Of a stretch of DNA of 64,000 nucleotides, positions 1-64,000 are shown piece by piece. The stretch is from contig JAGCXM010000042.1 in the NCBI GenBank assembly GCA_017961325.1, forward strand, positions 11,623 through 75,622, in the 5' to 3' direction. Positions within the stretch are counted from its first letter, which is position 1. Every line of letters starts with the position of its first letter. The notes below the pieces were generated by a model. It did not search any database. It had not been told where the DNA came from and saw only the letters and a list, made by a program, of their open reading frames with translations. Position numbers and translations under genes: made by a program. The DNA comes from a bacterium. Its GTDB lineage: Bacteria > UBP6 > UBA1177.

Positions 1-2
1 CA

Positions 3-113
3 GGAAGCGGTCCTAATCCGACGGACGCTCATGGACCTGATTCCGGCGAATATAATCCGGATAAAAACAACGATGACGATGTCGTTGATGCGGACTTCAC
101 CGAAAAGAAATAA
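3..113 (+). CDS. dnaK: DnaK (Hsp70) C-terminal fragment; 5' end lies outside window
   Basis: Frame-3 translation GSGPNPTDAHGPDSGEYNPDKNNDDDVVDADFTEKK-stop matches the acidic DnaK C-terminal tail; dnaJ follows immediately. Confidence 0.6.
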   Translation, partial: GSGPNPTDAHGPDSGEYNPDKNNDDDVVDADFTEKK

Positions 114-122
114 AATTTTACG

Positions 123-150
123 CCGGACGCAGAGTCCGGCACTTTTTTTG
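123..150 (+). terminator. Rho-independent terminator after dnaK
   Basis: CCGGAC-gcaga-GTCCGG hairpin followed by T7 run. Confidence 0.5.
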
Positions 151-176
151 TGACGGAATCTACGGAGTTTTAAGGT

Positions 177-1328
177 ATGGCTGGCAAGCAGGATTATTAC
201 GAAATACTAGGAGTTTCGAGGACAGCTTCACCCGAAGAGATAAAGAAGGCATTCAAAAAAATGGCGATGAAGTATCATCCGGACAGAAATCCGGGTGATA
301 AAGAGGCGGAAGAGAAGTTCAAAAGGGTAAACGAAGCGAATGAAATTCTTTCCGACCCTGAAAAACGTCAGATTTACGACCAGTACGGCGAAGACGGGCT
401 CAAAGGTGCATTCGGCGGAGCTGGAGCTGAAGGGGTTGATCTTTCCGAAATTTTCAAGAACGCTAATTTCGGCGGCGGTTTCAGCAACTTGGGCGATATG
501 TTCGACAACATTTTCGGCGGCAGCAGAAGACGCGGAAGAAATATGCCTCAGGAAGGAACCGATTTGGTCTCGAAAGTTGCGATTACATTCAAAGAATCCT
601 ACTCCGGAGTTTCAAAAGAAATTTCGTTCAGCCGTTCTTCGACATGCCAGTTCTGTAACGGATCCGGTGCAGAGAAGGGAAGCGCGAGAAAGGCGTGTCC
701 GACCTGCAAGGGTAGCGGTCAGCTGAGAAGCGGCAACGGTTTCTTTTCTATTTCGCAGACCTGCCCGACCTGCCACGGCGAAGGAACGATCATCGAAAAA
801 CCGTGTACCCACTGCCACGGAACCGGATTTCTTAAAGAGACGAAAAAAATCGAAGTTTCAATTCCGTCCGGCATTATTGACGGAATGCAGGTACGTGTTC
901 CCGGTGAGGGAAACGCCGGACTCAACGGCGGTCCGCGCGGTGATCTTTTCATTGATGTAAGAGTTAAAAGCGACGAACTTTTTGTCAGGGACGGTAACGA
1001 TATTTTCGTAGAAATTCCTATAACTTACTCGCAGGCTGCTCTCGGCGACAAAATCGAAGTTCCGACGATGGACGGCACGGTCGAGATGACTATTCCGGCG
1101 GGAACCCAGCCGAATACGAAAATGAGGCTCAAAGATAAGGGTTTTCCCGATGTCCACGGTCGCGGCAAAGGCGTTCTTTATGTAATTTTCAAGCTTGAAG
1201 TGCCGAAAAATCTTTCCGATGCACACAAAGAGGCGATAATGAAGCTCAAAGAGTTTGAAAAAGAGATAAAGGAGCGCCCGACTCTGAAGGATTATCTCGA
1301 AAAAATCAAAAAATGGTTCAATAAATAA
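177..1328 (+). CDS. dnaJ: Molecular chaperone DnaJ
   Basis: J-domain with HPDRN motif, G/F-rich linker, four CxxCxGxG zinc-finger repeats, C-terminal domain; 383 aa. Confidence 0.95.
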
Positions 1329-2048
1329 ATGTCTTTTTCCGAAAGAAACGAAATCATTTTCGGCGCATCCGGAATAGAAAAGCTCAAAAAATCATCAGTT
1401 GCCGTCTACGGTCTCGGCGGAGTAGGCGCAGCCGCTGCGATGGCGCTTGTAAGAAGCGGAGTCGGAACGATAAAGGCTGTCGATTTCGACACGGTGAGCG
1501 AATCTAATCTTAACCGCCTGATTTTCGGCTTTGAAACAAATGTCGGAATGAAAAAAAGTGAAGTCTTTTTGGATGCTGCAAAATCGGTAAATCCTGATGT
1601 AAATATTGAAGTTTATTCCGATTTTATGCACGGAACGGACGCTGCGTCCATGGTGCTTGACGCCGATTTCCACATTGACGCGATCGACAGCCTCAATCCG
1701 AAAGTCAATCTGATAATCGCCCTTTTGGAAAGTAGTCAAAACTTCATTTCTTCAATGGGAACTGGCGGACGAATTATGCCGGAAAAACTGGAATTCGCCG
1801 ACATTTGGAAAACCGATGTCTGTTCTCTTGCGAAATTCGTCCGTAAAAGGCTGAGAAACAGGGGAGTGAAAAAACATTTTCCTGTAGTTTTCAGCCGCGA
1901 AATTCCATGCGATCCGATTGAAAACGATGAAAAAAATGCCGAAAATTCGGGAAGAATCCGCAAAGTTCAGGGCTCTACGGTTTTTGTTCCTCAGGCTGCA
2001 GGTCTTATGCTTGCGAGTTATGCCGTGAGAAAGCTTCTTGATTTGTAA
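1329..2048 (+). CDS. tcdA: tRNA threonylcarbamoyladenosine dehydratase (ThiF/MoeB-family E1-like, TcdA/CsdL)
   Basis: GxGxxG Rossmann motif (VYGLGGVGAAAA), ThiF-family layout, ~240 aa typical of TcdA. Confidence 0.75.
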   Translation: MSFSERNEIIFGASGIEKLKKSSVAVYGLGGVGAAAAMALVRSGVGTIKAVDFDTVSESNLNRLIFGFETNVGMKKSEVFLDAAKSVNPDVNIEVYSDFMHGTDAASMVLDADFHIDAIDSLNPKVNLIIALLESSQNFISSMGTGGRIMPEKLEFADIWKTDVCSLAKFVRKRLRNRGVKKHFPVVFSREIPCDPIENDEKNAENSGRIRKVQGSTVFVPQAAGLMLASYAVRKLLDL

Positions 2049-2063
2049 CTTGCTGTAATTGTT

Positions 2064-2603
2064 ATGAAAATAATAGAAATCCGGAAAAATGTTTTTCTAA
2101 AGGAACTTGAAATAGAAGATGCCGGACACATTTTCAAGGCAATCGATTCGCAGCGCGAGTATCTGGGAAAGTGGCTTCCGTTCGTCGAGTTTACGAAGAG
2201 CGTAAAGGATTCTCTCGATTATGTCAGTTCGGTCATCACCATGCCTGAAGAGTGCAAGGAATATCAGTTTGCGGTTTTCTGCGGAGGTGATTTTGCCGGA
2301 CTTGTCGGATTCAAGGGGACCGACAGGCTTAATCGGAAAAGCGAAATAGGCTACTGGCTTAGTGAAGAGTTTCAAGGTCGCGGAATAATTACCGATTCGG
2401 TGCGCGCTCTTATAAAATTCGGCTTTTCCGGGCTTAATCTCAACAGAATCCAGATAAAGTGTGCCCCTGATAATGTGAAAAGCAACAATATACCGAAAAG
2501 ACTTGGTTTCTCTTTTGAAGGAGTCGAGCGCGACAGCGAATTCGTGTGCGAAGGCGTTTTCCGTGATGCCAACGTCTGGAGTCTTCTGAAAAAAGAGTCG
2601 TGA
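2064..2603 (+). CDS. GNAT family N-acetyltransferase (RimJ/RimL-like)
   Basis: RimL-like motifs (IGYWLSEEFQGRGI, acetyl-CoA binding region). Confidence 0.7.
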   Translation: MKIIEIRKNVFLKELEIEDAGHIFKAIDSQREYLGKWLPFVEFTKSVKDSLDYVSSVITMPEECKEYQFAVFCGGDFAGLVGFKGTDRLNRKSEIGYWLSEEFQGRGIITDSVRALIKFGFSGLNLNRIQIKCAPDNVKSNNIPKRLGFSFEGVERDSEFVCEGVFRDANVWSLLKKES

Positions 2604-2668
2604 TCACGAGAATATCAATATTTCGTTATTTTGATATTTCGAAAAATTACGTTGCAGGGTTACGGTTT

Positions 2669-3778
2669 TTATTTTGCCGCTGACATTTCAGTTTTTCTTC
2701 TTTTTTCGGCTTTAGCCATGAAGTAGATTGCGAGGAAGATGAATCCGAGCGATACCCAGTCGATGATAGCCGGATATTTTCCGCCGAAAACAGCTGCGAA
2801 AATGACAGTAGAAAGCGTTCCGGCGATAAGCGATGTCAGACGGTTTGCAAGGTTTGCAAAAGTCGCCGTTCTTCCTTTGAACATGAAGATGAAAACCGAG
2901 AAGAAAGCGTTGATTCCGTAAGCACATCCGACAAGTCCTGCCCAGATCGCCCAATCCCAGTTCGTGTTGAAAAACGCTTTTGCGAACGGGTCGATTCTCG
3001 GACCTGTTACGCCGAATTTGCCTGCCGCGATGAGAACGCAGATCGTGACGAGCGTCATCGTGGTGAAAGATGCAATCTGTTCGATTGCGAAAAATGCCTT
3101 GTTGTTGTCCTTCTTTGCTGCTTTTTCTTCAGGCGGACGGGTGTTCTTATAATAGTTCATGATGTAGATTCTGATTGCGTAAGCTGCGATGTAGCTTGCG
3201 AAGATGACCATGAACGGAATTGACGAAAACGGGCTGTCTTTGCCGTCGTTGCCGCCGGTGAAGGCCTTGATGAGCACTGCGAAAAGGGCGATGCACATAG
3301 CGATGTTCTCTTCCATGAAGACTTTTTTCTTTAAAATGCCCTGTTTGATCTGTATCGCGTCAACGATTCGGCCGATTATGATGACTGATCCTCGCATGAT
3401 TATCATTGCGACCATGACTGAAATGTGGTCGAAAGTGTAGAGCAGGGTGGTTGTCGGAACTACGACCGCGGTGCAGATACCCGAAAAAACTATGTAAGGC
3501 AGTTCGCTCGGCATCGTTATGCCGCATACCTTGATTTTTCTTACCGAATCGAGGCGGTACCAGCGCATGATGAGAACTGCTGCGGTTACGATGACGCTTG
3601 ACGCCAGCGTGCTGTAGAAGAGGTATTCCATGCCGGGAAGTCCGGGGAAACCCTCTCCCGTTTTTAGGAAGAATTTAACGCCGACACCCGTTATGATGTA
3701 GAAAAAGAAGTAGCCGAAGCAAAGCTGCATGAGTCTTGCGGTTGATCCTGAATTGTTGTCTGACAAGTTGTTCTCCAT
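2669..3778 (-). CDS. Polytopic integral membrane protein, unknown function
   Basis: 369 aa, ~10 predicted hydrophobic helices; no recognisable catalytic motif. Confidence 0.4.
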   Translation of the reverse strand: MENNLSDNNSGSTARLMQLCFGYFFFYIITGVGVKFFLKTGEGFPGLPGMEYLFYSTLASSVIVTAAVLIMRWYRLDSVRKIKVCGITMPSELPYIVFSGICTAVVVPTTTLLYTFDHISVMVAMIIMRGSVIIIGRIVDAIQIKQGILKKKVFMEENIAMCIALFAVLIKAFTGGNDGKDSPFSSIPFMVIFASYIAAYAIRIYIMNYYKNTRPPEEKAAKKDNNKAFFAIEQIASFTTMTLVTICVLIAAGKFGVTGPRIDPFAKAFFNTNWDWAIWAGLVGCAYGINAFFSVFIFMFKGRTATFANLANRLTSLIAGTLSTVIFAAVFGGKYPAIIDWVSLGFIFLAIYFMAKAEKRRKTEMSAAK

Positions 3779-3804
3779 TTAGTGTAAGTTATTATTAATA
3801 TTGA

Positions 3805-5106
3805 TTATTTTGCTGGACAAGCGATCCAGTATTCATTGTCGGAAATGTCACCGCCGTAATATGGCATTGCTTTGTAGCTGTAGAGGTCTATTTCACCGTT
3901 TACGGTGATCGTTGTGTTGCCGGGAGTGTAGTTTATTGCTGAAAGGGTCACCGAGCCGTATCCGAAAGCATGATCGCAGGAACCGTCTTGTTCACTGACG
4001 AAAAGCCTTACTTTTTCCTCTTTAAACTCACCGAGTCCGAAAGTATATGTTCCGGCGTTTGTTGTTTTTATCAGCATTCTGACAATAGGTGCGGTTGCCG
4101 TTGTATCGTTGTGTCCCTGGAAAAGTATGATGCGTTTGTCGGTACTGTCTTCAGGATTTGTTACGAGTTGCGCATATGCAAGCGGATATTTTGAGGTATC
4201 AACAATGTTTGCGTTGTTTCCGAATGTTCCGCTTGCAAAACCTCCTTCGATGCAGTTCGAAACATATACATCTGCTTCATTTTCATCATGAAGATATTTA
4301 AAAGTTCCATTGACTATTACTTTACCGTATGGGATTTTGTAGTTCGCGGTGTCTCCTGCAAGTCCGCATAATGAATCTTCGTCACGGCATTTGTTCCACA
4401 GGCAGTCATAATAGTATCCGCATGAATTGTCTTCGTTGCAGGTTTGCCATGCATAAAACTGATTTTTCCCTGCGGTGGTTCCGTTGTTGTAGCAGTTTTG
4501 TTGGCAGGTGCTGTCGTTTTCGCCGCATGTGTTCATGCAACTCATGATATCTGCGCAGTCGCCGGGGGCAAGAAGCTGGGTCGAAGAATCGGAGGAATCG
4601 TTGTCGTTGGTGTCCGTGTCATTGTCATTGTCATTGTTATTGTTATTAGTGTCGGAGTCGTTTCCGCTGTTGTTCGAATCTTCGTCATTGGCAGAATTAC
4701 CGCCGTCATCGGTTGAATCGCTGTCGTTGGTTGAATTGTCTTCTTCATCGTTGCCGGAGTCGCCGTTATCGGTTGAATCGCCGCCGTTATTGTTATTATT
4801 GTCACCGCTGTTTCCGCTGTTGTAGGAATCGTCCGAACTACTTGAGCTGTTGTCGGCTGACGAACAGGTTAAGGAGCCGTTTGCTGCCTGATTGCAGTAT
4901 TGACCGAAGTTAACATTGCATGTCCTTTTTATCTGCCATGATGAATCAATGCAAATTAAAATCTGTGAACCGTCTTTCGAGCATGATTCCGTCCCTGCCG
5001 TTGAACACGATCCGCCGGCTTCAATATAGTCTTCGGTATCGTCAGAACACGAAACCAGAGAAAACATTGCAAAAATCATTAATGAAATAATTACAGCCTT
5101 TTTCAT
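3805..5106 (-). CDS. Secreted lipoprotein with N-terminal Cys-rich repeat, long D/N/S/G-rich acidic linker and C-terminal Cys-rich domain (paralog family member 1)
   Basis: Signal peptide + lipobox LVSC; CxxxxC-spaced repeats; ~100 aa low-complexity acidic tract (GAT/AAT-rich DNA 4580-4860). Confidence 0.6.
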   Translation of the reverse strand: MKKAVIISLMIFAMFSLVSCSDDTEDYIEAGGSCSTAGTESCSKDGSQILICIDSSWQIKRTCNVNFGQYCNQAANGSLTCSSADNSSSSSDDSYNSGNSGDNNNNNGGDSTDNGDSGNDEEDNSTNDSDSTDDGGNSANDEDSNNSGNDSDTNNNNNDNDNDTDTNDNDSSDSSTQLLAPGDCADIMSCMNTCGENDSTCQQNCYNNGTTAGKNQFYAWQTCNEDNSCGYYYDCLWNKCRDEDSLCGLAGDTANYKIPYGKVIVNGTFKYLHDENEADVYVSNCIEGGFASGTFGNNANIVDTSKYPLAYAQLVTNPEDSTDKRIILFQGHNDTTATAPIVRMLIKTTNAGTYTFGLGEFKEEKVRLFVSEQDGSCDHAFGYGSVTLSAINYTPGNTTITVNGEIDLYSYKAMPYYGGDISDNEYWIACPAK

Positions 5107-5225
5107 AATAACCTCCGAATTTCAAAAACAAACCCGAATATTATAGTGAAAAAGACTCTGTTGTCAAACGAAGCAAGACCGTTTGAAGTTGTTTTATTCG
5201 GTATTTTAAGTGCAAAATAAAAGGA

Positions 5226-5318
5226 AGGTCGGAAAAACCGCAACACACAAACTATCCGCTACCGCTGCTTCCTCTCGGACCTGACGGGGTTTGCGGGGCT
5301 TGTTGTACGGCCCCCGAC
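5226..5318 (-). ncRNA. ffs: Signal recognition particle RNA (4.5S RNA, small SRP type)
   Basis: Minus-strand sequence GGUCGGGGGCCG...GUCAGGUCCGAGAGGAAGCAGCGG...CCGACC; conserved domain IV motif (E. coli GUCAGGUCCGGAAGGAAGCAGC) and paired termini. Confidence 0.65.
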
Positions 5319-5323
5319 CACAA

Positions 5324-5414
<91 letters not shown>

Positions 5415-5439
5415 ATGAACCGGAAAAAGGATAAAAAGA

Positions 5440-5531
5440 TGGCGGAGAGATAGGGATTCGAACCCCAGGCACCCTGTAAAGAGCGCACCTGATTTCGAGT
5501 CAGGCTCCTTCGACCACTCGGACATCTCTCC
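5440..5531 (-). tRNA. tRNA-Ser (anticodon CGA)
   Basis: GGAGAGA acceptor, anticodon loop CTCGAAA, long variable arm, T-arm GGTTCGAATCC, CCA encoded. Confidence 0.85.
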
Positions 5532-5534
5532 GTA

Positions 5535-6032
5535 TTATTCAATATTTTCAGGATCTTGATGCTTTTTTGAAGTTTTCTGTCTTTCTCTGATATCCCGGAA
5601 AAAACCGGACAGCATCTCAGACGATTCTTCAGCTAAAATCCCCTCAACGACTTCCACCCTGTGATTTAAACGTTCGTCTTCCAAAAGCGTATAAAGAGAT
5701 CTCACTCCCCCTGCTTTCGGATCTCTTGCCCCGAAATAAACTTTCGGGATCCTGGCCTGAACTATCGCACCGCTGCACATGATGCAGGGTTCGAGCGTGA
5801 CGTAAAGCTCGCAGTCCTCAAGACGCCAGCTTCTCAAATAAGCCGCAGCTTCTGATATCGCTTCGATTTCCGCGTGGGAAAGCGGCGACTGGGCGGATTC
5901 GCGTTTGTTGAATCCTTTTCCGATTATTCTGTTTTCAAAGACCACAACTGCGCCGACGGGAACTTCACCCGTCTCTCTCGCCTTTTCGGCAAGGCTGAGC
6001 GCAACTTTCATATATTCGATTTCTCTTGTCAT
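5535..6032 (-). CDS. tadA: tRNA-specific adenosine deaminase TadA
   Basis: CMP/dCMP deaminase zinc motifs HAE...PCxMC; ORF in track (to 6089) overlaps tRNA-Arg, so start trimmed to internal Met (MTREIEYMKVAL...). Confidence 0.85.
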   Translation of the reverse strand: MTREIEYMKVALSLAEKARETGEVPVGAVVVFENRIIGKGFNKRESAQSPLSHAEIEAISEAAAYLRSWRLEDCELYVTLEPCIMCSGAIVQARIPKVYFGARDPKAGGVRSLYTLLEDERLNHRVEVVEGILAEESSEMLSGFFRDIRERQKTSKKHQDPENIE

Positions 6033-6040
6033 CACCGGCA

Positions 6041-6117
6041 TGGCGCGCCCAGGAGGACTCGAACCTCCAGCCTTTTGGTCCGTAGCCAAACGCTCTATCC
6101 AATTGGGCTATGGGCGC
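6041..6117 (-). tRNA. tRNA-Arg (anticodon ACG)
   Basis: 77 nt; close match to E. coli tRNA-Arg(ACG) (TAGCCCAATTGGATAGAGC, GGCTACGGACC anticodon arm); CCA encoded. Confidence 0.9.
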
Positions 6118-6128
6118 CCAAAACAAAA

Positions 6129-6222
6129 GTGGCGGAGAGGGAGGGATTCGGACCCTCGATGGAATTATTAGTCCCATACCCACTTAGCAGGCGAGCTCCT
6201 TCGGCCTCTCGGACACCTCTCC
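6129..6222 (-). tRNA. tRNA-Ser (anticodon GCT)
   Basis: GGAGAGG acceptor, anticodon loop CTGCTAA, long variable arm, CCA encoded. Confidence 0.85.
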
Positions 6223-6230
6223 GCATATTC

Positions 6231-6318
6231 TGGCGGAAGAGGTAGGATTCGAACCCACGGACGCGTAAACGTCAACGGTTTTCAAGACCGCCGCCTTCGA
6301 CCACTCGGCCACTCTTCC
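6231..6318 (-). tRNA. tRNA-Ser (anticodon TGA)
   Basis: GGAAGAG acceptor, anticodon loop CTTGAAA, long variable arm, GGTTCGAATCC, CCA encoded. Confidence 0.85.
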
Positions 6319-6449
6319 ACGATTCATCTCGATGTTCAAAGAACAAAGCGGAACAATGATTGTCAAATTTTATTAAAAGTCAATAAAATTTTTTCTTTTT
6401 TTAAATGCTGCCGTTTGAAAAGGCAGAATTCCGGCAGATGCTTTTGCTT

Positions 6450-7007
6450 TCATATCAGTTTTCTGAAGAAGCCTGGTCTGTGAAAATCTGGTTTTTCGCT
6501 AATAATATCAAACAGATGCATGTAATGCGGAGTAGGGGAGCAGTCCGCACACTTGTAAATGTTGCCTTTAAGCAGTTCAGGATTGATTCCGCAGTTGTCG
6601 AAAACGAAAATTGTTTTCGGGATTTTTATTTCCAGTCTGTAGGAAGTTTCTTCGTCTTTTATTCCGAAAGGCTTGCTGCCAAGTGTTGATAAAACTTCAA
6701 TATTTTTAATAAGTTGTGGATTTAAGAATTCTCTGTCGCAGCGGTTTTTTCCGTATTGGGCCAAAACGGTTCCGATGCAGTTTACCTCGAAATTGTAGTA
6801 AAATCCGCTGCCGAAAGATAAAAAGAGTTCGGCGCAGCTGTCTTCAAAAACTTTTTGATTAGTTTCGGAATAAACAGCCTTTACGGAAGGTTCTGTTATG
6901 TCGAAAACGGCGGTTACGGCCTCTTTGGTAGCGGAAAAATCGCATGAAACGCTTAAATTTTCATAAGGTTTTCCGCACCAGACCTGTTTAAGTTTATACA
7001 AAGTCAT
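6450..7007 (-). CDS. Hypothetical cytoplasmic protein (185 aa)
   Basis: Clean ORF, no signal peptide, no recognised motif. Confidence 0.4.
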   Translation of the reverse strand: MTLYKLKQVWCGKPYENLSVSCDFSATKEAVTAVFDITEPSVKAVYSETNQKVFEDSCAELFLSFGSGFYYNFEVNCIGTVLAQYGKNRCDREFLNPQLIKNIEVLSTLGSKPFGIKDEETSYRLEIKIPKTIFVFDNCGINPELLKGNIYKCADCSPTPHYMHLFDIISEKPDFHRPGFFRKLI

Positions 7008-7010
7008 TGT

Positions 7011-8234
7011 TCATTCCTTTATAAAAAAACTTTTTTCCGCTGTCACAGCATTTTCGAGTTCGACTGTTCTTGAAGCGGAAAGAGTTCTGAAACTGCCTGA
7101 AATGTCAAACGGTGCCGTCCAGACGCGTTCGTATGTAAAAAGCAGCGGATCGACTGTTTTTCCGTTCTGCATAACCGTGAAATGCAGGTGCGGTGCGGTG
7201 GAACGCCCGGTACTCCCCGCTCCTGCAATGATTTCACCGCGGACGATATTCATTCCGACGGCCGTCAGATAGCGGTTCAGGTGCCCGTAAACCGTGCGCA
7301 GACCGTTGCCGTGATCAATGACGACAGCTTTGCCCAGACCTCCTTTTTCACCTGCAAAAATGACTCTTCCGCTTTCGGCTGCGCGGACCGGAGTGTCTGT
7401 TTTCGCCAGAATGTCGACTCCGTTGTGGAATTTTTTTCTTTTATTGAATGGATCCCTGCGTTCACCGTAGTAACTCGTGATCCGTCCGCTGTCGATCGGA
7501 GCCCTGAAATCACCGGGAGGCGAAAGCACGACGGTATGCCCCGAAACGAAGTAATCGCCGTAAATATAGTCTCGGAAAGCGGTCATAGTGAAATCGCCGA
7601 TATTTTTGCTTTTTATCGAAAATCCGAGGATCCCGTAGGTTTTTACCAGAATATCGCTGTCGAAGATTCCTTTGACCATAAATGCTATGGAATCTCCGGG
7701 TTTCAGTTTGTCCAGAATCCCCCAGTCCCATATGAGGCGTTCCTTTGCTATTTCGTAAAACTGCGGATCGTCTTCCGAAAACGAGGTTTTTATTTTGTAA
7801 TAGCGTATCATCGTCTTTTCTTCAAGGTCGATCGGCTCGTTTTTCCGGACGAAATCGTTCCCCTGACGGACAAAGGAGATTTTTTCTCCTTTTGAATTGT
7901 TTTTGTAGTGGTGCAGATCGTAGGAAACGGTTTTTCCGCGGGCTGTCGTCACTGAAAAGACATCGCCGTTCATAAATTTAGTGAGTCCCGCTTTTTTGCG
8001 GTAAAGCAGTTTCGCATTTTCCCAGTTCTCACTGCCCAGGATTTCAGCGAAAAAGTCGTCGTATTTTGCACTCGGCACCTGAAGATGAAGTGTTTGTCTG
8101 GATTTTTTGACGTTGTTTTGGTTGTTCCAGTTCAAACTGATGTTGACGTCCTTTTTCAAAGATTCCTGATAGAGAAAAAAAGCTGTTGCCGAAATAAGCG
8201 CAACAAGAATCAGAAAAAAGGTTGCGCGCCTCAT
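7011..8234 (-). CDS. M23 family metallopeptidase (secreted / membrane anchored)
   Basis: N-terminal hydrophobic anchor; C-terminal M23 LytM motifs HNGVD...HLHF. Confidence 0.85.
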   Translation of the reverse strand: MRRATFFLILVALISATAFFLYQESLKKDVNISLNWNNQNNVKKSRQTLHLQVPSAKYDDFFAEILGSENWENAKLLYRKKAGLTKFMNGDVFSVTTARGKTVSYDLHHYKNNSKGEKISFVRQGNDFVRKNEPIDLEEKTMIRYYKIKTSFSEDDPQFYEIAKERLIWDWGILDKLKPGDSIAFMVKGIFDSDILVKTYGILGFSIKSKNIGDFTMTAFRDYIYGDYFVSGHTVVLSPPGDFRAPIDSGRITSYYGERRDPFNKRKKFHNGVDILAKTDTPVRAAESGRVIFAGEKGGLGKAVVIDHGNGLRTVYGHLNRYLTAVGMNIVRGEIIAGAGSTGRSTAPHLHFTVMQNGKTVDPLLFTYERVWTAPFDISGSFRTLSASRTVELENAVTAEKSFFIKE

Positions 8235-9328
8235 AAACTTCCGATTTTATTGGATAATCTTGTTTTTGTCTGAAAGTCGAAGAAGTGAAGTTTTTCGTGT
8301 TTTAGAGAGAGTTTTACCGTATCTCCGGTGTCGAAACCGCGTGCTTTTTCAAATTCCGCTTCAACCGTTATTTTTACGTTTTCAGAAACGGAAACATGAA
8401 TAAGCGACATTCTGCCCAACGCCTCGACAATTTCGACTTTCCCGGTGATTTCAGGTTCCTTTTCGTCGAATACGAAATCCTGGGGACGGATTCCGAGAAT
8501 GATTTTTTCCTGATTGAAGTCGTTTTCAGCACCGGCTTTGACGTTGATGTTTTCACCGTTCAGAATCATCTGATTTCCATCCTTTTTTGCATTGAGTTCA
8601 AGCAGATTCATTGAAGGCGAGCCGATGAAAGAAGCGACAAAAACATTCTGCGGAGTATCGAAAAGTTCCGCCGGAGTTCCGACCTGCTGGATTACGCCTT
8701 GATTCAAAACGACTATTCTGTCGGCAAGGGTCATAGCCTCGACCTGATCGTGAGTTACGTAGATTATCGTGGTTTTCAGACGTTCATGCAGCTTCTTGAG
8801 TTCAACGCGCATCTGGGTCCTTAGCGATGCGTCCAAATTTGAAAGAGGTTCGTCGAAAAGGAAAACCTTCGGGTTTCTGACGATAGCCCGCCCCATGGCC
8901 ACACGCTGACGCTGTCCGCCGCTCATCTGTTTCGGCAATCTGTCCAAAAGATGTGTAATATCAAGCATTTTTGCCGCTTCATTCACTCTTTTTTCAATTT
9001 CATCTTTGCCGGTTTTCTTCATTTTGAGTGCGAAAGCCATGTTTTCACGGACGGTCATATGCGGATAAAGTGCGTAACTCTGGAAAACCATTGCGATATC
9101 ACGATCCTTAGGTGCGAGGTTGTTTACGGTTTTGTCACCGATTTTGATTGTCCCGTCGGAAATCGTTTCCAAGCCTGCGAGAGTACGGAGCAAAGTCGAT
9201 TTTCCGCAGCCGGAAGGGCCGACCAGAACGAGAAATTCACCGTCTCTGACCGTCAAATCTATTCCTTTGAGAATCGTCGTCTCTTCGTTGTATTTTTTTA
9301 CGACTCTTTCAAATGTTACAGATGCCAT
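8231..9328 (-). CDS. ABC transporter ATP-binding protein, MalK/UgpC/MsiK type with C-terminal TOBE domain
   Basis: Walker A GPSGCGKST, signature LSGGQRQR, Walker B LFDEPLS; start trimmed to MASVTFERV; 4-nt overlap with downstream M23 gene. Confidence 0.85.
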   Translation of the reverse strand: MASVTFERVVKKYNEETTILKGIDLTVRDGEFLVLVGPSGCGKSTLLRTLAGLETISDGTIKIGDKTVNNLAPKDRDIAMVFQSYALYPHMTVRENMAFALKMKKTGKDEIEKRVNEAAKMLDITHLLDRLPKQMSGGQRQRVAMGRAIVRNPKVFLFDEPLSNLDASLRTQMRVELKKLHERLKTTIIYVTHDQVEAMTLADRIVVLNQGVIQQVGTPAELFDTPQNVFVASFIGSPSMNLLELNAKKDGNQMILNGENINVKAGAENDFNQEKIILGIRPQDFVFDEKEPEITGKVEIVEALGRMSLIHVSVSENVKITVEAEFEKARGFDTGDTVKLSLKHEKLHFFDFQTKTRLSNKIGSL

Positions 9329-9431
9329 TTTTGTCCACCTCCACCAAAAAACCGCCAATTATAGACAAAAATCGAATAATATCAACTTTGATATTTTTTT
9401 GTTATTTCAGATTTCGTTGCGGCTGCTGTCG

Positions 9432-10442
9432 TTATTCCGCCGGTTCGCAGACGGATTTTTCTCCGTTCCAACTGAAATGTTCTTTGCATTTGAAACGGCA
9501 TTCTTTGCCTATTTCGGTAGAACATTGATATTTTCCGCTTTCGGCGTCGAATGTAAATTCACCGGGGCATTCATAACATTTTTTGGTTTCTTCGCCGTAT
9601 TCAAAACCGTCGGGACACGGAACGGGCTCGTGGCAGCTGAACATTTCAGATGTCTTAACCGAAAATCCGTCGGTTGTTAATTCTGTAGCCTCATAAATCG
9701 GCGGAATTAGCGAATATCCCCATCTGACATCGTATATTTCCGAATCGCAGCAGCACGGCACCTGATTTTGCTGGGAGTTTGCATCTTTCTCCGTCTTATA
9801 GCACATTGTTTTATCTTTCAGACACATTTTTTGGCCGTTCGAGCTTACTCCGCAGAGCGTTGAGTGGCTTATGGTATTCCTAAATGCAAAAGCTCCGCAG
9901 TTATCTATCTGGCAGACTCCGCCTGTGTCGTTTGTTCCTTCGGGACATTGCGGCAGTGAAGGTTCGGCCGCTTCCGGTGTAGTCGTTTCAAAAGTCGAAG
10001 GAGCCTTTTCTTTACTGTATGAGCCGACTTCGGACGGCACATATCCGCCGTTCTGCCAGGTCTGGGTGATTACCGACGCGGTATTCCATTCAGCATTTTC
10101 AGGAAGTCCGGTGCATGAAACGGTTCTGTCTTCGTGAACGGTGTTTTCATCTTCGTCCTGTCCGCCTTCACCGGAATCGGCGTTATCTCCGTCCTGGCCG
10201 TCTTTATCCGGGTCTGTGTCGCTGCCTGTATCAGCGGAGTTTTCATCGTCTTTCTTCGGTGTTTCAAGGTCTTCATCAGTGTTTACGACTTCGTCATTGT
10301 CGGAAATTTCTTCCGAATCGCCTTTTTCTGATTGGTTTTTGTCGCTGTCGGCTTCCGCTTCCTGAATGACGCGCGTTGCTCCGTCTCCGCACGAGACTGC
10401 AGAGAACAGAGCAAGCAGAACTGCAAAAAACAGATGTCTCAT
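9432..10442 (-). CDS. Secreted lipoprotein with acidic D/E/S-rich linker and C-terminal Cys-rich domain (paralog family member 2)
   Basis: Signal peptide + lipobox AVSC; ~90 aa acidic tract; 20+ Cys in C-terminal half. Confidence 0.55.
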   Translation of the reverse strand: MRHLFFAVLLALFSAVSCGDGATRVIQEAEADSDKNQSEKGDSEEISDNDEVVNTDEDLETPKKDDENSADTGSDTDPDKDGQDGDNADSGEGGQDEDENTVHEDRTVSCTGLPENAEWNTASVITQTWQNGGYVPSEVGSYSKEKAPSTFETTTPEAAEPSLPQCPEGTNDTGGVCQIDNCGAFAFRNTISHSTLCGVSSNGQKMCLKDKTMCYKTEKDANSQQNQVPCCCDSEIYDVRWGYSLIPPIYEATELTTDGFSVKTSEMFSCHEPVPCPDGFEYGEETKKCYECPGEFTFDAESGKYQCSTEIGKECRFKCKEHFSWNGEKSVCEPAE

Positions 10443-10663
10443 TTCCGCCTCCTCTGTGAAAATACGAACAAAACGCGCTATTATATTGAAATCCCGGAAA
10501 AAATAAATTGAAAATCTAATTCCGGGAAAATTTCTTCAGTTCAGCCGGCGTATTTGAAAAACATGCGGAAGGATGCGGTGTTTTAAAAGAGTTTTTTTGA
10601 TATTTGCCGGTCCCTGATTAAAATGACGCGTTTTTTTGTTTTTACTCTTTTTTGAGGTCGCCT

Positions 10664-12058
10664 ATGGTTTTCAGCAGTCCTGTCTTTCTTTTTGTTTTTC
10701 TTCCTTTCGTCTGGTTCGTTCATGCTCTGCTTCCTGAAAGAGCGAGAAAACCTTTTCTGCTTTTGGCAAGTCTCGGTTTTTATATGTACGGCGAGGGAAT
10801 TTTTGTACTGCTGATGCTGATGACGATTCTGACGGCTCACTGCTCCGTTATTTTTATGAGAAAATTCAAGTGTCACCGCTCAAAAATCGCGCTAGGGAGT
10901 TCGCTTCTGGCTATTTTAATCCTTGTGATTTTCAAATATTCCAATTTTTTTACCGCACAGATTGCTCCGCTGCTTGCACGATTTTCCATAAACATTACGC
11001 CGACACAGTTTCATCTGCCGCTAGGAATCTCGTTTTTCACTTTTCAGGCAGTATCATGCATAATAGATTTTTACAGAAAACCGGACAGAAAATATCTTTC
11101 GTTTCTTGACACAGCTCTCTATATTTCGTTTTTTCCGCAGCTCGTTGCAGGTCCTATCGTCCGTTATGACACATTTATTCCGCAGCTTAAATACCGGGCG
11201 GTTCACTATGCTGCATTTCTGTACGGCTTGAAGCGTTTTATTTACGGTTTGGCCAAAAAAGTGCTGATTTCAAACAATCTGGCGCCAGTCGTTGACAAGA
11301 TATATTCATTGGATACTTCAGCAATAGATACTTTCACTGCATGGGCGGCGCCGTTGCTGTTCGGAATCCAGCTTTATTTCGATTTTTCGGGTTACTCAGA
11401 CATGGCAATCGGTCTGGCGCGTATGTTCGGCATAAGAATTCCGGAAAACTTCAACTATCCGTTTGCCGCGACTTCTATGACGAATTTCTGGCGCAGATGG
11501 CACATTTCTCTTTCGACCTGGTTCCGGGATTATCTCTACATTCCTTTGGGAGGAAGCAGAAAAGGGGAATTCAGGACAATCGTCAATGTCTGGATTGTTT
11601 TTTTGATTTGCGGTTTGTGGCACGGAGCGGCCTGGAATTTTATCTTTTTCGGTGTAGTGATATCAATTTTTATGACTTGCGAAAGGTTTTACCGCAAAAA
11701 ATGTTCATTCCGAAGCAGTGCTTTGGCGCATGTTTACACGTTGTTTGTTGTTATTCCGCTCTTTTTTGCGTCATTTCGTACAAACTCGCCGGCGCATTTT
11801 TTCTCTTTTTTGTCAATAATGCTGGTTCCGAGAGGCTCTCTTACCCAGTTGGTGCAGCTCTTTGACGCAAAAACGGCGGCGGTACTTGTTGCGGGTACGA
11901 TATTTCTCTTCCCTGTTTACGGACATGTCTGCAAAAAATTCGGGAAATCGGTTGCGTTTAAATATATGGAAGCCCTGCTTCTTGCCGTTCTTTTCGCGTT
12001 TGCGCTGACAAGCAGTTCAATGGTTTTTTCCGATCCGTTCGTTTATTTCAGGTTCTAG
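10664..12058 (+). CDS. MBOAT family O-acyltransferase (AlgI/DltB/PatA-like)
   Basis: Multi-TM; conserved MBOAT His region (WRRWHISLSTWFRDYLYIPLGG, GLWHGAAWNF); start taken at MVFSSPVFLF. Confidence 0.85.
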   Translation: MVFSSPVFLFVFLPFVWFVHALLPERARKPFLLLASLGFYMYGEGIFVLLMLMTILTAHCSVIFMRKFKCHRSKIALGSSLLAILILVIFKYSNFFTAQIAPLLARFSINITPTQFHLPLGISFFTFQAVSCIIDFYRKPDRKYLSFLDTALYISFFPQLVAGPIVRYDTFIPQLKYRAVHYAAFLYGLKRFIYGLAKKVLISNNLAPVVDKIYSLDTSAIDTFTAWAAPLLFGIQLYFDFSGYSDMAIGLARMFGIRIPENFNYPFAATSMTNFWRRWHISLSTWFRDYLYIPLGGSRKGEFRTIVNVWIVFLICGLWHGAAWNFIFFGVVISIFMTCERFYRKKCSFRSSALAHVYTLFVVIPLFFASFRTNSPAHFFSFLSIMLVPRGSLTQLVQLFDAKTAAVLVAGTIFLFPVYGHVCKKFGKSVAFKYMEALLLAVLFAFALTSSSMVFSDPFVYFRF

Positions 12059-12060
12059 CT

Positions 12061-13257
12061 ATGCGGAGCGCGAGAATTGACAGAATAAATTCATTAGGCA
12101 GATTTGCCGCAGGTTTGTTTTGTCTGATATTGTATTTTGTTTTTGCCGAACTTGTTTTGAATTTTACGACTTTCAAAGACATCGGAAATGAATTGGATTA
12201 CTACATTGCGCAGAGTTTTACTGAAACAGAGCGCAAAGACGCCGAACAGTTCAACAAGGATCTCATATCATGCGGGGAACGTGCCGAAATTGTTCCGGGA
12301 ACCACCCTCTATAAGTACAAAGCCGCAAAGACGAAAAGTTTTACGATAAACTCTTTCGGTTTCCGCGGTGAAGAGCTGACGAAAAAAGAGAGAAACGAAT
12401 ACAGGATTGTTATTTTCGGAGATTCCAAACTTTTGGGTTATCTTCTTCCCGATAAGGATACGATTCCTGTTCTTGTGCAGGAAAAACTCAGAAAACATTT
12501 CAAAAACAAGGGAAAAAGGATAAATGTTGTCAATTTCGGGATAGAGGCTTTTGATATTCAGCGCTCGATTGAAGCCGCACGTCTTTATCTTTTTGATCTT
12601 GAATCCGACTTTATTGTTTTTTATTCGGCGGCAGTCGATTTAAACGAAGCTTATTCTTTAGGCGGGAATGATTTGATACCTTTTGCCGAAGGTGACGCTT
12701 TGCCTGAAATTTTCAGAGCCCGCAGCGATAATAATGTGTTCATGTTAAAAATTCTCCAGATTCTTAATTTTGCTTTTTTCAGTGATTTTTATGAAACTGA
12801 ATCGAATGCTCTTGAAAACGAGAAATTGGGCTATCCGGTTCCGCCGCACGTTATTCAGAATTTGAACGATTTTCCTAAATCTTATGCCGCAAGGATAAAA
12901 AAAGCCAGCGATTACTTCAAGGCATGGGGAGTTCCGACTCTTTTTATTTTACCGCCGATACCGCAGTTCAAAAATCCGCTTTCGGAAATTGAAAAGAAAA
13001 TACTTTTCCAGCGTGAATTTTATACTCCTGGAATAAATCAGTTTACCGAAGAGTGTTATGTGGAAACCATAAAACAGGTTGAGCAACAGTCTGATGTGAA
13101 AGTGGTCAACCACAGCGAAATGTTTGACGGAATGGATGAAACCGTTTTTTTTGACGGACTTCATATGACGCCCAAGGCAAACAGAATGGCCGCGGAAAAA
13201 ATGGCCGGAGATCTTATAAAGATTTTGGAATCGGAACATTATCTTGAAAAAAAATAA
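12061..13257 (+). CDS. Membrane-anchored SGNH/GDSL-like partner of MBOAT (AlgJ/DltD/PatB-like), paralog A
   Basis: N-terminal TM anchor, FNSFGFRGEE and VIFGDSKLLGY (GDS motif). Confidence 0.6.
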   Translation: MRSARIDRINSLGRFAAGLFCLILYFVFAELVLNFTTFKDIGNELDYYIAQSFTETERKDAEQFNKDLISCGERAEIVPGTTLYKYKAAKTKSFTINSFGFRGEELTKKERNEYRIVIFGDSKLLGYLLPDKDTIPVLVQEKLRKHFKNKGKRINVVNFGIEAFDIQRSIEAARLYLFDLESDFIVFYSAAVDLNEAYSLGGNDLIPFAEGDALPEIFRARSDNNVFMLKILQILNFAFFSDFYETESNALENEKLGYPVPPHVIQNLNDFPKSYAARIKKASDYFKAWGVPTLFILPPIPQFKNPLSEIEKKILFQREFYTPGINQFTEECYVETIKQVEQQSDVKVVNHSEMFDGMDETVFFDGLHMTPKANRMAAEKMAGDLIKILESEHYLEKK

Positions 13258-14428
13258 GCGGATAGACAAAGTAAACTCGCTTAAGAGATTTTTTTTGTTT
13301 TTGCTGATTGTTTCAGCCGTTTTCGGTGCTTCGGAATTTGTTCTGCAGGAATTTACGCCGTTCGGAGACGCCTTGAACAATTTGGAATACTATGCCGGTC
13401 TCTCTTTTTCCGAAAAAGATGCGAAAACAGCGATGAAAGCCAGGGAGGATCTGGCTTCTCTCGGAGCAAAAATCATAAAAGTTCCGGGGACGCTGATTTA
13501 CCGCTATAAAAAGGCTGAAACGGAGAGCTTCAGCTTCAATTCATTCGGATTCCGCGGCGAGGAACCTTCGAAAAAGGGGGAAAACGAATACAGGATAGGG
13601 GTTTTCGGCTGTTCGAAGGTTCTCGGAATTTATCTTGCAGAGGAAAATACGATCCCGTTTATTCTTCAACAGAGGGCGCAGCGGGAGTTCCCGCAGAAAA
13701 AAATAACCGTCTTCAACATGGGAGTCGAAGGATACGACCTGCAGCGGGCGATTTCGTTTGCCGAATTTGACGGCGAAAGGCTGGGACTCGATATGGCGGT
13801 GTTTTATTCAAACGTAAACGACATAAATTACAGTTTCAAGGACGGAAGCATAGATTGGGAACCGTTTAAGGAAAACGAAGAGGTTTATCAGAATCTGGTC
13901 GAAGATATTGCCGCGCACAGTAAAAAGCCGTTTTGGGAACGAAGCCGTCTCAGGGCAGTGGTAAAAGAGGCTTTTTTAAGTGATTTCGTTAAATATTTCG
14001 CCTCTTTTGCAAAAGATCAGGTTTTCCAGAAACTCACTCCGGAATTTGAAAGAAGGGCTGTGGAGTTTTCTGAAAAATTTAATGAAAGGATAAGAAAAAC
14101 TTCTGAGAAATTTGAAAAAAAGGGAATAAAAACGGTTTTTTTCTTCCCGCCGATAATTCAGCTGAAGGAGCCTTTGAGCAAAATAGAACGGAATATGCTT
14201 TACAAAAATGAAATGAGTATCGCCGGCTACAACAACTATTTTATCAAGTGCGCGGAAGGGGTTTCGGAAAGTGAAAATCCCCTTATTTTTTCTCAAAAGG
14301 ATATTTTCAGAGGATATCGCGAAACTGCCTTTTTCGACGGAATTCATTTTACGCCTGAAGCTTCCCGGATTGTCGGGAACGACGTCGCTGAAAAGGTCGT
14401 TTCCGTATTGAAAAAAGAACTTGATTGA
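13244..14428 (+). CDS. Membrane-anchored SGNH/GDSL-like partner of MBOAT, paralog B
   Basis: Collinear with paralog A (KRIDKVNSLKRF, FNSFGFRGEE, GVFGCSKVLG with D-to-C change next to Ser); overlaps A by 14 nt. Confidence 0.6.
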   Translation: MKKNKRIDKVNSLKRFFLFLLIVSAVFGASEFVLQEFTPFGDALNNLEYYAGLSFSEKDAKTAMKAREDLASLGAKIIKVPGTLIYRYKKAETESFSFNSFGFRGEEPSKKGENEYRIGVFGCSKVLGIYLAEENTIPFILQQRAQREFPQKKITVFNMGVEGYDLQRAISFAEFDGERLGLDMAVFYSNVNDINYSFKDGSIDWEPFKENEEVYQNLVEDIAAHSKKPFWERSRLRAVVKEAFLSDFVKYFASFAKDQVFQKLTPEFERRAVEFSEKFNERIRKTSEKFEKKGIKTVFFFPPIIQLKEPLSKIERNMLYKNEMSIAGYNNYFIKCAEGVSESENPLIFSQKDIFRGYRETAFFDGIHFTPEASRIVGNDVAEKVVSVLKKELD

Positions 14429-14525
14429 AAATTTGATTTCAGATTGAATTTCAGCATAATTCCCTGTTTGTTTAACGGCTTTTGTCGCAAAAAGTGCGGT
14501 TGAACGATGTTTTCAGGAGGTCAAA

Positions 14526-15275
14526 ATGAGAAAATCAATAATAGCTGCAAACTGGAAGATGAATAATCTGACGAGTGATGTGATAAACTTTTTCGCCGAA
14601 TTCGGCGATGCGGCGGTAAACTCGGAAAATGAAGTCGTCATTGCACCGGCCTATCCCTATATTCCGCTTGCTTCGGCGCTTTCCAAAAATAGAAATATCG
14701 AGATCGCGGCTCAGGATGTCTATCCGAAGGCCGAAGGTGCATTTACAGGCATGGTCGGCGGAAAAATGCTTGCCGATCTTGGCGTGAATGCGGTCATAAT
14801 CGGGCACAGCGAGAGGCGCAGGATATTCGGCGAACCGAACGAACTTATCCGCGAAAAGGTGAAATTCGTGCAGGAAAACGGTCTCCATCTTATTTTCTGC
14901 GTAGGCGAAACGCTGCCGGAAAGGGAGAACGGCTCGATGTTCAATGTGCTTGAAGAACAGATTTTTTCGGCATTCGACGACAACCTGATTCTTGCTCCGG
15001 AAAAGATCACGGTCGCATACGAACCTGTTTGGGCGATAGGAACCGGCGTTACGGCGACTCCGGAACAGGCGGCTGAAATGCATGCCTTCATCCGCAGGAT
15101 AATGAAGGAAAGATACGGTTACGCCGATTCGAGAATACTTTACGGTGGAAGCGTAAAACCTGAAAATATTAAAGGACTTATGTCTAATGAAGATATCGAC
15201 GGCGCACTTGTAGGCGGAGCGAGCCTCAAAGCCTCTTCGTTTATGAAATTAGTGAATTTCCAAGCGGTGAGATAA
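14526..15275 (+). CDS. tpiA: Triosephosphate isomerase
   Basis: AANWKMN, IGHSERR, AYEPVWAIGTG motifs. Confidence 0.95.
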   Translation: MRKSIIAANWKMNNLTSDVINFFAEFGDAAVNSENEVVIAPAYPYIPLASALSKNRNIEIAAQDVYPKAEGAFTGMVGGKMLADLGVNAVIIGHSERRRIFGEPNELIREKVKFVQENGLHLIFCVGETLPERENGSMFNVLEEQIFSAFDDNLILAPEKITVAYEPVWAIGTGVTATPEQAAEMHAFIRRIMKERYGYADSRILYGGSVKPENIKGLMSNEDIDGALVGGASLKASSFMKLVNFQAVR

Positions 15276-16309
15276 TGAAAAGCAACAGACTTATGGTTTC
15301 GGATATAGAAGACGGCGATATAATAATTCCCGATTCCAAGTGCTATTTTCTCGTGAAAAAATCTTCAGTAAAGGTCGGCAAAACAGGCAAGAAATACATC
15401 GATCTGGATCTTTTTGACGGCGTTTCGACAGTTGCGGGAAAAGTATGGGACATTACAGAAGAGACTGCCGAGGCTGTTCAGGCGGGAAACGTTATTCAGG
15501 TTCTTACCGGAAAAACGGGAAAATACCTGTCAAATATGCAGATTACGATAAATGATGCCGTAATCGTGCCGCCGGAAAAGATCGATTCTGAATGCGCCGG
15601 GATTCTTCCGGAATCGTTCTACACCTGCGAAGAACTCGGAAAACAGTGGGATGAACTTTGCGAAGTGCTCGTTCCGAAACACCGCGAAATAGTGAACAAA
15701 TTCATGGAAAACGAAAAAATCTGGCATCTTTTCACGACGATTCCCGGCGGCAGAAGCATGCATCACGCCTGCAGAAGAGGTTTGTGGGAACATTCGATTT
15801 CGGTCGCGCAGTCGGCACTTGCGGTCTCTGACGTTTTTGATGAAAAATACGGCGTCAACATTTCGCTCGTGGTCCTTTCCTCGATGCTTCACGATATAGG
15901 AAAAATCTTCGAATTCCAGATAAATCCGGCGACTTCGATGGTAGACAGATATTCCGACAGAGGCAAACTGTTAGGGCATATCTACATGGGTGCGACCTGG
16001 CTAGAAAAGCTGGTTTCGTCGTGTTTCCCCGATGACAGCGACCTTAAAATGGATCTCATCCATGTAATTTTAAGCCATCACGGGCAGTATGAATTCGGAT
16101 CTCCCAAACGCCCGAAAACGCTTGAAGCACTGATCGTTTCGGCATGCGACAACCTTGATGCAAGCTGCGATGCGGTCAAATCGTGTTTCGGCGACAACAT
16201 GGACGGCAACTGGACAAAACCGGTTTATATGATGGATCGGGCTTTTTTCAGACGGCAGGAAAATGCCGACGACGGTAAAAACGAAAGCTATGAAGAATCA
16301 GCAGAATAA
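15275..16309 (+). CDS. YhaM-like 3'-5' exoribonuclease (OB-fold + HD domain)
   Basis: N-terminal OB-fold region, HD motif (LHDIGK, SHHGQYEFG); start overlaps tpiA stop (ATGA). Confidence 0.65.
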   Translation: MKSNRLMVSDIEDGDIIIPDSKCYFLVKKSSVKVGKTGKKYIDLDLFDGVSTVAGKVWDITEETAEAVQAGNVIQVLTGKTGKYLSNMQITINDAVIVPPEKIDSECAGILPESFYTCEELGKQWDELCEVLVPKHREIVNKFMENEKIWHLFTTIPGGRSMHHACRRGLWEHSISVAQSALAVSDVFDEKYGVNISLVVLSSMLHDIGKIFEFQINPATSMVDRYSDRGKLLGHIYMGATWLEKLVSSCFPDDSDLKMDLIHVILSHHGQYEFGSPKRPKTLEALIVSACDNLDASCDAVKSCFGDNMDGNWTKPVYMMDRAFFRRQENADDGKNESYEESAE

Positions 16310-16334
16310 AAAACAATTTTAAATGGAGGAAAAA

Positions 16335-17336
16335 ATGTCAAAAATTCGTGTTGCAATTAACGGTTTCGGCAGAATAGGAAGAGCTGTTTTCAGAATCGCC
16401 GAAGGAAGCGATGCTGTTGAAATCGTCGTCATCAACGACCTTACCGATCCTAAAACTCTCGCTCATCTTTTGAAGTATGATTCGGTTCACGGCACTTGGG
16501 ATAAAGAAGTTTCCGCAGGTGAATCTTCGATCATAGTCAACGGCCGCGAAGTTCAGATTCTTGCAGAAAAGGATCCAGAAAATCTCCCGTGGAGAGATAT
16601 GAAAATAGATGCAGTTCTTGAGTGCACTGGTCGTTTCACGGCAAGGGAAAAAGCCAATCTCCACATTGAAGCCGGCGCTAGAAAAGTCATCATCTCCGCT
16701 CCGGCAAAGGGCGAAGACATGACGGTCGTATACGGCGTAAACGACTATCTCTACGACAAGGAGAGACACAACATCATTTCGAACGCAAGCTGTACCACGA
16801 ACTGCCTTGCTCCGATAACCTACATCATGCACAAGCATTTCGGAATCAAACACGGTCTTATGACCACCATTCACTCATACACGAACGACCAGCGCATTCT
16901 CGACCTTCCGCACAAGGATCTCCGCAGAGCAAGAGCAGGCGCAGTCAGCATGATCCCGACGACGACCGGCGCGGCAAAGGCTATCAGCCTCGTCATTCCC
17001 GAGCTCAAGGGCAAGCTAGACGGCATTTCGATAAGAGTCCCGACGCCGAACGTAAGTGTCGTTGATGCAACTTTCATCATCGAAAAGGAGACTACGGCGG
17101 AAGAAATCAACGCACTTATGAAGGAATACGCAGAAGGTCAGATGAAAGGCGTTCTCAGATATTGTGACGAGCCGCTTGTTTCGCACGATTTCAACGGCGA
17201 TCCGCACTCATCCATTCTTGACGCCCTCAACACTGCCGTAATGCAGGGAAATATGGTTAAACTTCTCAGCTGGTACGACAACGAATGGGGTTACAGCAAC
17301 AGAATGTTCGACGTTCTGAGAAAACTTTTTGCTTAA
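16335..17336 (+). CDS. gap: Glyceraldehyde-3-phosphate dehydrogenase
   Basis: INGFGRIGR NAD motif, active-site SNASCTTNCLAP; start chosen after GGAGG RBS (track ORF begins 16323). Confidence 0.95.
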   Translation: MSKIRVAINGFGRIGRAVFRIAEGSDAVEIVVINDLTDPKTLAHLLKYDSVHGTWDKEVSAGESSIIVNGREVQILAEKDPENLPWRDMKIDAVLECTGRFTAREKANLHIEAGARKVIISAPAKGEDMTVVYGVNDYLYDKERHNIISNASCTTNCLAPITYIMHKHFGIKHGLMTTIHSYTNDQRILDLPHKDLRRARAGAVSMIPTTTGAAKAISLVIPELKGKLDGISIRVPTPNVSVVDATFIIEKETTAEEINALMKEYAEGQMKGVLRYCDEPLVSHDFNGDPHSSILDALNTAVMQGNMVKLLSWYDNEWGYSNRMFDVLRKLFA

Positions 17337-17351
17337 TAAACGGAGGATCTG

Positions 17352-18557
17352 ATGGGTTTTTTGGAAACTCTCGGTGTCAAGTGTATAAATGAACTCGCGA
17401 TCAGGGAGAAACGGGTCTTTTTGAGAACCGATTTCAATTTTCCGGCGGATGAGTCGGAAAATGTCGCCGATTTTGACAGAATGGAAAAAATTATTCCGAC
17501 AATCAGGCATATTCTTGAGAGGAATGCCCGCCTGATCATAGCATCGCATTTCGGAAGGCCGGAAAGTGAAAAGGATATTCAGTACACACTTGAACCGTTT
17601 GCTGCAAAACTCGCCGAAATTCTCGATCAGGATATTTATTTCTTCGAGGATTGTGTCGGAATGGGGGCGATGCAGATGGTGAGGGATCTCAAACCTGGTC
17701 AGATACTTGTTCTCGAAAATCTCAGATTCAACGAAGATGAAAAGAAAGGTTCAACCGCTTTTGCGCGCGACCTTGCTAAAATGTGCGATGTCTATATCAA
17801 CGACGCTTTCGGCGTTTCGCACAGAAAAGACACCTCTATAGCCGTTCTTCCGCGCTTTACCGATACTAAAGGAGCCGGGCTTTCGTTGAAAGACGAAGTA
17901 GACGTTCTGTCGAAGTTTCTCGGCATGGGACACGGCAGCGGGCTCTGCATAATGCTCGGCGGCTCCAATGTTGCCGATAAAATCGGACTTATCCGCCCGA
18001 TGCTTGACATTGCCGACAAAATCATAGTCGGCGGTGCGGTAGCCCATGTTTTTCTGGCGGCGAAAGGTATCCGTTCAGGAGCTACTGAAGTAGACGAAAG
18101 CAAAATTCCGCTTGCTAAGGAGATTCTGAAGAGTGCCGGTGTCCGCAAAGTCGAAATCGTTCTTCCGGTCGATTTTGTCGTCGCTGAAACGGTTAATTCA
18201 ACCGAAACCATGACCTGCAATGCCGATTCTTTCCCGGAAGGAATGACAGCTTTCGACATCGGTCCGGAAACCGTTGAACTTTTTGCCCGGAAGGCGGCAG
18301 AATGCAGCCAGCTTTTCTGGAGCGGTCCGATGGGAGTTTACGAAAAACCTCTGTTTTTGAACGGCAGTGTCAGACTTGCCGAAAAAATAGCAAAATTTCC
18401 CGTTCTCAAGGTTGTCGGCGGCGGCGATACGGGACTTATGCTGAAAAAATCGAACCTGACAAACAGCTTCGACCATGTTTTTACAGGCGGAATGGCGGCC
18501 TTGGAATTTTTGAAAAACGGCGGAAATTTACCTGGAATAGATGCATTGAAAGGTTAG
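17352..18557 (+). CDS. pgk: Phosphoglycerate kinase
   Basis: RxDFNxP N-terminal motif, hinge and C-terminal nucleotide-binding motifs (VGGGDTG), 401 aa. Confidence 0.95.
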   Translation: MGFLETLGVKCINELAIREKRVFLRTDFNFPADESENVADFDRMEKIIPTIRHILERNARLIIASHFGRPESEKDIQYTLEPFAAKLAEILDQDIYFFEDCVGMGAMQMVRDLKPGQILVLENLRFNEDEKKGSTAFARDLAKMCDVYINDAFGVSHRKDTSIAVLPRFTDTKGAGLSLKDEVDVLSKFLGMGHGSGLCIMLGGSNVADKIGLIRPMLDIADKIIVGGAVAHVFLAAKGIRSGATEVDESKIPLAKEILKSAGVRKVEIVLPVDFVVAETVNSTETMTCNADSFPEGMTAFDIGPETVELFARKAAECSQLFWSGPMGVYEKPLFLNGSVRLAEKIAKFPVLKVVGGGDTGLMLKKSNLTNSFDHVFTGGMAALEFLKNGGNLPGIDALKG

Positions 18558-18560
18558 GCT

Positions 18561-18887
18561 ATGTCAAAACTTACGATGGCTAAATCGTCTGCCAATAACG
18601 GCAGACCGAGTATGGAAAGGAAACTGACGCCTACCGAAATCCTTCAGATTAAGGAGAGCCGAAAGGAAAATATGGGGTATGTGCAGGAATGGCCCCGTCA
18701 AAAACTCAGAATTGCAGATTTGAAACCTGATGAAGAGTTTATAAAAGAAAGCTCCGGGCATGAATATAAGTATTTTATTTTATTAATGATTCCTCTTGTG
18801 GTGACGGCGGCGTTCGTTCTTGTCGACAGGAACGGTCTTTATGAAGATTTTCTTGTTTTTTTAGAAAGCATACTTTCTGACATTTAA
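18561..18887 (+). CDS. Small hypothetical protein with C-terminal transmembrane helix (108 aa)
   Basis: ORF with weak AAAGG RBS; C-terminal hydrophobic segment FILLMIPLVVTAAFVLV. Confidence 0.35.
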   Translation: MSKLTMAKSSANNGRPSMERKLTPTEILQIKESRKENMGYVQEWPRQKLRIADLKPDEEFIKESSGHEYKYFILLMIPLVVTAAFVLVDRNGLYEDFLVFLESILSDI

Positions 18888-18915
18888 TTTTTTATATCCC
18901 GTTTAGGAGTTTGAA

Positions 18916-20604
18916 ATGACAAAAATCATCGAATGTGTTCCCAATTTTTCGGAAGGAAGAGATATGAGCGTGATCGACAAGATCACTGCCGAAATCAAGA
19001 AAGTGAGCGGTGTCAGACTGCTTGACGTCGATCCAGGATACGACACCAACAGAACGGTCGTTACGTTCGTCGGCGAGCCTGAGCCGGTAAAACAGGCTGC
19101 ATTCGCTGCAGTAAAAAAGAGCCACGAACTCATCGACATGCGTCATCATAAAGGTGCTCATCCGCGTTTCGGAGCGTGCGATGTCTGCCCGGTAATTCCG
19201 GTAAGCGGCGTTACGATGGATGAATGCGTCGAAATCGCGCACGACCTCGGAAAAAGACTCGGTGAAGAGCTCGATTATCCCGTTTATTTCTACGAATACG
19301 CGGCAACGAAACCCGAAAGAAGAAACCTTGCGACCGTCCGTTCCGGCGAATACGAAGGGCTTGAAGCAAAGTTGAAGGATCCGAACTGGAAACCCGATTT
19401 CGGACCGGCGGAGTTCCGTCCGACAAAAGGTGCTACCGCAGTTTCGGCGCGCGATTTCCTCATTGCATACAACATAAACCTCAACACGACGAGCGCAAAA
19501 AAGGCGAATGCCATTGCTCTGAGGCTCCGCGAGCAGGGTTATCCCGAAAAAGACGCTGACGGCAATCCGAAACTTGATGCAAACGGCAAAAAGATCATGC
19601 ATCCCGGCATGTTCAAAAACTGCAAGGCTATCGGATGGTACGTCGATGATTTCAAAAGGGCGCAGATTTCGATAAACCTCACGAACTATCACGTCACGAA
19701 CATGTATCACGTTTTTGACGCGGCTTCGAAACTTGCTGAAGAAAAGGGACTCAGAGTCACGGGCAGCGAGATCGTCGGTGTTCTTCCGAAAGAAGCGCTT
19801 ATCGAATCAGGCATCCACTACCTTGAAAAACAGGGAACCTGTGCAGGTCAGAGCGAAGCCGAGCTCATCAAAATCGCTGAACAGTCTTTGGGACTCAGCG
19901 ATGTAGTCAAATTCAAACCAGAAGAAAAGATAATCGAATACATGGTGAAGGAGAGAAAAGGACTTGCAGACATCACTGTAACAGAGTTTTCCGACCTCCT
20001 TGCAAGTGACGCTCCGGCTCCGGGCGGCGGTTCGGTTGCTGCTCTCTGCGGATCTCTCGCTGCTGCTCTCGGAAGCATGGTTGCAAACCTCACTTACAAC
20101 AAAAAAGGCTACAAGGAGCACAACGAAAAGATGAACTGCGTTGCTAAGGACATGCAGTCGAGAAGAATGGAACTTCTCAACCTCATCGACGAAGATACCA
20201 ACGCTTTCAACATAATGATGGCGGCCATGAAGGCTCAGAACGCCGCTAAAAAAGGCACTGACGCAGCTGCGATTGCCGAAGCTGACAAAAACATGGACGA
20301 AGCGAACAGATACGCGATTTCGGTTCCGCTTCAGGTCATGGAAAAGATTTATGAGCTTCTTCCGAATCTCAAAACCGTCGGCGAATCCGGCAACATCAAC
20401 GCTGCAAGCGATGCCGGAGTAGGTGCGCTGCTCGTTCAGGCCGGCGTAAAGGCGGCAGGTCTCAACGTCAAAATCAACCTCAAGAATTTCGCGAAAGACG
20501 ATCCTTTCTACGGCGAAACCTTCAATGCAATGAATAAAATTCTTGCCGTCGTTGACAAAGAAGCTGAAGAAATTCTTGCGATCGTTGACAAAAAGATAAG
20601 TTAG
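18916..20604 (+). CDS. ftcD: Bifunctional glutamate formimidoyltransferase / formimidoyltetrahydrofolate cyclodeaminase
   Basis: 562 aa; N-terminal formiminotransferase domain (IECVPNFSEGR...) fused to C-terminal cyclodeaminase domain. Confidence 0.85.
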   Translation: MTKIIECVPNFSEGRDMSVIDKITAEIKKVSGVRLLDVDPGYDTNRTVVTFVGEPEPVKQAAFAAVKKSHELIDMRHHKGAHPRFGACDVCPVIPVSGVTMDECVEIAHDLGKRLGEELDYPVYFYEYAATKPERRNLATVRSGEYEGLEAKLKDPNWKPDFGPAEFRPTKGATAVSARDFLIAYNINLNTTSAKKANAIALRLREQGYPEKDADGNPKLDANGKKIMHPGMFKNCKAIGWYVDDFKRAQISINLTNYHVTNMYHVFDAASKLAEEKGLRVTGSEIVGVLPKEALIESGIHYLEKQGTCAGQSEAELIKIAEQSLGLSDVVKFKPEEKIIEYMVKERKGLADITVTEFSDLLASDAPAPGGGSVAALCGSLAAALGSMVANLTYNKKGYKEHNEKMNCVAKDMQSRRMELLNLIDEDTNAFNIMMAAMKAQNAAKKGTDAAAIAEADKNMDEANRYAISVPLQVMEKIYELLPNLKTVGESGNINAASDAGVGALLVQAGVKAAGLNVKINLKNFAKDDPFYGETFNAMNKILAVVDKEAEEILAIVDKKIS

Positions 20605-20607
20605 TCG

Positions 20608-21255
20608 ATGAAACTCAATTCGATATTCCAGTCCATTCAGGGTGAAGGAAGATTTCAGGGCTATCCTTCCGATTTTATCAGGTTTTTCGGCTGCAATTTA
20701 AACTGCGGCTACTGCGACACGAAATACACTCTTTCGGGCGATTCATTTTATTCCGAGACTCCGGAAGAAGCGGCTGCAAAGCTGAATAAAACCGGTGTTT
20801 TCGATCTGTGTGTTACAGGCGGGGAGCCGATGTGTCAGGAAGATGAACTGCTGAAATTTCTCCTTCTGCTTTCCAAAAAACGCGTATCTCTTGAAACCAA
20901 CGGAAGTCTGGAACTGGAACCGCTTTACCGCGCTTTTTCTGCGGCGGAAACTGATTCGCAGCTCTATTTTTCGACGGACTGGAAAACTCCGGGATCGGGA
21001 AATTCCGTTTTTGACGAGCGCAACATCGTTTTTTTGAGAAAAAGCGGAGCAGGGTGGATGAAATTCGTTGTTGCAACTGCACAAGATCTTGATTTTGTTG
21101 AAGAAAAACTGCAGCTACTCGACGGAATCGAAACATACTTAAGTCCTGTTTTCGAGAATGGAAAAGAATGGTTTTCACTTGTCGAAAAATTCGTCAAAAG
21201 TCACAAAAATATCAGATTACAGCTACAGCTGCACAAAATTCTCGGCATAGAATAG
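20608..21255 (+). CDS. queE: 7-carboxy-7-deazaguanine synthase (radical SAM)
   Basis: QueE-type CxxxCxxC variant (GCNLNCGYCDT), IQGEG N-terminus, ~215 aa; 3-nt gap after ftcD stop. Confidence 0.8.
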   Translation: MKLNSIFQSIQGEGRFQGYPSDFIRFFGCNLNCGYCDTKYTLSGDSFYSETPEEAAAKLNKTGVFDLCVTGGEPMCQEDELLKFLLLLSKKRVSLETNGSLELEPLYRAFSAAETDSQLYFSTDWKTPGSGNSVFDERNIVFLRKSGAGWMKFVVATAQDLDFVEEKLQLLDGIETYLSPVFENGKEWFSLVEKFVKSHKNIRLQLQLHKILGIE

Positions 21256-21376
21256 TTAAGAAAATCCGTTAATTGACTGTCTTGTAAAAAACGAATGCAA
21301 ATCGGCACAGTCCTTAAAAATATTTTGTTAAAATTTTTTGTTTGAGTAAAATCAAACGCTTTTTTGGGAGGCGTAT

Positions 21377-23029
21377 ATGAAAAAGAATCTTATTTTGTTT
21401 ATTTCGCTTTTTTTAAGCGTTTTATTTGCTGTTTCGTGTTCAGGTCCGGACGAGGATTTGTCGTGTCTTGTTGCTGCTGATTGTCCTGACAGTTCGTTTT
21501 CATGTATCAATGAAGTGTGTGTTCTTAATGATGCCGCTAATGAAATCACTGATTCTGACAAACAGGATGAAAACGGTTCTTCAACCGGCGGAAACGGCAG
21601 CAATTCCGGCTCCGGTGACGATAATTCAGATATTAACGGTTCGGAAAACGGAAACGATGATGAGAGCGGATTGCCTGATCCGGTAACAAACGATGGAGAG
21701 GGAAATTCCGGTTCATCGGATGATGACGCTTCGGAAACTTCAGATGCAGACGGCGTTGAAGAAAACGACGGCGAAACTAATGACGACAATGGGAATGAAA
21801 GTGACAACGATAACGAAAACAACGACGAAAACGGTATTGCAAGCGATGACGGCAATGAAAACGGAGACGGTGACATCGAAGAGGGAAATCCGGTCGGTCA
21901 GCTTACCGACTGCACAAAAAACGAAGACTGCCTTTCAAATTTCAACAATATCCGCTGTGATACTGCTCTGGGCAAATGCGTAATGTGCATTTCCAATGAC
22001 GACTGTCTTACGGCTTACGGCCAGACCTGTGATTTGACGACGCACGAATGTGTATCTAATGCAACATGCGCCGCAGCTATAGAAAAGCTGCCTCACGGCG
22101 GAAAATTCGACTGGGAAGACGGCACGACGCAGGGATTTTCGACAAATGCTTACTGGGATCTTGTAAACGATCCTACTATTTCAAATGGAGCATATTCTTT
22201 CGGACAGTATTCCGGATATACTGACAATATGGATTATACTTCAGTTCTTCAGCCTGTTGATCTCTCCATATGCTCTGGATGCGCGGTCAATGTTCTTTAT
22301 TATGCAAAAGGAGCGATCCCAAAGTCGGAAAACGGATATGATTTTATTCATCCGACATGCAACGGTGACGGGACAACGACAGCAAAAAATTCAACTGTTT
22401 CTATTCAGTCTCTGACACCACAGTCACCATGGGTGATGGCGGATGCTTATTATCAAAAGGTCAACAGTTATTCAACTACCGCTTGGACGACATCGGAATG
22501 GCAAATTCCGGCATCCTGCAAAACGGATAAATTTGTTTTTGGTCTGAGATTCAGCAGCAACGGCAGCATAAGCTATGCAACCAGTCACAGTTATCTCGGT
22601 CTTGTCGTTGACGATCTCACAATTGCTCCGGCGGCTACAGGACATGAGCCGGACGGTGAATTTGAATCGGCGTCAAACGGCTATATCAAAGGCTGGGCTT
22701 GTGATCTTGATGCGCCTTTGAAGTATATTCTTATCAAAATCGAATATTACAAGAACAAGGACGAGTCTGCTGTAGCCGCGGTTCGTTGGGTTTACGCAAA
22801 ACTTCAAAGACCGGGCGATGCCGAGCTTGAAACTAAGTGCAGTTCGACCTACAACCACGGTTTTGAAATGCCGCTTGACGAAGGTTTAAAGACACTTTTG
22901 GGCGAAGATGGAACTCACAAGGCTGTTGTTTACGCAGTCGATATTCCTGCAACCGAAAATCTCTGCGGCGGAACCTACACCAAGCTCGGTGAAAGGGAAT
23001 TTGAAGTGACTGGTGCGGAACCTAAATAA
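21377..23029 (+). CDS. Secreted lipoprotein: Cys-rich repeats flanking an acidic D/N/E/G/S linker, plus large C-terminal beta-rich domain (paralog family member 3)
   Basis: Signal peptide + lipobox AVSC; Myxococcales-type Cys-rich repeat pattern (DCxxxxxxxCDTALGKCVMC...) on both sides of ~130 aa acidic tract. Confidence 0.55.
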   Translation: MKKNLILFISLFLSVLFAVSCSGPDEDLSCLVAADCPDSSFSCINEVCVLNDAANEITDSDKQDENGSSTGGNGSNSGSGDDNSDINGSENGNDDESGLPDPVTNDGEGNSGSSDDDASETSDADGVEENDGETNDDNGNESDNDNENNDENGIASDDGNENGDGDIEEGNPVGQLTDCTKNEDCLSNFNNIRCDTALGKCVMCISNDDCLTAYGQTCDLTTHECVSNATCAAAIEKLPHGGKFDWEDGTTQGFSTNAYWDLVNDPTISNGAYSFGQYSGYTDNMDYTSVLQPVDLSICSGCAVNVLYYAKGAIPKSENGYDFIHPTCNGDGTTTAKNSTVSIQSLTPQSPWVMADAYYQKVNSYSTTAWTTSEWQIPASCKTDKFVFGLRFSSNGSISYATSHSYLGLVVDDLTIAPAATGHEPDGEFESASNGYIKGWACDLDAPLKYILIKIEYYKNKDESAVAAVRWVYAKLQRPGDAELETKCSSTYNHGFEMPLDEGLKTLLGEDGTHKAVVYAVDIPATENLCGGTYTKLGEREFEVTGAEPK

Positions 23030-23045
23030 TTTTAAGGAGTTGAAA

Positions 23046-23396
23046 ATGTGTGACTGTATTTTCTGCAAAATTGTCAAAGGGGATATCCCTTCACCTCGTC
23101 TTTATGAAGACGAGAATTTCATCGTTATCCGCGACATAAATCCGCTTTGCAAGGTTCACGATCTGATAATCACAAAAAAACACATCAAATCGGTGAACGA
23201 GATCGAAAAGGATGACGAAAGGATCTTTGCATCGCTTTTCACGGTTGCAAAAAAGATTGCGGCTCTCGAAAATATGGCTGAAAGCGGTTACCGCGTTGTC
23301 GTAAATTCGGGTAAAGATTCGGGTCAGGCGGTTCCTCACTTCCACGCTCACGTTCTGGGCGGCGAAGACCTCAAAGGCAAACTTCAGGGAATGTAA
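23046..23396 (+). CDS. HIT family (histidine triad) nucleotide hydrolase
   Basis: HFHAHVLGG HIT motif; start at MCDCIFCKI after AGGAG RBS. Confidence 0.8.
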   Translation: MCDCIFCKIVKGDIPSPRLYEDENFIVIRDINPLCKVHDLIITKKHIKSVNEIEKDDERIFASLFTVAKKIAALENMAESGYRVVVNSGKDSGQAVPHFHAHVLGGEDLKGKLQGM

Positions 23397-23405
23397 TCCT
23401 GAAAC

Positions 23406-24110
23406 ATGAATATTTTTCTGATCGGGCAGGGGAATGTCGGAACAGCTCTTTCAAGTTTTTTTCAAATTTCTGAAATTACTTGTGAAATTCTTGAAAAAGT
23501 ACCGGAAAACAGAAACGGTATTCTGTTCCTGGCAGTTTCGGATTCAGCCGTAAAACCGCTTCTTGAAGAGACTTTGCGGAAAAATCCGGAAATGTTTGCA
23601 GTTCATTTTTCGGCGGCTGTGCATTTTGAAAACAAACGTGTTTTTCTGCTTCACCCTTATTCTTCGATTAATAAAAAAAGCGAGTTGAGTCAGATACTTT
23701 TTACTCTTTGGGGCGAAAGGAACAGTGTTTTTGAAGAAATGCTGAAAAAAACGGGACTCGGTTTTGTCCGGTGCGGCGGAAATCCGGATCCGCTTTATCA
23801 CGCATCGGCCGTAATCAGCGGAAATTTTACGCAGTTTTTCGTGCTGCAGGCATTAAGACTTCTTCAATCTTCAGGTTTTTCGGAAGAAGTTTCGGAAAAA
23901 CTTATCCGTCAGCTTGTTCAATCTTCGCTTGACAACGTTTTTAGAAACGGAATCAAAGGGCTGACCGGTCCGGCGGCTCGGGGAGAAAAGGAAGTTTTAC
24001 TTAATGAAATCAATGCGCTGGGTGAAAAAGACAAAGACTTTGCAAAAATTTTTAAAGCTGTAAACGAAGCTATTTGCAGGCTTTTTGAAGATAAGATTAA
24101 TAATATATAA
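23406..24110 (+). CDS. Rossmann-fold protein, DUF2520 / P5C-reductase-like
   Basis: N-terminal GxGxxG (IGQGNVGTAL), C-terminal TGPAARGE motif. Confidence 0.5.
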   Translation: MNIFLIGQGNVGTALSSFFQISEITCEILEKVPENRNGILFLAVSDSAVKPLLEETLRKNPEMFAVHFSAAVHFENKRVFLLHPYSSINKKSELSQILFTLWGERNSVFEEMLKKTGLGFVRCGGNPDPLYHASAVISGNFTQFFVLQALRLLQSSGFSEEVSEKLIRQLVQSSLDNVFRNGIKGLTGPAARGEKEVLLNEINALGEKDKDFAKIFKAVNEAICRLFEDKINNI

Positions 24111-24129
24111 GTGATTTGCGGAGGAAAAA

Positions 24130-26271
24130 ATGTTTAGAAAATCGGCATTTTATTTTGTTCTTTTGTACTTTTTGTCCCTCTTTGCTTCATGCGACAGAAG
24201 CGGAGTCTATGAAAAATCCGACACGATTGCTCACGAAAGCAATTTGAAAACGCTTATCGTCGGAATACCTAACTCCGATTCGTCCGATCTCAAGGAAATT
24301 ACCGATACTTTTCCGGTAGATGTCGAAAGAGTTGCTTCGAGGGCTTACTGGAATCCGACGAAAAGAGATTATTCGGCAGAATTTATCTGGATTGACCCCG
24401 AAGGAAAGGTAGCATACAAAAAAGTGATGGAGATGAAGCCGATCTGGAAGCGTTCGCTCGTTTACTACAGAGGAGCGAAGCCTATGGCAGCAGGAAACTG
24501 GCGTCTCGATGTCAGAGTAGGCGGCAAACTTTACGGAAAAACCGATTTTACGGTCGTAAGAGAACGCTCCAAAGTGCCGATGATAGCACAGATCGAGGCT
24601 TTCAACACCGAAAAAATCACCCTTGAAAACGCTCAGGTCATTGCAGAAAAAATTCGCTGTTTCGCTAATAAAAAATGCAGTGCGGAAGATGTCGTTTCGG
24701 CGGTTCCGGCTGATTTGGGCGGCAAGAAAGTCGGGCTTGCGGTCTCGATTTTCAGAAACGCGGACGTTACCGATATGATTTTTTCTTCGGCGGAAACTCT
24801 TTCGTCTGCATTGAAGGAGCTGACCGAAAAGATCAAACCCGACGACAGAGCTCCTGCTTCGGTCGAACTTTCGGTTCTTCATTCGCAGATGGAACTCAAA
24901 AATCCGTCAGAGCAGCTTCTTAACGCAAAAAAGAAGGCGGGAATGGGATTTACTATCTCAAAGAACGGCAAAAGTGCAGCAATTCTGCCTGTTTACATCG
25001 TCAGAACGCAGATCGAAGACGGTGTCGGAGTGGTACGCCAGCTTGCAGTTGATGCCGGACTTCAGGAACATGAGTGGAAAACCGCGAAAATCACCGCTTT
25101 TATGACGCAGGATTTTGTTTTGAGCGAAAAAATGGAAAAAGCGAAGGAGCTTGCCTTCACGAGAAGCCGCGTTTATGTCGAAAACGTGACGAGACAGGAT
25201 CTGATAAACGCAGTCAACAATTCCTGGGAGTGGTACCTTAAAAACCAGATTACCGAAGGTGAAGAAGCCGGCAGGTATATGTATACTTTCTTTCCGTCGA
25301 AGGATCTTGAACCTGCGGAAGACTGGGGACTCAGAAATCTCAACGCGATTTTCGTTCTTGCTGAAATTGCGAAAGACCAGAAGGATCCGGTGAAAATCGC
25401 GAGCGTCAAAAAGGCTATTGACACTTTTGCAAGATTTCTGAAGGAAGGTCATGGCGGAAAATGGCTTGACTGGCCTTATCAGCGCAAAGTCCACAGCATT
25501 GCCGGAACCGCTTTCCTGCTAGGTGCCATGCTTGAACTCGAAGTCCCGGGATACGAAGATGACATGAGGAAAATGGCGGATGCTATAATTTCTCTGCAGC
25601 AGCCTGACGGAAAACTTCTCACCGATTTCGCCGGAAATTACAGGGATGTCGACCAGATGTACTATCCGGGCGAAACGCTGCTCATTTTGATGAGATACTA
25701 CAACAAAACCAAATATAAACCGGCACTCGACGCAGTTGAAAAGGCCTATGAGTTCTATCAGGCGTTCTGGAACAAGAAGGATAACCAGCAGGGACCGTTC
25801 GTTCCATGGCAGACGCGTGCCTATCAGGAAGCTTACAGTGCGACGAAAGACAGAAGATATGCCGATTTTGCTTTCCAGCTTATGGACTGGATGCTCAAAA
25901 AGTATAAACCGCTCGGCAGCGATGCCGTTCCCGGCAGACAGGGGGCACTCAATACGCAGTTTGCGGGAACCGGAGTTTATTCGGAAGGTCTTTCTGCAGC
26001 AGTAAGGCTGGCGCGTGAAGTAGGCGACAAGAAGCGTGTCGAAACATACTCGAAAGCTCTGCGCGGTACGATGGGTTACGTTCTCGGACTTCAGTTCAAG
26101 GACGAAGACACCTACTGGGTGAAACGTCCCGATAAAGTCCGCGGCGCACTCAGCATGAGACCTGACAACGAGGAACTCCGCATAGATTCTACGTATCACG
26201 CAATTTCGGCGGTTCACTACACATCGAAACTTTTTACGGATGAAGAGTGGAAAGCGATAAAATGGAAGTAG
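24130..26271 (+). CDS. Large lipoprotein (713 aa) with C-terminal alpha-helical-repeat (possible alpha/alpha-toroid) domain
   Basis: Signal peptide + lipobox FASC; helical repeat region with QQPDGK-type motifs; function unknown. Confidence 0.45.
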   Translation: MFRKSAFYFVLLYFLSLFASCDRSGVYEKSDTIAHESNLKTLIVGIPNSDSSDLKEITDTFPVDVERVASRAYWNPTKRDYSAEFIWIDPEGKVAYKKVMEMKPIWKRSLVYYRGAKPMAAGNWRLDVRVGGKLYGKTDFTVVRERSKVPMIAQIEAFNTEKITLENAQVIAEKIRCFANKKCSAEDVVSAVPADLGGKKVGLAVSIFRNADVTDMIFSSAETLSSALKELTEKIKPDDRAPASVELSVLHSQMELKNPSEQLLNAKKKAGMGFTISKNGKSAAILPVYIVRTQIEDGVGVVRQLAVDAGLQEHEWKTAKITAFMTQDFVLSEKMEKAKELAFTRSRVYVENVTRQDLINAVNNSWEWYLKNQITEGEEAGRYMYTFFPSKDLEPAEDWGLRNLNAIFVLAEIAKDQKDPVKIASVKKAIDTFARFLKEGHGGKWLDWPYQRKVHSIAGTAFLLGAMLELEVPGYEDDMRKMADAIISLQQPDGKLLTDFAGNYRDVDQMYYPGETLLILMRYYNKTKYKPALDAVEKAYEFYQAFWNKKDNQQGPFVPWQTRAYQEAYSATKDRRYADFAFQLMDWMLKKYKPLGSDAVPGRQGALNTQFAGTGVYSEGLSAAVRLAREVGDKKRVETYSKALRGTMGYVLGLQFKDEDTYWVKRPDKVRGALSMRPDNEELRIDSTYHAISAVHYTSKLFTDEEWKAIKWK

Positions 26272-26279
26272 CCTGAATC

Positions 26280-26948
26280 ATGCAGCCGAAAATTCTTTTT
26301 GAAGACAACCATCTTCTTGTCGTCGTAAAGCCGCATGGAATAGCGGTTCAGAAAAATGACTCCGCCTCGACTGACGATTTTCAGAGCATTCTGAAGGATT
26401 ATCTCAAAAAAAAGTATAACAAACCTGGAAATGTTTTTCTGGGAATCGTCCACAGGCTGGATCAGCCGGTCGGCGGAGTTATGGTTTTTGCAAAAACTTC
26501 AAAGGCGGCGTCACGGCTGAGCGAACAGATAAGGCAGAACATCTGGAAAAAGTGCTATCTTGCAGTAGTCGACGGCGTTCCGGAGCAGAAAAGATCCGTT
26601 ATGGAGGATTATCTCGTCAAAAACGAGGCGACAAACGAGGTTTTTGTTTCAAAAAAAAGTAATCCGAAAGCAAAATTCGCGCGGCTTTCATACGAAACTC
26701 TGAAATCGAAAAACGGCAGAACCCTTCTGAAAATAACTCTTGAAACAGGCAGGTCGCATCAGATCAGAGTCCAGCTTTCATCTCGCGGACTGCCGATCGT
26801 GAATGACCGCAAATACAACAAAAACGCAAAAACCTGTTCCGATATAGCACTTTGGGCTTATTCACTTGAGATCGAACATCCCGTGACGAAGGAAAAACTC
26901 GATTTTTCGGAAGATATGCCTGAAAAAATGTCGTTGATTCAGGGATAA
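26280..26948 (+). CDS. RluA-family RNA pseudouridine synthase
   Basis: HRLDxxxxGxxxxAK catalytic motif (VHRLDQPVGGVMVFAKT). Confidence 0.8.
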   Translation: MQPKILFEDNHLLVVVKPHGIAVQKNDSASTDDFQSILKDYLKKKYNKPGNVFLGIVHRLDQPVGGVMVFAKTSKAASRLSEQIRQNIWKKCYLAVVDGVPEQKRSVMEDYLVKNEATNEVFVSKKSNPKAKFARLSYETLKSKNGRTLLKITLETGRSHQIRVQLSSRGLPIVNDRKYNKNAKTCSDIALWAYSLEIEHPVTKEKLDFSEDMPEKMSLIQG

Positions 26949-26966
26949 TGATCCGGAATTTCGTGA

Positions 26967-28037
26967 TTACGACCAGATTGTTCTGATTTTTTCAATCAAA
27001 AAGCCGAAAGCTTCATCCTGATCGTCGAATTTTCTGACGATCTCCCCTTTTTCGAAATAGAGGGCGCACTCTTTTCCCAAAGCAATGCCGAGATCGGCTT
27101 CACGTGCTTCTCCGGGGCCGTTGACTTCGCAGCCCATGACAGCGACTTTGAGAGCGGGTTTCAACCACCACTTTTCTTCGTCGAACCACGCTTCGAGACG
27201 GTTGTAGTATTCAATGACCTTTCCGTGTGTCCTGCCGCATGTCGGGCAGCTTACGATCTCGCCTCCCGTTTTCAGGATTCCGAGAGATTTTAAAATCATG
27301 TTGGCAGTTCTCAGTTCCTCTTCGATCGGAGCGGTGAGGCTTACTCTGAAAGTATCGGCCAAGCCTTCGTTCAAAAGAATCGCAATTCCCGCAGTTCCCT
27401 TGATTATTCCATGCTTTCCGCCGCCGGCTTCGGTAATTCCGACGTGAAGCGGCGCATCCGAATTTTCGCGGATCTTTCTGCAGGCTGCAACCGTTTCTGA
27501 AACATTTGAAGCCTTGGCCGAAATTTTGAAATTGTAGAATCCTAGTTCTTTTTCAAGGAATTCAGCCCAGAAAAGCGAGCTTTCGACCAGCCCTTCCCAA
27601 GTCACGCCGCCGTATTTCTTGAGGATGTTTTTATCCAATGAGCCGCCGTTCACGCCGATCCTGACTGCAAGTTCAGGGCGTTTTTTCGCAGCTTCGATTA
27701 TGGCTCTGACATTTTCTTTGCCTCCGACATTTCCGGGATTGAAACGTACTCCGCTGACACCGGCTTCTATTGCGGCAAGGGCAAGTTTATAGTCGAAGTG
27801 GATGTCGGCGATTATCTCGCCTTTGAAATTTTCGACCAGATACCGGAGTCCGTCAAGTTCGTCAATGTGTTTGAAAGCCGTTCTGACAAGCTGACAGCCG
27901 AGGTCTAGCGCGCGGTCAGCCTCGGCAAGAGCCTCTTCCTTTCTCGTTAGAGGAGTCGTTATCATCGTCTGTATTACCGGAGGATTGTTCCCGCCGATCT
28001 TCACTTTTCCCAAAGTTATGACTCTCGATTTTTTCAT
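26967..28037 (-). CDS. ispG: 4-hydroxy-3-methylbut-2-enyl diphosphate synthase (IspG/GcpE)
   Basis: TIM-barrel N-domain and C-terminal CPTCGR...C [4Fe-4S] motif; start trimmed to MKKSRVITLG to remove apparent overlap. Confidence 0.9.
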   Translation of the reverse strand: MKKSRVITLGKVKIGGNNPPVIQTMITTPLTRKEEALAEADRALDLGCQLVRTAFKHIDELDGLRYLVENFKGEIIADIHFDYKLALAAIEAGVSGVRFNPGNVGGKENVRAIIEAAKKRPELAVRIGVNGGSLDKNILKKYGGVTWEGLVESSLFWAEFLEKELGFYNFKISAKASNVSETVAACRKIRENSDAPLHVGITEAGGGKHGIIKGTAGIAILLNEGLADTFRVSLTAPIEEELRTANMILKSLGILKTGGEIVSCPTCGRTHGKVIEYYNRLEAWFDEEKWWLKPALKVAVMGCEVNGPGEAREADLGIALGKECALYFEKGEIVRKFDDQDEAFGFLIEKIRTIWS

Positions 28038-28044
28038 TTTCACC

Positions 28045-29226
28045 TCATCCGAAAATTTCTGTCGGATCAAATTCATAAACGCCGTGCTTTTTATCAATGC
28101 AGTAGCCTGCGATGAATTCGCTCAAATTGAGTCTCTGCCCTTCAAAAAATGGGCAAAGAGACTGTTTCAGCGCGAATTTTGCGCCGTGCGGCATTCCGTC
28201 TGAACCGAAAAACATATCCTTGCCGGGAACAAAACCCGCTTTGTCGATAAGCATTCTGAAAGGGTTGTTTCTTTCTGCAAATCCGTAAGGAAGTCTGTCT
28301 GCATAAATGAGCGAATCTTCGGTGAAGTTCGGCTGCATCGAAAGAATAATTCCGGCATTTTTAGCTCTTTTTGCAGTCTCGAGATCAATAAACTGCGCAT
28401 GTTCAAGCCTGATGAACTGACTGCTTCCGTGTTTTCTGACGGTTTCGGCTGCTTCGACCACCTGACGCGCTGCAATGTCTCCAAGAGCATGAATCGCGAC
28501 ACCGTTTGCCGTTGCTGCAGCTTCTTCAAGAAGTCCGACAAGCTGCGAAGTCGCATAAGTCAGAACTCCTTTGTTTCCGTTCAGATAAGGCCTGCTCAAA
28601 GCCGCCGTGCATGAGCCGTTGGCACCGTCCGTAAAGAGTTTTATTCCGCGGATTTTTTTCTGCGTTTTTTCGGGAAGAGTGCGGAAAGTATTGATGTCTG
28701 CCCAGAAGGAAACTCTTTCTTTAAGCGGAGAATTATCAATTATTTCAAATGTTTCCTGCGACGGCAGAAGCATATCTTCGATTTCATAAACTCCGCATTC
28801 CTTCAGCAGAAAACCGGCAAATTCCGTCATGGTTTCAATTGTTGCAGGCATGATTTTCACGAAAAAGAGCAGAAGTTCCGTCACATGTTCCTCGCACCAC
28901 TCCTGATTTTCATAGTTGTCAATGATCTCCTCGAATTCAGGTCGCAGCAGCTTTTCAGCTTCTTCGTTCATAACGAATCCGTGAAGCGACAGATTTGAGA
29001 TTATGAGCGGCGGGAACTTGTTAAGCTCAGATTTTTCCAGAGAAAAGAATCCGCTGTTCCAGCCGTAAGCCGAATTGAGTTTTCCGTCCTCAAGTTCTGC
29101 GAACATATTCAGGGCGGCTTCCCTGGCTTTAACCTCTTTCAGGCATATGGACTTGAACATTCCGGCGTAAAGCGTGAAGTGACTGTGAGAATCGTGCAGA
29201 TAGGGAACGGACATTTTGGAAAGCAT
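28045..29226 (-). CDS. Metal-dependent amidohydrolase family protein
   Basis: HDSHSH metal-binding motif near N-terminus, HALGD and HAQF motifs. Confidence 0.65.
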   Translation of the reverse strand: MLSKMSVPYLHDSHSHFTLYAGMFKSICLKEVKAREAALNMFAELEDGKLNSAYGWNSGFFSLEKSELNKFPPLIISNLSLHGFVMNEEAEKLLRPEFEEIIDNYENQEWCEEHVTELLLFFVKIMPATIETMTEFAGFLLKECGVYEIEDMLLPSQETFEIIDNSPLKERVSFWADINTFRTLPEKTQKKIRGIKLFTDGANGSCTAALSRPYLNGNKGVLTYATSQLVGLLEEAAATANGVAIHALGDIAARQVVEAAETVRKHGSSQFIRLEHAQFIDLETAKRAKNAGIILSMQPNFTEDSLIYADRLPYGFAERNNPFRMLIDKAGFVPGKDMFFGSDGMPHGAKFALKQSLCPFFEGQRLNLSEFIAGYCIDKKHGVYEFDPTEIFG

Positions 29227-29271
29227 GAATTGACCTCGTTTTTTTAAGGAAAATAAAAGATGTTTTTTGAA

Positions 29272-30954
29272 TTATTTAGGCGTTACGCCGGGTTTGCCGG
29301 GTCTCGGAAGCCATTTGAAGCCGTCGATAACTACTGTAGAATCCCACGAATGGTCTGGACCGTAGCCGACTTCACCCTGCTCAAAAAGAGCCAGTCTCAA
29401 AGTGATTTCTTCATTCGGAACAACGTTTCCTGCTACTCTGAGCCAGCCGGTTCCGCCGTGACCGTCAGAGCAGCCGATCATACCTGTTTTTCCATTGGTG
29501 CCGAAACCTGTTCCGTTGAGAAGTTCATCACCTTCGCAGGCACCCCATTTGTTGAGATTTCCAGTCAACGCATTGGTGCAGTTCGGGTTGCACGCTTTGA
29601 AAAGTCCGGCCGGGGCGAGATCGACACCTACTGGGTTGCCGAATTCATCTTTCGCAAGATTTTTGTCGTACGGATTCATATATTCGGCACCGGGATTTTT
29701 ATCGTTGTAAGTCGAGTCAAGCAGCGCTATAAAGAAATCGTTGTAATTGTTGTTGCTGCAGACTGTTGAAGGATACTCTATCGACATGAAAAAGAGGTTG
29801 AACTCAAAAGCTTCCGCGTTTATCGGAGCTTTTATTTTCATCGTGAGCATGATCGGATCCTGTCCGACAGGAATTTCTTTACCTGCGCACTGGTTCGTAA
29901 GACCGTTCTGCGGATTTTGACCGCCGCAAGAAGGTGCTTTCGGAACTTGACATCCCGGCATCATGTTAAGCCAGTCTTCGGGAAGTGTGCTTGCAGTCTG
30001 CATGTCACCGGCACCGAGGGTGGCTACCTGAGCATTTTGTGTCGGACTGTTCCACTGACCGGTTGAAAGAACGGCAAGCATTATTCCTTCGAGGGGATTC
30101 ATTGCCGTGCCGAAAATATTTGTTACAGCAAAAGTCTGATAGTCGCTTTCGTAATAAGGTCTTTCGCGGCTGAGTCTCGGCTGAGGATTGTAGTTGCATG
30201 ACTCACTGCCGCATGCGTTCGGATTAGTGTCAATCTGTTCTGTAACAGGTTCACCCGCAAGTGAAAGTTCCGCAGAAATCAGACCGGTGCAGAGTCCCAT
30301 CGCCTGGGCAAGTTTTACGGCGTTTCCTTCATAATCACCTATAACAAGCGAAAGCCCTTCATCGCAGTGTTCCTCTTCATCTATCTGACCGTTGCAGTTG
30401 TTGTCAACTCCGTCATCCACCATTTCATAGGCGGTTGGATTGATTCTTTCCGGAGCATTTGTGTTGCTGCATTTTTCTTCCCAGCCCGATTCGCAGCAGT
30501 CACCGTCGCAGTAGGTGTAGCCGTCGCCGTCGTAATCGATGGCGTTTTCAGGAGTCATATCCTCGCCGTCACAGTTTTCGTCTATGCCGTTGCTGCATAT
30601 TTCAGGCAGAGGTTTTACCTGACCGACACACTCGCTCCATGCCGTTCCGTCTTCAACGCATGTTGAAACGCCGGATTTGCATATTCCGACATCCTTTGTG
30701 CCGCTCGGACCTTCGTAACACGGCATAGTTTCGCCCGGAGTGCATTCTACATAGATTCCTCCTTCGTTAATGAGTTCCTGATCTTCATCGGTCGTTTCGT
30801 TATCGTCATTTTCAGAATTGTTGCTTTCGTCATCATTATCCGATTCCGAATGATTGTTGTTGTTGGGTTCAACTTCGTCGTCATCTTCCGCACCGCATGC
30901 TGCAAAGAAGAAGACAGTCATTAAAATCACCAATAGAACATAAATTTTTTTCAT
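29272..30954 (-). CDS. Secreted lipoprotein with acidic N/D/E-rich linker, MopE-like putative metal-binding Cys/Asp motifs and large C-terminal domain (paralog family member 4)
   Basis: Signal peptide + lipobox AACG; motifs DENCDG, DYDGDGYTYCDGDC, DNNCNGQIDEE; start taken at MKKIYVLL after GGAGG RBS. Confidence 0.6.
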   Translation of the reverse strand: MKKIYVLLVILMTVFFFAACGAEDDDEVEPNNNNHSESDNDDESNNSENDDNETTDEDQELINEGGIYVECTPGETMPCYEGPSGTKDVGICKSGVSTCVEDGTAWSECVGQVKPLPEICSNGIDENCDGEDMTPENAIDYDGDGYTYCDGDCCESGWEEKCSNTNAPERINPTAYEMVDDGVDNNCNGQIDEEEHCDEGLSLVIGDYEGNAVKLAQAMGLCTGLISAELSLAGEPVTEQIDTNPNACGSESCNYNPQPRLSRERPYYESDYQTFAVTNIFGTAMNPLEGIMLAVLSTGQWNSPTQNAQVATLGAGDMQTASTLPEDWLNMMPGCQVPKAPSCGGQNPQNGLTNQCAGKEIPVGQDPIMLTMKIKAPINAEAFEFNLFFMSIEYPSTVCSNNNYNDFFIALLDSTYNDKNPGAEYMNPYDKNLAKDEFGNPVGVDLAPAGLFKACNPNCTNALTGNLNKWGACEGDELLNGTGFGTNGKTGMIGCSDGHGGTGWLRVAGNVVPNEEITLRLALFEQGEVGYGPDHSWDSTVVIDGFKWLPRPGKPGVTPK

Positions 30955-31058
30955 TTTACTTTTTCCTCCAAAAAAACAGTTAATCAAAAAAGCGCTGAAT
31001 TTTACAACAATTAAAAAAATAAAACAATAGAAAATTTGTTTTTATGCGAAACAATTTT

Positions 31059-33602
31059 TTAGTCTACCGTTATTGATTTGCTGACGTTTTTAGGAACATC
31101 CGGATGAACGCCGTGATTCTGTATTTCGTAACGGTTGAGATATTTCATTTTTGCTACGCTCATTTTGAGAGCTAAAAGCTGCATCACGACTGCGGCTTCG
31201 AAAACGAAAAAGTTCTTTTCTCCGGTTTTGGGAATTTCAATGACTTTTGCCCAATATTTTTCAGCATCTGCCGGAATGCCGGTCGCCGCGTTTTTCAGAT
31301 CTTCATCGTCTTCGGCGATAAGAACGATGTCTGCTCCGCGGATTTTGTGGGTGTGGATCTGTGAAATCGTGATTCGTTTGTCCCTTTCGTCCGGCGGACA
31401 GATGAAAACGAGCGGATAGTTTGAGAAAAACTCTTCGATGTCAACGCTTGCATTGAATATGTCGGCGATTTGTTTGGCGCGGGCGTTTTCCTCAGGCGAA
31501 GCAGATGATTTTTCGATGAAATCTTCGTTCATTTTTCTGAATTTCAGGTTTTTCATCATATTTGTAGCATTTCTGATGATTTCGTAGTTGTCTTCATTGT
31601 CGGAAAACAGGCCCTTCAGGAACATTTTTTCTCCCATTTTGATAAGATTGCTCAGAAGCTTTTCCATGTCGTTGAGAGAAAAAATCGTGTTTTTGCCTAA
31701 AATAGTGTTCGGACCGTGCTTGAATTCCGCCGCGTCGTAGCCTTCGGTGTGGTTGAGAACGACTTCCCTGATTTTAAGAGCGCCTTCTTTTGCGATTCCC
31801 GTAAGTGAAGTCCCCAGAATGTGAATCGAAGGACGCAGGAAAAGCTTGTTTGCGACATCGGTCACGGGAACATCGATGTTTTTCAGCGTAAAATCAAGGA
31901 AGTATCTGATTCTGCCCAGATTTTTGAAAACTTTCTCCTCGTTGTTCTTAACAAGCGCGGCAAGGATGTAGAAAATAGCTATCTGGCTGATGAACGATTT
32001 AGTCGCGGCGACCGCGATTTCCGATCCGCACATTATCGGCAGGTAAAAGTCGCTTTTTTCCTGCGGAAGGGTCGAATTTTCGTTGTTGACGATCGTGACG
32101 AGCGTTATTTTTTCATCGGTTTTCCTGATTTCGTTGAAAATATCGACCAGATCTTTCGTTTCGCCGCTCTGGCTCACGCCGATTACTATGTCTTTGCCGG
32201 AAAGCGAGTTGATGTAGCACGACCTGAAGGCACCCGGATTCGAGGTTATGAGTGAAATGTCGGTCATGTTGTTGAAGAAGTATGCGCCGGTAAGCGAAGC
32301 ATGGTATGAAGTTCCGCTGGCAATCAGGAAAACCCTGCCGCCGTTTTTCTTTGTCGCCTTGAGTGCCGTTACTAGTTCATCACGGAATCTGATGATCATT
32401 CTTTTCTTTTTCCAGATAAGCATCGAATCTATAAGCCAGAGTTTCTGGAAGTAGTTGTCGTTTATTCCGTTGAGTTCCTCGAGAAGGGTTTTTTCTTCCG
32501 AGCGGAAAATGAAATGCTGCGGCTGCGGGGCGAATTTTTTTGTTTTTTCAAAAATTTCCTTGAAGACGGGAACATCGCATATCTTTTCAAACTCGGCTGA
32601 AAGCTTGCTTCTGTCGTAAAGATCGTAAAGCGCGAGAAGAGAGTAGAGTATTTCGCTGGCGTTGTCGCAGTTTTCTTCAAAAACGGAGTAAAGTTCCTTC
32701 TCTTCTTTTGATTTGAAGTAGTAAAGCATTAAATTTTCTATGTTTTTAGGCGATGAGCAGATTTCCTGTTCCATGAAGAAGTGATATTTCGGCTGAAGCT
32801 GGATGTCTGCGATGTTCAGTCTGCTTCTGCTGAGCTTCGGGACCCATTCCCTGTCTTCGTTGAGCGAGAAAAGCCTGTAGTTTTCGCTGTCGAAGTATAT
32901 TCCTTCGCCTTCCGACATCGGAATGAGGAATCTTGTTTTTGAAAGAATCGAGGTGAGGTCGCTTGAAACGACGATGAAGTTGCCGGAAGCGTCCGAGCCT
33001 TTGCCTGCATAAAGCGAAGAACCTGCCTTTATCGCGAAAACACCGGGAAGTTCAGGCAGGGTTACGCATGCCGCGTAGCTTCCTTCGATCATTTTCTGCG
33101 CCTTTCTTATCGCTTTTATCATGAGTGCGATTTTTTCGTCGTCGGTTTTCGGAGCTTTTCTTGAAGAAAGTGCTGAATAGAAGTGCTCAACAAGGTGAAC
33201 GACCATTTCTCCGTCGTTGTCGGAAAGGACTTCGTGACCGTTTTCAGCAAGGAAAACCTTGAGTTTGTCGGTGTTGCTGACGTTTCCGTTGTGCGCTCCT
33301 ACCATGTGGATTAGGCAGCTGACTTCATGCGGCTGCGCATTGACGTCGGTGACTGCGCCGTAAGTCGCCCAGCGTACCTGACCTATGAACTTGAATCCGT
33401 TGTATTTTGCAAGTTCAAGCTGTTCGACTACTTTTGAAGGTGCGCCGACTTTTTTTCTCAGAGCGACGGAGCCGTCCTCTTTTATAAACGCTGCGCCTGT
33501 TGAATCGTAACCGCGGTATTCAAGTTTTTTCAGCAGATTCGATGCTTCATTTCCTAGATTGACAATGTCACCGGCATAGACGATAGAAACTACTCCGCAC
33601 AT
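31059..33602 (-). CDS. glmS: Glutamine--fructose-6-phosphate aminotransferase, unusually long form (847 aa) with two insertions
   Basis: N-terminal Ntn-hydrolase Cys (MCGVVS...), two SIS domains, C-terminus ...SKSITVD like E. coli ...AKSVTVE; ~100 aa insert before SIS1 and ~120 aa insert within SIS2. Confidence 0.8.
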   Translation of the reverse strand: MCGVVSIVYAGDIVNLGNEASNLLKKLEYRGYDSTGAAFIKEDGSVALRKKVGAPSKVVEQLELAKYNGFKFIGQVRWATYGAVTDVNAQPHEVSCLIHMVGAHNGNVSNTDKLKVFLAENGHEVLSDNDGEMVVHLVEHFYSALSSRKAPKTDDEKIALMIKAIRKAQKMIEGSYAACVTLPELPGVFAIKAGSSLYAGKGSDASGNFIVVSSDLTSILSKTRFLIPMSEGEGIYFDSENYRLFSLNEDREWVPKLSRSRLNIADIQLQPKYHFFMEQEICSSPKNIENLMLYYFKSKEEKELYSVFEENCDNASEILYSLLALYDLYDRSKLSAEFEKICDVPVFKEIFEKTKKFAPQPQHFIFRSEEKTLLEELNGINDNYFQKLWLIDSMLIWKKKRMIIRFRDELVTALKATKKNGGRVFLIASGTSYHASLTGAYFFNNMTDISLITSNPGAFRSCYINSLSGKDIVIGVSQSGETKDLVDIFNEIRKTDEKITLVTIVNNENSTLPQEKSDFYLPIMCGSEIAVAATKSFISQIAIFYILAALVKNNEEKVFKNLGRIRYFLDFTLKNIDVPVTDVANKLFLRPSIHILGTSLTGIAKEGALKIREVVLNHTEGYDAAEFKHGPNTILGKNTIFSLNDMEKLLSNLIKMGEKMFLKGLFSDNEDNYEIIRNATNMMKNLKFRKMNEDFIEKSSASPEENARAKQIADIFNASVDIEEFFSNYPLVFICPPDERDKRITISQIHTHKIRGADIVLIAEDDEDLKNAATGIPADAEKYWAKVIEIPKTGEKNFFVFEAAVVMQLLALKMSVAKMKYLNRYEIQNHGVHPDVPKNVSKSITVD

Positions 33603-33707
33603 AAAACTCTCCCGATTTATATCAAAATAGTAAAATCAATTTCATTCCGCACAACCGAACGGAATTCAGTCGCGAAATTGTGCCGATTTTTAAATTTTTT
33701 GCAATTT

Positions 33708-34736
33708 TTAACTTAAAGATTCTTCTTTTTCGCGGTTTCTGTATTCGATGACTTTCTGACCGACGAAATCCATGAGTTCCTTCACGCCGTTGCGCGTAAT
33801 GCCGCTGATTTCAAAATAAGGTTTTTCCTTGGCAAATTCGCGCAGTTCTTCTCTTAATTTCTCTTCTTCTTCGCCGTATGAATCGATTTTGTTGAGGACG
33901 ATTATCTGCTCTCTTTTCGCAAGTTCAGGATCGAAAAGTTCAAGTTCGCGGTTGATCGTTCTGATGTCGTCAACCGGTGATTTGCGCGCCGGATTTATTT
34001 CAACCAGGTGAATGAGAAAGCGCGATCTTTCGACGTGACGCAGGAATCTGTGTCCGAGTCCGGCTCCTTCGTGCGCCCCTTCGATAAGTCCGGGAATGTC
34101 TGCAACGACGAACGGAATGAAATCTTTTCCTTCAACCATGCCCAAGTTCGGAACAAGCGTTGTGAAAGGATATTCCGCGATTTTGGGTCTCGCGTTGCTG
34201 ATTACGCTGATGAGTGTCGATTTTCCGACAGACGGGAAGCCGATGATTCCGACATCAGCCATGAGTTTGAGCTCGAGGCGGACTTTTCTGCGTTCGCCCG
34301 GAAGACCTTCCTGCGCGTAGTGCGGAGCTTTGTTGACGCTCGTTTTGAATTTTGCGTTTCCTCTGCCGCCGATTCCGCCGTGTGCAACGATGACTCTCTG
34401 CCTGTGTTTCGTGATGTCGGCGATAAGTTCCGATGTTTCGTGGTCGAAGACGAAAGTTCCTAGCGGGATTTTTACGATCGTGCTTTCGCCGCCGCGGCCG
34501 TACATGTTGGAGCCCATTCCTTTCTGGCCGTTTTCCGCTTTGATGGTGCGCTGGTAGCGGATGTCGTAAAGAGTTATAACGTTCTCGTCACCTTCGAATA
34601 TGACGTCGCCGCCCTTGCCGCCGTCACCGCCGTCGGGACCGCCTAGCGGAATGAAAGGCTCGCGCCTGAAACTTACGGCTCCGGCACCGCCGTTGCCTGC
34701 GATGATATCGACTATTGCCTGATCGACGAATTTCAT
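33708..34736 (-). CDS. obg: GTPase Obg/CgtA
   Basis: Obg fold N-terminus (MKFVDQAIVDIIAGNGGAGAVSF), G1-G4 GTPase motifs. Confidence 0.95.
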   Translation of the reverse strand: MKFVDQAIVDIIAGNGGAGAVSFRREPFIPLGGPDGGDGGKGGDVIFEGDENVITLYDIRYQRTIKAENGQKGMGSNMYGRGGESTIVKIPLGTFVFDHETSELIADITKHRQRVIVAHGGIGGRGNAKFKTSVNKAPHYAQEGLPGERRKVRLELKLMADVGIIGFPSVGKSTLISVISNARPKIAEYPFTTLVPNLGMVEGKDFIPFVVADIPGLIEGAHEGAGLGHRFLRHVERSRFLIHLVEINPARKSPVDDIRTINRELELFDPELAKREQIIVLNKIDSYGEEEEKLREELREFAKEKPYFEISGITRNGVKELMDFVGQKVIEYRNREKEESLS

Positions 34737-34806
34737 AATGACTCCTTGTCCGGAATAAAAAAAAACTCCCGTCGCCGGGAGTTTGAAAAATTCAACTAAA
34801 CGAAAT

Positions 34807-35073
34807 TTATGCCTCGGTGACTACGGAAACTCTTCTTCTTGCTCTGCCGTTTTTGTAGAATGTTTCATACTTAACGACACCTTCGGTAAGAGCGTAAATC
34901 GTGTAATCGGTTCCGAGACCTACGTTTTCGCCCGGAATCCATCTCGTGCCGACCTGACGGACGATGATGTTGCCCGGAATGACCGGCTCGCCGCCGAACT
35001 TTTTGATGCCGCGTCTCTGACCTGCACTGTCACGACCGTTTCTTGCACTTCCGCCGCTTTTCTTATGAGCCAT
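34807..35073 (-). CDS. rpmA: 50S ribosomal protein L27
   Basis: [16 protein letters not shown]... canonical L27. Confidence 0.95.
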
Positions 35074-35087
35074 GATAACCCTCCGAA

Positions 35088-35399
35088 TTACTTAACAATT
35101 TCAAGAACTTTGAGCTGAGTGAAGCTCTGTCTGAAACCGTTTTTGACTTTGCTGGTTTTTCTTCTTCTTTTCTTGAAAACGATAACTTTTTTGCCTTTAT
35201 AGTTTTTTACAACTTCAAGTTTTACAGTTACATCGCTAAGATAAGGTTTGCCAACCATAACATTTTCGCCGTCTGCAAAAAGAAGAACGTTTTTGTTCTC
35301 GACAAGTTCGCCTTCTTTCTTGTCCAGATTATAAACAGACACTTTTTCTCCGGGGACAACTTTAAGCTGATTGCCGCCGAAATCGATCATTGCGTACAT
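35088..35399 (-). CDS. rplU: 50S ribosomal protein L21
   Basis: [14 protein letters not shown] canonical L21 N-terminus (track ORF over-extended upstream). Confidence 0.9.
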
Positions 35400-35568
35400 C
35401 AAATCCTCCAACAATAAAGAGCACACAAAAAAATAACGCGGGAATTCTACGCAAACTTATTTTAGTGTCAAGATTTTTTTTCGGAAATGGAAAATCTGCA
35501 GGCGCAAAAACTTGACATAAACCGTTTTTGCCGCGTTAATTCGCAGACTTTTATGTGTGAGGTGTTTA

Positions 35569-36789
35569 ATGGCTGAACTTCTTGCTCCCGCCGGCAATCC
35601 AGAAAAACTCGTATGGGCGGATATTTACGGTGCAGATGCCGTTTATTTCGGCGTAGACAGATTTTCCCTCCGCTCTTTTGCAGGAAATTTTTCTTTGGAT
35701 GATGCAGCGAAGGCTTTGGAAAGACTTCATAAAAACGGCAAAAAGGGCTATGTAACCTTGAATATTTACCCATATTCCGGCGAGTACAAGGACTTGGTAG
35801 AAACAGCCGGGAACCTTGCCGAATGCAGGGCTGATGCATTTATCGTAAGTGATTTCGGCGTTATCACCTCCCTCAAAAAAGCCGGTCTTAAAGTGCCGCT
35901 CCACATTTCGACTCAGGCAAATACCGTTTCGTGGCAGACGGTAAACGCATATTACGACTACGGCGCGAAAAGGGTTAATCTGGCGCGCGAACTTTCATTT
36001 GAAAAAATAAAGGAGATTGCTGAAAACAAATATAAGGCTGCTGAAATCGAAGTTTTCATCCACGGCGCTGTGTGCTTCAGCATGTCGGGAAGGTGCGCGA
36101 TAAGCGACTGGCTCACCGGCAGAAAGGCTAACCGCGGCGAATGCACCCACCCGTGCCGCTGGAAATACGCAGTCGTCGAAGAGAAGCGCGAAGGAGAATA
36201 CATGCCTGTCGGAGAAGACGGACGCGGAACATACATCTTCAACCCGAAGGAACTCGCCCTTTTCGACTATGTCCGGCCGCTCAAGGAACTCGGCGTTGAT
36301 TCCTTCAAAATCGAAGGAAGAATGAAGTCCGTTCATTACGTCGCATCGGTCGTCTCACTTTACAGAAGGATTCTCGACGGTGAAGAGATCCCGCATGAAG
36401 AGATCACGAGACTTCTCAACCGCATAAAAAACAGAGGCTATTCCACCGGTTTCATGAAAGGCGGCGTAACTCCCGACGACTACCAGCTGGGCGGCGACGG
36501 CTCCAATTCCGAAGCCGAATTCATCGCCAACATCACCGGAGAAAAGCAGAACGGATACTGCGTTGCCGAAATCAGAAATCATACCGAAGCTGGCGAAACG
36601 GTAGAAATACTGGAACCCGACGGCCACACCAGAAGCTACAAACTTCCAGATCTGCTCACCTTCACCGACGGAACGCAGGGGAGAGAGGCCAACCACTCGA
36701 AATTCATCCTGCTCGAAGGCGGTTTCGTTCCGTATTCGATTTTGAGGCGTGTAGGAATTAACGAGAAGCCGTTTCACGGCAGAAATTAG
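35569..36789 (+). CDS. Peptidase U32 family protein
   Basis: MAELLAPAGN...GADAVYFG U32 N-terminal signature, conserved Cys cluster; start chosen at ATG after GAGGTG RBS. Confidence 0.8.
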   Translation: MAELLAPAGNPEKLVWADIYGADAVYFGVDRFSLRSFAGNFSLDDAAKALERLHKNGKKGYVTLNIYPYSGEYKDLVETAGNLAECRADAFIVSDFGVITSLKKAGLKVPLHISTQANTVSWQTVNAYYDYGAKRVNLARELSFEKIKEIAENKYKAAEIEVFIHGAVCFSMSGRCAISDWLTGRKANRGECTHPCRWKYAVVEEKREGEYMPVGEDGRGTYIFNPKELALFDYVRPLKELGVDSFKIEGRMKSVHYVASVVSLYRRILDGEEIPHEEITRLLNRIKNRGYSTGFMKGGVTPDDYQLGGDGSNSEAEFIANITGEKQNGYCVAEIRNHTEAGETVEILEPDGHTRSYKLPDLLTFTDGTQGREANHSKFILLEGGFVPYSILRRVGINEKPFHGRN

Positions 36790-36807
36790 TGTGATTTCGG
36801 GGCAGAA

Positions 36808-38454
36808 ATGAAAATAACGAACATATTCTTGAAAAATTTTCTCATCATAAAAAAGTCGAATATCGAATTGTCTTCCGGACTTACGACCGTTACCGGCGAG
36901 ACGGGCAGCGGAAAGAGCCTGTTTGTTTCGGCGATGAAGGCTCTGCGCGGCGAAAGGCTTGCCAAAACCCTGCTCGGAAAGTGGGGCAAATGCGGTGAGA
37001 TATGCGCCGAAATCGCCTTGGAAAGCGGAGATGACGAGCTCAGAAAACTTCTTGCCGGCAACGATATAGAGCCTGAAAACGACTCTCTTCTAGTCAGGCG
37101 CGTCTTCGGCGACAAAAACGGCGTCTATCTGAACGACACTCCGGTCAGTACGGCGTTTCTGTCGTCACTTTTGGGAGATGCTGTCGAGATCGGCAGCCAG
37201 TTCGAAAACAGGGAGCTTTTCAAGAAAGAGTATCGGATGAAAATCGTTGATCTCAAGGCTGAAGACGGTGCACTTTTAGCTGAATATAAAGAAATTTTCA
37301 ATAGAATTCAGGCGATTAGAAAAACGATCGAAGAACTTGAAGCTAAAGACGACATTTCAAAAAGAGATTATCTCGAATATCAGATCCACGAAATTGAAAA
37401 AACAGAAACTTACGAAAACGAGGAGGCAGAACTTCTTTCCAAAATAAAATTCGCCGAAAACCGCGTGAAAATCGTGAAATACAGCACTGAGTTCATAAAT
37501 TCGCTCAGTTCTTCGCTTGATTTCTTAAACAGCGCAGATTCATCCGCGTCAGATTTGGCCGGACTTGACGATATCGGCGATATTCCGGCAAGAATATCGG
37601 CGGCCGTGATTGAACTTGACGACATTTCGAAAACTTCGGCGGCGCTTTTTTCAAAATACGATGAACCTGTTGATAACATTGAAGAAATTCAGACGAAATT
37701 TGACAGGCTTTCCTCGCTTTTCATGAAGCACGGAGTTTCTACTTCTGCAGATTTATTGAAAAAGCTCGATTCGCTCAACGAAGAGCTTTTTGAAATGAAC
37801 AAAATCCCCCGGAAGACCGAAGAAGCCGAAAAGGAGCTTGCCGTATTGCTCAGAAAAGGGGAGAAACTGGCCGAAGAGCTCCGTAAAAAACGCCTCAAAG
37901 CAGTGAAACCGCTTGAAGAAAATATACTGAAATACCTTCTCAAATTCGGAATGAAAGGGGTTAAGTTCTCGATTCTGCTGAATAAACTCGATGATCTCAA
38001 CGAAAACGGTTTTGATGAAGCCGTTTTCGAGATAAATACGATCGGAACCGAAAAAATGTTCGACATTTCATCTCTTTCGGGCGGCGAACTTTCGCGCCTT
38101 CTTCTTGCCGTCAAACTTATTGACGACGAAGACGGAAAGGTCATTCTTTTTGACGAAATCGACAGTTCGATAGGCGGAGAAACGGCACGTGAAGCTGCAC
38201 TGGAGATGAAGAAAAACTCTCAAAAAAATCAAATAATTGTGATAACTCACTTCCCCCAGACGGCATCTCTGGCAAATACACATATCGTGGTCAGAAAAAG
38301 CATTGACGATGGAGAAGTTGAAACGGAAATTTCGATTCTCGACAAAGCCGGACGGATAAAAGAGCTTGCCAGAATGATGGGCAGAAGCGATTCGGCCGAT
38401 TTCCTCGCTGCTGCTGAAAGGATGGTGGAAGCAAACACTGATTCTTCTATTTAA
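36808..38454 (+). CDS. recN: DNA repair protein RecN
   Basis: SMC-like Walker A GETGSGKS, long coiled-coil, C-terminal signature LSGGELSRL and Walker B ILFDEIDS; 548 aa. Confidence 0.8.
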   Translation: MKITNIFLKNFLIIKKSNIELSSGLTTVTGETGSGKSLFVSAMKALRGERLAKTLLGKWGKCGEICAEIALESGDDELRKLLAGNDIEPENDSLLVRRVFGDKNGVYLNDTPVSTAFLSSLLGDAVEIGSQFENRELFKKEYRMKIVDLKAEDGALLAEYKEIFNRIQAIRKTIEELEAKDDISKRDYLEYQIHEIEKTETYENEEAELLSKIKFAENRVKIVKYSTEFINSLSSSLDFLNSADSSASDLAGLDDIGDIPARISAAVIELDDISKTSAALFSKYDEPVDNIEEIQTKFDRLSSLFMKHGVSTSADLLKKLDSLNEELFEMNKIPRKTEEAEKELAVLLRKGEKLAEELRKKRLKAVKPLEENILKYLLKFGMKGVKFSILLNKLDDLNENGFDEAVFEINTIGTEKMFDISSLSGGELSRLLLAVKLIDDEDGKVILFDEIDSSIGGETAREAALEMKKNSQKNQIIVITHFPQTASLANTHIVVRKSIDDGEVETEISILDKAGRIKELARMMGRSDSADFLAAAERMVEANTDSSI

Positions 38455-38455
38455 A

Positions 38456-39592
38456 ATGCTCTTTAAGGCACTGTTTTTATTACTCTTTTTCTTCTTTTTC
38501 ATGAACTGCGGCGCAGAGGAAACCGGACCTGATTCCGGTGAAATTCAGGCAAAAACAGGGGAGAAATCAAAAAAAGACGGGAACAAGCTCGGAATTATCG
38601 CTTTTCCGATAGTGTTTTATTCAAGCGATACCAGTGCCGGTTTCGGAGCTTCGGCGGTTCTGCACAAAGAGCATTACAAGGACGAATATGTCAGCAAATC
38701 GAATTCGTTGGCCGTCGTTTTTTTCTATACGCTGAGAAACCAGATGCTTAACGCGAATGTCGGGAATTTATACTGGGATCATGCCGACTGGCACTGGAAA
38801 AGCAAACTCGTGTTCAAGAAATATCCGACAGATTTTTACGGAATCGGGAACGGTACACCGAAAAGTGACCGTGAGGTTTTCGAGCCTTTTACATTTCAGT
38901 TCGAAAACTCGGTGAACCGCAGGGTATGGAAATCTTTTTATGCCGGAATATCGCTTGTTCACGGCTATCACATGCTCATAAAATCAAAAAAGGAAGGGTT
39001 GGCGGAATCTTATTTTGAAAAACACAGAAAAGCCGGATTTATTTCGGGTTTGGGGCTCAGACTCAGCTACGACAGCACCGATGACTCCTTCTATCCAACG
39101 GCCGGCAGTTTTGCAGAAATCGTCTGGCAGTACCACCCTTTCTGGCTCGGCAGCCGGTACAGTTTTTCGCGTTTTTTCATTGACGGACGCACTTTTGTAA
39201 AGATTCCGATACCGAAATTCGAGTCGGTTCTTGGCTTTCAGCTGATCTGCGAGGGGGTTCACGGCAATACTCCGCTCTCATTTCTCCCGACAATAGGCAG
39301 TAAGGACATTATGCGCGGCTATATCGGCGACCGCTTCCGCGATAACTACATGCTCGCAGTTCAGGCAGAATGGCGCTTCCCGATCTATTGGCGTTTCGGC
39401 GCAACACTTTTTTTTGCTGCCGGCAAAGTACAGCATAATTTTACCGATTTCATTTTTCAGGATATCAAATACGGCGGCGGATTCGGAATAAGAGTCAGAC
39501 TCGCGAAAAAGAAAAGGATAAATCTCCGTTTTGACATGGGTTTTACACCGGAAGGATACAAATTCTATTTCAATCTTCTTGAGGCTTTTTAA
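38456..39592 (+). CDS. Outer-membrane beta-barrel protein (Omp85/surface-antigen-like barrel, no POTRA)
   Basis: Signal peptide, alternating amphipathic beta pattern, C-terminal aromatic residue (LEAF). Confidence 0.45.
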   Translation: MLFKALFLLLFFFFFMNCGAEETGPDSGEIQAKTGEKSKKDGNKLGIIAFPIVFYSSDTSAGFGASAVLHKEHYKDEYVSKSNSLAVVFFYTLRNQMLNANVGNLYWDHADWHWKSKLVFKKYPTDFYGIGNGTPKSDREVFEPFTFQFENSVNRRVWKSFYAGISLVHGYHMLIKSKKEGLAESYFEKHRKAGFISGLGLRLSYDSTDDSFYPTAGSFAEIVWQYHPFWLGSRYSFSRFFIDGRTFVKIPIPKFESVLGFQLICEGVHGNTPLSFLPTIGSKDIMRGYIGDRFRDNYMLAVQAEWRFPIYWRFGATLFFAAGKVQHNFTDFIFQDIKYGGGFGIRVRLAKKKRINLRFDMGFTPEGYKFYFNLLEAF

Positions 39593-39650
39593 AAAAATTC
39601 ATATTTTTGTTGCATTTTAAATGAATTCGACTATAAAGGTGGCGCTTTGC

Positions 39651-39726
39651 GGGCCTATAGCTCAGTTGGTAGAGCCCCCGGCTCATAACCGGATGGTCAG
39701 AGGTTCGAACCCTCTTGGGCCCACCA
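39651..39726 (+). tRNA. tRNA-Met (anticodon CAT; elongator Met or lysidine-modified Ile2)
   Basis: Cloverleaf with anticodon loop CTCATAA, GGTTCGAACC T-arm, CCA encoded. Confidence 0.85.
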
Positions 39727-39786
39727 CTTTTTTGTGGAGGCTGAATTTGCTGTTTATTTACAAATTTCACGACATAAATTTAAGAA

Positions 39787-39820
39787 AGCACTTGTTCAAA
39801 ACAAGTGCTTTTTTTTTGCT
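39787..39820 (+). terminator. Rho-independent terminator downstream of tRNA-Met
   Basis: Perfect 10-bp stem AAGCACTTGTT/AACAAGTGCTT with T9 run. Confidence 0.7.
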
Positions 39821-39829
39821 TTTTAACTG

Positions 39830-40573
39830 ATGGAGGTTCACTTGCTTGAAGAATTGAAAAAATTGGAAGCCCTGCAGGTTATCGACTCTCAGATTTTCAA
39901 CTTGGAGGAGGAACTTGACACTCTGCCGGACAAAAACGACTCCTTGGAGAACGAAATAACCGAGAAAGAAAACAAAATTTCTGAACTTAAGAACGCTATC
40001 GAACTTCAGGCAACAGAAAAGGAAAAAAGAGACGAAATTCTGAAAAAAGGCGAAGAAAAGCTCAAAACAATAACCGGCAAACAGTCTGCAATCAGAAACA
40101 AAGAGGAATACAACGCACTTTTGAGGGAAATCGACAACACGAAGAGATTCAACCGCGATCTCATTGACGAAATCAACGAAATCAACCGTGAAATCGAAAT
40201 CAAAACTGAAGAACTCAATGTCACCGAATCCGATTTTATGAAAGAAATCGAAGAGTGCAGGAAACAGATTGCGGCGAATTCCAAAAGAATGGAAGAGCTT
40301 GACGCAACCATAGAGAAACTTTACGACAAACGCGACGCTCTCGCTCAGAACATCAGGCCGGCGGTTTACAACAAATATCAGAGAATACTTGAAGCGTCAC
40401 CGAACGGCAAAGCGATTGCGACAGCTGACCACAGAGTCTGCCTCGGCTGCAATATGACTCTTCCGCCGGAACTTTATAACATGGTTCTCCGCGCGGTAAG
40501 AATTGAAGTTTGTCCTAACTGTCAGTGCATACTCATTCCGAACACGGATATTTCCAAAAAGACTTCCGAATAA
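39830..40573 (+). CDS. Coiled-coil protein with C-terminal C4 zinc-ribbon (COG1579/DUF164-like)
   Basis: Long heptad-rich region; C-terminal CLGCN...CPNC. Confidence 0.6.
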   Translation: MEVHLLEELKKLEALQVIDSQIFNLEEELDTLPDKNDSLENEITEKENKISELKNAIELQATEKEKRDEILKKGEEKLKTITGKQSAIRNKEEYNALLREIDNTKRFNRDLIDEINEINREIEIKTEELNVTESDFMKEIEECRKQIAANSKRMEELDATIEKLYDKRDALAQNIRPAVYNKYQRILEASPNGKAIATADHRVCLGCNMTLPPELYNMVLRAVRIEVCPNCQCILIPNTDISKKTSE

Positions 40574-40596
40574 AGCGAAAACAGTTCTTTTACTTG

Positions 40597-40950
40597 TGAA
40601 AAAGCAGCACTTCCAGTCGCTGATTTATCAGAGGAAAGTCCGGACTCCAGAGGGCGGAGGGCTGGCTAACGGCCAGGAGCAGCGATGCTACGGAAAGTGC
40701 AGCAGAAAATAAACTACCCGATTTATTCGGGAAAAGGTGAAAAGGCGGGGCAAGAGCCCACCGGAGTCGCGGCGACGCGGCCCGCACGGCAAACCCCCCT
40801 CGGAGCAAGGTCTAATAGAAATGCCATCTGCCGAGGCAGATAAGGATCGCCCGTCCGACGCATTCGGGTTGACCGCTTGAGACTGCAGGCAACTGCAGTT
40901 CCAGATGAATGACTGGTTAAAACAGAATCCGGCTTATGTGCTGCTTTTTC
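40597..40950 (+). ncRNA. rnpB: RNase P RNA (bacterial type A)
   Basis: Conserved blocks GGAAAGTCCGGACTCC, AGCAAGG, GGTTGACCGCTTGAG, AGATGAATGACTGG, ACAGAATCCGGCTTA; P1 pairing AAGCAGCAC/GTGCTGCTT. Confidence 0.8.
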
Positions 40951-40999
40951 TCCACCTTTCAAATAGAGTTTTTTAATCATAAACTGTAAGGAGGCTTGA

Positions 41000-42310
41000 G
41001 TGTATTCAAGAGATCACTGGAAAAGCAAGTTGGGTTTCATTCTTGCTGCGGTGGGTAGTGCCGTAGGATTGGGAAACATCTGGAAATTTCCATATGTCGT
41101 CGGCAAAAACGGCGGCAGTGCCTTTATTGCCATTTATCTTGCGTGTGTCATTCTTGTCGGAATTCCGATACTTATCGTCGAAATTTATCTCGGTAAAAAG
41201 AGCCAGCTCAATCCCGTCGGAGCATTCCGGTTTTTTCAGAAAGGCAAAGTTCCGTTTTCTCTTATAGGTTACGCCGGAGTTCTGTGCGGAATCATAATTC
41301 TTTCATATTATTCGGTAATTACAGGCTGGATCTGTCATTATCTCATGCTGAGTTTCCGCGGATTTTCAGGAAGCGAAACCGAAATCAGCGAGATTTTCAC
41401 GGCCCTGAATGCAAATCCGTGGCTCAATATCGCGTGGCACACTTTTGTCATGGCGGCAGTCATGATGATTTTAGCGAAAGGCGTCCGTAAAGGAATCGAA
41501 GCTGCAAGTAAAATTCTAATGCCGATGCTCGGAGTTCTGCTTCTCGTGCTTGTCTGCTACTCGTTGACTCTTGACGGAATGAAAGAGGCCTGGCGCTTCC
41601 TGACCTATCCCGATTTTTCAAGGGTGACAGGCAGTTCATTTCTTGAAGCCTTAGGCACTTCATTCTTTACTCTCTCACTCGGAATGGGGGCGATGATAAC
41701 CTATGGAAGTTACCTTAAAGGCGAAGTCAACATCACTAAATCGGCTGTTCAGATAGCTTCGATTGACACTCTTATCGCATTTTTGTCGGGAATCGTTATT
41801 TTTCCGATAGTTTTTACGAACAATCTTGAACCGAGTGCCGGTCCGGGACTTATTTTCAAAACGCTCCCGGTTCTTTTTTCAAAAATGCCGGGCGGTCACA
41901 TCGTTTCGATCGCATTTTTTGCACTCGTTCTATTTGCCGCGATAACAAGCGCCATATCCCTTTTGGAAGTTGCGACATCATTTATGGTTGACGAATACAA
42001 GTGCTCAAGAACAAAGGCTGTTTTGATAATGGGAACAGTCATTTGGCTGCTCGGAATCCTCTCTGCCGTCTCCTATTGGAATGTTGCCGGAACACCATTC
42101 CTCGACCTTTTCGACAAAATCGCTTCATGCTATATGCTTCCGCTCGGAGGTTTGTGTTCCGCACTCGTTTTCGGCTGGGCGATTTCAAAAAAGCAGAAAT
42201 ACTCGGAAATCGGCTCAAAACCGATAAACAAAATACTGCTTTTCGCTGCAAAATATATTTCACCGGTGCTTCTTTTGCTCGTTTTCATTAAAGAAATCGG
42301 GCTGTTTTAA
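41000..42310 (+). CDS. Sodium-dependent transporter, neurotransmitter:sodium symporter (SNF) family
   Basis: GTG start after AAGGAGG RBS; WKFPY N-terminal motif, 11-12 TM helices. Confidence 0.8.
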   Translation: MYSRDHWKSKLGFILAAVGSAVGLGNIWKFPYVVGKNGGSAFIAIYLACVILVGIPILIVEIYLGKKSQLNPVGAFRFFQKGKVPFSLIGYAGVLCGIIILSYYSVITGWICHYLMLSFRGFSGSETEISEIFTALNANPWLNIAWHTFVMAAVMMILAKGVRKGIEAASKILMPMLGVLLLVLVCYSLTLDGMKEAWRFLTYPDFSRVTGSSFLEALGTSFFTLSLGMGAMITYGSYLKGEVNITKSAVQIASIDTLIAFLSGIVIFPIVFTNNLEPSAGPGLIFKTLPVLFSKMPGGHIVSIAFFALVLFAAITSAISLLEVATSFMVDEYKCSRTKAVLIMGTVIWLLGILSAVSYWNVAGTPFLDLFDKIASCYMLPLGGLCSALVFGWAISKKQKYSEIGSKPINKILLFAAKYISPVLLLLVFIKEIGLF

Positions 42311-44763
42311 ACGTTTTTCTTCGATTTTTTATCTCTGGAATCGGCAATCCACCTGATAATTACAGGGAAAAAGACCAAATTGACAAGGGTAACCGTGACG
42401 ATTCCGATCGACGCCATGATTCCGATCGACTGCAAACCTTTGTGCTTTGCAAGTGCGACACTACCGAAACCGACTAAAGTCGTAAGTGACGAATAAAAAA
42501 CCGATCCGCCGGTATTTTTGAGGTTTTCGATCATTTTTTCTGGTGCTGAGCGGTAGCGGTAATAGATATGAATTGCCGAATCTATGCCCGTTCCGATGAC
42601 GGTCGGAATGATTATCATATTGAAAACATTGAACTTTATTCCGCAAATGACCGCTGTGAGTATCATCCACAGAATGCCTGCCGCGAGAGGAAGAAAAACG
42701 ACAAAAGCGTTTATGAACGAGCGGTAAAGCAGTACGAGAACGATGAAAACTGCGCAAAAGGCAAAAACAATAGCGAGCGGAACATGGTATTCTATTACTT
42801 TTTTGATTTCCGAAAGAAGCATATAAGAGCCTAACAGCTTGTAATTATTTATATTTCCACGGATTGTTCCGAACTCGTCTATTATCCTCATAACATCATT
42901 GACATCTGATTTGTTTCCGCCAAGAGCGACCATTATGAAGCGATCGGAACTACCGTCTTTAAGTGAAAGTTTGTCCATAATCCAATCCGGCAGTTTTTCC
43001 TTATCCATAACGGATGAAACTTCGAGGTACGGTTTGAAATCCTTGTTGTATCTTTCAATTTCATCATCGCTGAAAAGATTTATTTTCCGCTCGATTAAGC
43101 GTCTGATATCTTTAATGATTTTGATTTTTTCTTCCTGATCTTCAGGGAGAAAGGTGTAAATCGAAATCAAATCCTTCAGCTCGATTGAAGTTGACTTTTC
43201 AGCCTTTATTTTTGTAAGAGTTCTTGTAGCATCCTCCGTTTCTTCGGCGGAATTTGTCACTATGAAGGACGGAAGTCCAGTTGAAATTACGTCTGTTTTT
43301 GCTTTTTTCTGGGCATTCCGATAGTGGTTCGTGATACTTTCGTCATACTTTCCCGGAAAACTCAGATTGTCGAAGTTATACTCGATTTCTCCGAATTTTA
43401 TTGAAACTGCCGCCAATGCCGTGACAACAAGAAAAACAGCGAAAACAAGCGAAGATTTTTTTGAAAGAGCGGTATAGACCGAAGCTAAAAAATCGGTCGT
43501 GCGAGCCTTTATCCGCAAAGGTTTCATTCTGTCGAAAAAGAAAACGATTGCCGGGAAAAAAATCATAATCGCTAAAAATGAGGTCGAAACGCCGAGTGCC
43601 GCCGCAAGACCGAAGTCGGAAAATCCTTTGAAATCAATCATTATCAGAGAAAAGAACGCCGCGACAGTCGTTATCGCGCCGCAGAAAATCGACGGCATGA
43701 CGACAGGCATGGACTTTATCAGGGCCTCTTCAGTAGTTGAACTCTGCTCAACCTGTTCGCTGAATCTTCCCAGAAGGTGGATTGAAAAATCGATTCCCAG
43801 ACCGTATAAAATCGTAAACGAAAATGCAGAAATTATGTTGAAACCGCCGACAAAGAACTGCATTGCAGAAATTGCGCTCAAAACTCCGGATGAAAGCGGA
43901 AAAAAGACGATAAGAAGCGCACGCAGCGACCTGAAATAAAAGATTATCGTAAGCGAAAGAAGTATGATGCATATAGCCAGAGTTGAAAAGACATCGTTGT
44001 AAATCGCAGTCATTTCGCGCAGTTTATTGCGGAAAAGTCCGCCGGCTTCAACTTCGACGCCGAGTTTTTCGGGCTGAACTTCGGAAATGGCCTTTTCAAG
44101 CAGATCAACAATTTTCTTGCTGTCGGACACATTGGTTTCACCGCCTGCCGGACGAACTTTCATCGCTACATAAGTTCCGTTTTCGACTTCGTAGAACTTA
44201 TCCATTTTGTACTTGGCGCGGTAGCTTTCAGCCTTTTCGAGAACTTCATCCATTTTGGATGTCAGATTCTCAGTGCTTTCTTTGTTTTCTGAACTGTTTT
44301 CGTTACTTGCATCCGATTCTCCGTCAAATTCGAGTTCCTTTTTTACAGCTTTAGCTATCTGGTTCTGAACTTCGCTCTTTACTTTCTGAAGTTCATCAAC
44401 AGTCGCAAAAAGAAGGGCGTTTTTTTCCAGGTATTCAACGTCTCTGTCAAATTCAACGAATCTTACCAGCGGATTTCCGTCAATTTTTTCCTTTACGAGC
44501 CTCAGAGCCTCGATGTTTTTTTCACGGTTAGGAGAGTGCGCAACGACGAGAACCGTCGAGTAGCTTCCTACGATATCCTCCATTTTTTCAAGTTCGAGAA
44601 CCATCTCGTTGTCGCCTTTGAAAAGGGCGCGCAGGTCTGTGTCGATTTTCAGATTGTTTTTGATGTAAAAAAGTTCAAGAGCCGTAACGACTAGCAGACA
44701 AACCAGCATGAAATAGGTATGCTTCGCCGAAAAACCTATGAATTTTCTGTAGAAATTGTTCAA
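42307..44763 (-). CDS. MMPL/RND-superfamily exporter (818 aa)
   Basis: Two 6-TM bundles, each preceded by a large periplasmic domain; HpnN/MMPL-like. Confidence 0.7.
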   Translation of the reverse strand: MNNFYRKFIGFSAKHTYFMLVCLLVVTALELFYIKNNLKIDTDLRALFKGDNEMVLELEKMEDIVGSYSTVLVVAHSPNREKNIEALRLVKEKIDGNPLVRFVEFDRDVEYLEKNALLFATVDELQKVKSEVQNQIAKAVKKELEFDGESDASNENSSENKESTENLTSKMDEVLEKAESYRAKYKMDKFYEVENGTYVAMKVRPAGGETNVSDSKKIVDLLEKAISEVQPEKLGVEVEAGGLFRNKLREMTAIYNDVFSTLAICIILLSLTIIFYFRSLRALLIVFFPLSSGVLSAISAMQFFVGGFNIISAFSFTILYGLGIDFSIHLLGRFSEQVEQSSTTEEALIKSMPVVMPSIFCGAITTVAAFFSLIMIDFKGFSDFGLAAALGVSTSFLAIMIFFPAIVFFFDRMKPLRIKARTTDFLASVYTALSKKSSLVFAVFLVVTALAAVSIKFGEIEYNFDNLSFPGKYDESITNHYRNAQKKAKTDVISTGLPSFIVTNSAEETEDATRTLTKIKAEKSTSIELKDLISIYTFLPEDQEEKIKIIKDIRRLIERKINLFSDDEIERYNKDFKPYLEVSSVMDKEKLPDWIMDKLSLKDGSSDRFIMVALGGNKSDVNDVMRIIDEFGTIRGNINNYKLLGSYMLLSEIKKVIEYHVPLAIVFAFCAVFIVLVLLYRSFINAFVVFLPLAAGILWMILTAVICGIKFNVFNMIIIPTVIGTGIDSAIHIYYRYRSAPEKMIENLKNTGGSVFYSSLTTLVGFGSVALAKHKGLQSIGIMASIGIVTVTLVNLVFFPVIIRWIADSRDKKSKKNV

Positions 44764-44781
44764 AGAGAAACCCCGCTTCTG

Positions 44782-45369
44782 TTATTTTCCGTAAAGTACA
44801 GTCTCTGTTTTCGAGCCGTTTTCGCGCACCGCGCCCAGGAATTTTTTAACTTTTTTGAGTGCAATGCCCCGTTTGAGTGAACTTATTTTGTCAATGAATA
44901 AAACTCCGTCCAAGTGGTCGTTTTCATGCTGGATTGCAACTGCGGCAAGCCCGCTCGCCTTGATTTCCTGAGGATTTCCGTCAATATCGAAATATCTGCA
45001 GACGATTTTTTCGGCACGTTCGACATCGGCGTTGTATTTCGGAACGCTGAGACAACCTTCGCCGTATACTATTTTGCCTTCTTTCTCAATAATTTCGGGG
45101 TTTATGAATGCAACCGGACGGAATTCGGCATTTTTCGGCTTTTCACCGTTTTCTTCAGCTTTAACGAAATCCAGATAGCCGAAATCTATAACGAAAATGC
45201 GCAGCGACACACCCACCTGAGGTCCTGCTATGCCGAGTCCGTCTGCGGCGCGCATCGTTTCAGCCATATTGTCTGCCAGTTCCTTGATTTCATTATTGAA
45301 TTCGGATACAGGCTTTGCCTTTTCGCGCAGAACCTTGTCGCCGACTGTCGAAATATGCAGAAGCGTCAT
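44782..45369 (-). CDS. def: Peptide deformylase
   Basis: GLAAPQVG-like, EGCLS and HExDH metal-binding motifs (QHENDHLDG). Confidence 0.9.
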   Translation of the reverse strand: MTLLHISTVGDKVLREKAKPVSEFNNEIKELADNMAETMRAADGLGIAGPQVGVSLRIFVIDFGYLDFVKAEENGEKPKNAEFRPVAFINPEIIEKEGKIVYGEGCLSVPKYNADVERAEKIVCRYFDIDGNPQEIKASGLAAVAIQHENDHLDGVLFIDKISSLKRGIALKKVKKFLGAVRENGSKTETVLYGK

Positions 45370-45378
45370 TTGTTACTC

Positions 45379-46410
45379 CTAAACATTGAATCTGAAATTT
45401 ATAATATCGCCGTCTTTAACGACATATTCCTTCCCTTCGAGTCTGTAAGCCGCTGCTTTTTTGCACTCCGCTTCACTTCCGTATTTGATGAAATCGTCAA
45501 AGTGGACGACTTCGGCACGGATAAAGCCGCGCTGGATGTCGGAATGGATTTTTCCGGCCGCAAAGAGTGCCGGAGTGCCGTTTTTGATAGGCCATGCACG
45601 GACTTCATCGCTTCCTGCCGTGAGGAAAGAGATTAATCCGAGCGCTGAATAGGCACTTTTTATGAATCTGACCGAGGCACTTTCCGAAAGACCGTAATCC
45701 TTCAAAAACTCGGCCTGTTCTTCGGGAGCGAGTTCCGAAAGTTCGACTTCAAGCGGTGCACTTACGCAGAAATATGAAATTCCGTCGTCTGAAAGCTGTT
45801 TTACAAGCTGTTCCGGCACATCCTGACTGCCTTCCGGCTGGTTTACGAGAACTATGATTTTTTTCATCGAAAGGAAATTGTAGTTCGCTATGAGTTCCGC
45901 TTCTTCGGGAGAAACGGTGTCGGCAGCAGGAAATTCGCCGTTTTCAAAGAGATCGCGCAGTCTCTGCAAAACTTTGAGTTCCGGCGGATTTTTCTTTTCC
46001 TTCATTTCGCGCTCAAGCCTTTTTTCAATTACGACAAAATCTGTAAGTATCATATCTTCCTTGATTTTTTTGTATTCAGTTGTCGGATCTGCCGGATCTG
46101 AAGTCATAAGTGAATCGAAATTTCTGAGCGTCACGATCAGAAGATCTGCTTTCTGTATCATATTTTTCACTTTTGCCTGAATCGCCGTATCTTTTGACGG
46201 CGGGACAGTGTAGTCGCTGAGAACGAATTCGCTGTAGGTTTTCTTTTTCGGATTGTAGATTTCCGAAAGTCTGTCGATTCTCTCGTCGGGAACTTTGATA
46301 GTTCCGACGGTTTCCTCTTTTTTACCGCTTTCTATTCCGGTCAATGCCTGAAAAACCGTACTTTTGCCTGAAAATGGCAATCCAATCAAAGCTGCTTTCA
46401 TTATTTTCAC
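45379..46410 (-). CDS. ychF: Ribosome-binding ATPase YchF
   Basis: Obg-family P-loop GLPFSGKST, C-terminal TGS domain. Confidence 0.9.
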   Translation of the reverse strand: MKIMKAALIGLPFSGKSTVFQALTGIESGKKEETVGTIKVPDERIDRLSEIYNPKKKTYSEFVLSDYTVPPSKDTAIQAKVKNMIQKADLLIVTLRNFDSLMTSDPADPTTEYKKIKEDMILTDFVVIEKRLEREMKEKKNPPELKVLQRLRDLFENGEFPAADTVSPEEAELIANYNFLSMKKIIVLVNQPEGSQDVPEQLVKQLSDDGISYFCVSAPLEVELSELAPEEQAEFLKDYGLSESASVRFIKSAYSALGLISFLTAGSDEVRAWPIKNGTPALFAAGKIHSDIQRGFIRAEVVHFDDFIKYGSEAECKKAAAYRLEGKEYVVKDGDIINFRFNV

Positions 46411-46427
46411 CTCTGAACAATTGTTTG

Positions 46428-47138
46428 TTACTTGATTTTAAAATCCGGCATTATCGTTAAGGTCCTTGAATCGAGTTTAGTTGGAACAAAGCTGATTTTG
46501 TTACCTTTTTTCAACATCATGAGCGGAACGAACGCCATGTTTTCGGCATCGGCCGGATCAATTATGCCGTCTTTTGTCTTGTAGACATGTTCGATTCTGT
46601 ATCTTCCGAAAAGTTTGGTAAACGCTCCGTTTTTCGCCCTCTGCTGGATTTTTACGGAAATGACGACTTTCTTGTTCTGATCGTCATAAACCGAATTTTC
46701 AACAAGTGCTTCGATGTATTCGTCTTTCGGAACGGTCTCTTCTGCGCTTTTTTTAAACATTTCCGAATTGTCGTAGGTATTCTGACGCCTTGCCATAATT
46801 TCAGAAACGTCGATGTCGATATTTTTCAGAACTTCAAAAAGGCTGTCCGGCGTAGTTGTAGGGAAAAACAGATCCTTGCCGAGAACTTCTATGCTGAGGT
46901 CAGGAATTTTTGAAAGCATCTCCTTTCTGAGTGCGTTAGGTTTTATTCCGTCGGCAAGTTTTACGAGGACTCCGCCGTTTTTCGCAACCCACGACTGCGC
47001 TATCATCGGAAGCCACGAACCGTCGACGCTTTTTATGACGAAAGGTGTGGCCTCAACGCTTGAAAGCAGCATAAAAAGTGACAAAACAGTAATTTTTATG
47101 AAGGAAAAAAACTTATTTTTTTGTTTTTGATTTTTCAT
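46428..47138 (-). CDS. Hypothetical secreted protein (236 aa)
   Basis: N-terminal signal peptide; no recognised motif. Confidence 0.35.
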   Translation of the reverse strand: MKNQKQKNKFFSFIKITVLSLFMLLSSVEATPFVIKSVDGSWLPMIAQSWVAKNGGVLVKLADGIKPNALRKEMLSKIPDLSIEVLGKDLFFPTTTPDSLFEVLKNIDIDVSEIMARRQNTYDNSEMFKKSAEETVPKDEYIEALVENSVYDDQNKKVVISVKIQQRAKNGAFTKLFGRYRIEHVYKTKDGIIDPADAENMAFVPLMMLKKGNKISFVPTKLDSRTLTIMPDFKIK

Positions 47139-48009
47139 CTGCCGTTGCCTTCTGCTCTGATCTGGGTTGTTTTCTGTAGAAATTCCGAAGAAGGAAAATT
47201 CCGAAAATTATAAACGGAATGCTAAGATACTGTCCCATCGTGAGACCTTCTTCAAACACCTGATATTCCTTGATAAATTCGATACAGAAACGGAAAGAGA
47301 AGTAAAGAATCATAAAGATTGCCGTGTAAATCCCCGACTTTCTGTGATCTTTTCGGACAAACGAAACGACAAGCATGATTATCAGAATCACGAAAGCGCC
47401 GAGTGCCTCGTAAAGCTGGGAGGGATGGCGTACCGGCCAGTAATTTATCAGGCATTCCATTTTTGAAATGTCACAGTGCCCGGTAGCGGCATTCATTGCA
47501 AGTTTCATGTCATCCGGATTTCTCAAAAACTTGAAACCCCAGGGAACGGTCGTAATTCTGCCGACGATTTCGCTGTTGAAGAAGTTGCCGAGTCTGACAA
47601 ATGTCGCTCCCATAATTCCCGGAAAAACAACACCGTCCGCCAGATCAGTGAATGTCAGTTTGTATTTTTTCGCAACGCAGAGAACGGTGATGATAAGTCC
47701 TATAGTTGCGCCGTGGCTTGCAATTCCGCCTTTGTAGACTTTGAGGATTTCAAGCGGATTGCTCAGATAATAAGCCGGTTCGTAGAAAAAGCAGTGAACG
47801 AGACGCGCGCCGATAACGGTGGTAACAACGCCCCAGATCAGCAGATCGTCTGCAACTTTGTCGGGAAAACCGTACTTCCTGTAAATTCTGCGGGCAAGAT
47901 AAAAGCCGATAAGTATCGCCGCCGCAAAAAGAATTCCGTAATACCTGAGCTGCAGAGGTCCGATAAAAGCGATTACCGGATCAATATTCCAAACGATGTA
48001 TTCATTCAT
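47113..48009 (-). CDS. lgt: Prolipoprotein diacylglyceryl transferase
   Basis: Lgt signature region (GARLxHxF, GNFFNSE), 7 TM. Confidence 0.85.
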   Translation of the reverse strand: MNEYIVWNIDPVIAFIGPLQLRYYGILFAAAILIGFYLARRIYRKYGFPDKVADDLLIWGVVTTVIGARLVHCFFYEPAYYLSNPLEILKVYKGGIASHGATIGLIITVLCVAKKYKLTFTDLADGVVFPGIMGATFVRLGNFFNSEIVGRITTVPWGFKFLRNPDDMKLAMNAATGHCDISKMECLINYWPVRHPSQLYEALGAFVILIIMLVVSFVRKDHRKSGIYTAIFMILYFSFRFCIEFIKEYQVFEEGLTMGQYLSIPFIIFGIFLLRNFYRKQPRSEQKATADEKSKTKK

Positions 48010-48036
48010 AATTTAAAACTCCTATAAACTGAAAAG

Positions 48037-49176
48037 TTAATTGTTTTCGTTGCTTGCACCTTCTTTAAGGAGATAGTCCTCCATAAATTCATCCAGAATC
48101 TGCTCTCCGTCCAGCACTGCGTCGGCGTTGCCCGTTTCGAAATCGGTTCTGTGATCCTTAACCATTTTGTAGGGATGCAGAACATAGCTTCTGATCTGGC
48201 TTCCGAAATCGATTCCTTTCTTCTGTTTTTCGATTTCCGAAGACTCTTCGTGCTTTTTTTCAAGTTCGAATTCGTAAAGGCGCGACTTCAGGATTTTCAT
48301 TGCCGTAGCCTTGTTTTTATGCTGGCTTCTGTCGTTCTGGCACTGGACGACTATGCCGGTCGGAATGTGGGTTATCCTTATCGCCGAATCGGTTTTGTTG
48401 ACGTGCTGACCGCCTGCGCCGCCCGAACGGTATGTATCGATTTTCAAATCCTTTTCATCGATTTCTATTTCAATCGAATCGTCGATTTCCGGAGTGACGA
48501 AGACGCTTGCGAACGAGGTGTGGCGCCTTTTGTTGGCATCGAACGGACTTATCCGCACAAGTCTGTGAACGCCGATTTCGGCTTTGAGATAACCGTAGGC
48601 GTAATCGCCTTCCGCAATGAAAGTGATGTTTTTTATCGCCGTTGCGTCGTCTCCGGTAATTTTATCAATGATTTCAAGACCGTAACCTTTGCGTTCGCAC
48701 CATCTCGCATACATTCTCGACAGCATGACAGCCCAGTCCTGCGACTCTCTGCCGCCCGCACCGGCGTTTATGCTCACGATAGCATTCATAAGATCGGTTT
48801 TCCCGCCGAGCATTTTCTGGAATTCGATTCTTCCGACAAGTTCGTCGGTCTGCCGGAGCATAAGCCCGGCTTCACCTTCAATCGACGGGTCTTCGTCGAT
48901 AAGTTCTTTCGCGACGGTCAGCTCTTCGATTTCCGCTTCAAGTTTGGAAAAAAGTTCAAGATTGTTTTCAAGAACCCGTTTTTCTTTGTTGAGAGCCGCC
49001 ATTTTTGCGGTGTCAGACCAGATTTCGGGCAGATCAAGCTGTTTTTTCAGTTCTTCGAGACGCTCTCTTTTTGAATTTATGTTAAGCGATTCGAAAAAAA
49101 TTTTCGATTTCTGGTCGAGTTCGGCAAGTTTTTGTTCCAAGTCCTTAGAAGTTAAAGGCATTTTTATTTCCACCAA
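48037..49176 (-). CDS. prfB: Peptide chain release factor 2 (single ORF, no programmed frameshift)
   Basis: SPF tripeptide motif, GGQ motif (SGGAGGQHVNKTDSA); uninterrupted 379 aa. Confidence 0.9.
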   Translation of the reverse strand: MVEIKMPLTSKDLEQKLAELDQKSKIFFESLNINSKRERLEELKKQLDLPEIWSDTAKMAALNKEKRVLENNLELFSKLEAEIEELTVAKELIDEDPSIEGEAGLMLRQTDELVGRIEFQKMLGGKTDLMNAIVSINAGAGGRESQDWAVMLSRMYARWCERKGYGLEIIDKITGDDATAIKNITFIAEGDYAYGYLKAEIGVHRLVRISPFDANKRRHTSFASVFVTPEIDDSIEIEIDEKDLKIDTYRSGGAGGQHVNKTDSAIRITHIPTGIVVQCQNDRSQHKNKATAMKILKSRLYEFELEKKHEESSEIEKQKKGIDFGSQIRSYVLHPYKMVKDHRTDFETGNADAVLDGEQILDEFMEDYLLKEGASNENN

Positions 49177-50003
49177 AGATTTTCAACATTTATTTTCGCA
49201 CCGTATTCCGTCATCATTCTGTCACGGTATTCATCCCATTTTTCAGTTCCGTATTTCGCAATCAGCTCTTCGACAATCAGCGGATACGCGAGATTGAAAG
49301 TCAGATGCCTTTTATAGGCGAAACCGGCGATTTCGATTATTGTATAAAAGTTCTCGCTGTCAAGATAAGGTCCGAGTATTTCACCTGGAAAACTCGCCAG
49401 AACGTCGTTTTTCCACGATTCACCCATCACGTCGGCGCTGAAAAGCCCCCAGTCTCCGTTGTTCCGCGCAAGAATTTCGTCATCGGAAAGGCTTGCCGAA
49501 AGGATTCGGATATTCGCGCCCGATCTCAGCTGCTGTGCGATTTCATCCGCCTTTTTTCTGTTTGAGACACGCACTGCGTAAAGGCGGTAGAGCTTGTCGC
49601 GGAGGAATTCGTCCTTGTTTTCTATGTAATACTGCCGAACCGTTTCGTCATCAATCGCATAAACCTCGCGTTTTGTCCTGCGGCTCATGTATTCTACAAT
49701 TGTTTTCCGCTTGAAGTCATCGATTTTATTGCGTATTTCAGGAATGTCCTCAACGCCTTCGCTTTTTCCCATTTCATAAAGAAATTTTTCGGAAAGTTCC
49801 CTGAAAAGGTAGTTTTTTCTCATTTCCTCCGAATCGGACATGTTGTTCTGCCTGAGCCAGAGGTTGTATTTCAGCTTGAAATCGGCAACCGAAACGACAT
49901 CGCCCTTGAAAACATATACTACGGAATCATCTTTGAATTTCCCGCACGAAAACAGCATGAAAGCTGAAATCACTATGAAAAAAGCGGCAAAAAAACGGTT
50001 CAT
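49164..50003 (-). CDS. Hypothetical lipoprotein, possibly SurA-N-like chaperone domain
   Basis: Signal peptide + lipobox FSCG; helical domain without PPIase motif. Confidence 0.35.
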   Translation of the reverse strand: MNRFFAAFFIVISAFMLFSCGKFKDDSVVYVFKGDVVSVADFKLKYNLWLRQNNMSDSEEMRKNYLFRELSEKFLYEMGKSEGVEDIPEIRNKIDDFKRKTIVEYMSRRTKREVYAIDDETVRQYYIENKDEFLRDKLYRLYAVRVSNRKKADEIAQQLRSGANIRILSASLSDDEILARNNGDWGLFSADVMGESWKNDVLASFPGEILGPYLDSENFYTIIEIAGFAYKRHLTFNLAYPLIVEELIAKYGTEKWDEYRDRMMTEYGAKINVENLWWK

Positions 50004-50197
50004 TGCACCTCCGAAACCGCTGCACTTTACTATTAAAAGCAGCGAATTGCAACTTTGCTACGGCACAATTTATCCGTAAATGCCGGTGTAAAATATCAAA
50101 ATTCATGATTTTGCAAAGCCGGAATTTCAAATTCACCGTTTTTAATTTGATTTAAGACATTCTCGTGGCATAATCATTCGTTTTTTGTGAGGGAAAC

Positions 50198-51367
50198 TTG
50201 TTAAACGACTTTATTCCGATTGATAAAAGTTCCGCTATACGGGCCTTTCTTTTTTCACTTCTGACTGAAAGGGAAATCGAAATCACGGCAGACGGAGAAC
50301 TTCCTCTTGATGCCGTCTCTGCGCTTGAATCTCTTGAATTCTTCGGCAAAAAGGTCAGAAAAAACGGTAACTTGTTCAAAATTTCAGGGAAAACCGGAAA
50401 GCCTGATACGCCCGTTTTCTGCGGAAATTCTGCAACTCTCATGCACATTCTGATGGGGTTGGGAGTTTATCTCGGATTTGATCCGGAACTTACCGGCGAT
50501 GAATCTTTGATGTCGCGAAATCACGGCGATTTTTACGATGCAAAAAAACTATACGGCAGCGGTTTCCTCGAAACGGCTCTCACGAAAGAGAGCGCCCAGC
50601 TCAAATCCTTTCACCTGATTTCGATGCTGAAATCGGGCGGAAAACTTCATTTTAAATACAGAACAAGGAGAAACACGGAAGATTTTCTTCTGAAAATGGG
50701 AGCGGAAATAGTTGAAAATGAAAACATGATAACCGTCTTTCCCGCGGGTTCCCTGAACGGTTTTTCGGTAAGCCTGAAAAAAGACCCCTCTTCCGCTTTC
50801 ATAGCTGCCTGCGCCTCGTTAATTTGTGAAAAACCGTTTGAGATTTCAGATATTTATCTCGACAAAACAAGAATCGTGCCGCTTATTCTGCTCCGAAATG
50901 CAGGATACGATATAAACATGTCGGAAGAAAAGGATTCATTTTCTGTCGCCGGAACTCCGAAGCTTTGCGATATCGGCAGAAACATTGAAATTTTAGAAAA
51001 TCAAGTGCCGGAAATTATTGACGAAATACCTTTTATTGCATTTATGACGGCGCGTATCGGAAAAAGTTTTTCGGTCAAAGGTGCGAAGTGGCTCAGAAAC
51101 AAGGAGAGCGACCGGATAGAAGAGAGCGTGAAAAGGCTTTCTCCGCTTTTTGAAACTGCGGAGTATGAAGACGGTTTTGCAGTTTGCGGCAGTGTGAGGA
51201 AAATTCTGAAAACCGAGCCGCAGCACAGTTCCGATCACAGGATGGAAATGCTTTCTGCTCTGATTTCAATTGACAACGGAATCGATTTTAAAATGAACGG
51301 TTCGCATAGAATTTCGTTCCCGCTTTTTTGTGAAATGATTGAATTTTTGAGGAAAAATGGAAGATAG
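50198..51367 (+). CDS. aroA: 3-phosphoshikimate 1-carboxyvinyltransferase (EPSP synthase), short divergent form
   Basis: TTG start after GAGGGA RBS; alignable with E. coli AroA (GNSATLMH~GNAGTAMR, KESDRI~KETDRL, SDHRMEM~NDHRMAM). Confidence 0.7.
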   Translation: MLNDFIPIDKSSAIRAFLFSLLTEREIEITADGELPLDAVSALESLEFFGKKVRKNGNLFKISGKTGKPDTPVFCGNSATLMHILMGLGVYLGFDPELTGDESLMSRNHGDFYDAKKLYGSGFLETALTKESAQLKSFHLISMLKSGGKLHFKYRTRRNTEDFLLKMGAEIVENENMITVFPAGSLNGFSVSLKKDPSSAFIAACASLICEKPFEISDIYLDKTRIVPLILLRNAGYDINMSEEKDSFSVAGTPKLCDIGRNIEILENQVPEIIDEIPFIAFMTARIGKSFSVKGAKWLRNKESDRIEESVKRLSPLFETAEYEDGFAVCGSVRKILKTEPQHSSDHRMEMLSALISIDNGIDFKMNGSHRISFPLFCEMIEFLRKNGR

Positions 51368-51605
51368 AATCAAAAAATTGAGGCAAGAGCTTGATGTTAT
51401 TGACGACAATATCGCAAAACTTATCGCGTCAAGAATTGAAATCGGCAGGGAAATCGTCAGGCTGAAGAAGGAAGCCGGGTTGCCGAAAGATGACAAAAAT
51501 CGCGAAAATGAAATTTTGGAGCGCATTTCAAAACCTGATTCTCAGGTAGACGGACTTCTTAAAGAGCTTTACAAAAGGATCTTCGATTGGGTAAAAAATC
51601 AATAA
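51357..51605 (+). CDS. Chorismate mutase (AroQ class, 82 aa)
   Basis: Small all-helical protein with CM_2-like signature (LRQELDVIDDNIAKLIASRIEIGREI...K); sits beside aroA. Confidence 0.65.
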   Translation: MEDRIKKLRQELDVIDDNIAKLIASRIEIGREIVRLKKEAGLPKDDKNRENEILERISKPDSQVDGLLKELYKRIFDWVKNQ

Positions 51606-52645
51606 ATTCAGCCAAATACGCAAGAAAGGCGGAATTTTTGCTGATAGTTCTTACATCTTTTGTCCTTTATTTTTGCCTGAAAGAAAATCCGGATGAAAGA
51701 AAGGAAGAAGCCGACGGAACGTTTGATGACGGAATAATCGGTGATGTTGAAAACAATTTGGATACAACAGAGAATGTTTCAGTTTATTTCGATGACGATA
51801 TAGCTGAAATGATTGAAAAAATGATACTGAATGCCACGAAATCGGTGTATGCGGCAACTTACACCCATTCCGAGAACGGGATAACGGAATTTCTTGAAAA
51901 ACAGGCTGAAAAAGGGATAAAAATCAAGGTTGCTGCCGGGAAAAACAAAGAAAAATCGGAACCTGACTACGAATTTTCGCTTGTGAAAGTGCCGAACGGA
52001 ATATATCACCCGAAATTTTTCGTTTTTGACGGGCGGGATGTCGTCATTCTTTCGGCAAATATCTCTTCCGACAGAACGGCTTTCAACAATGCCGTTCTAT
52101 TCCGTAATGCGCCGGAAGCAGCTGAAATTCTTGAAGATGAAATCGATGACGTCTTTGAAGGAAGAATCGTAAGACGGTGCGAAAAAGGGTGTCAGACCGA
52201 AATCGGAACGATATTTTTCAATCCAGGAAAAGGATGCGTAAGAATCAGAGACGAGTTTATGAGTGCTAAAAGCTCAATAAAAGCAGGTATTTATACTTTG
52301 ACTCAAAAAAATCCGGTAATTACCGGACTGAAAAAAGCCGTCAGGAGAGGTGTAAAAACCTCAATAATTGCCGATAACTGGCAGGGAAACGACGGAAAAA
52401 TAGTTAACAAAAAGGCTTTCGGATACCTTGAAAGCATCGGAGCTGAGATGAAATATGACGAAGCCGGAATGAAAAACGAACGGACTTTCCACCACAAATT
52501 TGCTGAAATTGACGAAAAAACAGTAGTTTTCGGTTCGATGAACTGGACCTCCTCCGGATGTTACAGAAACAGGGAAATCATAGTCGTCAGCAAAGATGAA
52601 AAAATTGCAAAGGCTTTCTCTGAATATTTCGATAATTTTAAATGA
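51587..52645 (+). CDS. Phospholipase D family protein with N-terminal TM anchor
   Basis: Two HKD motifs (YHPKFFVFDG; HHKFAEIDEKTVVFGSMNWT). Confidence 0.7.
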   Translation: MGKKSINSAKYARKAEFLLIVLTSFVLYFCLKENPDERKEEADGTFDDGIIGDVENNLDTTENVSVYFDDDIAEMIEKMILNATKSVYAATYTHSENGITEFLEKQAEKGIKIKVAAGKNKEKSEPDYEFSLVKVPNGIYHPKFFVFDGRDVVILSANISSDRTAFNNAVLFRNAPEAAEILEDEIDDVFEGRIVRRCEKGCQTEIGTIFFNPGKGCVRIRDEFMSAKSSIKAGIYTLTQKNPVITGLKKAVRRGVKTSIIADNWQGNDGKIVNKKAFGYLESIGAEMKYDEAGMKNERTFHHKFAEIDEKTVVFGSMNWTSSGCYRNREIIVVSKDEKIAKAFSEYFDNFK

Positions 52646-52657
52646 TAGAAAAAGCTG

Positions 52658-53464
52658 TTAAAATCCGTTACTTATGAGCTTTACCATTTTGGCTGCGGCG
52701 TTACTTTCATCGGAAACCATAAGGTAGTTGTTTCCGGAATTCTGCCAGTATATCATCTCTTTTCCGGCGTTGCTGCGGTGACGTGCCTTGCAGATGTCGT
52801 TTTTTTTCACAAGACAGTCGCTGTCCGAAAAAAGTTTTTCCAGATGCTCGTTCTGCTTCGAAAGAAAAAGGGTTCCCTTGATTTTGTCGTCATTGGAATC
52901 GAGCGTTATTTTTGCCGTCGGAGTCGCCGCAATCGACGTGAATCTCCCGCTCAGCTTCGGTCTTTTCGTAAACTCTGAAAAAGTCACGGTTTTGAATTTT
53001 TCCTTCAGTTCGTCTTCTGCCGCCGGACTGCTGCCGAATTCGTCCGGAAGAGCCTGATTATGGGCGTTCATTATCTCGTTTATGATAAGATTGTTTTCTT
53101 TTTCTATATTCGAAAGGGTGAAGACGAAGGCTAAGACAAGGCATGAAAACGAGAAAAACGAGAATGCCAAAGTTGCAGCACGGTTTCTGAAAAGACCTTT
53201 TATTAAATCTGTAAGCGATTGTTTTTGCTGCGCTTTTTGATCTATCAGTCTCAAAAAGCCCTCTTTTTCTATTAAAGAAAGTTTTTCACTTTCGGCAAAA
53301 GCGAGCGCCATTTTTTTCACGCCGGTTATACTCTCGTATTTTTCCCGGCAAACAGGGCAGCTTCTGATGTGCGCCGCAACTTCGGAACTTTCGGAATAAT
53401 CAAGTTCCCTGTCGGCAAACTGCTCGATAAACAGTTCGTTGAAATCACAATCCTTTTCAGGCAT
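52658..53464 (-). CDS. Anti-sigma factor (zf-HC2 N-terminus, single TM, extracytoplasmic C-domain)
   Basis: HxxxCxxC motif (HIRSCPVCRE), central TM, 8-nt overlap with upstream ECF sigma gene. Confidence 0.6.
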   Translation of the reverse strand: MPEKDCDFNELFIEQFADRELDYSESSEVAAHIRSCPVCREKYESITGVKKMALAFAESEKLSLIEKEGFLRLIDQKAQQKQSLTDLIKGLFRNRAATLAFSFFSFSCLVLAFVFTLSNIEKENNLIINEIMNAHNQALPDEFGSSPAAEDELKEKFKTVTFSEFTKRPKLSGRFTSIAATPTAKITLDSNDDKIKGTLFLSKQNEHLEKLFSDSDCLVKKNDICKARHRSNAGKEMIYWQNSGNNYLMVSDESNAAAKMVKLISNGF

Positions 53465-53999
53465 TTTTCCGTTCCTTCCTTATGATTTGTAATTCTTCCG
53501 CCTCTCTTCCGAAAGCTTTTTTGAGGAAATTTCTGCCGCGGTGAAGCCTGCTCATCACAGTTCCTACCGGGATTTCAAGAGTTTTCGCCGTCTCTTCGTA
53601 GGAAAGTTCCTCGATAAGAACCAGTTCGACAACTTCACGGTACTCCAACGGCATGTTTTCAAAAACTTCGCGGATTCTGCTTTTTAAAATCGGATCGCCG
53701 AGTTCTTCCGGCGTTATGCGGGTGTCGGGAAAATCTATTACCGGCGAATCGTCGTTCTGAAGATCTGAGAACGAAACTTCGTTGATAACTGCATCACGCT
53801 TGATTTTATTGATGAAATTGTTCTTCAAAACTCTGAAAATCCACGATTTGAAGTGATCTTCCTCTTTGTAAAGATGCTTTTTTGAAAGAACCGTGACGAT
53901 AGTGTCCTGCATAAGATCAAGAGCTTTTTCGCGGTTTCCGGTAATGAAAAGCGCGTAGTTGAAAATCGTATCTATGTTGTTTTTAAGCAATTCTTCCAT
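53457..53999 (-). CDS. ECF (group 4) RNA polymerase sigma factor
   Basis: Sigma-70 region 2 and region 4 HTH (LIEELSYEETAKTLEIPVGTVMSRL); start trimmed to MEELLKNN. Confidence 0.8.
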   Translation of the reverse strand: MEELLKNNIDTIFNYALFITGNREKALDLMQDTIVTVLSKKHLYKEEDHFKSWIFRVLKNNFINKIKRDAVINEVSFSDLQNDDSPVIDFPDTRITPEELGDPILKSRIREVFENMPLEYREVVELVLIEELSYEETAKTLEIPVGTVMSRLHRGRNFLKKAFGREAEELQIIRKERKNA

Positions 54000-54063
54000 C
54001 TCGGTTCCCACAATGAACAGACGCAAAAGAAACAGGAAAAGTATAAAAAATATTCCGAAAAAA

Positions 54064-54639
54064 TTATTTCCAGAGGAAAACTTCGGTCGCAAGAACGAGG
54101 TTGAAGTAAAAATTCGACCTTTCGACGAAGTATTTGCCGAGTGCCGGAGCAAGATAGATGTTCACCGATTCGTGCGGCGAAACGTACGTGCCGAGCCTAA
54201 GTTCCAGAGCCACGCGGGTGTCGGAAGTATCGATCGGATCGGCTGTCACGATGGTTAAAAATTCACCTCTGAAGCCCGAAATTTTTATTCCTGCCGATAC
54301 CGTGGCGGCTGCTTCTCCGCCCAGATACATCTTGTTGAAATGGCGGTTCGTGAGAAAAAATCCGTCTATTTTCAGAAGTCCGGCTACATGTTCGCTGTCA
54401 AGCCACTGCCAGCCTATGCCGAATTTCATGCCGGGATTTTGAAAACGGTTGACCATAAGCCCGAAATTCAGGTTGAGGTATTGAATCAGCGGCGCGTTGT
54501 ATAGAAAATTCGATTCCTCAAGCGATACGGTTGCCGATAACGACGGGATTTTGTCGCCGGAAATCCTGTCGCTGAGAACTGCGTGGAGATTCGCGAAAAG
54601 AAGGAAAATAAATATGAAAACGGAAAACTTTTTATTCAT
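54064..54639 (-). CDS. Small outer-membrane beta-barrel-like protein (191 aa)
   Basis: Signal peptide; alternating hydrophobic pattern; upstream of and co-oriented with ECF sigma. Confidence 0.4.
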   Translation of the reverse strand: MNKKFSVFIFIFLLFANLHAVLSDRISGDKIPSLSATVSLEESNFLYNAPLIQYLNLNFGLMVNRFQNPGMKFGIGWQWLDSEHVAGLLKIDGFFLTNRHFNKMYLGGEAAATVSAGIKISGFRGEFLTIVTADPIDTSDTRVALELRLGTYVSPHESVNIYLAPALGKYFVERSNFYFNLVLATEVFLWK

Positions 54640-55439
54640 TTGGTTTCTTCATTTCCTTCAGAACGTTTTCAATCACGCGGTCGAATTCACCTGCACTTTC
54701 CATAGTAGTGAAGCAGTCGAGTATCAGAAATCCGTCTTCTTTTTTCATAGTCGAAATCAGCCCCAGATTTTCGTAACTTTCTATGGTAAAATGAAAGAAA
54801 AAATTTTCTTTCGGCTTCATTTTTATGATTCTGTGCCACGCCATTTCAATTCTCCATAAAACCGCTGAATTAACGCGGTAAAAGCGTTTCGTGTCAAGTT
54901 TTTTTGTGTGTGAACGGTGCCAGGCCGGCATTGAATATGCAGATATGCCCAACCGGCGGCAAAAAAACGTGGGCCAAAGCCACCGCTTGATTTCAACGGC
55001 ACTCCACGAACCGTCTGGCATTTCGATTACTGCATCGATTTCTTTGCCGGAATAATCCTGATAGTGATAGAGGTTTCCTCCGAATGATCCGGCGTAGATC
55101 CTTAAATCTCTTTCGCACATGGCTTCGGATAGAAAGTCCAATATATTCAAGTTGTTAAGCAGAATTTCAGGCGTGCTCTAATAAGTGAAAAGCAAGCAAA
55201 GGATCGGCAAAATGGCGTTTCTCCTGCTGCTTCACCCTGACGGAAGAGCGAATATTCGATGAAAACAGCATGATATTGTCAAACAGAAAAAGCCTTTCAA
55301 AAACTTCAAGGTATGACGATATTGTGTTTATGTCCACAGTTGAATCGTCTTTTTCCGCGATATCCTTCTGCAGAGTTCTGATAGAAACAACGGCACTTTC
55401 ATTCCGAGCCAGACATACCATGTTCATACAAATTCGCAA
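54632..55439 (-). pseudogene. Decayed C-terminal remnant of an AAA-ATPase/DUF4143 gene (paralog of 57608..58882)
   Basis: Two adjacent ORF fragments align with the C-terminal half of the intact paralog (ARNESAVVSIRTLQKDI~ARNLGSQITVKAICEDL; MCERDLRIYAGSFGG~MCVRDLRVFADALDG); AAA domain missing, frame disrupted. Confidence 0.6.
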
Positions 55440-55528
55440 GAATCATTCATACAAATTTTGGTGTTGTGCTCAAATGTAACTTGACTGCAAGGCGTGTTGC
55501 GGTTTATATAATGCGGCAAAATTGAATC

Positions 55529-55993
55529 ATGGAGGATCCATTGACCGATTACAGAATCCTTTTGAAACAGGCGGATGATATAATCGAAAGCGAGCCGTGG
55601 TGCGTCGCGGCTCTCAGCAACATTTCGTCTCTCGTCATGGCAAGTCTGAAAGACCTCAACTGGGCGGGATTCTACCTCGTGAGAAACGGCGTTCTCACGG
55701 TCGGGCCGTTTCAGGGAAAGCCAGCGTGCATCCATATCCAGCCTGGAAAAGGGGTGTGCGGGACGGCACTTCTCAAAGACGAGACTCTTCTTGTTCCCGA
55801 TGTCCACGAATTTCCGGGTCACATCGCCTGCGACAGCGCGTCGAACTCTGAAATAGTCGTGCCGATACACTCAAACGGAAAGATCGTCGCGGTCCTCGAT
55901 ATCGACAGTCCGCTTCTCAGCCGTTTTTCCGAAACCGACAAAGCGGGACTTGAGCAGCTTGTGAAACTTCTGGATGAAAAGCTGGTGTGGTGA
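55529..55993 (+). CDS. msrC: GAF-domain free methionine-(R)-sulfoxide reductase (MsrC/YebR-like)
   Basis: 154 aa, GKGVCGTA motif typical of fRMsr. Confidence 0.7.
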   Translation: MEDPLTDYRILLKQADDIIESEPWCVAALSNISSLVMASLKDLNWAGFYLVRNGVLTVGPFQGKPACIHIQPGKGVCGTALLKDETLLVPDVHEFPGHIACDSASNSEIVVPIHSNGKIVAVLDIDSPLLSRFSETDKAGLEQLVKLLDEKLVW

Positions 55994-56177
55994 CTCCACA
56001 ATGTGAGAGCCAGTTCCCAGACCCCCTCAGGCTGCTGCGCAGCCAGAACGGCAGTCTGGAGGTATGGAGCTGCCGCAAAGCGGCTGAGGAGTAATAAGTG
56101 TCACCGAATAGTTTGATTTTATTAAATCTTTGTGCATGATTGCGCTGTTTTGATGTGGTTCGGAAAGGAGTCGGATA

Positions 56178-57458
56178 GTGGCAAAGCCGTATTTTTCATT
56201 TTATCTGGTTTTCTTTTTTCTGTTCATTCCGCTGTTCCAGTGCTTCTGCGCTTTTGCTGAAGAAAATCAGGATGTTAAGAATGGAGCGCTCGTGTCGGCG
56301 GTAAAGATCGAAGGTCTGGGAAGGACAAAGGAATCCTATATGCTCTCGGTGCTCGGGAAGTATGTCGGGACCCCTGAAAGCCGTATCGATCTGCATGAAG
56401 TCAAGGTCACTCTTGAGGAGTTGGAACTTTTTTCCGAGACTGAGGTCTCGCTTAAGAAAGATGAAAACGGCGCTGCTGTGCTTTTCATAAAAGTTAAGGA
56501 AAAATGGTCGTTCATTCCGGTCCCTTTTTTCATGTATTCAAGCTCGACAGGCTTTATGGGCGGGGCTTTCGTGATGGATACGAACGCCTTCGGGATCAGG
56601 GACAACTATGTCGTTGGCGGAGTTTTTTCTAAAAATATCCAGCTCGCGCTTATGGCCTACAGCAGACCGACGCGTGACATCAGACACCCCGGTTTTACGG
56701 TGGGAGCATCTTTTAACCACCGCGACAACGAGGAGAAGAATCTTTCAGGTGAAAAAATATTCGAATACAACGCAATGGGCGGTTCGGTTTATGCCGCAGT
56801 GAGCGATAAGATTACGGCACATTCGAAGATAAACGCCGGTCTGCGCTACAGCTACACCAATGCCGGCGTTAAGAAAAAATACACGGAATACAAAGAAAAA
56901 GTCAAGTCTTTTCACGCAATTACGCCGGGAGTTGGCTGGGACGTCAGTTTTTCATCGCTTAACGAATGGTTTCTGTCGGTGAAATCGTTCAGCATAGACG
57001 GCGCTGTGACGGTCCTGGCTTCTGGAAGCTGCGCGGAATCCCTCGGTTTTAAGTTTACGATACAGTATCCGCTGCCTGTTACGCGCCTTCGGGTGCTTAC
57101 ACAATATGCGCTTTACCTGTCAAACAACCTTCCGGTCCCGCTGAGACCAACACAGATGGTCGTAGGAACGACGATAATGCCGGACAAATTCCACGGCACC
57201 AAGATGGGAGGCGCCGATTTTGGTCTTGAAGTCGGCATTCTGAACACGAAATTCGTTATGTTTTCGGCTTACGGGCTTTTGGAGCAGTTTGCCGGAGAGG
57301 ATTCCGACGGAAGTTTCGTAATGAATTTCGGATATTCGACCGGATTGAAAATGTATCTGAAAAAACTGGCGATACCGGCGATCGCGGTCGGCGTTTCGCA
57401 CAATCTGATGCAGAACGAAATCAAGTTTTCCGCAACGATAGGAATGGGAGGATTTTAG
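56178..57458 (+). CDS. Omp85-superfamily outer membrane protein with single POTRA domain
   Basis: GTG start; signal peptide; POTRA-like N-domain; C-terminal barrel ending in aromatic residue (GGF). Confidence 0.5.
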   Translation: MAKPYFSFYLVFFFLFIPLFQCFCAFAEENQDVKNGALVSAVKIEGLGRTKESYMLSVLGKYVGTPESRIDLHEVKVTLEELELFSETEVSLKKDENGAAVLFIKVKEKWSFIPVPFFMYSSSTGFMGGAFVMDTNAFGIRDNYVVGGVFSKNIQLALMAYSRPTRDIRHPGFTVGASFNHRDNEEKNLSGEKIFEYNAMGGSVYAAVSDKITAHSKINAGLRYSYTNAGVKKKYTEYKEKVKSFHAITPGVGWDVSFSSLNEWFLSVKSFSIDGAVTVLASGSCAESLGFKFTIQYPLPVTRLRVLTQYALYLSNNLPVPLRPTQMVVGTTIMPDKFHGTKMGGADFGLEVGILNTKFVMFSAYGLLEQFAGEDSDGSFVMNFGYSTGLKMYLKKLAIPAIAVGVSHNLMQNEIKFSATIGMGGF

Positions 57459-57485
57459 TCCTTATTTCAGAAAATTCTGATCCGG

Positions 57486-57554
57486 AAATCCGCCAATTTG
57501 CCAAACGAAAATACGCCAAATTGCCAAACAAAAATCCGCCAATTTGCCAAATTG
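57486..57554 (+). repeat. Three tandem ~22-bp direct repeats (core CGCCAAwTTGCCAAA)
   Basis: AAATCCGCCAATTTGCCAAAC / GAAAATACGCCAAATTGCCAAAC / AAAAATCCGCCAATTTGCCAAATTG directly upstream of AAA-DUF4143 gene. Confidence 0.7.
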
Positions 57555-57607
57555 CTTGATTTCAGTGAATTTTTCAGTATGCTCTTTTTGTGTTTTTGGA
57601 GGGTAGA

Positions 57608-58882
57608 ATGAAAAAGTATAAACACAGAGTGGTTGATTCGCTTTTGGTGAAAAAGTTAAAAGGCAAAGGTGCTGTTCTGGTTGAAGGTGCAAAATGGTGC
57701 GGAAAAACTACGACGGCGGAGCAGGTTGCAGGCAGCATTCTTTACATGTCGGATCCGGCGAAATTTAAGCAGAATCTTCAGGTTGCCGAAATAAATCCTG
57801 GAATATTGCTTCAAGGTGATGTTCCGCGGCTTATAGATGAATGGCAGGTTGCTCCGCAGTTGTGGGATGCGGTGCGTTTTGAAGTCGATCATCGAGACGG
57901 TTTCGGGCAGTTCATTCTTACAGGCTCTGCTGTTCCGGTAAGCAGCGATGAAATTTATCACAGCGGAACAGGACGTTTTTCGTGGCTTTTGATGAGACCG
58001 ATGAGCCTTTTTGAATCAGGTGAATCAAACGGAAGCGTAAGTATAAAACAACTTTTTGAAACTCCAGAGCAGATATCGGGAGTCAACAAGCTGGATTTGA
58101 AGGATATAGCTTTCCTGATATGCCGCGGCGGCTGGCCTAAAGCGTGTGAAATGGATAATGAAACAGCTCTTTCTCAGGCGTTCGATTATTTTGATGCGGT
58201 CGTGCGTTCCGATATTTCAAGGGCTGACGGTATTTCAAAAAATCCTGACAGAGTAAGGCGTCTGATGCGTTCTCTCGCAAGAAACCTCGGTTCTCAGATC
58301 ACGGTCAAAGCTATCTGTGAGGATCTCCAGACAAACGAGGCTTCCGATTTTTCAGATACCACGGTCAATTCCTACATAAACGCTTTGAAAAAAATATTTG
58401 TTGTCGAGGATATGCCTGCGTGGAATCCTAATTTAAGATCGAAAACGGCGATCCGCAGCTCGGAAACGCGTTATTTTGTAGACCCTTCGATCGCTGTTGC
58501 AGCTCTCGGTCTTGGTCCGGATGATTTGATTAACGATCTTAATACCTTAGGACTGCTTTTTGAAACTATGTGCGTGAGAGATCTCAGGGTTTTTGCCGAT
58601 GCGCTTGACGGAGAAGTCCGCCATTACAGGGATAAAAACGGGCTTGAATGTGACGCTGTCGTGCATTTACGCAACGGTTCCTTCGGATTGGTTGAAATAA
58701 AACTCGGCGGCGAAACAGCGATAGAACACGGTGCCGCGACGCTGAAAAAGCTCTCTTCGCTGATAAATACCGAAAAAATGAAAGCACCCTCTTTTATGAT
58801 GATTCTTACGGCTGTCGGTGATTATGCTTATCGCAGGAACGACGGCGTATATATCGTTCCGATCGGTTGTCTTGGAGAATAA
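57608..58882 (+). CDS. AAA+ ATPase with C-terminal DUF4143 domain (COG1373 family)
   Basis: Walker A GAKWCGKTT, Walker B region ILVLENL/IDEWQ; C-terminal DUF4143-like region; start at MKKYKH after GGAGGG RBS. Confidence 0.8.
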   Translation: MKKYKHRVVDSLLVKKLKGKGAVLVEGAKWCGKTTTAEQVAGSILYMSDPAKFKQNLQVAEINPGILLQGDVPRLIDEWQVAPQLWDAVRFEVDHRDGFGQFILTGSAVPVSSDEIYHSGTGRFSWLLMRPMSLFESGESNGSVSIKQLFETPEQISGVNKLDLKDIAFLICRGGWPKACEMDNETALSQAFDYFDAVVRSDISRADGISKNPDRVRRLMRSLARNLGSQITVKAICEDLQTNEASDFSDTTVNSYINALKKIFVVEDMPAWNPNLRSKTAIRSSETRYFVDPSIAVAALGLGPDDLINDLNTLGLLFETMCVRDLRVFADALDGEVRHYRDKNGLECDAVVHLRNGSFGLVEIKLGGETAIEHGAATLKKLSSLINTEKMKAPSFMMILTAVGDYAYRRNDGVYIVPIGCLGE

Positions 58883-58925
58883 ATCCGCCAATTTGCCAAG
58901 CAAAAATCCGCCAAATTGCCAAATT
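58881..58925 (+). repeat. Two further copies of the 22-bp CGCCAAwTTGCCAA repeat, same orientation
   Basis: AAATCCGCCAATTTGCCAAGC / AAAAATCCGCCAAATTGCCAAATT beginning at the stop codon of the AAA-DUF4143 gene. Confidence 0.7.
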
Positions 58926-58938
58926 ATAAAAAGCTCTT

Positions 58939-58990
58939 GACAAAAGTATCATTGTGATGATATAAAAAATCGTGTCATTGTGGTGATACA
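58939..58990 (+). promoter_or_regulatory. Putative sigma70-like promoter with paired direct-repeat operator upstream of DUF3990/DUF3791 operon
   Basis: TTGACA -18 nt- TATAAA; the -10 sits between two copies of TCATTGTG(A/G)TGATA spaced 21 bp apart. Confidence 0.35.
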
Positions 58991-59007
58991 AAATAGGAGG
59001 CTTAAGT

Positions 59008-59679
59008 ATGATTCTATATCACGGATCAACGAAAATCATTGAGAAACCGACTCTTGTGGCAGGGAAAAAACACAATGACTACGGACAGGGATTCTACTGC
59101 ACAAAGGAGATCGAAGTCGCCAAAGAGTGGGCGTGCAGGGAAAACAGCAACGGTTTTGTCAACAAATACAGGCTGAAAAAAAGCGGGCTCAAAGTGCTCG
59201 ACATGCAGGATAAACGCTGCTCGGTCCTGAATTGGATCGCCGTTCTGCTGCAAAACAGGACTTTTTCGCTGGAAAACGAGATCGCAGCTGCGGCAAAAGA
59301 GTATATCGTGAACAACTTTGCAGTTGATACGGCTCCTTTTGATGTTGTTACTGGCTACCGCGCTGACGATTCCTATTTTTCTTTTGCCAGGGATTTCATC
59401 AACAATACTCTGCCGCTTGCAAGTCTGGAAAAGGCTATGCACCTGGGAAAACTCGGCATTCAGTACGTTCTTGTTTCGGAAAAAGCATTTACTCAGCTGA
59501 TTTTTACCGGAGCCGAAGCGGTCAGTTGTGAAACATATTTCCCGAAATATACGGCGCGTGACTCTGATGCAAGAGCGGCTTATAAAGAAGAGATCCGTCG
59601 TGCCGTGATATCTAAAAGTATTTTTGTGATGGATATTATCCGGGAGGGAATGAAAAATGGCGATCCGCGCATACAGTGA
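59008..59679 (+). CDS. DUF3990 protein with diphtheria-toxin-like H-Y-E ADP-ribosyltransferase N-terminal motif
   Basis: LYHGS ... GQGFYCT closely resembles diphtheria toxin SYHGT ... KGFYST (His21, Tyr65 context); GGAGG RBS. Confidence 0.65.
   Translation: MILYHGSTKIIEKPTLVAGKKHNDYGQGFYCTKEIEVAKEWACRENSNGFVNKYRLKKSGLKVLDMQDKRCSVLNWIAVLLQNRTFSLENEIAAAAKEYIVNNFAVDTAPFDVVTGYRADDSYFSFARDFINNTLPLASLEKAMHLGKLGIQYVLVSEKAFTQLIFTGAEAVSCETYFPKYTARDSDARAAYKEEIRRAVISKSIFVMDIIREGMKNGDPRIQ

Positions 59680-64000: not shown

What the first reader, a model, noticed from the sequence alone, without database searches (positions are those of the whole stretch)
57486..58925. AAA-DUF4143 ATPase gene bracketed by five same-orientation copies of a 22-bp GCCAA-N3-GCCAA repeat, with a decayed paralog 2.2 kb upstream
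Three tandem repeat units (core CGCCAAwTTGCCAAA) lie immediately 5' of the gene and two lie immediately 3'. The units are contiguous with no spacers, so this is not CRISPR. Each unit has two GCCAA half-sites as a direct repeat, typical of a protein-binding array. A truncated, frame-broken copy of the same ATPase family (54632..55439, minus strand) lacks the AAA half entirely, so the family is turning over locally. COG1373-type ATPases are widespread and expanded but functionally uncharacterised. A repeat-bounded copy next to a degraded one suggests either a small mobile or selfish module or an autoregulated defense ATPase.
Basis: seen in the sequence. Interest (0 to 1): 0.55.

Follow-up and report, generated by a model that had tools for sequence, protein, structure and literature searches.

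The report
Repeat operator arrays flanking defence ATPase
The five 23-bp repeats are real and are one local version of a tandem-repeat array found just upstream of the promoter of almost every gene in this very common, uncharacterised ATPase-nuclease family; the array is most likely the protein's own DNA-binding site, which gives a first experimental handle on the family.

Summary
Five same-strand units of period 23 bp (not 22) flank a 424-aa AAA_14/DUF4143 gene (PADLOC candidate PDC-S01): three at 57486-57554 and two at 58881-58926.

The 5' array is a family feature. Of 123 distinct upstream regions of homologues, 120 carry at least two phased units, and 96 of the 101 statistically clear arrays have a period of exactly 23 bp. 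Arrays end at the core promoter, about 45-80 bp before the ATG. The unit sequence changes with the protein lineage (GCCAA-N3-GCCAA here, GCCAATCGTCGGAA in gut Firmicutes, unrelated units at 29-42% identity). A second subfamily uses 33-34-bp units. No other gene is conserved nearby. The modelled protein (pLDDT 92) is an Orc1/Cdc6-like AAA+ domain, a winged helix and an intact PD-(D/E)XK nuclease.

My best reading is that the array is the protein's own iteron-like operator and mediates autoregulation. Binding itself is inferred, not shown.

The 3' pair is exceptional (3 of about 105 loci). Sister strains show that 57470-58933 is an indel at a defence hotspot. The alternative alleles are an empty site, a GmrSD/HNH gene and an extra cassette, and every breakpoint lies at an array. 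In this lineage the arrays therefore also mark cassette junctions. No transposon or integron features were found.

The parts
57486..57554 (+). 5' array: three tandem 23-bp units (AAATCC-GCCAAWTTGCCAA-Annn). The last unit abuts the -35.
   Evidence: homologous arrays upstream of orthologues
57556..57583 (+). Putative sigma-70-type promoter of the ATPase gene, TTGATT-16-TATGCT. Read by eye and not flagged by the consensus scan. The same layout is kept in L063, L089 and L090.
57608..58882 (+). ATPase-nuclease gene, 424 aa. It has an AAA+ domain (Walker A G27-x4-G32-K33-T34, Walker B D77-E78), a winged helix (about 213-290) and a PD-(D/E)XK domain (E319, D349, E363-x-K365). PADLOC assigns it to PDC-S01.
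58881..58926 (+). 3' array: two tandem 23-bp units starting inside the stop codon. The same 45-bp module occurs at other cassette junctions in sister strains.
57470..58933 (.). Segment present in the window but absent from the empty-site allele L180 (indel of 1464 bp = 5' array + promoter + gene + 3' array).
   Evidence: junction sequences
58937..58988 (+). Neighbouring DUF3990-HTH operon promoter (TTGACA-18-TATAAA) with two TATCA-N6-TGATA operators (58947-58962, 58973-58988). It is conserved in alleles that have no array, so it is not part of the array system.
54632..55439 (-). Decayed paralogue: two frame-broken DUF4143 fragments aligning to residues 220-365 only. There is no AAA half and no array.

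Best explanation
The 23-bp units are the cognate, iteron-like operator of the protein encoded next to them.

The protein has an Orc1/Cdc6-like AAA+ ATPase domain, a winged-helix DNA-binding domain and an intact PD-(D/E)XK nuclease domain. It belongs to family AAA_14/DUF4143 and to the PADLOC defence candidate PDC-S01.

Proposed mechanism (all inferred):
- One protomer binds each unit.
- The invariant GCCAA half-site is read by one DNA-contacting element and the variable second half by another.
- The head-to-tail, fixed 23-bp spacing templates a cooperative, probably ATP-dependent oligomer that ends at the -35 hexamer and sets the gene's own transcription.
- I lean towards autorepression of a potentially toxic nuclease, but activation of the MalT type is not excluded.

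Shown here: the array, its fixed period and position, its co-variation with protein lineage, and the protein's domain make-up. Inferred: that this protein is the binder, and the sign of regulation.

The 3' pair in the window is a second copy of the same operator module at the junction with the next transcription unit. In this ruminant-gut lineage the 45-bp two-unit module is dispersed among cassettes of a defence hotspot. Cassette gain, loss and replacement all have breakpoints at it, most simply through homologous recombination between copies. The ATPase with both arrays therefore behaves as an indel without being an autonomous mobile element.
For: 1. Association. A pattern scan of one genome per species found 83 stretches. 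79 have a period of about 23 bp. In 43 of 76 arrays a homologue of the ATPase (42-99% identity) starts 21-116 bp downstream on the same strand.

2. Unbiased test. 80 loci were fetched by protein similarity only and combined with the others.
- 101 of 123 distinct upstream regions exceed every shuffle in a self-similarity score, and 96 of those 101 have a period of exactly 23 bp.
- Arrays have 2-7 copies and mostly end 46-78 bp before the ATG.
- 120 of 123 have at least 2 phased units.
- 41 of 51 arrays found without any motif contain GCCAA, against a background of 1.16 per kb per strand.
- A tandem score of 15 or more occurs upstream of 67% of homologues and 5% of control ORFs.

3. The unit sequence tracks the protein.
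- Variants include GCCAATCGTCGGAA, GCCAATCTTCCGATT, GCCAAATAACCGAAT and others.
- Cultured examples, all with period 23: Gardnerella swidsinskii has 5 units; Bacteroides ovatus (64% identity) has AAGCCAAACTGCCGAATAATATT x3; Collinsella aerofaciens (42%) has TCCCAA-type units x4; Prosthecochloris (30%) and Lentilactobacillus (29%) have unrelated units.
- Adjacent paralogues keep distinct arrays: GCCAAATTGCCAA versus GCCAAATTATAAA in Acholeplasmataceae, and two different arrays in L149.
- A subfamily at about 23% identity has 2-3 units of 33-34 bp. In L170 and L171 these overlap the -35/-10.

4. The array persists while the promoter type changes: Bacteroidetes-type TAnnTTTG versus sigma-70-like TATAAT.

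5. No other gene is conserved nearby. The commonest flanking family is in 20 of 119 loci and is itself another AAA paralogue.

6. Protein. The AlphaFold2 model has pLDDT 91.9 and pTM 0.92. The best Foldseek hits are the archaeal AAA+/winged-helix ATPases 2fna and 2qen, Cdc6/Orc1 bound to origin DNA (2qby), ORC subunits, STAND ATPases including MalT, and Card1. Walker A/B, E319, D349, E363, K365 and wing residues P274, S278 and R283 are invariant in 84 sequences.

7. Hotspot alleles.
Against: - There is no direct binding or expression evidence. Everything is comparative.
- Attempts to localise specificity-determining residues were inconclusive. Mutual-information peaks at residues 233-254 coincide with generally variable columns. 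A homologue at 88% identity (L089) has a different second half-site with no concentration of substitutions.
- Arrays lie upstream of the -35 rather than over the core promoter. This position is as typical of activators as of repressors.
- The same array type precedes unrelated genes (GmrSD/HNH in L177, a Zn-ribbon protein in L064, an acetyltransferase in L063). It also occurs as cargo-less orphans next to housekeeping genes (L012/L048, L017, L025, L040), and I could not check whether those genomes encode the cognate ATPase.
- More distant family members (410-aa type) showed no array.
- The Acholeplasmataceae paralogue pairs come from closely related MAGs (84-98% identity), so they amount to few independent observations.
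Confidence: 0.6

Rival explanations
1. The arrays are recombination or mobility sites. The [array-ATPase-array] segment is a mobile cassette that integrates and excises at arrays. The ATPase-nuclease would itself nick or cut at its repeats to stimulate cassette exchange, in an integron-like system without an integrase.
For: - Every allele breakpoint at this hotspot lies within about 20 bp of an array: L180 empty site (57469/58934), L019 (58889), L064 extra cassette (58924/58886), L177 (about 57528/58917) and L175 (57550/58936).
- In L064 the two-unit module is duplicated around an inserted gene.
- The 45-bp module recurs after an MGMT gene in L019, L177 and L181, and in front of other cargo.
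- In L089 and L090, DNA homology to the window runs exactly from the array start to the stop codon, in different genomic contexts.
- The nuclease catalytic residues are intact.
Against: - Own-type 3' copies are absent in about 102 of 106 loci, so bracketing is not how the family is organised.
- Arrays always have one orientation and a fixed distance to the promoter and ATG, as expected of a regulatory element.
- There are no terminal inverted repeats and no target duplication.
- No recombinase or transposase appears in any allele's gene table.
- Repeats shared between otherwise unrelated cassettes are where ordinary homologous recombination must resolve, so breakpoints there need no dedicated enzyme.
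Confidence: 0.15
2. The arrays are bound by a host factor, or act as a generic promoter-upstream (UP-like, bent DNA) element. They have no specific relation to the ATPase protein.
For: - Units carry A-rich spacers and lie upstream of the -35, where UP elements and activator sites lie.
- The same arrays sit in front of non-ATPase genes and as orphans.
Against: - GCCAA and the exact 23-bp period are kept in records labelled as several phyla, and under two different promoter architectures. No transcription factor is known to be shared by all these hosts (general knowledge).
- Unit sequences differ between subfamilies and between adjacent paralogues in one genome. This is what a co-evolving, element-encoded binder predicts and what a common host factor does not.
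- No conserved neighbouring gene exists.
Confidence: 0.1
3. The array is primarily a functional DNA ligand for defence rather than a regulator. It would be a self-encoded loading or titration site for an ORC-like sensor-nuclease that is triggered by similar iterated motifs on invading replicons.
For: - The fold is Orc1/Cdc6-like with an intact nuclease domain.
- The gene sits in a defence hotspot next to a PDC-M42-like operon and a type I R-M system, and the same slot holds GmrSD/HNH in another strain.
- Specificity diversifies between lineages.
Against: - The type-A array is essentially absent from viral contigs: 1 match in 2.9 million, with a different spacing.
- The protein is rare on plasmids and phages.
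- The fixed position next to the gene's own promoter is explained more simply by autoregulation.
- Anti-phage activity of PDC-S01 has not been validated (PMC12988326).
Confidence: 0.1
4. The repeats are a neutral local tandem duplication (minisatellite) with no function.
For: Copy number varies from 2 to 4 among close strains, and spacers are homogenised within an array, as expected of slippage or unequal exchange.
Against: The core is identical in at least two units (13/13 bases) and the period is identical next to orthologues only 48-65% identical in protein, whose surrounding DNA is unalignable. The frequency is 67% versus 5% in controls.
Confidence: 0.02

Closest known systems
Archaeal Orc1/Cdc6 initiators and their origin recognition boxes (ORB / mini-ORB) next to the cdc6 gene
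   Same: Both have an AAA+ plus winged-helix protein (Foldseek hit 2qby, Cdc6/Orc1 on origin DNA, E about 2e-5). Both have several repeats of about 22-35 bp immediately upstream of the protein's own gene. The two-part unit (conserved half plus variable half) recalls the bipartite winged-helix plus AAA+ contact of Orc1 (general knowledge; inference here).
   Different: Here all units are direct, tightly tandem, and end at a promoter. No AT-rich unwinding element was seen. The loci are ordinary bacterial chromosomal sites at a variable hotspot, several per genome. The protein carries a PD-(D/E)XK nuclease domain that initiators lack. TM-scores to Orc1 are low (about 0.24) because the match covers domains, not the whole arrangement.
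MalT (STAND ATPase regulator) and direct-repeat MalT boxes
   Same: An NTPase of the STAND/ORC-like class multimerises on several asymmetric direct repeats placed just upstream of the -35 (general knowledge). MalT appears among the Foldseek hits (8bob, E 5e-4).
   Different: MalT uses a LuxR-type HTH and is an activator of other operons with weak -35 hexamers. Here the domain is a winged helix, the gene regulated is primarily its own, the -35 hexamers look competent, and a nuclease domain is present.
Plasmid iterons with Rep initiator autoregulation, and DnaA boxes in the dnaA promoter
   Same: Tandem direct repeats of about 20 bp are bound by the adjacent gene's product. The array serves for cooperative loading and autoregulation, and its sequence co-diverges with the protein between replicons (general knowledge).
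   Different: There is no Rep-family protein and no replicon context. Only 13 of 72,556 plasmids carry a homologue, and housekeeping genes lie around the window locus. Replication function cannot be assessed here.
ParR/parC of plasmid R1 and omega repressor heptad arrays (centromere-operator arrays)
   Same: Arrays of short direct repeats around or upstream of a promoter are bound cooperatively by many copies of a small element-encoded protein, giving autoregulation. Arrays of the same type sit in front of several promoters of one element (general knowledge).
   Different: Those binders are ribbon-helix-helix proteins with 7-11-bp repeats and a partition function. Here the binder would be a 424-aa AAA+ nuclease with 23-bp repeats.
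Integron gene cassettes (attC)
   Same: Cassettes of unrelated, often defence-type genes at one hotspot are separated by copies of a short repeated element, and indel breakpoints fall at that element.
   Different: attC sites are imperfect inverted repeats recombined as folded single strands by an IntI integrase, and cassettes are promoterless. Here the elements are direct repeats without hairpin potential, each is followed by its own promoter, and no integrase is present.

Membership tests
AAA_14/DUF4143 (COG1373) = PADLOC candidate PDC-S01 | Match to the family profile HMMs over the full length | tested here: met
   Pfam DUF4143 5.7e-34 and AAA_14 6e-12, both above the curated cut-offs. PADLOC PDLC04790 (PDC-S01) 2.6e-63 over residues 1-422.
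AAA_14/DUF4143 (COG1373) = PADLOC candidate PDC-S01 | P-loop ATPase motifs (Walker A, Walker B) intact | tested here: met
   G27, G32-K33-T34(T35) and D77-E78 are invariant in 84 aligned homologues.
AAA_14/DUF4143 (COG1373) = PADLOC candidate PDC-S01 | C-terminal PD-(D/E)XK nuclease core with catalytic E...D...E-x-K | tested here: met
   E319, D349, E363 and K365 are invariant. The model shows the alpha-beta-beta-beta-alpha-beta core at residues 311-401. DUF4143 is listed as PD-(D/E)XK in PMC3424549. Card1 nuclease hits in Foldseek.
AAA_14/DUF4143 (COG1373) = PADLOC candidate PDC-S01 | Anti-phage activity | not testable with these tools
   [quoted passage not shown] Only context supports it: a defence hotspot with PDC-M42-like, type I R-M and GmrSD/HNH alleles.
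Orc1/Cdc6-type initiator with origin repeats | AAA+ domain followed by a winged-helix DNA-binding domain | tested here: met
   Model pLDDT 91.9. Foldseek hits: 2fna 4e-7, 2qen 2e-6, 2qby_A 2e-5, and ORC subunits.
Orc1/Cdc6-type initiator with origin repeats | Repeats flank an AT-rich unwinding element and the site acts as a replication origin | tested here: not met
   Units are contiguous direct repeats ending at a promoter. No unwinding element lies between them. The locus is an indel at a variable hotspot. Origin activity itself is not testable here.
Iteron-type plasmid replicon | Rep initiator gene and plasmid location | tested here: not met
   No Rep-family Pfam hit. Housekeeping genes surround the locus. 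Homologues occur on 13 of 72,556 plasmids.
CRISPR array | Repeats separated by unique spacers of similar length | tested here: not met
   The 13-bp cores are separated by 10-bp spacers that are nearly identical within an array. The period is 23 bp and arrays have 2-7 units.
Integron cassette array | attC inverted-repeat sites and an IntI integrase | tested here: not met
   No inverted repeats at the units or module ends. No integrase in the gene tables of any allele.
Transposon / insertion sequence | Terminal inverted repeats, target-site duplication, transposase | tested here: not met
   Junction comparison with the empty site L180 shows no duplication. No terminal inverted repeats. The only ORF is the ATPase.
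REP/BIME-like dispersed repeats | Palindromic units dispersed genome-wide without a specific gene partner | tested here: not met
   Units are asymmetric direct repeats. There are none elsewhere in the 64-kb window. They are strongly tied to one gene family. Whole-genome dispersal in this organism could not be measured.
Known RNA families | Rfam covariance-model match | tested here: not met
   The only match in 57000-59300 is sub-threshold and lies inside the coding sequence (E 0.95).

The most novel reading that the evidence does not exclude
PDC-S01 proteins are sequence-programmed, ORC-like ATPase-nucleases whose cognate 23-bp arrays are more than operators. The protein would assemble on the arrays and cut or nick there. 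This would drive capture, loss and exchange of defence-gene cassettes at array-marked junctions (an integrase-free, integron-like shuffling system), and/or attack foreign replicons that carry similar iterated motifs.
Probability: 0.12. Interest if true: 0.85.

Novelty: new variant of a known kind. Interest (0 to 1): 0.62.

Why it matters
AAA_14/DUF4143 proteins (PADLOC PDC-S01) are reported as the fourth most common 'defence' call across prokaryotes (PMC12988326) and the most frequent single locus in rumen genomes (PMC13356809). Yet no ligand, structure or mechanism is known. There is no PDB relative by sequence, and only three papers in the searched library mention DUF4143 at all.

A conserved, lineage-specific 23-bp tandem array at the gene's own promoter supplies three things:
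- A concrete predicted DNA ligand for biochemistry and structure work.
- A simple regulatory model to test.
- A cis-signature that could improve annotation and sub-typing of thousands of paralogues. There are 8,843 clusters at 50% identity with E up to 1e-3.

It also shows how short operator modules shared between cassettes can become the seams along which a defence hotspot is rearranged.

Tried and rejected
1. Treating the 3' pair as the operator of the downstream DUF3990-HTH operon. I rejected this as the primary explanation. Five alleles with the same DUF3990 promoter and its own TATCA-N6-TGATA operators lack the array. It may still have a local effect in the window strain.

2. Residue-to-site covariation. 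Mutual information between alignment columns and second-half-site class peaked at residues 233-254, but those columns are simply the most variable. Close pairs with different arrays (88% and 80% identity) showed no clustering of substitutions. The 56 fixed differences between the Acholeplasmataceae paralogue groups are spread out. Result: inconclusive.

3. The first structure prediction, with 36 close homologues, failed (pLDDT 49). It was repeated with 84 more diverse sequences.

4. PDB sequence searches with a single sequence and with a profile found nothing.

5. Phage or plasmid origin of the array. There was 1 match in viral contigs, with a different spacing. The protein is rare on plasmids and phages.

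6. The period-33 tandem repeat at 14068-14133 in the window lies inside a coding region and is unrelated.

7. Nine pattern hits of period 8 and several period-24 GCCAA-rich repeats in Cryomorphaceae/Flavobacteriales are a different kind of repeat and were excluded.

8. Literature searches for the structural relatives returned only false matches such as DUF2345.

9. Taxonomy of the window. The source label is only 'bacterium'. Several MAG bins labelled as non-Bacteroidota carry Bacteroidetes-type promoters, so the taxonomic breadth inferred from bin labels may be inflated.
Full report
OBSERVATION

The repeats are in the sequence as described, with small corrections. Tandem Repeats Finder gives 57486-57551, period 23, 2.9 copies, score 111. 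Reading the sequence gives three units at 57486-57554 and two at 58881-58926, all on the + strand. Each unit is AAATCC-GCCAAWTTGCCAA-Annn.

GCCAANNNGCCAA occurs five times in 64 kb, only in these arrays (expected 0.11). The 15-mer with up to 2 mismatches gives the same five plus one weak hit (expected 0.47). The period is 23, not 22.

The 5' array ends 54 bp before the ATG (57608). Between them lie TTGATT-16-TATGCT and a GGAGGG ribosome-binding site. This promoter is my reading of the sequence; the simple consensus scan did not flag it. The 3' array begins inside the TAA stop codon, and no terminator-like site intervenes.

The gene encodes a 424-aa AAA_14 + DUF4143 protein that matches the PADLOC candidate PDC-S01 at 2.6e-63. 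The decayed paralogue at 54632-55439 (minus strand) is confirmed. It consists of two frame-broken DUF4143 fragments aligning to residues 220-365 only. No known RNA family and no inverted repeats are present.

THE 5' ARRAY IS A FAMILY FEATURE

Two adjacent units were used as a pattern to scan one genome per species, which found 83 stretches. Of these, 79 have a period of about 23 bp. In 43 of 76 arrays a homologue of the ATPase (42-99% identical) starts 21-116 bp downstream on the same strand. The records are labelled Bacteroidales, Acholeplasmataceae, Gastranaerophilales, various Bacillota and others. The 13-bp core is identical, while the 10-bp spacer differs between genomes and is homogenised within an array.

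That search selects for the motif, so I also fetched 80 loci by protein similarity alone (65-88% identity). Only 8 of 77 carry GCCAAWTTGCCAA-like units. However, reading the upstream DNA shows that nearly all carry their own tandem array in the same place.

Over all 123 distinct upstream regions:
- 101 exceed every shuffle in a motif-free self-similarity score.
- 96 of those 101 have a period of exactly 23 bp.
- Copy number is 2-7 (mode 3), and the array mostly ends 46-78 bp before the ATG.
- 120 of 123 have at least two phased units.
- Among arrays found without any motif in the unbiased set, 41 of 51 contain GCCAA, against a background of 1.16 per kb per strand.
- Upstream tandem scores of 15 or more occur for 67% of homologues and 5% of control ORFs of 250 aa or more in the same loci. 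Most of the control 'hits' are these same arrays seen from a neighbouring gene.

The consensus unit is nGCCAA-(w)(t)nn-C-nn-AA followed by an A-rich tail. The first half-site is general. The second half varies (CGGAA, CCGAA/T, GGAAA, CTGAA, ATAAA, GCCAA).

THE UNIT CO-VARIES WITH THE PROTEIN

Cultured-organism records give the same architecture with different units:
- Gardnerella swidsinskii: 5 x GCCAATCRTCGGAA.
- Bacteroides ovatus plasmid, 64% identity: 3 x AAGCCAAACTGCCGAATAATATT.
- Collinsella aerofaciens, 42%: 4 x TCCCAA-type units.
- Prosthecochloris aestuarii, 30%, and Lentilactobacillus hilgardii, 29%: unrelated units, still with period 23.

Adjacent paralogues keep different arrays. 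In five Acholeplasmataceae loci one paralogue always has GCCAAATTGCCAA units and the other GCCAAATTATAAA units. These MAGs are close relatives, so this is few independent observations.

A subfamily only about 23% identical has 2-3 units of 33-34 bp (L019, L023, L099-112, L164-168, L171). In L170 and L171 these overlap the -35/-10 and the leader. The most distant members sampled (410-aa type) show no array.

The array is kept while the promoter type changes between Bacteroidetes-like TAnnTTTG and sigma-70-like TATAAT. No flanking gene is conserved: the maximum is 20 of 119 loci, and that family is itself another AAA paralogue. The ATPase is thus the only constant partner of the array.

THE PROTEIN

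With a more diverse 84-sequence alignment, AlphaFold2 gave pLDDT 91.9 and pTM 0.92. A first attempt with a shallow alignment failed.

Foldseek against the PDB returns:
- the archaeal AAA+/winged-helix ATPases SSO1545 (2fna, 4e-7) and PAB2304 (2qen);
- Cdc6/Orc1 bound to origin DNA (2qby) and ORC subunits;
- STAND ATPases (CED-4, Apaf-1, Avs5, MalT);
- for the C-terminal domain, Card1.

Invariant residues are Walker A (G27...G32-K33-T), Walker B (D77-E78), the PD-(D/E)XK set (E319, D349, E363, K365), and a conserved basic wing (W272, P274, R277, S278, K279, R283). The protein is therefore an Orc1/Cdc6-like ATPase with a winged helix and an apparently active nuclease. Sequence searches of the PDB find nothing.

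The family is very large: 8,843 clusters at 50% identity with E up to 1e-3. It is reported as one of the commonest unvalidated defence candidates (PMC12988326, PMC13356809). I found no description of the upstream arrays in the searchable literature.

THE 3' PAIR AND THE 'MODULE'

Own-type units within 420 bp downstream of the gene occur in only 4 of 106 loci: the window, its close relative L064, L015, and one case that is simply the next paralogue's array. Bracketing is therefore an exception.

Sister strains found through the neighbouring DUF3990 protein (87-93% identity) give alternative alleles of the same slot, between a 426-aa outer-membrane-type gene and the DUF3990-HTH operon:
- L180 is an empty site. 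It aligns to window 56108-57469 and 58934-60300 with 4 nt between. Segment 57470-58933 is thus window-specific, and there is no target duplication.
- L177/L178 have a two-unit array plus the same TTGATT promoter start, driving a GmrSD_N/HNH gene instead.
- L175/L176 have a four-unit array plus promoter with no cargo.
- L064 has the ATPase followed by [two units - Zn-ribbon gene - two units].
- In L019 synteny breaks 8 nt into the 3' array. The next gene there is the distant paralogue with its own 34-bp array.

The DUF3990 promoter and its two TATCA-N6-TGATA operators are conserved in alleles without any array. The 3' pair is therefore not an intrinsic part of that operon's control.

The same 45-bp two-unit module also follows an MGMT gene in L019, L177 and L181, and drives an acetyltransferase in L063. 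All breakpoints fall at arrays. None of these loci shows an integrase, a transposase, terminal inverted repeats or target duplications.

The simplest account is that the operator-plus-promoter module has spread to several cassettes in this lineage. As the only homology shared between cassettes, it is where recombination resolves.

MECHANISM

Shown here:
- a conserved, phased, oriented array at a fixed position next to the promoter;
- unit sequence tracking the protein lineage;
- no other conserved partner gene;
- a protein with a DNA-binding winged helix of the initiator type.

Inferred:
- The protein binds its own array, one protomer per 23-bp unit.
- It assembles head-to-tail, probably with ATP.
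- It thereby controls its own promoter.

I lean towards repression. The last unit abuts or overlaps the -35, the -35 hexamers look competent, the 33-bp subfamily's units cover the core promoter, and the product is a nuclease. A MalT-like activating arrangement is not excluded.

A further speculation: 23 bp is about 2.2 helical turns, so successive sites are rotated by roughly 60-70 degrees. This would suit a spiral AAA+ assembly.

Attempts to pin specificity to particular residues were inconclusive.

RIVALS

- An array-based mobility or cassette-exchange system is compatible with the breakpoints. It is not needed to explain them, and the absence of 3' arrays in most loci argues against it.
- A host-factor or UP-element reading does not explain paralogue-specific units or persistence across promoter types.
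- A 'defence ligand' role is possible but unsupported. The array is essentially absent from viral contigs, and the gene is rare on plasmids and phages.
- Neutral duplication is excluded by conservation at 48-65% protein identity.

VERDICT

The finding that generalises is new as far as I can tell. It is a lineage-specific 23-bp (or 33-34-bp) tandem operator array attached to a very abundant, uncharacterised Orc1/Cdc6-like ATPase-nuclease family. It is a new variant of a known kind of system (iteron or operator arrays bound by the adjacent gene's product), and it makes the family's DNA recognition directly testable.

Noticed in passing
window 58947-58962 and 58973-58988: There are two copies of a TATCA-N6-TGATA palindrome (TATCATTGTGATGATA, TGTCATTGTGGTGATA). 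One lies between the -35 and -10 of the DUF3990-HTH (PDC-M42-like) operon promoter and one lies just downstream. They are conserved in all seven sister alleles and are the likely operator of the operon's own HTH protein (59657-60307).
   Followed up: partly
window 56178-60307, compared with L175-L181, L019 and L064: The slot between the 426-aa outer-membrane-type gene and the DUF3990 operon is a defence-gene hotspot. Its alternative alleles are: empty (L180), GmrSD_N/HNH type IV restriction-like gene (L177/178), a 167-aa minus-strand gene (L175/176), PDC-S01 ATPase (window), ATPase + Zn-ribbon/DUF1566-like gene (L064), and ATPase + a second distant ATPase (L019).
   Followed up: yes
window 60306-60441: A short stretch after the HTH gene resembles the 5' end of the hexapeptide acetyltransferase cassette that is intact in L063 and L175/L176 (82% over 79 bp to L063). 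The stretch at about 60376-60441 matches downstream junctions in L019, L175 and L181. This is a remnant of a lost cassette.
   Followed up: partly
L019 4335-5830 (minus strand): A distant AAA/DUF4143 paralogue (443 aa, about 23% identical) lies directly after the ATPase orthologue. It is preceded by three 33-34-bp tandem units (AGAAATTTCGGGGATAGAGTGTTTTTTGAGGCA). Relatives in viral-labelled contigs L170/L171 have TGCGAnTnTGnGG units at the same spacing, overlapping TTGACA...TATAAT.
   Followed up: partly
window 54632-55150 (minus strand): The decayed DUF4143 fragment ORF also gives a sub-threshold Pfam DUF4911 match in its C-terminal part (1.3e-06, below the cut-off). This suggests a fusion or read-through into unrelated sequence.
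   Followed up: no
L001 13574-21275 (corresponds to window about 61181 onward): The type I restriction-modification system downstream (HsdM, HsdS, HsdR) is interrupted by extra genes, including a DUF6680 protein and a 501-aa RES-domain protein.
   Followed up: no
L012 6842-6877 and L048 2588-2623; also L017, L025, L040, L046: Orphan two- or three-unit GCCAAATTGCCAA arrays lie next to housekeeping genes, with no ATPase homologue within the fetched DNA. Their positions are: after the same 364-aa gene in two Bacteroidales MAGs, before groES, after ribF, and before aspS. It is unknown whether they are scars of lost ATPase genes or trans-regulated sites.
   Followed up: partly
L009, L058, L069, L072, L083 (Cryomorphaceae/Flavobacteriales MAGs): A different GCCAA-rich repeat of period about 24 (for example GCCAATTTGCCAAGGTGCCAAGGTGCCAATTTGCCAA) occurs at several places in one MAG, next to CTAGC/TTAGC-type simple repeats. 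It is not linked to the ATPase family.
   Followed up: no
L023, L028, L056, L065, L067: These contigs are labelled Oscillibacter, Acutalibacteraceae, Senegalimassilia, Streptococcaceae and Treponemataceae bins. They nevertheless carry Bacteroidetes-type TAnnTTTG promoters and 63-67% orthologues like those of Bacteroidales, so they may be mis-binned contigs.
   Followed up: no
window 57463-57485: The 23 bp immediately before the first unit (TATTTCAGAAAATTCTGATCCGG...) align at 67% with a unit pair. They may be a decayed fourth unit.
   Followed up: no
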